A stretch of DNA of 39,548 nucleotides, taken from the IMG/VR virus record IMGVR_UViG_2519899835_000008; one strand, written 5' to 3'. This stretch comes from a virus (Duplodnaviria > Heunggongvirae > Uroviricota > Caudoviricetes). Positions 1-39,548 of the stretch are shown here, one piece after another. Position 1 is the first letter of the stretch; every line of letters starts with the position of its first letter. The position numbers and the translations under genes were made by a program. The notes beneath the pieces are model-generated. The model saw only the letters and a list, made by a program, of their open reading frames with translations. It was not told where the DNA came from and searched no databases.

Positions 1-8240: not shown

Positions 8241-9313
8241 GTGATTTCTCCTACCGTCAGCAGCTCACTGTCTCCCGCCTGAACTGACGTCAGCGGACTG
8301 CGCACTTCAAAATCCTCCAGATTTTTCACCCCTGCCACCGCCCGCCAGAAAGACGACGGCAGAACCAGACCGCCGGGCCGGGATTCGTTATACAACAGGT
8401 CGGTCAGCGCCTGTTTTACGGCCGCCTGATTCTCCGGTGTTTTCGGGATGATCCTGATGCTGAAGGGCACCGGCTTATTGGTCAGTTTAAACACGGTCAC
8501 CGTCGGCCCCAGAGGCTGTCCGACAGGCTGGCCGGTCGCCGGATCATCATGACTGCGGATATAATCCGCCACCCGCTGAACATCACCGTCACCGGGGAAA
8601 ATGTCCGGGTTATTATCCTGAACAAACGTTACCCCCACGCTGCCCGCCTGCGGCCATTCCGGGCGGCACCATGCCCGCGTCACGCCCGGCACTTCACGCG
8701 CCCAGCGTTCAAAATCATACTGCGTGCCGCCGGACGGTGGATTCTGCACCCGGAAAACCAGACGGGAAAGCAGCTCCGGCACGGTTTCCACATCCGCACC
8801 ACCGGTGATCCCCGTTCCGGTCACCGTGGCCGTCTGGTTGATCCCCGCCTGCGGTGTGATAAATGTCAGTTTTGTCCCTGCCGGGGCATTCCCCGCACGA
8901 CCGGCACTTTCGGCTTCCACACTGACATTCAGCGTACCGGCCTTACCGGTCAGGGAGGTGGTGATACGGTAAACCACACCATCACTTCGCTGGAGAAGCA
9001 CACCTTCCTTGATCCCCGCATCCGTGGTCAGCATCAGCTGAACCGGCCCGTCCCCCCGAGAGGCAGGCTTACGCATGACGCCCCAGAATGCACAGTGTTT
9101 CAGCAGTTCGGCTTCATCGGCTTCGGTCGGGATGATCTGACGCGCAATCCAGGCCAGATGCTCATGCTCCTGAGCAGATAACCCTGCCTGAGCGTAAGCA
9201 ATGGCATTCAGGGTGGTTTCATTCACACCCGGCTGCGAGCCGGGCAGGCGCTGGCTGATATCCTGCTGTGTCTGCGTGATTAACTGTGCCAGCGGTAAAG
9301 GCTGATAAGGCAT
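8231..9313 (-). CDS. Baseplate J-like protein (Mu gp47-like)
   Basis: 360-aa ORF in syntenic position; size and position match baseplate J family. Confidence 0.6.
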   Translation of the reverse strand: MPYQPLPLAQLITQTQQDISQRLPGSQPGVNETTLNAIAYAQAGLSAQEHEHLAWIARQIIPTEADEAELLKHCAFWGVMRKPASRGDGPVQLMLTTDAGIKEGVLLQRSDGVVYRITTSLTGKAGTLNVSVEAESAGRAGNAPAGTKLTFITPQAGINQTATVTGTGITGGADVETVPELLSRLVFRVQNPPSGGTQYDFERWAREVPGVTRAWCRPEWPQAGSVGVTFVQDNNPDIFPGDGDVQRVADYIRSHDDPATGQPVGQPLGPTVTVFKLTNKPVPFSIRIIPKTPENQAAVKQALTDLLYNESRPGGLVLPSSFWRAVAGVKNLEDFEVRSPLTSVQAGDSELLTVGEITWL

Positions 9314-9750
9314 TACTCCCCCTTAAGATCAGCATAAAAAATCATGGGCCTCACTGAACCATCAGGCAGGGTTATGCGCACCGAAAGCGCCAGCCGCGCG
9401 TGTCCCACACGTTCTGCATGACAGACCACGGATGACGCCACGCCATCCTGACTGAGCCAGCCCAGCGCCTCATCCGCGTAAGCACGGGCACGGCTTATCA
9501 CCGAGGCCAGCGTTTTTTCCCGGCGGAGAAGCCACAGACGGGAGCCAATGGGACGCGGGCGAAAACTGTCTCCCCACCATCCCCGGCGGTCACGCGTACC
9601 GTCAGGGATTTCATCCGATGCCAGCGCCCGGCGGTCAGTAAACAGCGAAATCAGAACGGCCGTCAGCAGACTGTCATCCGTCAGCAGGTCGGCACCGTTC
9701 AGTTGCAGCGAACCGCACCCCTGATCCCATACAATTGCAATATCAGCCAT
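9313..9750 (-). CDS. Baseplate protein, Mu gp46-like (start at internal Met of ORF 9313..9894)
   Basis: ATG at 9750 overlaps the stop of the upstream gene (ATGGCTGA); syntenic position. Confidence 0.55.
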   Translation of the reverse strand: MADIAIVWDQGCGSLQLNGADLLTDDSLLTAVLISLFTDRRALASDEIPDGTRDRRGWWGDSFRPRPIGSRLWLLRREKTLASVISRARAYADEALGWLSQDGVASSVVCHAERVGHARLALSVRITLPDGSVRPMIFYADLKGE

Positions 9751-10357
9751 TCTCCGGCGCTCCTGTCTTACTGCCTTTGCCGTTATCCTGATGCACATGG
9801 CCGGAATAGGTGATCCCGGCAATAACGGCATCAGACATCGTGAACAGCCCGTCTGATTTACCTGTACCATCAAGCACGAAATTACCCTTAACATGCAGGT
9901 TTTTATCCACCGTCACATTGCCCGTAAAGGTGGCCTCCGGCGTATCCACCCGCATCCCCTCATCGGCGTAAATCTCCAGCATTTTGCATGTCACAATAAT
10001 GCGACCATCCTTTGTTAACCGTATCCGGTGCCCCTCATGGTGATACACCCCCGTATCTCCGGCTGTGAGTCCGGTCGGGCGGCTGCGCCGGTCTTCCACC
10101 ACAAGCACCACAGTCTGATCCCGCTGTCCGCCCAGACAGGCAAAAAAGGTTTCCGCACCCGGCAGGGGAACGCTGATCTGCCCGTACTGCTGGGGACGCT
10201 CCACATCATCAAAGGTTTCGCCGTCCATGCCGGTGAGCTGCACATTCTGCATTTTCAGTTCGTCATGTGTGCCGGTCAGAACGCCCCGGCCAAACAACAG
10301 GCGAATACCGCGCGTTACCGGGGCAATCAGGCGGCTGAACACTTCATCATTCATCAA
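9743..10357 (-). CDS. Baseplate assembly/spike protein V-like (Mu gp45-like)
   Basis: 204-aa ORF in syntenic position between hub and wedge genes. Confidence 0.55.
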   Translation of the reverse strand: MMNDEVFSRLIAPVTRGIRLLFGRGVLTGTHDELKMQNVQLTGMDGETFDDVERPQQYGQISVPLPGAETFFACLGGQRDQTVVLVVEDRRSRPTGLTAGDTGVYHHEGHRIRLTKDGRIIVTCKMLEIYADEGMRVDTPEATFTGNVTVDKNLHVKGNFVLDGTGKSDGLFTMSDAVIAGITYSGHVHQDNGKGSKTGAPENG

Positions 10358-11471
10358 AGCTGATCCCCTGTTTTTTCATCTGCTGGCGAATAAAGGCATC
10401 AACATCGTCACCGGAACCACCCCGGCCCTTACTGTCCGGCTCTGCCGGAACGATAAAGCCGTCACGCGGTGCCAGTACCAGCCGGGTGACTTCCCCGTTA
10501 TGTTCATCAAGTAAAAACTCCACCTGACAGACCAGCAGTTCAGTCTGTTCTATACCGAAACGCAGGGCTGAAACACCGGTCAGCAGATTGACATCCCATA
10601 ACCGGCCATCATCCCGGAACCAGCCACGCACGGTGGCAGAAAACCGTTCTGAACGGGCAATCGCACGGCGCATTTCACGCAGGGCACGCTGCCGTGCACC
10701 GGTGGTGTCTGTCTGTTGATCGGCGAGGATGATTTTCGGCCGGTAGCGGCCGATCTGCTCATCACTGATGACGCCCACAGGTGCTGCCAGACGGGCGGCG
10801 GATTCGCTGTCTCCCCGTTTGCCACCACCGCGCCCGTGTCCCCGGACACGGTATTCGCTGTATCGTCCTCGCCAGTCCGTGTTGTAATCGGCATCAAGCA
10901 GGTTATCTCCCAGCACCAGTCTGTCCGTCTGCTGGCTTCCTGCCTGGGTGAACACCAGATCGCCGTCAGCATTACTGGTCACCAGCACCCCGCGATGCCG
11001 GGCAGCACGGGTCAGCGCATCCGCCACGGTTTCTGAGTTTTCCAGCGTAAAAGAGCTGAAGGGGCGTGCAGCCGTGTCGTCGTTAACCTGCCAGCGCACG
11101 GCTATCCCGAAGGGCGCACATAAATCTGCGGCAATCTGTGCCAGCGTCCGGTTGCGCCACTGGCTGCCGGGATGGATGGCGGCACAGTCCACCAGGTCGC
11201 CGGTTTTATCCCGACCGCTGATGCTGATCTGATGACGGGTTGCACTGATCCGCTGACTGACCTGATCCAGCCAGCCACTGATGACCGTCTGCCCGTTAAT
11301 TCTGAGCGTCAGGGACTGACCGGTTCGCAGGGCTGAGGGGATGCGCTCACCGGGCAGCATCAGCCCCAGTTCAAACGACCCGGCCAGATGCTCCAGCGAG
11401 CGACGGACGCTGACCGTCAGCCAGCCGGAAAAAATCTCACCGCCCAGATACAGTTCAACCCTGCTGCTCAC
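10347..11471 (-). CDS. Tail/baseplate hub protein (Mu P/gp44-like, P2 gpD-like)
   Basis: 374-aa ORF in syntenic position; short overlaps with neighbours typical of a tail operon. Confidence 0.55.
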   Translation of the reverse strand: MSSRVELYLGGEIFSGWLTVSVRRSLEHLAGSFELGLMLPGERIPSALRTGQSLTLRINGQTVISGWLDQVSQRISATRHQISISGRDKTGDLVDCAAIHPGSQWRNRTLAQIAADLCAPFGIAVRWQVNDDTAARPFSSFTLENSETVADALTRAARHRGVLVTSNADGDLVFTQAGSQQTDRLVLGDNLLDADYNTDWRGRYSEYRVRGHGRGGGKRGDSESAARLAAPVGVISDEQIGRYRPKIILADQQTDTTGARQRALREMRRAIARSERFSATVRGWFRDDGRLWDVNLLTGVSALRFGIEQTELLVCQVEFLLDEHNGEVTRLVLAPRDGFIVPAEPDSKGRGGSGDDVDAFIRQQMKKQGISFDE

Positions 11472-12825
11472 TAATCACCTCCACTGAATGGCCTCCGGGA
11501 ATGAACAGCGGATCAACAATACCGTTACGGCGCACAAAACGTTGCCAGCCGGTACTGTTCCCGGTGGCACGGTACAGGGTCACCAGTGCAGGCTCGGTGG
11601 TACGTACAGTCACTACTGTTGCACCGGGTAGCTGAACTCCCCGTGTATTCAGATCCTCTGTCAGTGCCAGTCTGGCATCACGAAGCGTCAGCGCCGTGGC
11701 GGTATACCCCTGCCCGGACAGTGTCATCACCTGCCGTTCGAGCGCTTCGCTTAAGTCACGGTTAATGCGCTGAAGATCAACTGAACTTTCCAGCCAGACA
11801 GGCCAGGTACGGTGGGCTGCGTCACTGTCCGGCAGGGTTTCCTGACTGAGAACCTGATCCAGCAGTTTTCCCACGGTCTGTGCCTGGGCCACCACGGCAG
11901 CACTCTGCATTACCGCCCGTATCAGACGAATATTCTTTTGTGCTGCCGGTGTCAGACCGATGAGAGTCTGCGGATTATCCTGCTCATCCAGCACGTAACG
12001 CAGGGAAGATAATGTCCTGTACAGTTGCGGCATTCCCTGAGAGACGGCGGATGTCGTCCGACCGATACTGCCTCCGGGCCGGGTATTCAGGCCTCCTGAA
12101 GACAGTGACGGCAGCGATGGCAGGGTGATCAGGGCACTGAAAAGCCCCGCAAAAGATGAGGCCATGCGGGAAGGTGCTGTCAGTAATGCCGTGGCATTCC
12201 CTTTCAGCGCCGTGAACGTGGCAGTAAAGGCACTGATATCCTGTACAATCCCCATGCCGGAAACGGCATTTTCCAGGGCGGACACCTTATCGCTGATGGT
12301 TTCGGTCATTGCCTGGACATCGTGCATTCCGTCAGAAATCACCGTCCAGCCCGCTTCCAGGGTTTCAAAAACCTTCCCGAGCGCGGTGGTACTCTTCTGC
12401 TCCAGAATGGCGGCCGTGTCCTGTGTGACAGCAGGTGCGGTATCATCACTTACCGGCGTGACATTAATGGTGAACTCAACCACGCCCTGTTCAGCAGCGT
12501 TATAACGACTTTCAAAGCTGTTTATCAGCACATTTAACGTGCCGTAATCCGGGTGAAGCAGCTCCCCGGCACCGGGAGCACGAAGGGCATCACGCAGACG
12601 ATTTCGCTGTGTCTGAACATCATCCCCCATCACAAGTACACTGAACGTAAATTCAGCCAGTTTAGGTCCCAGATCGTCTGCACCACCGGTTTCCCGTAAC
12701 GGATACTCCCGACGGACAATGTTTCGCCCGCCACGTTCGCGCTGCTCACGCCAGACGAGGAACGGCACACCACGGAACGCACCACGACCGTCACCAGAGG
12801 CCATAATTCCCTCCGTTCCAGACAT
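11455..12825 (-). CDS. DNA circulation protein N-like (Mu gp43-like)
   Basis: 456-aa ORF directly downstream of the tape measure gene; start may be the Met at about 12804. Confidence 0.55.
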   Translation of the reverse strand: MSGTEGIMASGDGRGAFRGVPFLVWREQRERGGRNIVRREYPLRETGGADDLGPKLAEFTFSVLVMGDDVQTQRNRLRDALRAPGAGELLHPDYGTLNVLINSFESRYNAAEQGVVEFTINVTPVSDDTAPAVTQDTAAILEQKSTTALGKVFETLEAGWTVISDGMHDVQAMTETISDKVSALENAVSGMGIVQDISAFTATFTALKGNATALLTAPSRMASSFAGLFSALITLPSLPSLSSGGLNTRPGGSIGRTTSAVSQGMPQLYRTLSSLRYVLDEQDNPQTLIGLTPAAQKNIRLIRAVMQSAAVVAQAQTVGKLLDQVLSQETLPDSDAAHRTWPVWLESSVDLQRINRDLSEALERQVMTLSGQGYTATALTLRDARLALTEDLNTRGVQLPGATVVTVRTTEPALVTLYRATGNSTGWQRFVRRNGIVDPLFIPGGHSVEVISEQQG

Positions 12826-14866
12826 TCACATCCAGTCCGTGACCGGACGTGTCATCAATATCAATACTGCGAGCCTGCCACCCTTCCGGGGCAACCAGCT
12901 CCACACGGGCAGAGGCTTTTTGTACCGCCTGTCCACTGCTTTCATCATCACTGCCCCGTAATTTCTGCCAGGCTTCAGTCAGCCATCCCCCCAGATAGTT
13001 ACCGAGATAGCTGCCCACCGTAGAACCAATGGCAATCCCCACAGGTCCGGCTGCCGCCCCCAGCGCACCACCGGCAATACTGCCTGCAAGAGAGCCGACC
13101 GCTTCTCCCTTGTCTGTGGCACTGGCGCTGCCATCCAGCAGAACCGGGGCTGCCATCGCGCCAGCCCACAGGGCACCTCCACCCAGCCGGCCGGCCAGTC
13201 CACCGGCACTGCGGAAAAAGCCGGAGAAACGCCCCAGCCCCATGCGGCTACCGACAGACGAAAGTAACCCACCGGCGCGCCCCATCATGCGCCCCCAGAA
13301 CCCTGCCCCACCAGAAGAGGGAGACGGTGGCACTGGGGACGGTGGCAGGGGGGGCGTGACCGGTCTTCCGCGCCCCGGTCCGCGTTTCCTGCGGCCCCGC
13401 CCCTGACGTCCGCCTGAGGATGTATCGGTCGCGCCGGTGCCGGACAGTCCTCCTGTGGGCCAGTTTGTTACAAGTACTGGCTGAACGGCTGCCGGATTTA
13501 CCCCGGTAAGAAAGTTTATAAAACGTTGCCCTCGTCCCTGAGATGTGCCTGGTGGTGTTCCGGCCGGAGGAGAGCGCCGGAAAGGTGAGGTCAGGAAGGC
13601 CGCCGCTGATAATCCGTATCCCAGCAATGCAGCACCCGGACGTATAATCCCCGTTCCGACAGCTCGCGCCATTTTCAGGGCACGGGTGGCGAGATACATG
13701 TACAGCAGGTATTTCGCGGCGGTCTGTGCCCCCTGACCAATGCGATCCAGCGCATCACCATAGCCCGCATCCCGCAGAGCCTGAAGCGTGTCGCGTACCT
13801 TTCTGATCGCCTGATAAAACCCTGTCACTGCATCACGGGCATACTCAAAGCCCTGGTTCATGGCTGATGCCGTGCTTTCCGCCAGGGAATGGTAACTGCC
13901 ATCAGATTTGGCACTGTCAACCCATGAAAGAAATCCCCTGAGATTACCCTTCAGTTTTTCAAATGGCCCACTGTCCATCACATCCCGGGCAAACTGGTCC
14001 CAGACGTCACCCATCATGGCCGTCAGGCCACTCCAGGAATTCATTGCGTCCTTTTGTGCTCCCCTGGCCTGTTCCGCCAGCGTCTGAAATAACAGGCGAA
14101 TACTGTCCGGCCCAAGCAGCCCTTTTTCACCAAGTTTTCTGACCACTTTCTGGTCCACACCCAGACGATCAGCCAGCACGCGGTAGGCATTAATGCCGTA
14201 GGTGGCAAGAATATTTGCATCCGCCGCCTGAATACTGCCTCTTGCATACATCTGTTTCAGTTGCAGGGATGCCCCCTGTGCATCGGACAGTGACCAGCCG
14301 CCCACGGCACCCTGATCCTGAAGCATGGTGACAAAATTTCGGGCCTCCCTGTCACTCATACCAAAGCCCAGACTGGACGTATATTCCTGCATGACGCCAG
14401 CCAGCCCCCAGGTGGTTTCCTTCGCATTCTGTATTGCCCACCTGCGGACATCATCAGTTTTCGCCCGATCCCCTTTGTAAAGGGAGTTCAGGCGAATCAT
14501 ATAGGTTTCCATCTCCGCTGCCGGGCGAATAAATCCCCGGTTAAAGCCATATACAGCAGCACCACCGGCCAGCATTCCGTAAAGATTGCTGATCCGCCCG
14601 ATGGTGCCGGTAATACTGCCCTGAAGACGGTCAAAATCAGAAGTGACATGGCGGATACTGCCCCGCACCCCGGCCAGCGTGCGCTGCATCCTGCTTCCGA
14701 GTACATCTGTTTCCTGCCCGGCACGGCGGGCAGCATTTCCCAGGCCACCCAGCCCCGCCTGGCCGGAGCGTGAGAATGCCCCCAGCTCCTGTGACCACTG
14801 GCGGGATTTGGCTGAGATATTGCCGAGCAAATCAACTATCAGAGATGCTCTGAGATTTCGGGCCAT
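12791..14866 (-). CDS. Tail tape measure protein
   Basis: 691-aa ORF between tail chaperone and baseplate genes; Gly/Ala-rich hydrophobic C-terminal region and Pro/Gly/Arg-rich low-complexity stretch. Confidence 0.75.
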   Translation of the reverse strand: MARNLRASLIVDLLGNISAKSRQWSQELGAFSRSGQAGLGGLGNAARRAGQETDVLGSRMQRTLAGVRGSIRHVTSDFDRLQGSITGTIGRISNLYGMLAGGAAVYGFNRGFIRPAAEMETYMIRLNSLYKGDRAKTDDVRRWAIQNAKETTWGLAGVMQEYTSSLGFGMSDREARNFVTMLQDQGAVGGWSLSDAQGASLQLKQMYARGSIQAADANILATYGINAYRVLADRLGVDQKVVRKLGEKGLLGPDSIRLLFQTLAEQARGAQKDAMNSWSGLTAMMGDVWDQFARDVMDSGPFEKLKGNLRGFLSWVDSAKSDGSYHSLAESTASAMNQGFEYARDAVTGFYQAIRKVRDTLQALRDAGYGDALDRIGQGAQTAAKYLLYMYLATRALKMARAVGTGIIRPGAALLGYGLSAAAFLTSPFRRSPPAGTPPGTSQGRGQRFINFLTGVNPAAVQPVLVTNWPTGGLSGTGATDTSSGGRQGRGRRKRGPGRGRPVTPPLPPSPVPPSPSSGGAGFWGRMMGRAGGLLSSVGSRMGLGRFSGFFRSAGGLAGRLGGGALWAGAMAAPVLLDGSASATDKGEAVGSLAGSIAGGALGAAAGPVGIAIGSTVGSYLGNYLGGWLTEAWQKLRGSDDESSGQAVQKASARVELVAPEGWQARSIDIDDTSGHGLDVNVWNGGNYGLW

Positions 14867-14992
14867 ACTTACTGCTTCGTTCTGATGATTTTTTCTGTCT
14901 GTCGGCAGTGCCGGTAAAGTTGCGACAGGGGGAGGTTAAGCGCCCATTCCGGACCGCTTTTTGTCACCATCCCTAGGATAATTGCCGCTTCT

Positions 14993-15487
14993 TCAATCTG
15001 ATCCCGACACTGCGCCTGATCGCCCCCGGTCAGCTGCCAGCTTTCCGGCAAGCGCGGTATCCAGCAGGCTGACCGCTGCCATCAGGCGGGAGAGATCGCG
15101 CTCGCTTAACTGTCCAATCTGACGGGGTGACAACGGACCTTCAATGTCTCCCACTGCGGCAATCTGACGGCGCAGCAGTGCAACACCGCGTAACGACGGA
15201 GACGCTATCAGCATCGGGCCATTGTTTGTCTCCACCACGCGCTCGGCTTCTGCTTCTGCGTCAATACTGTCTTTCGCTGTCAGTTCCCGGAACGTGACAC
15301 GATATTCACGGGTCTCACCAAACGGCAGACCATCAAGCAGATCCACATATCCCTTTGCCAGTTGCTCTGTCAGCCCGGCAGTGCGTGGATCAGCCCCCTC
15401 AAGTGCTTCCCGGATTGCCTCCATCACGGCTGCCTCGGAAACTGCCGTTTTTTTCTTACGTGTGGTCATTTTATTTTTCCTGATCAC
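14993..15487 (-). CDS. Tail assembly chaperone (Mu gp41-like)
   Basis: 164-aa acidic ORF between tail tube and tape measure genes; overlapped at its 3' end by a +1-frame ORF (14869-15051). Confidence 0.55.
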   Translation of the reverse strand: MIRKNKMTTRKKKTAVSEAAVMEAIREALEGADPRTAGLTEQLAKGYVDLLDGLPFGETREYRVTFRELTAKDSIDAEAEAERVVETNNGPMLIASPSLRGVALLRRQIAAVGDIEGPLSPRQIGQLSERDLSRLMAAVSLLDTALAGKLAADRGRSGAVSGSD

Positions 15488-15849
15488 TGAACACGGGTAC
15501 TGGAGGCGCTGGCGAACTTCACGGAGATCTCCCCGCCACCGTCAAGCGAGGCCGGTTCACTGCTCCAGGCCTTCGTCATCATGTGGACTTCACCGGTATC
15601 GGCCACGAACTCAATCGTGACCGCAGTCCAGGTGTTGATTTCATCGGCAGCCGGTGAACCTTCTCCGCCAGCCGGAAATTTACAGTCCAGCGTCGCCTCA
15701 CGGGGTTTCTCGCGATAGCCGTAGACTTTCGCGCCTTTCACCACTTCACGCTCAAAGCCGGACGGGGAGAACGTGGCTCCCTCAAGGGTGGCGTACTCCT
15801 GTCCGTTCACACGGATGGTGGCCGTGCCCTGATACTGTTTTCCGCTCAT
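15484..15849 (-). CDS. Tail tube protein (Mu M/gp40-like)
   Basis: 121-aa ORF immediately downstream of the sheath gene; size matches Mu tube protein. Confidence 0.7.
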   Translation of the reverse strand: MSGKQYQGTATIRVNGQEYATLEGATFSPSGFEREVVKGAKVYGYREKPREATLDCKFPAGGEGSPAADEINTWTAVTIEFVADTGEVHMMTKAWSSEPASLDGGGEISVKFASASSTRVQ

Positions 15850-15857
15850 GCCTTACC

Positions 15858-17360
15858 TCACAAAATGAAACGGATCTGCGCGGCCATGAAGCGGAACTGG
15901 TTAACCAGATCCGGTGTACACATCACATCCAGACGGTTACGGTCTTTTGTGTTGCGCTCCACGAGCAGATTCTTTTTAAAGGTGTCCAGATTTTCGACCA
16001 GTCCCAGATCCACCCATTCTTCCCCCAGTGCAATCAGCTGGAGCGTCATAATCTCCGGCGTCACGATATTCTGACCGGGCCGGACGGGAGTACCGTTATC
16101 GGCCAGTTTGTGGCGCGGGAAACGCTGCGTGATAAAGGTGCGCAGAGAATAACGCAGATATGACAGGGTGTAGATGGTTTCCACATCCAGATAGCTGGGA
16201 TCGCTTTCGCCGTATGCATTCTGACGGTACATCGTCACCTGACGTTCAATCTGCACCACATCAGCGGCCGCGACGGTCACCGTGGACATGCCGGTATAAA
16301 GCAGGCTGTTTCGTTCTTCCCGCGTCAGACGAGCCGGTGCTTCAGGTGCCATACGGGCAGGCAGCGCCAGTGTCTGTAATGGTCGGGCCGGATCCGTTGA
16401 CAGGGAGGGCGCACAGACCGCACAAATGGAGGCCGCCCAGACATAATCCGGCTCTGGTGCTTTAGGAATAGAAGTGCAGGTAAACAGGAAGTCATTACGG
16501 GATTCACCAAAACTGGTTGCCGTACCGAAGGTGCCGGTATGCGCCATCCAGACCATACCGTCCGACATTTTTACCGGTCCCCAGCGTTTCAGCAGTTCAT
16601 CCGCCAGAATTTTGAGATTTGCCGCATCCTTATAGGGCATGACGATGTAGTTGTACTGACGATTCCCCATCCCTGAGACGCTACGGGTGATATCGGGGTT
16701 TGTTGCCTTCTGTGTTGGCGCGACGAGCTCCAGCGTAAGACCGGCCGGTGTAGTTTCACCGTCATAATAGTTCACCCGTAAATCATGAGCTGAGCATTCA
16801 CCGATAAAGCGGGCGTTAACCCCCATGCTGCCTTTAAGTCCTTCAGCATTATCACCACTGACTTCAGCTGCGATAGCAGTGAATGGCGCATCAGTGTCAG
16901 CGTTAATGACCTTAACCAGCTCTTCCACAAGCTCTTTACCTTTTTTCCCCTTACTGACGGGCAGGAGGTAACGGCGACCGCCGATGTAAACACTTAATAC
17001 CCCGTCTGCCAATGCTGTTCCAATGATATTCATCACGCATGCCCTGGACTGACCTGTTCCAGCCCCCTGTGCAATGGCATATAACTCTGTGTCAGGGTTA
17101 ATGGCGATAAATTCCTCTACCATCAGTGCAATCATGGAACCTCGCCCCCAGAGTTCTCTTGCTTGTGAAGCTCGGGTAATACGTACTGGTACATCAAGCT
17201 GACCGCGCCCCTGAATGGTAGTGTCTTTCATTGCAGCCTGACCAAACAACAGTACCGCCTGACGCTGTGGTGGAGTGCCGGTCACGGCCATTGAATTATT
17301 GATTTCAATCTGTACCAGCGGAATGCGATTGTTATCGCCGATATAATCAAAGTTAATCAT
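15858..17360 (-). CDS. Contractile tail sheath protein (Mu L/gp39-like)
   Basis: 500-aa ORF; size and position upstream of tube gene match myovirus sheath. Confidence 0.75.
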   Translation of the reverse strand: MINFDYIGDNNRIPLVQIEINNSMAVTGTPPQRQAVLLFGQAAMKDTTIQGRGQLDVPVRITRASQARELWGRGSMIALMVEEFIAINPDTELYAIAQGAGTGQSRACVMNIIGTALADGVLSVYIGGRRYLLPVSKGKKGKELVEELVKVINADTDAPFTAIAAEVSGDNAEGLKGSMGVNARFIGECSAHDLRVNYYDGETTPAGLTLELVAPTQKATNPDITRSVSGMGNRQYNYIVMPYKDAANLKILADELLKRWGPVKMSDGMVWMAHTGTFGTATSFGESRNDFLFTCTSIPKAPEPDYVWAASICAVCAPSLSTDPARPLQTLALPARMAPEAPARLTREERNSLLYTGMSTVTVAAADVVQIERQVTMYRQNAYGESDPSYLDVETIYTLSYLRYSLRTFITQRFPRHKLADNGTPVRPGQNIVTPEIMTLQLIALGEEWVDLGLVENLDTFKKNLLVERNTKDRNRLDVMCTPDLVNQFRFMAAQIRFIL

Positions 17361-17638
17361 CAGGACGTCCCCTTATCTGATGCTGCGGTTTTTTCAGCCA
17401 CCGCCGCAGTTTTTTCTGCTACCGCTCCCGCTGGTTTTGCAGCCTCGCCGGTATTAGCAGTTGTGGCAGCCGGGGCAGGCTCCGCCGTTTTATCCACCAC
17501 AATGACGTCGCCATCATTAAGACGGCGGCACCAGAACGGGGTGAAGGGTTTCTCTTCACCGTCCTGTGAGAGCGGAGTCATCGTGTCGGGATCGCGAATC
17601 AGGCATCCCGGCGCAGGTTTAATAAAAATGGTTGTCAT
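17360..17638 (-). CDS. Hypothetical virion protein, Mu gp38-like
   Basis: 92-aa ORF with Ala/Thr/Lys-rich C-terminus; syntenic position before sheath gene. Confidence 0.5.
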   Translation of the reverse strand: MTTIFIKPAPGCLIRDPDTMTPLSQDGEEKPFTPFWCRRLNDGDVIVVDKTAEPAPAATTANTGEAAKPAGAVAEKTAAVAEKTAASDKGTS

Positions 17639-17641
17639 CTG

Positions 17642-18205
17642 TTATTCCTCTGACGGTCCGGCGTTTTCACCGGCGGCAGTTGCACCAGGCAGACGGATGT
17701 GTGCCTTAAACTCCGGCGTGCCTTCCGGTTCGGTAAAGGTTTCGTAATGGCGCAGGAAATCATCCAGCGAGCTGATATCCGTCAGCGGGTCGATCATTTC
17801 CTCGCATGAGAAATACAGGGCGTACATCACGGCACCGCTGCCTGCCTGCGTTTCGGTGTAACCGTTGACCGCCTTTTCAAAGTAAAGCGGTGAGGTTTTT
17901 TCTGCTCTGAAGCCGTCCAGCACGGTAATCAGGCGGGCCACAATCTGATAAAGCCCGGGACGGCTGACCTCACGGCCATTGAGCATGTCGCCGATGACGT
18001 AGAACACCCAGTGACTGACCAGACGCCCACGGGTACGCCCTTCACCGGCACCCAGCCAGGCAACATAGATAGCCGGGGCGTTAATCAGCATGGTGCGCAG
18101 TACGCTGTCGCTCCAGTCGCCGGGATGTGTGTCAACAGACACCAGTTCATTCCCGAAATACTCACGGATACGGGCGATGTACGCCTGCTCGGTTTCCGTA
18201 ATCAT
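17642..18205 (-). CDS. Virion morphogenesis protein, Mu gp37-like
   Basis: 187-aa ORF in syntenic position. Confidence 0.55.
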   Translation of the reverse strand: MITETEQAYIARIREYFGNELVSVDTHPGDWSDSVLRTMLINAPAIYVAWLGAGEGRTRGRLVSHWVFYVIGDMLNGREVSRPGLYQIVARLITVLDGFRAEKTSPLYFEKAVNGYTETQAGSGAVMYALYFSCEEMIDPLTDISSLDDFLRHYETFTEPEGTPEFKAHIRLPGATAAGENAGPSEE

Positions 18206-18621
18206 ATAAAGCCCTTCTGGTTGCGCCCGAACACCGCCGCATCAGACTGCACCTGCGGTAAATCCCCGGATTCAGGGGCCGCACCGTCTGTATCCACGCC
18301 GACCGGCACGTTACCGTTCATGACATCTTTCAGCCAGGCCAGCGCCTCACGGTAACGGTCACGCGCCTGATCGGATGCCCGCTGATCGCACAGGTAATAA
18401 AAGGCAATCGTGCAGCAATGCTGAACAAGGACCGCCGGAACCACCGCCAGCGGCAGCGTGTAACGGGAAGACAGATAGCTGTCGATAAGGGCAGACGCGT
18501 CCGTCAGTGCCCGGTTCAGCTTGCGCGTGTCCGGTTCATCCGAACGGGGCACGGCCAGTAATGGCCTGAGCAAATCCTCGCGGTAACGTGCCCGCATATC
18601 GGTTTCGGTGGCGTAATTCAT
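18202..18621 (-). CDS. Head-tail joining protein, Mu gp36-like
   Basis: 139-aa ORF; stop/start overlap with neighbours. Confidence 0.55.
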   Translation of the reverse strand: MNYATETDMRARYREDLLRPLLAVPRSDEPDTRKLNRALTDASALIDSYLSSRYTLPLAVVPAVLVQHCCTIAFYYLCDQRASDQARDRYREALAWLKDVMNGNVPVGVDTDGAAPESGDLPQVQSDAAVFGRNQKGFI

Positions 18622-18977
18622 GCGCGCGCCTTTTTCGCCTGTCTGGCGTTATTGCCGGTCTTTTTCCGGGGAGCATCCTGTACGGTTTCGGCTTCGGCTA
18701 AATCTGCACCGGTCTCTGCATGAACCACACCCGCCACGGCTCCCGCATCATCACCAGGCGTCTGTAGTATTCGTACAGTGAGGCATGGCTCCGCTTCCAG
18801 TCGGGCAAGCTGCTCCGGGGTGACGTCAACCTGCTGGCGTCCCCGCATGAACAGGAACCCCGCACGACGAAAATGCGTACGACTGCAACGCACTTCTGCC
18901 AGTACCGTGACAGGACTGTCACCACTGACCTGAAGGCCTGAATCATCTGTTGCTGCCACAGTGTGATGTTCATTCAT
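18618..18977 (-). CDS. Hypothetical head-associated protein (Mu gp35 position)
   Basis: 119-aa ORF directly downstream of the major capsid gene; basic Lys/Arg-rich C-terminal tail. Confidence 0.45.
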   Translation of the reverse strand: MNEHHTVAATDDSGLQVSGDSPVTVLAEVRCSRTHFRRAGFLFMRGRQQVDVTPEQLARLEAEPCLTVRILQTPGDDAGAVAGVVHAETGADLAEAETVQDAPRKKTGNNARQAKKARA

Positions 18978-19020
18978 ATTTGCCCTCCGCAGGGGCCGGG
19001 CCGTAAGCCCGGCTCACCGT

Positions 19021-19968
19021 TTACAGATAATCCGCGACAACCAGCTCCAGCTTGCCCTTCATCTCGTTAGAGACTGTGGCGTTACCGTCTGCGAACAGCT
19101 CGCGCTCCAGCAGCTGCACCGCCTGTTTTTCCAGCGAGGTGGGGACAACAATATGGGTGGGTTTGATGCCGAGTTTGCGGCCACCGTCAGCCTTAAAGTC
19201 ACGCATGGCTGACCAGCCGTGCCACAGCGCATCCAGCGTCAGCGGTGACTGCATCATGTAGGCCATCTGCCAGAAGCCGTAGCCCACATTGCGACGGGCG
19301 GAAGCACCGAACACAAACTCGTTATCAGTAAACGCACGGCCTTCATCGACTTTTGTCTGGGCAACCAGTTCGGCCTTGCGGCGATCCTGATAAATCAGCG
19401 GTTTTACCGCGCGGGAGCAGTCAAGCAGATACCAGGCCGGGCCGCTGTAATCCACCTGTGCACCGACAGAGCCGGTTTTTGCCACAAACATATTGCTGAC
19501 CATCTGTGCATCACCGGAGCCATCCACTTTGGGGTAAACAGGGTGTTCGGTATCAAAGAAGTTCTGGCCGTCATAGCAGGCCGCATTCAGACCATCACGC
19601 AGTGCAGCAAAGACCAGTTCATCCGGTTGTGCCGCCGCAGCGCGCCCCATCTCCTGGAACAACGGGGAGTAGATGCCAAGATTGTCGTCTTCAAAGTCAT
19701 CGCGGCTAATGGCAACGGTGCCTTCAAAGGTTTTGTTCACGATGGCGTAGCCATAGGCTTTCATCTTCTCGATGACGCGGGAGCCGATCCACTCACGGAA
19801 CTGCGGGAACTGCCCCAGCCAGCCGTAGGTGTTGGATTTCGACGTGGACGGTACGGTCATCGCAATTTTCTGGTACTGAGACGGAGCCATGGACATCCCG
19901 GCCTGAAAATCAGAACGGTAGCCCGTCATCAGGGCGGTGATCATCGCCGGTGTGATCGGGGTAGGCAT
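19021..19968 (-). CDS. Major capsid protein (Mu T-like)
   Basis: 315-aa ORF downstream of protease/scaffold gene; size matches Mu major head subunit. Confidence 0.75.
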   Translation of the reverse strand: MPTPITPAMITALMTGYRSDFQAGMSMAPSQYQKIAMTVPSTSKSNTYGWLGQFPQFREWIGSRVIEKMKAYGYAIVNKTFEGTVAISRDDFEDDNLGIYSPLFQEMGRAAAAQPDELVFAALRDGLNAACYDGQNFFDTEHPVYPKVDGSGDAQMVSNMFVAKTGSVGAQVDYSGPAWYLLDCSRAVKPLIYQDRRKAELVAQTKVDEGRAFTDNEFVFGASARRNVGYGFWQMAYMMQSPLTLDALWHGWSAMRDFKADGGRKLGIKPTHIVVPTSLEKQAVQLLERELFADGNATVSNEMKGKLELVVADYL

Positions 19969-21092
19969 TATTGCATTTCCTCTTTCATTTTCAGGAACTC
20001 GGCTTCGGTTTTACCCAGCAGATGGGCGGCGGCGATATCTTCAGCCGACAGCGCAGCGGTGGCGGTCTTTTTATCCGGCACGGTTACGGTGTCGGTCTGA
20101 AGAGTGGTCAGAGCCGCAACCGGCTGGCGGGCGTCAAGCTGTGCAGAAAGTGCCGCAACACCAATCTGTTGTCCGAGTCCTTCCATGTATCCGCGTTCGC
20201 TTTTGAAAATGCGTCCTTCGGACTCGGCCTTATCCAGCAACTGCTCCAGCGTGGTGCTGCCGTGTTGTGCCGACAACGCGACATATTCGGTACGCAGGGC
20301 GTTATACGTCTCAACGGGCACGTATTTCGTCAGATCAATAGTGCCGCCAGTTGGTGTGCCTTTTGCGGTTTCCAGCTCTGCCGACAGGCTGGCAACCTGC
20401 GTTTTCAGGGTGTCGTGCGCATCCGCACGGGTTTTGATCCCGGTAAGGGCAGACAGCGCCGCCGTGCCCAGTTCCGGTGTAAATTCGTCACCGTCGGCCA
20501 CGGTCAGACCGAGCGCCGTCAGCAACTGGCGTAATTGCTCATTCATGGAGGTGTCCTTTAAAGGAGGGTTTAAGGCGTTATAAAGGTCATCCGCCGACAG
20601 TGCGGCGACAGGATTCATGCCAGTCAGACCGGGGTCACCGGTAATAGCCAGCATCCGAAGCTCAACAGGTTCACCGGTGATTTCGTCATAACCAATCACC
20701 GGGGAAAACCAGGGAAATTCGTTATTGCGCAGGTGTTCAATGGCCGGAGGGTTCCAGTCCGGACGCACTTCAAAACCCCGCTCTTCACTGAAGCGGAAGT
20801 TTTCCGGTGAGGCCATGACAAAACCGGCAGCCGGTGCCGGATGCCCCTTAATCAGGGTCTGGTGGTTGTAGTCAATTTTTACCGGCTGATTGAGCGCCAC
20901 AACCCGGGATACCATGCGCTCAACGGCCGCATGGTTAATCAGCCAGCCTTCCGCCGGTTTTTCCGGGCGACCGTCACGGGCCTTTACCCGACCGGCTGGC
21001 ATGATCTGACACCAGTCACCGTCCCCGTCTGCGGACAGGCTGATGGCATTCAGAATGGCATAAGCAAGTTTGGGCGTGTTTTTCGTCTTCAT
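19968..21092 (-). CDS. Head maturation protease/scaffold protein (Mu I-like)
   Basis: 374-aa ORF with Ala/Leu-rich coiled-coil-like C-terminal half; precedes the major capsid gene. Confidence 0.7.
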   Translation of the reverse strand: MKTKNTPKLAYAILNAISLSADGDGDWCQIMPAGRVKARDGRPEKPAEGWLINHAAVERMVSRVVALNQPVKIDYNHQTLIKGHPAPAAGFVMASPENFRFSEERGFEVRPDWNPPAIEHLRNNEFPWFSPVIGYDEITGEPVELRMLAITGDPGLTGMNPVAALSADDLYNALNPPLKDTSMNEQLRQLLTALGLTVADGDEFTPELGTAALSALTGIKTRADAHDTLKTQVASLSAELETAKGTPTGGTIDLTKYVPVETYNALRTEYVALSAQHGSTTLEQLLDKAESEGRIFKSERGYMEGLGQQIGVAALSAQLDARQPVAALTTLQTDTVTVPDKKTATAALSAEDIAAAHLLGKTEAEFLKMKEEMQ

Positions 21093-21269
21093 TCCGGCAG
21101 CATAAGCCGGTGTTTTTCGGGGCCGGTTTTGCGGGACTTCAGAAAGTGCTGACAGGGGAAAAATGAGAAAGGCGCTTCACGCAGATTTTAAAGCCCGTTA
21201 AATACAGGTTAGAAAATCACGACACGCGCCTGAAGAGGGTAAGGCAATGCGTTTGTATACCTTAAACCA

Positions 21270-21743
21270 TTACGGCGTTTCTGTGGCCTTTTTAAAGCGT
21301 TTTCTGATTTCGTCCATGATCTCCTGTTCTGCCACCTGATCAAAGCCCATATACGGACGTGCGCCAATGGCCGCCGGTCCCGGTGGCATACCAGGCAGGC
21401 CACCCCACTGATGAATGGCCGCATAAGGTTCATTTGATCCAATCAGCGCCCAGGTATCGCCATAATCCGTGGTCAGGCGGCGGGCCAGATCGCCGTTCAG
21501 TGTCAGGATTTTGCCGGGCGTGTATCCCTTACGGGTACGCCACTTGCGGTAAGGATCTGACCAGTCATGCCAGCGTTCGCCGTCCGGCTCTTTTTCCTGT
21601 TCAAACGCCATTTCTGACGATGACAGAAGACTCTCCGCCACACTGCGGGCCAGGTCTTTTCCGCCGCCCACAAACTGAAGCCGGGCAAACACCCGCTGGA
21701 GACGCGTAACGTCAACAACGACAGCGGCATCAATGGATGACAT
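21270..21743 (-). CDS. Virion morphogenesis protein (Mu G-like)
   Basis: 157-aa ORF between F-like and I-like genes, matching Mu G size. Confidence 0.6.
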   Translation of the reverse strand: MSSIDAAVVVDVTRLQRVFARLQFVGGGKDLARSVAESLLSSSEMAFEQEKEPDGERWHDWSDPYRKWRTRKGYTPGKILTLNGDLARRLTTDYGDTWALIGSNEPYAAIHQWGGLPGMPPGPAAIGARPYMGFDQVAEQEIMDEIRKRFKKATETP

Positions 21744-21864
21744 ATTGCCTCCGCATAAAGGATGAATATAAAATAAACAGGCGGTCAGTGTACGCTTAAC
21801 TGGTAAAGTCGGTGCCTGCCTCCGGGTGGATCATGTATGCGGGTTCGACCCCCGCCACTGACCG

Positions 21865-23196
21865 TTAATCAATTTGTCCTTCCAGCACCTCAAGCATTCC
21901 GCCCCGGATATCCGATTTCAGCTTATCCATATTGATAACCCGGTAAGCATTCACAATCACATCCAGTTTGTCGGGCTGACGTTTCAGACTGTACGGTGCA
22001 TTAACGGCAATCTGCACACTGCCATCCTGATTTTCCACGATATACATCAGATTGTTGTGCCGTTTGTCCCACAGTACCGCTTTTGGCCTTGCCAGCATTG
22101 CCGGTAAGCGCCCGAAGTCCTCCGGCGTCAGAGCGATGCCGTCATTCTGATGTTTCACACTGTCCGCATGGAGCACATTTTTACCGCTCATCGCCAGCAG
22201 GCGGGCCGGTGGCGTTCCCGTCCGGCTTTCCACTGCCTGCGCAATGCTTTCAGTCATAAAGCCCAGCGTGCGGATATCGTTACCACCTCGCCGGGTCTGC
22301 ATGATGTTTTTTGCCCAGATGCGGAACGCCAGCTGCCGCTCCGGGCTGTTGTTCATCTCCTGAACCACCATTTCCCGTAACGCCGGGCTTTTCACCTCGA
22401 TCAGTTTGCGGATCAGCGCCTGGTCTGTGCCGAACGCTGCCGAGCCGGGGTTATATGACCAGCCCACATCCGGTGTCATGGTTCTGGTGCCATCTGAATA
22501 TGTGGTCACCGGCATTTCTCTGACTTCTCCGGTCTGTTTATCCACGCCAGCCTCAACATTGCGGGTGGAGAGATGATCCTCACCGGATGAAACGGATAAC
22601 CCCATTGCATCCAGACGGGCCTGAGACAATGGCCGCACACGGCAGCGGCAGTTCCAGCCATTGGGCGGGTAGTGTGTTTTCCAGAACGGATCGTCATAGC
22701 GGAATACCAGACCGTTAAGGGCGGAATGCGACGGGCGGGTACGGCTGTCCATGACCGCCACATACTGCCAGAACGGATGCGTGTCCGTGTTGTTCATCAT
22801 CTGCGTGTAACGCCCGGCATTGTAAGCCACACGGGTGTTCACGTTGTAAATCAGCGCCAGACGACGGGGACTGCCCAGCTGCACTTCTTCCGCGTTACCG
22901 TCGCTGTCCACCACAATCTGCTTTCCCCACCATCCCAGCTTTTGCAGGCGTGGCGTCAGCGTGCGGATAAATTCTTTCTGTGAAATCCCCTCATCAATGG
23001 CCCGCTGCACTTCGGCCTGTAATGTGGTCACCACATCCAGCCGTGCCGTTTTTGCTGCCGTGAATGAGCGGGCATGAACATCCGCGGCTGTTTCGAACCA
23101 GTTCCAGCTGATATGCGCCCCTTTGGCGCGGAAGTATGCCACCGTCTCTTTTGAGGGAAGCGTGGCGGCATAACCTAAATCAATCTCCTGAGCCAT
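21865..23196 (-). CDS. Head morphogenesis / minor capsid protein (Mu F-like)
   Basis: 443-aa ORF immediately downstream of and overlapping the portal gene end. Confidence 0.7.
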   Translation of the reverse strand: MAQEIDLGYAATLPSKETVAYFRAKGAHISWNWFETAADVHARSFTAAKTARLDVVTTLQAEVQRAIDEGISQKEFIRTLTPRLQKLGWWGKQIVVDSDGNAEEVQLGSPRRLALIYNVNTRVAYNAGRYTQMMNNTDTHPFWQYVAVMDSRTRPSHSALNGLVFRYDDPFWKTHYPPNGWNCRCRVRPLSQARLDAMGLSVSSGEDHLSTRNVEAGVDKQTGEVREMPVTTYSDGTRTMTPDVGWSYNPGSAAFGTDQALIRKLIEVKSPALREMVVQEMNNSPERQLAFRIWAKNIMQTRRGGNDIRTLGFMTESIAQAVESRTGTPPARLLAMSGKNVLHADSVKHQNDGIALTPEDFGRLPAMLARPKAVLWDKRHNNLMYIVENQDGSVQIAVNAPYSLKRQPDKLDVIVNAYRVINMDKLKSDIRGGMLEVLEGQID

Positions 23197-24769
23197 CCAG
23201 CATCCCCTTCATTTCCGCAGCAAACATGGCATCACTGAGCAGCGTCATCAGGCGGGAATCATCCATTTCACGATAAAGGGCAGGCAGGTCTGCCAGCGCA
23301 TCCGCCAGCCCCCGCGTTCTGATGGCATCAATGACCGGCTCCAGTACCGGGTCGATGGCCTCCTGTAAGCGGCGGGCAGGCACCGCGTCCCCCATATCAT
23401 CCAGTTCATCACGCGGCGTGCTTTTCGCTTCCGGCAGTCTGGCTGACAGCGCCGTCTGCTCTGTTTTTTCCTGTTTTTCCGGTGGTGTTTCCCTGTCGGT
23501 CTGAGCCGGTTCATTGCCACTCTGACGGACACGGAATATGGCTTCACCGGGCGTGGGCTGCGGAATACCGGTCTGCTCACGTATCCAGGGATCAGAAATA
23601 TCCATCCCCGTACTGAGCTGCATCACCGCACTGGTGATTTTGGTGATATCACCTGGTTCTTTTGTCTGGAAGCAGATACGTGGCAGACGGCGGATATCAA
23701 TAGTGTGCGTGGTGTTCAGGGCGTACAGCGGATACACCAGATCGCGGTTCAGGGTTGCAGCCAGCTGTCGTAAATCAGAATCCCTGATTTCCCGGCGCAC
23801 CTCGTTATGTACCTCACCCAGTGAGCGCGCGCCTTTGTCTCCGGCTTCCGTGGTCAGCGTGCCGCCGAGTATTGCTTTGGAGATGGAACGCTCCCCCCAC
23901 GAAATCATGGTTTCAAACGGATCGGCCTGACCGTTCGCTGCCGCCTGAAACTCCAGCGACATCCCGGCCGGGATGATCCCGCCTGTACGTCGCCCGATAT
24001 CCATCACCGCCCGCATCAGGGCACTTTTCTGCTCCGGTGTTGCCCCGGACGGGTATTTCCCGACCTTCATCGGCAGGCCGTACACCTCCAGAAATTCCGC
24101 CAGATCGCGCACGGAATAGTTTTTGAAAATGAACGGCCAGATAAGCGTCCGGACAAGCCCGGTTGCACCACCGTAACCGGTGCGTGAACGCGACTGATGC
24201 ACTATCCAGCCAAAGGGCTGAAACGCCACCCCGGAATGGCTGCCGTCACGCAGCCGCAGTTCGCTCAAATCATCCGGGTTAAGGCAGAAATGCCCGCTGT
24301 CACGCCAGCGGATGGCGCGGATGATGTGCATTTTACCGAGCATCCCGTGCTCAATTTCCATGCAGGAATAGCCCTTCAGGATGGCATCCGTGGCGTCAAA
24401 CAGCATGGCATCAAACCAGTCTGCGGAATGCAGATATTCGTCGAGCATTTCCGCGTCCTTTTTCTCATTCGCGCTGGCGTTCGGTGGCGGCTCAATACTC
24501 CATGGCACCCCCTGAATGGCAAGACGTCGCTTGCCCAGCTCCGCAAAAAGGTGGGTGTCCTTTTCTTCAATATCAGCGGCCAGATCGGACTGGGCAATCA
24601 GATCGCCACGTTCAGCCCCGCGAAGGCACTGCGCCGCCCGGTTCGGGGTGATACCCGAAGCCGGATGTTCAATATAACGGCTGGCAATCTGCGGAATATC
24701 CAGCGCGGCACTCTGCATCTCCGGGTCAAAGGAGAAAGGTTTTCCGTCAGTATCAATGATGCGTCCCAC
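23180..24769 (-). CDS. Portal protein (Mu H/gp29-like)
   Basis: 529-aa ORF immediately downstream of terminase large subunit. Confidence 0.75.
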   Translation of the reverse strand: MGRIIDTDGKPFSFDPEMQSAALDIPQIASRYIEHPASGITPNRAAQCLRGAERGDLIAQSDLAADIEEKDTHLFAELGKRRLAIQGVPWSIEPPPNASANEKKDAEMLDEYLHSADWFDAMLFDATDAILKGYSCMEIEHGMLGKMHIIRAIRWRDSGHFCLNPDDLSELRLRDGSHSGVAFQPFGWIVHQSRSRTGYGGATGLVRTLIWPFIFKNYSVRDLAEFLEVYGLPMKVGKYPSGATPEQKSALMRAVMDIGRRTGGIIPAGMSLEFQAAANGQADPFETMISWGERSISKAILGGTLTTEAGDKGARSLGEVHNEVRREIRDSDLRQLAATLNRDLVYPLYALNTTHTIDIRRLPRICFQTKEPGDITKITSAVMQLSTGMDISDPWIREQTGIPQPTPGEAIFRVRQSGNEPAQTDRETPPEKQEKTEQTALSARLPEAKSTPRDELDDMGDAVPARRLQEAIDPVLEPVIDAIRTRGLADALADLPALYREMDDSRLMTLLSDAMFAAEMKGMLDGSGD

Positions 24770-26433
24770 TACCAGCCCCCCCGATCAAATTCATGATATG
24801 CCTCATCGTCATCACGATAACCGCCCTCCATTGCCCGCGACCGCTCCGGTAGCGCCTGACAGGCTGATTCATCCAGGATGAAACCCTCCATGTATGACGC
24901 CCGGTTTGCCATACAGAGTGCCACGGCAAAATCACCATGGCGGCGGGCGTTCGCAGCCGTTGCGTTCTGGTCCTTCGTGCGCCCCTTGTCGATTTGCGGG
25001 ATACCATTCACCACCTTCACATGGCGCAAATCATCAAGCGTGGTCTGATGGCGGGCGACGAGGATATTCTGATCTTCAAACTCGGCTTTCAGTTTTGGCA
25101 TCCACTCGCCGTACCACTTCGGCGACAACATCACGCAGTCGATGATGTCCGGGCCAAAGGCCAGCAGTGCGGCCTCTGCCAGATAGCCGCCGTTACCGGT
25201 GGCGTCGAACGCCGCACCGACCAGCGCCGGAACGCGGGTCAGGATGTACATCATCACCTGTTCCTGCTGGGCATACGGCAGGTTGCGCAGCTCCACGCGA
25301 AACACCTCGCGCTTTGCCAGGAGTTCGGTGATTTCCAGCAGCACAAAGCAGGACAGGTCACCGGTGCGGGCAAAGTCTTCCCCGAAGCTGAAGCGGGAAC
25401 GGGGATTTAATTTCTCTGTAAGCGGTTTTAAATGTTCTTCACACCAGGTTAAAACTTCCGATTCACGCAGCCATGCGGCACGGCTGATGAAGTCGTCCGG
25501 GGCTTCAAACGTCAGAATCGGGATGTCACGAATCATCGCCATTTCAATAAGCGCGTGAGGAATATAGGCACCGCCGGATTTTTTCGGGATACAGCCGTAT
25601 TCCTCGTCGGCATCCTCACGGGTCGGGGCGTTTTTGTAGAGATCATCACGCCATTTCTGCTCGCTTTCCGGTGACCATTCCTGATCGGTGACGTAACAGA
25701 TACGACGGTACAGCCCGTCCGCAATGGCATCATCCAGGGTTATGCGGTGGACGCTGTAATCCTTGCGCCCCTCGCGGGCTTCCTGAATGTACTGATTAAA
25801 CAGATTATCGACGCCGTTATGCGTGGAAATAATGCGCACGCGTGCGCCCCACATGGTAAGCGCCATTGCCGCCTTGAGAAGCTCATCCAGTGACTCGTGG
25901 AACGCGGCTTCATCAATCACCACATCCCCCTGAAGACCGCGCAGGTTTGACGGACGGGAAGACAATGCCTGAATTTTGAATCCACTGTTCGGAAAGCGGA
26001 TCATGTAGGTCAGAATTTCTTCTTTTTTATCCCGATCCCAGAATGTCTGCTCATACACATCAGCATCTGCCAGCTGGTTAAAGGCACGGGAGAACAGCGC
26101 GCAGGCAGAAATATATTCCAGCGCCATCTCCTGTTTTGACCCCACATAAAACACATTACGGCCACCACGACGCTTAGGCTTTGCGGCGGTAATGACGTTA
26201 CGCCCGGCTTCCGCCCAGGTAAGCCCGGTGCGTCGGGATTTCTCCGCGATGCAGACCTGACTTTCATCTGCAAACCAGCGGGCCTGATAATCCAGAAACA
26301 CCGGCATATCACCGGGCAAATCAAGGCTGTCCGGCACATCCACGCCCAGCAGGGCTTTTTCACCGGACAGATCAATTTTGCGGGGAGGTGTCATTTGTAT
26401 CAGTGAAGGAGACTTTTCTTTGGCTTTGTTCAT
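24769..26433 (-). CDS. Terminase large subunit
   Basis: 554-aa ORF upstream of portal; size and position match Mu gp28. Confidence 0.75.
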   Translation of the reverse strand: MNKAKEKSPSLIQMTPPRKIDLSGEKALLGVDVPDSLDLPGDMPVFLDYQARWFADESQVCIAEKSRRTGLTWAEAGRNVITAAKPKRRGGRNVFYVGSKQEMALEYISACALFSRAFNQLADADVYEQTFWDRDKKEEILTYMIRFPNSGFKIQALSSRPSNLRGLQGDVVIDEAAFHESLDELLKAAMALTMWGARVRIISTHNGVDNLFNQYIQEAREGRKDYSVHRITLDDAIADGLYRRICYVTDQEWSPESEQKWRDDLYKNAPTREDADEEYGCIPKKSGGAYIPHALIEMAMIRDIPILTFEAPDDFISRAAWLRESEVLTWCEEHLKPLTEKLNPRSRFSFGEDFARTGDLSCFVLLEITELLAKREVFRVELRNLPYAQQEQVMMYILTRVPALVGAAFDATGNGGYLAEAALLAFGPDIIDCVMLSPKWYGEWMPKLKAEFEDQNILVARHQTTLDDLRHVKVVNGIPQIDKGRTKDQNATAANARRHGDFAVALCMANRASYMEGFILDESACQALPERSRAMEGGYRDDDEAYHEFDRGGW

Positions 26434-26681
26434 CAGGCTTTACCTGTCAGAATGCTTTTGATTCGGAACTCAAGCTCTTCAGTCATCACGTCCACGCCAC
26501 TCAACTCATCAGTGACAGCCCCTGCCAGCAGCGAATGCAGTTGTTCCAGGGATATTTCCCCGGCAATGCTGAGTTCAGTCAACTCACGACACGCTTTTAT
26601 GGTTTCAGGAGGTAACTGTGTTGCAAGACTGAATGCCTTCTGATGAGCACTGCTCATCAGTGAGCGGTTATCTGTTACCAC
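26433..26681 (-). CDS. Hypothetical protein whose C-terminus is paralogous to the terminase small subunit C-terminus
   Basis: GTG start with AGGAGG ribosome-binding site 6 nt upstream; C-terminus AVTDELSGVDVMTEELEFRIKSILTGKA parallels AVTDELRGVDGMSEQIEFRIRQMLLGKA of the upstream gene. Confidence 0.55.
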   Translation of the reverse strand: MVTDNRSLMSSAHQKAFSLATQLPPETIKACRELTELSIAGEISLEQLHSLLAGAVTDELSGVDVMTEELEFRIKSILTGKA

Positions 26682-26691
26682 GATTCACCTC

Positions 26692-27273
26692 CTACGCCTT
26701 ACCAAGCAGCATCTGCCTGATACGGAATTCTATCTGCTCGCTCATGCCATCCACGCCGCGCAACTCGTCGGTGACGGCGTTCGCCATCTCTTCAGCAAAT
26801 GCGGCCCGGATTTCTTTTTCACGCTTAATGCTGCGCTCGGCGGCACTTTCCGCACGCTGTGCCGACAGGAGGATGTCCTTAATAAGGCGCATATCCACAT
26901 CGCTGTCGCTGTTCAGGGATTCGGTGGCGGCACGCAGACGGCGGTACATCAGGGCACGGGACATCTCCAGAATCAGTGCCGTGGTTTCACCGGTCGGCTT
27001 ATCCCCCAGTTCGGCCATCATGGCTTTTGTCTGCTCGCGTAAATCACGCAGATTACGGGCAATCAGCTCATTACGGGAGGCTTCCCGGCTGATGGCCGCC
27101 GGTGAAAGCTGCTGCTCTTCCGGCAGGCCTGCCTCACGGATCAGACGGTTGATTTCCTCGCGGATCTGGACCTGCGTCAGGCGTTTTTCACGCAGCATTT
27201 CCAGCAGCGGCTTACGGATGCTGTCGGGGAGCAAATCCACCTTGCGTACACGGCCACGCGTCGGCTTATCCAT
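26692..27273 (-). CDS. Terminase small subunit (Mu gp27-like)
   Basis: 193-aa ORF with basic N-terminus and helical body, directly upstream of the large subunit. Confidence 0.65.
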   Translation of the reverse strand: MDKPTRGRVRKVDLLPDSIRKPLLEMLREKRLTQVQIREEINRLIREAGLPEEQQLSPAAISREASRNELIARNLRDLREQTKAMMAELGDKPTGETTALILEMSRALMYRRLRAATESLNSDSDVDMRLIKDILLSAQRAESAAERSIKREKEIRAAFAEEMANAVTDELRGVDGMSEQIEFRIRQMLLGKA

Positions 27274-27275
27274 CG

Positions 27276-27566
27276 TTACCCCCTTGCGCGTGGTTTCTTC
27301 ACACCCGGAACAGTGGCACGACCTTCCGCCACATCCTGACCCCGGCCGGTCAGTTCAGCGATGAAATAACCGTTAACAAGCGTGCGCTTACGCACCAGTC
27401 CCTGCTCAGCAAGCCAGGCAATGTGGGTGTGAACGGTGTCGCGGGACACGCGGTGGCCGTAATCATCCAGGCAGTCCTGAAGCACGGATTCGCCCAGTTC
27501 GCCGTTGTAATCCGCCAGCGACCGCAGAATGACAAGACGCTGATCTTCAGTAATGAAATCACTCAT
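27276..27566 (-). CDS. Hypothetical protein, Mu gp26-like
   Basis: 96-aa ORF in syntenic position between lysis and terminase genes. Confidence 0.45.
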   Translation of the reverse strand: MSDFITEDQRLVILRSLADYNGELGESVLQDCLDDYGHRVSRDTVHTHIAWLAEQGLVRKRTLVNGYFIAELTGRGQDVAEGRATVPGVKKPRARG

Positions 27567-27870
27567 TGTGTTTTTTCCTTACAGCCTGCTCCAGCAGCAG
27601 TTCGTTCTGATGAGAGACGGATTTCAGGGTGGCGTTGGTGGCCTTTAGCTCACCGCGCAGGGTGGTGATTTCGATATTGAGTCTGTTCACCTCCTGCTGC
27701 GTGGGCAGGCCGGAAATCCGGCTCTCCACCCGCTCAACCCGATCGGAGAGTTTTTCAAAGGCCTCGCGGGGGACGAAGGTTTTGCGCATCAGCGCCATGA
27801 AGATCCCCCCGGCCGTGGCCGTTGCCGACAGGATCGGCACAACATAATCTTTAACGATGCTGACCCACAT
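27559..27870 (-). CDS. Membrane protein with N-terminal transmembrane helix and coiled coil (Mu gp25-like; possible lysis accessory)
   Basis: 103-aa ORF; hydrophobic segment VVPILSATATAGGIFMALM then heptad-like helical region. Confidence 0.45.
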   Translation of the reverse strand: MWVSIVKDYVVPILSATATAGGIFMALMRKTFVPREAFEKLSDRVERVESRISGLPTQQEVNRLNIEITTLRGELKATNATLKSVSHQNELLLEQAVRKKHNE

Positions 27871-28078
27871 GACCGGCCTCCATGATGTTCTGGCAGTTCA
27901 CACAACGGATGGCATCCGGCACGGCAACCAGACGGGCAGCCGGAATATCACCCCCGCAGTCCGCGCATACACGCCTGCCCGGTGTCTCCGCCACCCGGCG
28001 CTTACGTGTCAGCCGGTCACAAAGGGCGCGTTCTGTTGCCCGCTCCATGACAGCCTGAGCACAATCTGAATCATCCAT
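27851..28078 (-). CDS. TraR/DksA-family C4 zinc-finger protein
   Basis: CADCGGDIPAARL...RCVNCQ four-Cys motif typical of phage TraR/DksA proteins; start taken at Met MDDSDCAQ. Confidence 0.7.
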   Translation of the reverse strand: MDDSDCAQAVMERATERALCDRLTRKRRVAETPGRRVCADCGGDIPAARLVAVPDAIRCVNCQNIMEAGHVGQHR

Positions 28079-28088
28079 ACCTTTTTCC

Positions 28089-28364
28089 TTACTTCGTCTT
28101 TCCTGCCGGAACAGCAGGCGTTCCGGCCATATCAGTAAATTCATGTTGTCGCCGCGCCTCCAGACGACGAATACTGGCCTTGTCCACGTTGCAGTTCTTG
28201 ATCACCGCCAGCAGTTGCAGGTTGTAAGTGACCGATGCCCCAAACGTGAACGGCTCCGGCGCAGGAGGGACCAGGCAGTCAGCCAGCCATTCAGCGGGGA
28301 TCGGAACCGGCTGCACAGGCACGTATTTCACAGACGGCCCGGCGCACCCGCTCAGCCACATCAT
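28089..28364 (-). CDS. Outer-membrane spanin (Rz1-like lipoprotein) nested in the i-spanin gene in another frame
   Basis: Lipobox LSGC in LFLCLMMWLSGCAG followed by Pro-rich sequence; entirely inside or overlapping the i-spanin ORF; exact start uncertain. Confidence 0.5.
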   Translation of the reverse strand: MMWLSGCAGPSVKYVPVQPVPIPAEWLADCLVPPAPEPFTFGASVTYNLQLLAVIKNCNVDKASIRRLEARRQHEFTDMAGTPAVPAGKTK

Positions 28365-28719
28365 CAGGCACAGGAACAGAGGCCGCAGGCACTGTTGCCA
28401 GCGACCGGCGGACAACGCTCTGCTGCTCCTCGCTGTGCTGAATGTTCTGTTGCTTTTCATTCGTGGCCGCCTCACTGATTTGTGAAATGAGGTGCAGGGT
28501 GTGCTGCTGATTTGCCAGCACCTGACGCACCTCATCCCGCTCACGCACAAGTACCTGATTATTGCCCTCAAGACGCTGCGTCTTCTGGTGCATTCCCCAT
28601 ATCGCGGCAACCAGTACGGCGATAATCCCCAGCGCCGCCATGCTCGCCCCGGCAATCAGGGCCGGTAAGGGATTGTTCACCACAGCCACAGTGCCCCCCG
28701 CAGCGCCACAACGGCACAT
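28291..28719 (-). CDS. Inner-membrane spanin (Rz-like)
   Basis: N-terminal transmembrane helix AALGIIAVLVAAIWG followed by charged helical periplasmic domain; directly downstream of endolysin; start uncertain. Confidence 0.55.
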   Translation of the reverse strand: MCRCGAAGGTVAVVNNPLPALIAGASMAALGIIAVLVAAIWGMHQKTQRLEGNNQVLVRERDEVRQVLANQQHTLHLISQISEAATNEKQQNIQHSEEQQSVVRRSLATVPAASVPVPDDVAERVRRAVCEIRACAAGSDPR

Positions 28720-28753
28720 AACAGCGCAATCATGAGCGGTCGACAGAGCTGGT

Positions 28754-29254
28754 TCAGACTTTCGGCAAGTCGTAGCGACATAACCATTCATCCGCCGAAC
28801 GGCGGGCCTCAAGGCCGGGGAGTTTCACCCCCTTTGAATAAATCCAGCGGATATACTGCTTACAGGACGCGGGCATCTGTCCGGCATTGATAAGGCGCAG
28901 AAGCGTGGAGTTGCGGAAGTTCGTTTCACCGGCCCAGAAGATCCACGAAGCCAGCGCCACCGTCTGACCACGGGTAAGTGGCACCTGAACACGCCGGTCA
29001 ATGGCCGCAAAGGCCCATTTCATGTCCTTTTCCAGCAGTTCCAGACATTCTTCATCGGTTTTTGTCATACCCGGTTTCACATCCGGGCCGGTATGGCCGT
29101 GGCAGATGGTGGGGGTGCCGGTGGGGTCGAGATACGTGGTGTTTTCTTTCCCTTCCCAGTAGCCGGTGTAGTGCGTGGCAATAGTGAACGTCCCGGCTCC
29201 GGCCAGAACAAGGGCAATCAGCTTTTTACGCAGTGGCGCGGGGAGTTTTGGCAT
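28754..29254 (-). CDS. SAR endolysin (GH24 lysozyme with N-terminal signal-anchor-release domain)
   Basis: 166-aa ORF; weakly hydrophobic N-terminal segment LIALVLAGAGTFTIATHY; lysozyme-like core GTPTICHGHTG...GMTKTDEECLELLEKDMKW...VPLTRGQ resembling P22/P21 lysozymes. Confidence 0.75.
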   Translation of the reverse strand: MPKLPAPLRKKLIALVLAGAGTFTIATHYTGYWEGKENTTYLDPTGTPTICHGHTGPDVKPGMTKTDEECLELLEKDMKWAFAAIDRRVQVPLTRGQTVALASWIFWAGETNFRNSTLLRLINAGQMPASCKQYIRWIYSKGVKLPGLEARRSADEWLCRYDLPKV

Positions 29255-29325
29255 TGTTACGCTGTCTCATGGTGTTCTCTGAGCCAGCGTAACCGTGGAA
29301 AAAAGGGGGCAGGATTTGCGGAATA
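29255..29325 (-). promoter_or_regulatory. Candidate Mor/C-dependent late promoter and leader of the lysis operon
   Basis: Intergenic between activator gene and endolysin; minus-strand GCCCCC tract and a 9-bp inverted repeat GTTACGCTG / CAGCGTAAC ending at the endolysin start codon. Confidence 0.3.
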
Positions 29326-29748
29326 TCAGAAAAGCCGGGGCTGCGTGCGCTCCTGATGCAGGCGACGCTGGTTGCGGATAACGGAGTAAATCTGCGTCTC
29401 TGACATCTGGTAATGGCGGCGCAGGGTTTCAATTTTTTCACCCTGGCTCCAGCGGGAAAAAATCTCATTATTGCGCAGTTCGGTGAAAAGGGATTCACCG
29501 ACCGGGAGATAATAACCACGCCCGCCCATGTACCCGGCCTGTGCGGCCGCAACCTTACGGGCAAGCATTCCCGCCTGAGCAGATTCAATCCCCTGACGGT
29601 GCAGTTCAGCACTGATCACATCAACCAGGTCACGCAGCGTGCCGGGCCAGTTCTTTTTCAGCTCATCATCAGGAATATCATCCAGACGGTCAATCAGCGC
29701 GTGCAGCTGTTCGCTGTCACCAAACATGCTCATCTGTGTTTCAGCCAT
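29326..29748 (-). CDS. Mor/C-family late transcription activator
   Basis: 140-aa ORF with Mor-like pattern (N-terminal acidic FGD..L, central GGRGYYLPVG, C-terminal helix-turn-helix ...TQIYSVIRNQRR); positioned just upstream of the lysis genes. Confidence 0.7.
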   Translation of the reverse strand: MAETQMSMFGDSEQLHALIDRLDDIPDDELKKNWPGTLRDLVDVISAELHRQGIESAQAGMLARKVAAAQAGYMGGRGYYLPVGESLFTELRNNEIFSRWSQGEKIETLRRHYQMSETQIYSVIRNQRRLHQERTQPRLF

Positions 29749-29818
29749 ACCCGCCTCCGGTCATCATTACACAGGGCAAGTTTAAAATAAAAATCCCGCG
29801 CTGTGGCGGGATTTGGGG

Positions 29819-30328
29819 TTAAAAAGGGGAGGATTCTTCATACAGCCTGCAAACGCGCTCATAACTCATCACTGTACGCGCTGACATCCCCAGCACATCC
29901 AGCATCTTGCGACGGTGCCAGCGTTTGAGACGCTCCAGCACATCCGAGGCCAGTGCGGGGTGTTGCTCCAGCCACTGCCAGTTAGCCACACCTTCGCCAC
30001 CGTTCTGCGCGGCCGTCTGCGACTTCACCCAGCGGTTAAGGGCCGTTTCCCCGCCATCAGCGATAAAGCCCTGCCGGTGCATTACCTTCCAGATGGCGCG
30101 AATTTTGGCGGTCACCGTACCCGGTTTTAAGGCCCGGTTAACCGGTTTCTGACGCACTTTAAAACCGCGTTTTTTGAAAACATCCAGCACGCGGGATAAC
30201 TCATCCGGTGACATATCCCGGCAACTGGATTTGCCGGTGGCTGCCAGCAGAACGAATGTATAGGTTTCATCATCCAGGGCAAGCTCGCGCTTTGCCACAT
30301 GAATGGCGGATATCAGTTTCCCTCTCAT
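29819..30328 (-). CDS. GemA-like (Mu gp16-like) regulatory protein
   Basis: 169-aa ORF with N-terminus IHVAKRELALDDETY...TGKSSCRDMSPDELSRVLDVFKKRGF resembling Mu GemA/gp16 family. Confidence 0.55.
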   Translation of the reverse strand: MRGKLISAIHVAKRELALDDETYTFVLLAATGKSSCRDMSPDELSRVLDVFKKRGFKVRQKPVNRALKPGTVTAKIRAIWKVMHRQGFIADGGETALNRWVKSQTAAQNGGEGVANWQWLEQHPALASDVLERLKRWHRRKMLDVLGMSARTVMSYERVCRLYEESSPF

Positions 30329-30621
30329 GCTGTATCAACACTCCTGCTGATATGATAGATATTATTTTCCCGATCGAGCTGAACCCGATACTCCGGAGGA
30401 ATCACAAAAATATTAAAACCATCAACAGTTTTTATTCTTGAGTAGTATTCCCCCTTATGATATCTGGCAAGTGCATTAATCAGAGAAGCCGCCGCCAGCC
30501 CAATCAGGTATTTTTTATGAAAAATACTGATAACTTTCCGGCACAGCCATCGTGTAATGACGAATGCACCGAAAAACGATGTGATATATAAACACCAGAA
30601 CAACTGCGAACTACTGTCCAT
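30325..30621 (-). CDS. Hypothetical membrane protein (98 aa)
   Basis: Two hydrophobic segments (LFWCLYITSFFGAFVITRWL, LIGLAAASLINALA); overlapping start/stop with neighbours. Confidence 0.45.
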   Translation of the reverse strand: MDSSSQLFWCLYITSFFGAFVITRWLCRKVISIFHKKYLIGLAAASLINALARYHKGEYYSRIKTVDGFNIFVIPPEYRVQLDRENNIYHISRSVDTA

Positions 30622-30808
30622 TATCTTTCTCCTTATTCAGTCTTCTGCGGCATTCGGCACAGTCATCAGGGCTTTCAAATGTATCCGGCTCGCGATTATG
30701 AGCCAGATATAACCACCGCCCACATATACTGATATTTTCACCTGTTTTAAAAAAATGATGCTTCTTAGCCATCAATGGCCGCGCCCATCCAGCGGGTAGA
30801 CTATTCAT
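30611..30808 (-). CDS. Hypothetical small Cys-containing protein (65 aa)
   Basis: ORF with a CxEC motif and basic C-terminus; in an operon-like overlap chain. Confidence 0.4.
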   Translation of the reverse strand: MNSLPAGWARPLMAKKHHFFKTGENISICGRWLYLAHNREPDTFESPDDCAECRRRLNKEKDNGQ

Positions 30809-31175
30809 TAGCTTTATCCTCCATGCTGGACAGAATCATATGTATTAATGTCGGGCGTGGAGATATACGCATTTCATTAAGCGTCTGAAGGGCAGCAACA
30901 GCAGCCATTTTATCGGTGCCTCTGGCAATTTCTGCAAGAGAATGCACAATCCATAACGGACTTAACGCTACGGCTGAATCCAGAATCATGTCATCCATAA
31001 TAATTTCTGGCACATCCCGTTTGTCACATTCTTTATCCATAAAAGAAACGATTTTTTCCGCATCTTCCGGTTTCATACCTCCGGCGATAAGAATTTTACG
31101 ATATTCATAAGACGTTCTTAATTCAATGCTCATATTCATCTCCTGTAACTCTGACAAGGACGTGATTTTTCTCAT
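30801..31175 (-). CDS. Hypothetical protein (124 aa)
   Basis: ORF in overlap chain within the early region; no recognisable motif. Confidence 0.45.
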   Translation of the reverse strand: MRKITSLSELQEMNMSIELRTSYEYRKILIAGGMKPEDAEKIVSFMDKECDKRDVPEIIMDDMILDSAVALSPLWIVHSLAEIARGTDKMAAVAALQTLNEMRISPRPTLIHMILSSMEDKANE

Positions 31176-31357
31176 TTACGCCTCCCGGAAATACGAATGT
31201 ATATACCGATGAGAAAATCCATAATAAACAGGAAGAGCGACATCCTGATAAAGAACCAAATGTCAGGCATAATGGACAGGTTTCCTGTAATCGCAAATAT
31301 AAAACCAGTCCCCCACACTGGAACGATAATTGCGAAAAATACAAGTCTCTTTATCAT
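31172..31357 (-). CDS. Hypothetical small hydrophobic protein (61 aa, two predicted transmembrane segments)
   Basis: Sequence MIKRLVFFAIIVPVWGTGFIFAITGNLSIMPDIWFFIRMSLFLFIMDFLIGIYI is almost entirely hydrophobic; ATGA overlap with upstream gene. Confidence 0.4.
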   Translation of the reverse strand: MIKRLVFFAIIVPVWGTGFIFAITGNLSIMPDIWFFIRMSLFLFIMDFLIGIYIRISGRRK

Positions 31358-31905
31358 GGCGTTAACTCCCGTAATACAGCGTCCTCGGCGGTCCGTCGAC
31401 GGTAATAAACAGCGTGAGCAGAATGTTCAGATATGCCAAACTTTTCGCCAATTTCCCGGAATGACAGACGGCGAGGGTAATCGGAATCCCGTAGTGCACG
31501 TATAAGACGAACATCCTCATCAGATATACGTGTGCCGGGGCGTAACTCACCGCACTTTGTTAATCCGGCACCAATCATTCCTGCGCGGCACCTGACAGAG
31601 TCTTTATTACGTCCGAGATAATCCCCCATTTGCTGGCAGGTCATTGTCCGGGCATTTTTTCGGATAAATTTATCTTCATCAGGTGTAAATCGCGGTCGTT
31701 TATATTTCAGCAACTCCGGGTATGTACTGCGCAATACGCCAGTCCGGTTATATACGGCCCAGACACTTCTTTTTATTCTGGCGGCAATATCCTTAACCGG
31801 GGTGGAGGAATAAAGCGCAATCAGCAGCGCATCTTCTTCAGGTGTCCACGGGCGGACATGAGCAGGTGCACGACCTTTTCGCCCCATGGGTTGTAATTTC
31901 ATCAT
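31354..31905 (-). CDS. Hypothetical DNA-binding protein with three SANT/Myb-like or HTH-like repeats
   Basis: Repeats WTPEEDALLIALY...IAARIKRS, FTPDEDKFIRKNAR...MGDYLGR, ISDEDVRLIRALRD...FREIGEKFGIS. Confidence 0.45.
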   Translation of the reverse strand: MMKLQPMGRKGRAPAHVRPWTPEEDALLIALYSSTPVKDIAARIKRSVWAVYNRTGVLRSTYPELLKYKRPRFTPDEDKFIRKNARTMTCQQMGDYLGRNKDSVRCRAGMIGAGLTKCGELRPGTRISDEDVRLIRALRDSDYPRRLSFREIGEKFGISEHSAHAVYYRRRTAEDAVLRELTP

Positions 31906-31908
31906 GCA

Positions 31909-32424
31909 TCACCCCCTGACTCGCTTTTCAGCAGCATAAAACTCATCAGACAGAATTTCGGTCATTTTCTGATTTGCGGGTTTTACACCGCACTGAAGAT
32001 AAATCACATCGTCAACGCAGAACCACTCCACAGGGCCATACAGGATTGCTGAGAAATCAATGCCCAGCCAGAACAACAGGGCATCGGTTCTGGCATACGT
32101 GACGGGCGAATATTCACGCCACAGACTGTTCAGTTCGTCAGAGGCAGTGCGCAGGGCTTTGGGAATGCGCGATGTGCGCGGCGTGCAGCTCCAGCCATTC
32201 GACGCAGTCGGTTTTCGCCATAAGTCGCGATGAAAAGGATATTTGTCCTCCGTAAAACGCAGTCCCTTAAAACAAAAACCACTGATACTGAATTCAAATA
32301 CCGACCGGCACGCAACATTCAGCACGGCCTCAAGGCGTTTCGCCTCATCCTTAACTTTCTGGCAGTCCTGCTGATATTTTTGCCACGCGGCCAGCGCGGA
32401 AGGGTTTGATGTTTTAAAGAACAT
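31909..32424 (-). CDS. Hypothetical protein (171 aa)
   Basis: ORF in early-region overlap chain; no recognisable motif. Confidence 0.45.
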   Translation of the reverse strand: MFFKTSNPSALAAWQKYQQDCQKVKDEAKRLEAVLNVACRSVFEFSISGFCFKGLRFTEDKYPFHRDLWRKPTASNGWSCTPRTSRIPKALRTASDELNSLWREYSPVTYARTDALLFWLGIDFSAILYGPVEWFCVDDVIYLQCGVKPANQKMTEILSDEFYAAEKRVRG

Positions 32425-32957
32425 TACGCCACCTCCGCAGATATCCCGGCAGGCGCGGCCGTCCGGTCAACAATCAGGTAACGCAGAACGCGCGAGGTGA
32501 TATTCCAGCCGCTTAAACCGCAGATAATGACACCCAGGCGTATGTCGATATACGCCATCACAAACCGGGGCACGCCTTCTTTCATGGCCTGCTCATCAAC
32601 TTCAGCCACCACATAAACGGTTTCACAGGTCAGAACGCCCTGAGCAAATTCCCACGCCATTGACGGAATATCATGCCCCTCAATCCACGGCAGGGATTTT
32701 CTGAAGCTGCACCACTGAACATCATCAGCCGCACCTTCCTGGCTGCATTTGCGACGAACCGGCTGCACCGGGCGGGGACGCGGAATATCATAAAAACCGT
32801 TACATTCCGTCAGCACCCCGGCATCGACCGCATCACGCAGAAAATAAACCATCGAGGATGGCGGCATATTCATTTTTTCAGCCAGAATGCCGCAGGTCAG
32901 ACGCCCGTAAATACTCAGCCAGTTTTTAACCCCTTCAAGCACTTTTGCATCAATCAT
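32424..32957 (-). CDS. Hypothetical protein (177 aa)
   Basis: ORF in early-region overlap chain; no recognisable motif. Confidence 0.45.
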   Translation of the reverse strand: MIDAKVLEGVKNWLSIYGRLTCGILAEKMNMPPSSMVYFLRDAVDAGVLTECNGFYDIPRPRPVQPVRRKCSQEGAADDVQWCSFRKSLPWIEGHDIPSMAWEFAQGVLTCETVYVVAEVDEQAMKEGVPRFVMAYIDIRLGVIICGLSGWNITSRVLRYLIVDRTAAPAGISAEVA

Positions 32958-32960
32958 GAA

Positions 32961-33503
32961 TTATTCCTCCGTCAGCGCCACATATTCAGAATGTTTAATC
33001 TCCTGGCATTCTTCAGGAATACCCCCTTTTATTTCCCTGCCATAAGCGCCTACTTTAAACACCACGCACAGGGCATCACGGGAGAGCGACGGGGTCCACC
33101 AGGAGTCCATGTTAAACATGGAGGGGATTCTCATTACCCCCAGCTTTTCACAGAGCCAGACAAGGAAATCAGGACGCTTTCTTAACTCGCGTTCAGCGGC
33201 TTCAATCATTGCGGCAATCGCCGGTCCTTCAGGGCATGACTCATCAGGTCTGGCAATAAAGCACGGTCCGTCCCCGATAAAAGCCACATCATCGCGCTTA
33301 CGCCAGCCCGCAGGCAGAGCACCAGAAAAATAAAACTCACTGATTACGTCCATGGCAAACGGCTTTAAGCGCAATCCGGCAGCGCCTGTATTTTTCAGTA
33401 ATGCCCGAAGAATACTGTTGCGTAGCGGTAAAACAGTCTGTTGATATTTGGTGAAATATTTATTTGTCTGCACACGGTCTAATTTGAAATAAAAATATGC
33501 CAT
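32961..33503 (-). CDS. Hypothetical protein (180 aa)
   Basis: ORF downstream of gam in early operon; no recognisable motif. Confidence 0.45.
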   Translation of the reverse strand: MAYFYFKLDRVQTNKYFTKYQQTVLPLRNSILRALLKNTGAAGLRLKPFAMDVISEFYFSGALPAGWRKRDDVAFIGDGPCFIARPDESCPEGPAIAAMIEAAERELRKRPDFLVWLCEKLGVMRIPSMFNMDSWWTPSLSRDALCVVFKVGAYGREIKGGIPEECQEIKHSEYVALTEE

Positions 33504-33600
33504 ATATCCTGTTCCTTATTTTCAGTTTACAGGCGCAGGCAGTCCCCTGACGCGAGCGCCATACTTAAAACGATGTGATATTTAAAGATTTAATGCGGTG

Positions 33601-34131
33601 TTATTTATTCAGTCCGGCGTCCTGTTCAAAAGGCTCGACATAAAAACTTTCAGCGCCTTTATTCACCTTAATACCGGCAATGCCTTTCACTGCATCCGGC
33701 TCCGCCAGGACCGCTTCCTTGTTCACTTCCTCTTTCGTGCGGATGAATCGCTCAAGCCCCATACGGCGCAGCATTTCAATCACACCTTCCACATCACGGC
33801 TGACGCTGCATGATGGATTTCCCAGCCGCCATGACACTGTTCCGGTGGTCAGATTGGCTGTTTTGGTTTTGCCGCCGTTCGTCAGCTCATCGCGGTTGGT
33901 TTTGCACCAGTCCTGAATCCCCTTAAAAAGCACTTTGATTTCTTTTTTAAGGTTTTCAATCTGCGGCGTATAACGGGCGGTGATTTCTGCCACTTCATCA
34001 TTCATCGCCGTTTCCAGCCGCAGCGCCTCTCGCTGAATATCGCCCAGGGTACGGATATCGCGGCTGACTTCTTCGCGGGTCTGCGGTGCGGCCTCGGCTA
34101 CAGCCTTTAATTTTGTAACGCGTTTTGCCAT
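33601..34131 (-). CDS. gam: Host-nuclease inhibitor Gam (Mu Gam, Ku-like DNA end-binding protein)
   Basis: 176-aa ORF with motifs LRLETAMND..AEIT, WCKTNRDELTNGGKTKTANLTTGTVSWR, GLERFIRTKEEVNKEA, EPFEQDAG closely paralleling Mu Gam. Confidence 0.85.
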   Translation of the reverse strand: MAKRVTKLKAVAEAAPQTREEVSRDIRTLGDIQREALRLETAMNDEVAEITARYTPQIENLKKEIKVLFKGIQDWCKTNRDELTNGGKTKTANLTTGTVSWRLGNPSCSVSRDVEGVIEMLRRMGLERFIRTKEEVNKEAVLAEPDAVKGIAGIKVNKGAESFYVEPFEQDAGLNK

Positions 34132-34142
34132 TTTGTTTTTCC

Positions 34143-34436
34143 TTATTGCAATGTATCTGGTGCGTTCTGCAAGGAGCGGCGCTCAATGCTGCTTTTCACC
34201 CCCAGAGCCTGCATGGAACCCTGAAGTTCATCTGTCAGAAACTGAATAATTGTGGGGCTGTGATATTTAAGAATTTGCGCATAAACATCACATGGGCCTG
34301 TCGGTCTGTTCTCCGTATCACGTTCGATTTTTACAGTGGCAGTAACCCCCTCCGTGATTTCCTGACTATCATTACCGGCTGGCTTTACTTCATGCATTAC
34401 GTGGTTAAATTCAAAAATAACGCGTACTTTGCTCAT
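34143..34436 (-). CDS. Hypothetical small protein, paralogue 1 (MSKVRVIFEF...)
   Basis: Start taken at internal Met of ORF 34143..34463; N-terminus parallels the adjacent upstream gene. Confidence 0.45.
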   Translation of the reverse strand: MSKVRVIFEFNHVMHEVKPAGNDSQEITEGVTATVKIERDTENRPTGPCDVYAQILKYHSPTIIQFLTDELQGSMQALGVKSSIERRSLQNAPDTLQ

Positions 34437-34713
34437 GGAATTCCCCCTGCTGATTAAATTCATTACCGTTAATAACCCCGGAAGCCATGCCCCTGTCTTT
34501 CATGAATGCACTGGCTTTCATTGCCACAAGCTCTGCGAAGTTTCTGCTTTCCGCGAGCATAACCACCCCAAAAATCATGGCGGGTCCATCACCTTTCTGC
34601 TTTATCCCGGTTGAACGTATGTCCAGACTTACCCCCATGCGCACTGTTCCATCAGCGTTTTTATGGATAACGTGCTCCTTATATTCGAAAATAATGTGTA
34701 CGACTTTACTCAT
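34411..34713 (-). CDS. Hypothetical small protein, paralogue 2 (MSKVVHIIFEY...)
   Basis: 100-aa ORF; N-terminal 12 residues parallel the next gene; ATGA overlap with upstream gene. Confidence 0.5.
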   Translation of the reverse strand: MSKVVHIIFEYKEHVIHKNADGTVRMGVSLDIRSTGIKQKGDGPAMIFGVVMLAESRNFAELVAMKASAFMKDRGMASGVINGNEFNQQGEFHEQSTRYF

Positions 34714-34991
34714 CCTCTGGTCCTCGTTCTGTTTGGATAACTGACCCGGCGTCTGACCTCACGGCAGAACCGAATCATGGCATTAAAGGCTTCTTCCTCC
34801 GTCACCGCTTCCGGTATCCCCGGAACCAGTAACTGCTCCTGTTCATCACGTCCATGACGCGCCATAACCTCAATCACATGCCGTACCGTGGCAGGCTTTC
34901 CGGCAACTATCGGCAATGCACCTTCCGGCAGGACGTAACCAAACTCAATAAGACCGCTCGACCACGCCCACGCAATCAGATTTCGTTTCAT
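34710..34991 (-). CDS. Hypothetical protein (93 aa)
   Basis: ORF in early operon overlap chain. Confidence 0.45.
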   Translation of the reverse strand: MKRNLIAWAWSSGLIEFGYVLPEGALPIVAGKPATVRHVIEVMARHGRDEQEQLLVPGIPEAVTEEEAFNAMIRFCREVRRRVSYPNRTRTRG

Positions 34992-34992
34992 C

Positions 34993-35247
34993 TCACACCT
35001 CCCAGTAAACCGTGCAGCCGCTGATGCGGGTGGCCTTCACACGGCGGCGCAGGCCGTTGGTCTGTATGGTGATTTCAATTTCACCGGTTCCCTGCACGTT
35101 GCCTACCGGCGGCGTGGTTTTCAGTGCAAAACGTTGCGGATAGCGCTTACTGCGTTCCAGTACCGCACCGGCAAGTTCGGTCAGACGGCGCGCGCTGTTC
35201 AGGGAGTCGAATAAATTCATTTTGTTACCGCAGGATTGCATATTCAT
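34993..35247 (-). CDS. Hypothetical protein (84 aa)
   Basis: ORF in early operon downstream of the transposition ATPase. Confidence 0.4.
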   Translation of the reverse strand: MNMQSCGNKMNLFDSLNSARRLTELAGAVLERSKRYPQRFALKTTPPVGNVQGTGEIEITIQTNGLRRRVKATRISGCTVYWEV

Positions 35248-35259
35248 ATAACACCTCGT

Positions 35260-35487
35260 TTAGCTGATTCGTTTTGCACCGATAAAACGACAAATATTGC
35301 TGTAAGCTTCTTTCGCACCTTCACGATCAAGTCCTGCCGATATTGCCATTCTGGTGCGATCATTAAATTCAAAAAGTAAATCGCCACATTCTTCACTGTC
35401 AGACACGGAGACTGCTTTGACGTTATCGAAATTCACCAGGTGAAAGCGTCCGTAAATATCAGGAATATTAAATGCAATCATAATCAC
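35260..35487 (-). CDS. Hypothetical protein (75 aa; Mu kil position)
   Basis: ORF immediately downstream of, and overlapping, the B-like ATPase gene. Confidence 0.4.
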   Translation of the reverse strand: MIMIAFNIPDIYGRFHLVNFDNVKAVSVSDSEECGDLLFEFNDRTRMAISAGLDREGAKEAYSNICRFIGAKRIS

Positions 35488-36416
35488 ACCTGTGAGAGTA
35501 ATTCAGGGTTGGTATAAACCTCTTTAAAGGCCGCATTAATATGTTTTTCTGTCAGCGCCGCGCCTTCACCACTGGCGGTGATCCATGCCTGGTTAAGCGT
35601 ATGTGTCAGAACACGTAATGCTCCCGGTTTTTCAGCGATAGCCTGCATGACAGCCAGCTCGGCCTCACCACTGATACCCCACGCCCTGGCAATAGCCAGC
35701 ACATCCGCCTTTTTGGCCTTGCGAAGTTGTTTTGTACGGGCAAGACGGCTGAACAGGCGCGATAAATCATCAACGGCGCGGCGCCCCCCCTTAAACAGTC
35801 CGCGCGGGTTACCAATAAGCACCATCCCGATCCCCGTGGCGTCCTGGATTGCACGCAGTTGTTCCAGACCGTCAATACCAAGATGATCCGCCTCATCAAC
35901 AATCACCAGTCCACGCGTTCCCATCAGGCGACGGCGGATGGCGCGGGATAATGCCCCTTTGTTCGCGCGGGTGTAATCAATTCCCAGCTCCTCGGCCAGC
36001 TCCAGCAGACACTCCGTGACGCTGGAATGCGCGGGAGACAGGGTTATCATCCAGGTGTTCGGTTGCTCCTGACAGTAATTACGGGCCGTGGCCGTTTTAC
36101 CCACACCCGGTACGCCCACAATGACGTTAATACAGCCCATCAGGCGAACCGCCTGAAACAGCGCGCGCAGCTCCTGGACTGTCTGCGTTTCCACAAACTG
36201 CGGCGGTTCCGGCAGTGCGCTTTGTTTATTCCAGTTCTCATACCAGGAACGCAGGGAAGCAGCCACAGCGACGTTATCGCCTTTATATTTCCCCTTGCGG
36301 AAAGCCGATAATGTACCGTCGGAAATTCCCGCCTCTCTGGCGATGGCATACTGCGTCAGTACGCCGCCATCAATAAGTTCATCAATGGTCTTGATTACAT
36401 CGTTAATATCGGTCAT
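35484..36416 (-). CDS. Transposition target-DNA activator, AAA+ ATPase (MuB-like)
   Basis: 310-aa ORF with Walker A GVPGVGKT, Walker B-like LVIVDEADH and N-terminal helix-turn-helix; directly downstream of the transposase. Confidence 0.85.
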   Translation of the reverse strand: MTDINDVIKTIDELIDGGVLTQYAIAREAGISDGTLSAFRKGKYKGDNVAVAASLRSWYENWNKQSALPEPPQFVETQTVQELRALFQAVRLMGCINVIVGVPGVGKTATARNYCQEQPNTWMITLSPAHSSVTECLLELAEELGIDYTRANKGALSRAIRRRLMGTRGLVIVDEADHLGIDGLEQLRAIQDATGIGMVLIGNPRGLFKGGRRAVDDLSRLFSRLARTKQLRKAKKADVLAIARAWGISGEAELAVMQAIAEKPGALRVLTHTLNQAWITASGEGAALTEKHINAAFKEVYTNPELLSQV

Positions 36417-36487
36417 ATTATTAACCTCTCATTTGATACCTTGTTTAATCAAATAACCTGAGTCGCCGCTCGGGTTATTTTTTTATT

Positions 36488-38578
36488 TCAGGCCAGTGGA
36501 TCACTTTCTTTTAATTTTGCTTCGAGCAGTTGCAATCCCCGCTGGAAATTACGCTCGTATTCTTCATCAGGTTCATCGTCAGCGACCGGTTGCTGAACGG
36601 TCACCGTATTACCCACAGGGCGGTATATGTTTTCCAGCCATGGCTCCTGCGGCTTGTGCTCCAGCACGTTGACAACCTCATCCTCGGCATCACGGATTTT
36701 TTCCTCTGCGCGTTTACGCATACCTTTAAGGCGCTGTTGCTGTTTGTAGTATTCCGCGCTGACCGGGAAGGCTTCGCGTTTATTGCCGTCCCATACCGCC
36801 TCGCAAATCACGCTGCCATCCGGGCGACGAACGGTAATTCGTTCGGCATCATGAATGTCATAGCTGATAAGCACCTTGCGGCCATGCTCATCACGCAGCT
36901 CGGGCGCGTAGTAAATATTGTTCAGCCAGCGTATTTCACAGCGTCTTACAGGGCGCTCCACCATCGGCCGGAACATGTCCCGCAATTCCACATCGGACAG
37001 CCATTCAATTTCCGTATCCTCTTCTGCCAGGCGTTTTTTTCTGAACTCCGCCGGGCTGTAATGCTTGCCGTTCGGCTTCACCGGTAATTCATCGTGCGGC
37101 CGGTTGTTGTACCACTCAACACCGTCACGAATGGCATCAATCAGTTCAGACCAGGACGGTAAATCACGCATCGCTGACTGCTGCCGGGCGTTCAGCCGTT
37201 TGCCCTGTTGCAGGGCAGTAAATGCCGAGCGTAAATCGCGGTTGGTTTTACGTAACGTCTCGCGATCTGCACCTTTCCCGAAATAGGTGCGGTATCTGCG
37301 GGCTATGCGCATCGGTAATGTGCGGTTAAGCCGTTCGATAATGCCCCGTCCCTGCGGGTTACCGGCAATTCCGGTCGGGTGATTAATCCCCAGTCGCGGC
37401 AGTATCCCCACAATCTCTTTATCCAGGATGTCGGCCGTTTCCCCGGAGCCGTTATCCGAGTAATACAGAAACGGTTTGCCGTGATGGCGAATACCGTGCT
37501 GTATGGCGCCGGCTACGGCGAAAACATTTTCAGCCAGGTCAAGGCTCCAGCCCACCACAAAGCGCGTGCCACCGTCGATAACAAAGGTCACTTCCGGTGC
37601 AAATGGCCGCCCGTGAACCGGGTGCCTGCATTTCAGCTTCATGCCGTGACCGTCACCAATCCAGACATAATTAACCGGCATTTTTGACCAGTCGCGGCGC
37701 GTGAATCCCTCAAGCTGGCGGTATTCACTGCCGGTCACCCGGCCTTTTTGTTTCACCACTTCCGGCAATTTTTTCATTGCGCGGCGAATAGTGTCATAAG
37801 AGGGCATGATATCGAGCATATAAGGCTCATCAGCGTGCCGGTGCTGCCATTCGGCGACAAAATCCTCGTAAGCCTCGGTCATTGGTCGGCCGTTTGACTG
37901 GCGATACTGCGCCAGAAATTCGGGCAGCCAGTTAATATCTTCGGCTTTTATTTCCTGGCGTTTACCCGGTGCCAGTAAAAGCAGGCGTTCAGCGGCGTTC
38001 TGTGCCTTGTTAAAGGCCGCAATCCAGCGTTTCAGCGTGATTTCACTCAACGCGCGGCGGTTTCCCTTTTTGGCGTTCGCTGTCTCAACCATTGCCACAA
38101 TGCGCTCGTCCAGTTGTGAGCGTGACAGACGGTCAACAATAAACCGGATAGCTTTAGCGCAGCTGAAACCGGGTTGTTGCGCGAATTTCAGCACCTCGCT
38201 GACAATCGCGATTCGTGCATCAGCCACCTGGCGCTGGTTTTCAGTCAGGGCATTGAGGCGTTCGACCATCAGTTGTGGTGAACCGCGATATGCCTCCACC
38301 GCATCAACCACGTCAGGTGAGCGTCTGGCCTTTGTCACCACCGGAGCCGGTGATTCGTCGGCTTTTTGCGTCATCAGTTGCAGGGCGTAGCGTTCACGCA
38401 ATGCCTGCTGCGTCACTTCAGGTAAACAGTCGATGCTGTATTCAGTTGCTTTAGAGCCTGAGCGACGACGGGAACAACAGCTTTTCCCTTGTGCGTAACG
38501 TTGTAATGCCTGGCGAATACCTTTTGTTGTAGCAGGCATTCCGGGCGCGCCAATCAGTTCTTTTGCAATGACATACAT
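36488..38578 (-). CDS. DDE transposase (MuA-like)
   Basis: 696-aa ORF following ner; DDE core region WIGDGHGMK...FVIDGGTRFVVGWSL resembling the Mu transposase catalytic domain. Confidence 0.85.
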   Translation of the reverse strand: MYVIAKELIGAPGMPATTKGIRQALQRYAQGKSCCSRRRSGSKATEYSIDCLPEVTQQALRERYALQLMTQKADESPAPVVTKARRSPDVVDAVEAYRGSPQLMVERLNALTENQRQVADARIAIVSEVLKFAQQPGFSCAKAIRFIVDRLSRSQLDERIVAMVETANAKKGNRRALSEITLKRWIAAFNKAQNAAERLLLLAPGKRQEIKAEDINWLPEFLAQYRQSNGRPMTEAYEDFVAEWQHRHADEPYMLDIMPSYDTIRRAMKKLPEVVKQKGRVTGSEYRQLEGFTRRDWSKMPVNYVWIGDGHGMKLKCRHPVHGRPFAPEVTFVIDGGTRFVVGWSLDLAENVFAVAGAIQHGIRHHGKPFLYYSDNGSGETADILDKEIVGILPRLGINHPTGIAGNPQGRGIIERLNRTLPMRIARRYRTYFGKGADRETLRKTNRDLRSAFTALQQGKRLNARQQSAMRDLPSWSELIDAIRDGVEWYNNRPHDELPVKPNGKHYSPAEFRKKRLAEEDTEIEWLSDVELRDMFRPMVERPVRRCEIRWLNNIYYAPELRDEHGRKVLISYDIHDAERITVRRPDGSVICEAVWDGNKREAFPVSAEYYKQQQRLKGMRKRAEEKIRDAEDEVVNVLEHKPQEPWLENIYRPVGNTVTVQQPVADDEPDEEYERNFQRGLQLLEAKLKESDPLA

Positions 38579-38579
38579 A

Positions 38580-38828
38580 TCATGACGCCTTTCTCATATA
38601 GCTCTTAACCTGGTATCTACTGGGCCAGATTTCTTCAGGCGATACCCCAAGAGCATCAGCAATTATTTGCTGATACGGGCGGCAAGGAGTACGTAATACG
38701 CTTTTCAGCGAGTCCCTGCTGTAACCAGCCTTTAAAGATAAAGAGCGCAGTGATAAGCCAGCCATGTGTAGGCGCGCCTTGATGATTTCTGGCGGCCAAT
38801 CGTGATCTGAAACTTCTCTTCTACTCAT
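38580..38828 (-). CDS. ner: Ner-like DNA-binding regulator
   Basis: 82-aa ORF with LSLRSLSLKAGYSRDSLKSVL...QQIIADALGVSPEEIWPSRY matching the Mu Ner pattern; AGAGGAAG ribosome-binding site. Confidence 0.85.
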   Translation of the reverse strand: MSRREVSDHDWPPEIIKARLHMAGLSLRSLSLKAGYSRDSLKSVLRTPCRPYQQIIADALGVSPEEIWPSRYQVKSYMRKAS

Positions 38829-39017
38829 ACTTCCTCTATCCTAAAAAGTTACCCGCGCGGATATTCGTACGGATATCTGTACGGGTAAATAATGCATCAC
38901 TAAAAATACCAAATCAAGGTATTTTTGGTATTTTCCTTGTTTTTTCTTTTATCCTTATTTTTCAATTGGATACACAGAAAGAAACCTTTCATTAGAAAAG
39001 CACCAAGAGGTATCTTT
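38829..39017. promoter_or_regulatory. Divergent early promoter / operator region between ner and repressor
   Basis: Near-palindrome CGTACGGATATCTGTACG (38866-38883) flanked by TTACCCG / CGGGTAA; 11-bp inverted repeat AAAATACCAAA / TTTGGTATTTT (38903-38934); AT-rich. Confidence 0.55.
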
Positions 39018-39548
39018 ATGTCGCAGGGAAAAGAACCTGTTATTGAACGTATTGGGATGCTTACAAAACGCTATCCTTCAAGAAGTGCAGCTGCCAGAGC
39101 GTGGGGAATTAATATCAACACATTAAACAGCTATTTCAAGGGAGGGCAAACACAACCAGCCCCAAGAGAAAGCATTCTTATACGAATTTCTAAAAGTGAA
39201 GGTGTTAGTCTTGAGTGGCTTAAAGAGGGCAAGGGAGAATCACCAAAAGACATTGGTATTTCTGGTGATTTTGGTTGTTCTGGTGATAAGGGAGATCAGC
39301 TTACACAGATGCTTTCATTCCTCACGAAAGACGAACGAGAACAACTAACCAATCTCCTTGCTCGCAAAGGTGTAGAGACTGTTCTGACACTACTGGATAA
39401 AGAAAACCAGGATTTATTACAACTAGAGGGCAGGAAGCGCCTGGCTGCTTTGATGATTGTGGATATGCCTGACGATAGTGTCAGAGAGATTTTGGAAAAA
39501 ACCGAGACAAGTAGGCAATCAAATCCGGTAGAATCTAAAGCGGGTTAG
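39018..39548 (+). CDS. Mu c-type lysogeny repressor
   Basis: Divergent from ner; start at ATG 39018 with AAGAGG ribosome-binding site; N-terminal DNA-binding-like region; ORF ends exactly at window end with TAG. Confidence 0.7.
   Translation: MSQGKEPVIERIGMLTKRYPSRSAAARAWGININTLNSYFKGGQTQPAPRESILIRISKSEGVSLEWLKEGKGESPKDIGISGDFGCSGDKGDQLTQMLSFLTKDEREQLTNLLARKGVETVLTLLDKENQDLLQLEGRKRLAALMIVDMPDDSVREILEKTETSRQSNPVESKAG

Follow-up and report, generated by a model that had tools for sequence, protein, structure and literature searches.

Candidate Ner and repressor operators in the ner-repressor spacer of an Sp18-type Mu-like Escherichia coli prophage

The 189-bp spacer that separates ner from the divergent repressor gene of a Mu-like E. 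coli prophage (positions 38829-39017 of the 39,548-nucleotide stretch of DNA analysed, here referred to as the window) carries two conserved kinds of symmetric DNA site, with Ner and the repressor, respectively, most likely as their candidate binders. Based on sequence comparison, this spacer would constitute the lysis/lysogeny switch of an Sp18-type Mu-like prophage, a reading to which, site-to-protein assignment included, we give a probability of about 0.6. It is an ordinary and expected kind of phage control region, and what is new is its site-level dissection for the Sp18-type Mu-like prophages; the literature searched contained no study of operators, footprints, binding or transcription starts in Sp18-type phages.

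To the left of the spacer lie ner, then a MuA-like transposase gene and then a B gene, and to its right the divergent repressor gene. According to the RefSeq annotation, ner (38580-38828, minus strand) encodes a Cro-like early regulator of 82 aa, identical to WP_001310454.1, while the repressor gene (39018-39548, plus strand) encodes a protein of 176 aa identical to WP_000077538.1. Prophages of the Sp18 type occur commonly: of 5426 complete E. coli genomes, 204 have a match to the spacer, O157:H7 and further Shiga-toxin strains among them, and some of its copies are located within Stx phages. Further, the prophage occupies a different host gene in each strain examined, and this strain-to-strain difference in the insertion gene indicates that Sp18-type prophages transpose. 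The comparison set comprised 25 related ner-repressor spacers, 26 with the window's own, drawn from viral contigs and exact-protein look-ups; the identified hosts of some of these relatives are E. coli, Yersinia, Pseudomonas, Cedecea and Edwardsiella. On conservation, the lack of which in both palindromes the original prediction had named as a refuting case, both classes of site stand at fixed positions in related Mu-like (pro)phages, with elements 1 and 2, as defined below, holding constant offsets from the ner start across the 26 spacers. A chance origin of the repeats was rejected on this conservation together with 2000 dinucleotide shuffles of 38829-39017, which reached the observed values in at most 0.2% of cases for every repeat tested. 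All the co-variation counts given below ignore shared ancestry and come from few independent clades.

Ner is a member of the HTH_35 family (Pfam PF13693, E 2.5e-19), with profile matches to Mu Ner (1NEQ, 1.5e-13) and EnrR (7F9H, 1e-10), and this Ner-family protein is encoded by the first gene of the early operon, as is characteristic of the Mu/D108-type Ner operator. Its candidate operator, element 1 (TTACCCGCGCGGATAT-TCGTACGG-ATATCTGTACGGGTAA, 38849-38888), is conserved in all 26 spacers. If the early promoter, Pe, is where conservation and scans of relatives predict it, element 1 falls between this promoter and the ribosome-binding site of ner. Element 1 is a 40-bp near-palindrome with 16 of 20 pairs complementary about the axis 38868/69, matched by none of the 2000 shuffles; it may be described as four TAYCC-type half-sites (38849-55, 38858-64, 38873-79 and 38882-88) or, alternatively, as three CCGNNCGG cores (38853-60, 38865-72 and 38877-84) spaced 12 bp. 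Across relatives, 254 of 340 cells were Watson-Crick-symmetric (75%), compared with 233.6 ± 4.7 (~69%) from column composition, a symmetry that 5000 column shuffles never equalled. Compensated changes were found in 9 of the 20 pairs (for instance, 38864/38873 is T-A in 6 loci and A-T in 9), and outside the E. coli-type clades (the window-type and L006/L018) the 38868/69 axis retains 12-17 of 20 pairs. The inner half-sites also vary along with the protein: GGATAA/TTATC go with Ner 'DWH', with one exception (L023), and GGATAT/ATATC with Ner 'DWP' or 'DWS' (two Ner clades). Adjoining element 1 is a 13-mer, CTATCCTAAAAAG (38836-38848, minus strand; reverse complement CTTTTTAGGATAG), near-invariant in 21 relatives, which holds the ner Shine-Dalgarno AGGA and might represent a U-run after an element 1 hairpin or a weak rightward -10 (TATCCT).

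The original prediction had described this region as containing a GATATC-centred near-palindrome and a separate 11-bp inverted repeat, and both are real: the former (CGTACGGATATCTGTACG, 38866-38883, 8 of 9 pairs complementary) was equalled or bettered in 0.15% of the 2000 shuffles, and the latter (38899-38929, 11 of 12 pairs) in 0.2%. The former is a sub-feature of element 1, and GATATC was rejected as the functional axis, with a symmetry of 59% across relatives, 3-6 of its 9 pairs kept once the E. coli-type clades are set aside, and GTTATC standing in relatives where the window has GATATC; read from the alignment, it is a local by-product of the conserved 40-bp element. The proposal of separate sites for Ner and the repressor that govern divergent transcription is retained in its essentials, as comparative evidence distinguishes two conserved classes of dyad, with the axis of the first moved from GATATC to 38868/69. 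On the repressor side the second repeat holds as a candidate, but the operator consists of several units rather than one, and the site recurs at 38996-39017 in a dyad that the first reading had overlooked.

The predicted Pe consists of a minus-strand -10 hexamer, CATTAT (38889-38894; TATnnT in relatives), whose positions A2, T3 and T6 correspond to invariant or near-invariant columns, and a -35 hexamer, TTGATT (38912-38917, minus strand; TTGACA or TTGACT in some relatives), separated by a 17-nt spacer. In relatives, the sole sigma-70-like match falls at the Pe-homologous site (9-10/12), and Pe in the window itself scores 8/12, below promoter-scan calling. For the rightward promoter of the repressor gene, Pc, no plus-strand sigma-70-like site was found at the scan threshold in the window spacer or in three relatives; a weak candidate picked by eye (-35 TTCTCT, 38814-19; -10 TATCCT, 38837-42) is speculative and would mimic the face-to-face layout of Mu.

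Element 2, the candidate repressor operator over Pe (~38895-38935), has its dyad axis at 38914 and straddles the Pe -35 hexamer. Its core, AAAAATACC (38902-10)-AAATCAA-GGTATTTTT (38918-26), has perfect arms, AAAAATACC / GGTATTTTT with N7 between them, and belongs to the inverted repeat ACTAAAAATACC / GGTATTTTTGGT (38899-38910 and 38918-38929; 11 of 12 complementary, 7-nt gap), flanked by the outer units AGTGAT (reverse complement of 38895-38900) and GGTATTTT (38927-34). Perfect 9-nt arms appeared in 0 of 2000 shuffles, and a second register of 10 perfect pairs (38903-38912 with 38925-34) exists because GGTATTTT is tandemly duplicated. The best axis lies within ~1 position in 20 of the 26 spacers and is displaced by 3-5 in the other six; relatives retain 9-15 of 18 pairs, save for the distant L031 with 8, where the background is ~4.8. 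The motif is concentrated in the spacer: three of the four exact copies of GGTATYTTT in the 39.5-kb window are found there, with 0.42 expected in the whole window. One of the four, GGTATCTTT, is part of element 3 (AAAAGCACC-AAGA-GGTATCTTT, 38996-39017), a second repressor-type dyad that shares the half-site form GGTWYTTTT with element 2. Elsewhere in the window the motifs recur as TTATCCATATTGATAA (21923-38) and as GGTATTTTT (30507-15), in both cases inside long ORFs, and these copies were treated as chance. The repressor Shine-Dalgarno (AAGAGG, 39005-10) falls within element 3, and the ATG (39018) directly follows the dyad. Element 3 is homologous to AAAAGAAC-N6-GTTCTTTT in relatives, non-coding here yet retained. 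In alignments, the start-codon position of the relatives, ATG in most and GTG in one, corresponds to an ATT in the window (38991-38993, plus strand, in frame with the start), where the ORF is in frame from 38925. Elements 2 and 3 lie ~92 bp apart, and their core GTWY units are 9 bp apart in element 2 and 6 bp apart in element 3, an unequal spacing that is awkward for a rigid dimer.

The DNA-binding domain of the repressor is predicted to be a 434/P22-type HTH and not that of Mu c. Its AlphaFold2 model (mean pLDDT 73) displays an N-terminal 5-helix HTH (predicted helices 8-16, 22-29, 33-39, 51-61 and 65-70) followed by a helical C-terminal domain, and Foldseek matched it to the DNA-binding domains of P22 c2, 434, SinR and 186 CI with a TM of ~0.7 (target-normalised 0.69-0.75 for P22 c2, 434 Cro and SinR), matches that are weak in E-value (all at least 0.025, none at or below 0.001). 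Dimers of the P22 c2/434/SinR-type fold bind dyad-symmetric sites. Some repressor homologues carry PF07022; for the window repressor, the Pfam search gave nothing above threshold, with only a sub-threshold YfeC-like match, and the PDB sequence search returned only matches at E ~0.5-0.9, to a regulator and to the 434 repressor. No Mu-type DNA-binding domain was found by Pfam, and BLASTP against the transposase gave E values of at least 2.9, with no similarity to the transposase N-terminus. An S24 (LexA-like) autocleavage domain had no Pfam match either, and the C-terminal half is all-helical in the model; a repressor lacking this RecA-cleavage domain is consistent with the report that Sp18 is not mitomycin-inducible (PMC2669165).

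The sequence of element 2 follows that of the repressor. Position 4 of its left half-site is a purine in 10/10 spacers whose repressor helix 3 ends in ..SYF, and T in 15/15 spacers where helix 3 ends in ..NYY or ..SYY, an agreement between core and helix-3 residues in 25/25 spacers, uncorrected for phylogeny; the right-hand unit (GGTAT or GGTGT) is independent of repressor type in many relatives. The dyad sites overlap the predicted lytic promoter and track repressor specificity, as do operators of the cI/434/P22 type. Upstream of the Pe -35, T-tracts phased with a 9-10 bp period were read from the sequence (38922-38963), and a T-rich 9-bp periodicity is present in relatives too; these are possibly intrinsically bent DNA, a UP-like element, or degenerate extra half-sites. 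They are followed by a weak IHF-like site, TTTCAATTGGATA (38960-38972, plus strand), with 2 mismatches to WATCAANNNNTTR and not significant in the window, at which a conserved TCAAT block is visible. At the corresponding offset, L023 and L028 have a perfect match, as does L031 (whose spacer is ~25 nt longer), and 9 others of the first 21 relatives have one mismatch; by eye, the match is perfect in L046 and one mismatch away in L047. The IHF-type bend site that had been offered as an alternative explanation fits neither of the two repeats then named, this sole IHF-like consensus lying elsewhere and being weak here. An IHF site at AATCAAGGTATTT was also rejected, the Pe -35, which reads TTGACA in relatives, being the better account of this block.

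In the mechanism that we propose, Pe would fire leftwards from a start near 38882, and element 1 would be an operator for Ner just downstream of the -10, covering the first ~35 transcribed bases. Several Ner molecules would probably assemble on the four two-fold-symmetric TAYCC half-sites, throttling early transcription and any rightward transcription that crosses element 1. The repressor, with its cI/434-type HTH, would bind elements 2 and 3: on element 2 it would cover the Pe -35 and spacer and exclude RNA polymerase, maintaining lysogeny, and on element 3, placed over its own ribosome-binding site and start, it would exert autoregulation and/or cooperative looping, the latter possibly aided by the phased T-tracts and the weak IHF-like site between elements 2 and 3.

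The DNA-binding regions of both proteins and both classes of site are conserved, so that conservation alone cannot assign the sites, and the assignment could be swapped, with the cI-type repressor on element 1, blocking Pe just past its start, and Ner on the T-rich GGTATTTTT units; the AT-rich palindromes preferred by EnrR are indeed nearer to element 2 in composition (PMC9023278). The mosaic relatives, however, point the opposite way. In those that combine the identical Ner with a repressor of only ~44-47% identity, ner and element 1 agree at 95-98% of positions, and the figure falls to 40-72% from ~38889 rightwards (elements 2 and 3 and the repressor gene), with the junction at ~38889-38895. 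As judged from these alignments, element 1 travels with ner, and elements 2 and 3 with the repressor gene, although this linkage could merely mirror the chance position of the recombination junction. Moreover, the half-site core of elements 2 and 3 follows the repressor helix-3 residues, the position of element 1 is that of the Ner site of Mu, and element 1 persists with Ner where the repressor is only 33% identical, namely in the distant L031 (Ner 46% identical), which keeps element 1 and has unrecognisable GGTWYTTTT units; we therefore regard the swap as quite unlikely. A different doubt concerns the T-rich repeats of element 2, which might not be specific to the repressor, and represent UP-like or curved A-tract promoter DNA, sites for IHF, Fis or H-NS, or an enhancer for the transposase N-terminal domain. 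This would fit the phased T-tracts from 38922 to 38963, the single mismatch of AATCAAGGTATTT to the IHF core, and the preservation of the right-hand GGTAT/GGTGT unit whatever the repressor type; in its enhancer form, it would also fit the HTH_Tnp_Mu_1 domain of the transposase and the precedent of Mu, whose operator doubles as an enhancer (PMC3820752). It is nonetheless unlikely: curvature leaves unexplained the within-phage co-variation of the GGTAT/GTTC core and its recurrence 92 bp off at the repressor start, the dyad symmetry about the -35 is conserved, and the AATCAA block is the Pe -35, becoming TTGACA in relatives that lose the IHF-like match. Nor can Mu's logic of shared sites be assumed automatically here, the repressor having no similarity to the N-terminus of the transposase.

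Element 1 might, on the other hand, act chiefly through RNA or DNA secondary structure and not as a protein operator, either as a ner-leader hairpin with a U-run that attenuates or stabilises the early transcript, or as a hairpin with which a rightward Pc transcript would begin. Its predicted folding (-23.1 kcal/mol, z -5.7, for the plus strand; -15.0 kcal/mol, z -2.7, for the minus strand), the compensated changes across its axis, the excess of G-T (43) over A-C (27) among the non-Watson-Crick cells, and a minus-strand GC hairpin plus T-run, CGCGCGGTTATCCGCGCG AATAACTTTT, which the scan of L025 and L028 placed in the ner leader, are all in favour. Yet an early RNA that begins at the predicted Pe start, near 38882, would miss the greater part of the outer arm, a protein assembly of two-fold symmetry would be expected to leave compensated symmetry just as much, element 1 of the window was unflagged in the terminator scan, and the G-T excess favours the plus strand, where the promoter scan found no promoter. 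Both forms taken together are improbable as the chief function, and a structural role would not preclude a Ner operator, the two being compatible. The terminator scan did flag the inverted repeat 38899-38929 with the ATTTTCC behind it as terminator-like (12 pairs; plus-strand RNA -12.6 kcal/mol, z -3.95), which would make it an intrinsic terminator or attenuator. This is very improbable: only 3 of 12 stem pairs are G-C, the 74.5% pairing over 17 relatives does not exceed that of column shuffles (35/500), the variable core pair is broken in 9/17 relatives, and the repeat is placed upstream of the very gene into which it would terminate, its minus-strand copy being upstream of the Pe start. Given the few G-C pairs and the pairing no better than shuffled, 38899-38929 found no support as a terminator or RNA hairpin.

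The reading with Ner on element 1 and the repressor on elements 2 and 3 can be extended to a wider, doubtful proposal, in which Mu c was replaced by an unrelated cI-type repressor while the Mu-style layout was kept, element 1 having a dual DNA/RNA role and the phased GGTWYTTTT units acting also as the transposition enhancer. If true, element 1, between face-to-face early and repressor promoters, would be the binding site of an ordered Ner oligomer and, when folded, a leader hairpin or attenuator, and the overlap of sites for non-homologous proteins would couple repression to the blocking of the enhancer. The value of the main reading is practical and not surprising, as the switch map provides concrete targets for immunity groups, induction and SOS non-response. 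Furthermore, the GGTAT and GTTC half-sites, with SYF and NYY repressors, respectively, offer a natural specificity series for protein-DNA recognition, of which one Ner module common to several immunity types is also part.

Among the closest known systems are Mu and D108, whose Ner operators combine a Ner-family first early gene with an inverted-repeat site between the early promoter and ner, as would hold here for the predicted Pe, and whose multiple repeat units likewise suggest multimeric binding. D108 Ner is said to have been described by Kukolj et al. in 1989 as oligomerising on DNA, and its operator reportedly has an 11-bp repeat. In Mu, the Ner site (AGCTAGCTAAGT-N6-ACTTAGTTAAAT, ~1028-1057) adjoins the annotated Pe (991-1028), upstream of ner. 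The comparison with this site, which the original prediction had suggested, showed an analogous position and no half-site in common with 38849-38888: the half-sites here are TAYCC/CCGNNCGG and those of Mu CTAAGT, the Mu 12-bp Ner consensus (ANYTARCTAAGT) is not matched by 38849-38888, and element 1 extends over ~40 bp with four half-sites at centre spacings of 10, 14 and 10 bp, unlike the two 11-12-bp repeats over ~30 bp of Mu. The two Ner proteins are ~40% identical (by eye, from the profile alignment). The candidate repressor operators resemble Mu O1-O2-O3 in forming two clusters, one over Pe and a distal one beside the repressor gene, with possibly bendable or IHF-like DNA between the clusters and divergent ner and repressor genes. 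They differ in that the repressor here is without the Mu c-type DNA-binding domain shared with the transposase, and in that the IHF match is weak here (2 mismatches), though many relatives have a perfect or one-mismatch match at this offset; the Mu operator is at once operator and transposition enhancer, 'O/E' (PMC3820752).

The lambdoid cI/Cro switches (lambda OR, 434 and P22), together with 186 CI (PF07022), share with this region, as read here, a 5-helix HTH repressor, dyad-symmetric operators that overlap the lytic promoter, a Cro to which Ner, made from the lytic transcript, is analogous, and immunity modules swapped by recombination. In contrast to them, Ner and the repressor here appear to use distinct, non-overlapping sites, with no competition for a shared operator, and the S24 peptidase/RecA-cleavage domain is absent. 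Finally, EnrR from Edwardsiella (PDB 7F9H/7F9I) belongs to the same protein family as Ner (E 1e-10) and is a global binder of AT-rich DNA that prefers AT-rich palindromes (AATAAATNATTTATT / CTATAG), two monomers packing closely on a short continuous palindrome (PMC9023278). On the model of EnrR, two Ner molecules could occupy each of the compact palindromic cores of element 1, although these cores, unlike the EnrR site, are GC-rich and flanked by TA steps.

The right part of the window is the early end of a Mu-like prophage, in which the B gene (35484-36416), the gene for a MuA-like transposase (36488-38578; Mu-transpos_C and HTH_Tnp_Mu_1 domains) and ner (38580-38828; HTH_35, E 2.5e-19) lie on the minus strand, and a divergent gene for a repressor of 176 aa lies on the plus strand (39018-39548), its last base being the window end. 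The stop codon of ner (38580-38582) and the transposase start (38576-38578) are separated by one base, which suggests that both genes may be translationally coupled; since the window ends with the repressor stop codon, the phage left end falls outside it. Segment 38560-39548 displays 100% identity to E. coli FORC_069 and about 95.6% to the O157:H7 Mu-like prophage, and matches were found in 204 of 5426 complete E. coli genomes. The Mu-like prophage of strain Sakai was named Sp18 (PMC2669165), used here as a type name, although Sakai is absent among the matches listed. Among the remoter relatives are Yersinia phage vB_YpM_Tongde and Pseudomonas phage VW-6B, both with annotated Ner and C repressor genes. 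In related loci L003, L004, L005, L006 and L007 the prophage ends about 240-260 bp past the repressor stop, in a different disrupted host gene per strain (a fimbrial usher gene adjoining elfG, dcuC, cah, a DUF945 gene and ypdB), as would be expected if Sp18-type phages had recently transposed at random. The same Mu-like element (95.7% identity) is also annotated within Stx1a- and Stx2c-converting phages (LC727881.1, LC727895.1), and therefore transposes into other prophages.

The ner-repressor spacer, 38829-39017, is a genuine control region of an expected kind, both conserved and non-random. The original prediction had proposed separate Ner and repressor sites at two dyad elements; a literature search found no study of operators in the Sp18-type lineage. 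Both repeats are present: the GATATC-centred near-palindrome at 38866-38883 (8/9 pairs complementary), and an inverted repeat at 38899-38910 and 38918-38929 (11/12, with the perfect core AAAAATACC / GGTATTTTT), the latter not being supported as a terminator. Among 2000 dinucleotide-preserving shuffles of the spacer, repeats of such quality arose in 0.15% and 0.2%, respectively, and none matched a larger 40-bp near-palindrome at 38849-38888 (16/20 pairs), hereafter element 1. The proposal was right in outline; it needs correcting for where the Ner-type element is centred and how far it reaches, and it overlooked a second repressor-type dyad.

For comparison, 26 ner-repressor spacers were gathered from annotated E. 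coli genomes and phages, IMG/VR contigs, one Cedecea genome, and five exact-protein look-ups (Edwardsiella anguillarum, and four from E. coli and Klebsiella/Serratia-type repressor clusters, named as in the sources). The ner start codon and the repressor start-codon position are separated by a near-constant distance of roughly 165-170 nt (about 25 nt more in the distant locus L031), and features are therefore comparable in register. Element 1 occurs at the same offset in all relatives, with the consensus TTAYCCG-NN-CGGATAW-CCGNNCGG-WTATCY-NNNN-GGRTAA. Its centre is GGATAACCG-NN-CGGTTATCC in Tongde, VW-6B and most other relatives, so that the conserved dyad axis is 38868/69 and not the GATATC centre, about which only 3-6 of 9 pairs hold outside the E. 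coli-type clades. About 38868/69, 12-17 of 20 pairs are symmetric in all loci but L031, where the symmetry is kept around an axis moved by a 2-3-nt central insertion. In counts that ignore kinship, 254 of 340 cells across 17 distinct sequences are Watson-Crick symmetric (233.6+-4.7 expected from within-column shuffles, 0/5000 reaching the observed value), and 9 of 20 pairs show two Watson-Crick types, such as 38864/38873 (T-A in 6, A-T in 9) and 38852/38885 (C-G in 5, T-A in 5). The element may equally be read as three CCGNNCGG cores (38853-60, 38865-72 and 38877-84) placed 12 bp apart, a parse that accounts for both the tandem repeat CGGATATYYGTA and the partial symmetry found at each 6-bp step, the GATATC axis included.

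Between elements 1 and 2, the latter being the second repeat with its surroundings (about 38895-38935), the invariant or near-invariant columns correspond to minus-strand -10 positions A2, T3 and T6 and to a -35 hexamer. The predicted leftward early promoter, Pe, has its -10 at 38889-94 (CATTAT in the window; TATTAT, TATTCT or TATGAT in relatives) and its -35 at 38912-17 (TTGATT; TTGACA or TTGACT in relatives), with a 17-nt spacer. A promoter scan of the window did not call Pe, which has 8/12 matches; in whole-spacer scans of L025, L028 and L005, the homologous minus-strand site was the sole hit (10/12, 10/12 and 9/12, respectively). Column conservation and these scans therefore place the predicted start at about 38882, from which element 1 would span the first ~35 transcribed bases up to the conserved CTTTTTAGGATAG, which contains the ner Shine-Dalgarno. 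A promoter search of the spacer did not locate the repressor promoter, Pc; by eye, a weak rightward candidate far from consensus (-35 TTCTCT at 38814-19, -10 TATCCT at 38837-42) would have its start at the left-hand end of element 1, resulting in Mu-like face-to-face promoters.

The core of element 2, AAAAATACC-AAATCAA-GGTATTTTT, flanks the Pe -35 on both sides. Its dyad (about 38914) holds its offset to within about one position in 20 of the 26 spacers and is displaced by 3-5 in six. Where the background averages about 4.8 of 18 pairs, the dyad keeps 9-15, or 8 in the distant L031; several relatives have arms lengthened to 15-16 nt with matching outer units (ATCACGAAAAATACC / GGTATTTTTCGTGAT in L020, ATCAACCAAAGTACC / GGTATTTTGGTTGAT in L045). 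Further direct copies of the unit motif, GGTWYTTTT, follow at a 9-bp phase and grade into phased T-tracts to about 38963. A second dyad of this unit, element 3, adjoins the repressor start: in relatives, AAAAGAAC-N6-GTTCTTTT lies inside repressor codons 3-9, and in the window AAAAGCACC-AAGA-GGTATCTTT (38996-39017) is non-coding, because ATT at 38991-38993 replaces the start codon of most relatives and translation begins at the annotated ATG (39018), 27 nt downstream, behind a new AAGAGG. This 27-nt shift, which yields a 189-nt spacer, is shared by window-type loci and by L044 and L045, where element 3 is likewise non-coding and its left arm is now AAAAATACC, the half-site type of their own phage. 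At 38991-38993, ATG occurs in most relatives, GTG in L021, and ATT in the window, O157/Sp18-type loci and Cedecea L008; L025 and L026 deviate as well. Most relatives have a 9-residue N-terminal extension (MxKExxGSF) that is missing from the window repressor, the frame of which is open from a TTG at 38925. The 39.5-kb window has four exact copies of GGTATYTTT (0.42 expected in its whole length), three of them in the spacer. Two isolated motif copies, TTATCCATATTGATAA at 21923-21938 (one mismatch to the Ner-type 16-mer) and GGTATTTTT at 30507-30515, both within long ORFs, are probably due to chance. In L007 (E. coli TOE17), a 10-11-bp deletion homologous to about 38931-38941 takes out most of the second GGTATTTT unit and the T-tract start, leaving the remaining spacer intact; it is a natural operator variant.

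Regarding the protein bound at each site, three indirect lines of comparative evidence agree in pointing to Ner at element 1 and the repressor at elements 2 and 3. NJS001-type prophages (L005, L024, L027) encode a Ner identical to that of the window and display 95-98% identity across the transposase 5' end, ner and element 1; rightwards of about 38889, identity is 41-72% across elements 2 and 3 and 37-57% in the repressor gene, their repressor protein being only about 44-47% identical overall to that of the window. In L005, L024, L027, L004 and L007, the mosaic breaks sharply at the Pe -10 (about 38889-38895). Among E. coli strains, Ner WP_001310454.1 occurs with at least four repressors (WP_000077538.1, WP_000077537.1, WP_005136380.1 and WP_001056416.1, the last about 44-47% identical to that of the window), and thus the Ner module is common to likely heteroimmune phages. 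Position 4 of the left element 2 half-site co-varies with repressor helix 3 (residues 33-39 in an AlphaFold2 model): it is a purine (GGTAT, GGTGT, GGTAC) in 10/10 spacers whose helix ends in ..SYF, and T (GGTTC or GTTC) in 15/15 with ..NYY or ..SYY. Similarly, the inner half-sites of element 1 are GGATAT/ATATC with Ner DWP or DWS and GGATAA/TTATC with DWH, a pairing that recurs in two separate Ner clades and is broken once, by L023 (DWH with CGAACAT). In L031 (Ner 46%, repressor 33% identical), element 1 is kept and GGTWYTTTT units are not recognisable. The swapped assignment, with the repressor at element 1 and Ner at the other sites, is disfavoured, since the mosaic and co-variation data point against it. 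Element 1 could also act as an RNA hairpin, an attenuator or stabiliser in the ner leader: its RNA fold is strong, and in the predicted leader of L025 and L028 it was flagged as a GC hairpin followed by a T-run. This terminator-like structure, CGCGCGG-TTAT-CCGCGCG followed by AATAACTTTTT (minus strand; L025 1327-1344, L028 1323-1342), is homologous to about 38853-38872 of the window, its T-run deriving from the conserved CCTAAAAAG block. Such a role could coexist with Ner binding.

The repressor gave no above-threshold Pfam hit; PF07022 is found on some homologues, which certain sources name 'bacteriophage CI repressor'. In the AlphaFold2 model (mean pLDDT 73), a 5-helix N-terminal domain superposes on the DNA-binding domains of P22 c2, 434 Cro and repressor, SinR and 186 CI (target-normalised TM 0.69-0.75, all matches with E >= 0.025). 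The repressor lacks an S24 peptidase domain, which fits the reported non-induction of Sp18 by mitomycin C (PMC2669165). No similarity to the transposase N-terminus was found; the repressor is therefore not of the Mu c type, and Mu-style site sharing between repressor and transposase is not to be assumed here.

With Ner at element 1 and the repressor at elements 2 and 3, in the lysogen the repressor would occlude the Pe -35 and spacer from element 2 and would also occupy element 3, the two centres lying about 92 bp apart. Phased T-tracts and a weak IHF-like core between them (38960-72, 2 mismatches in the window; perfect in L023 and L028 at the same offset, also in L031 and L046, and with one mismatch in many others) could favour looping and autoregulation. 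Once repression is lifted, Ner translated from the Pe transcript would assemble on element 1 and limit early transcription, as Ner does in Mu. In the EnrR-DNA structure, two Ner-family monomers are packed on a short continuous palindrome (PMC9023278); by analogy, each compact core of element 1 could take one Ner pair. Mu is arranged in the way predicted here for Pe, element 1 and ner: the repeats AGCTAGCTAAGT-N6-ACTTAGTTAAAT of its Ner site (about 1028-1057) come after the annotated Pe (991-1028) and before ner at 1099. The half-sites of element 1 are unrelated in sequence to those repeats.
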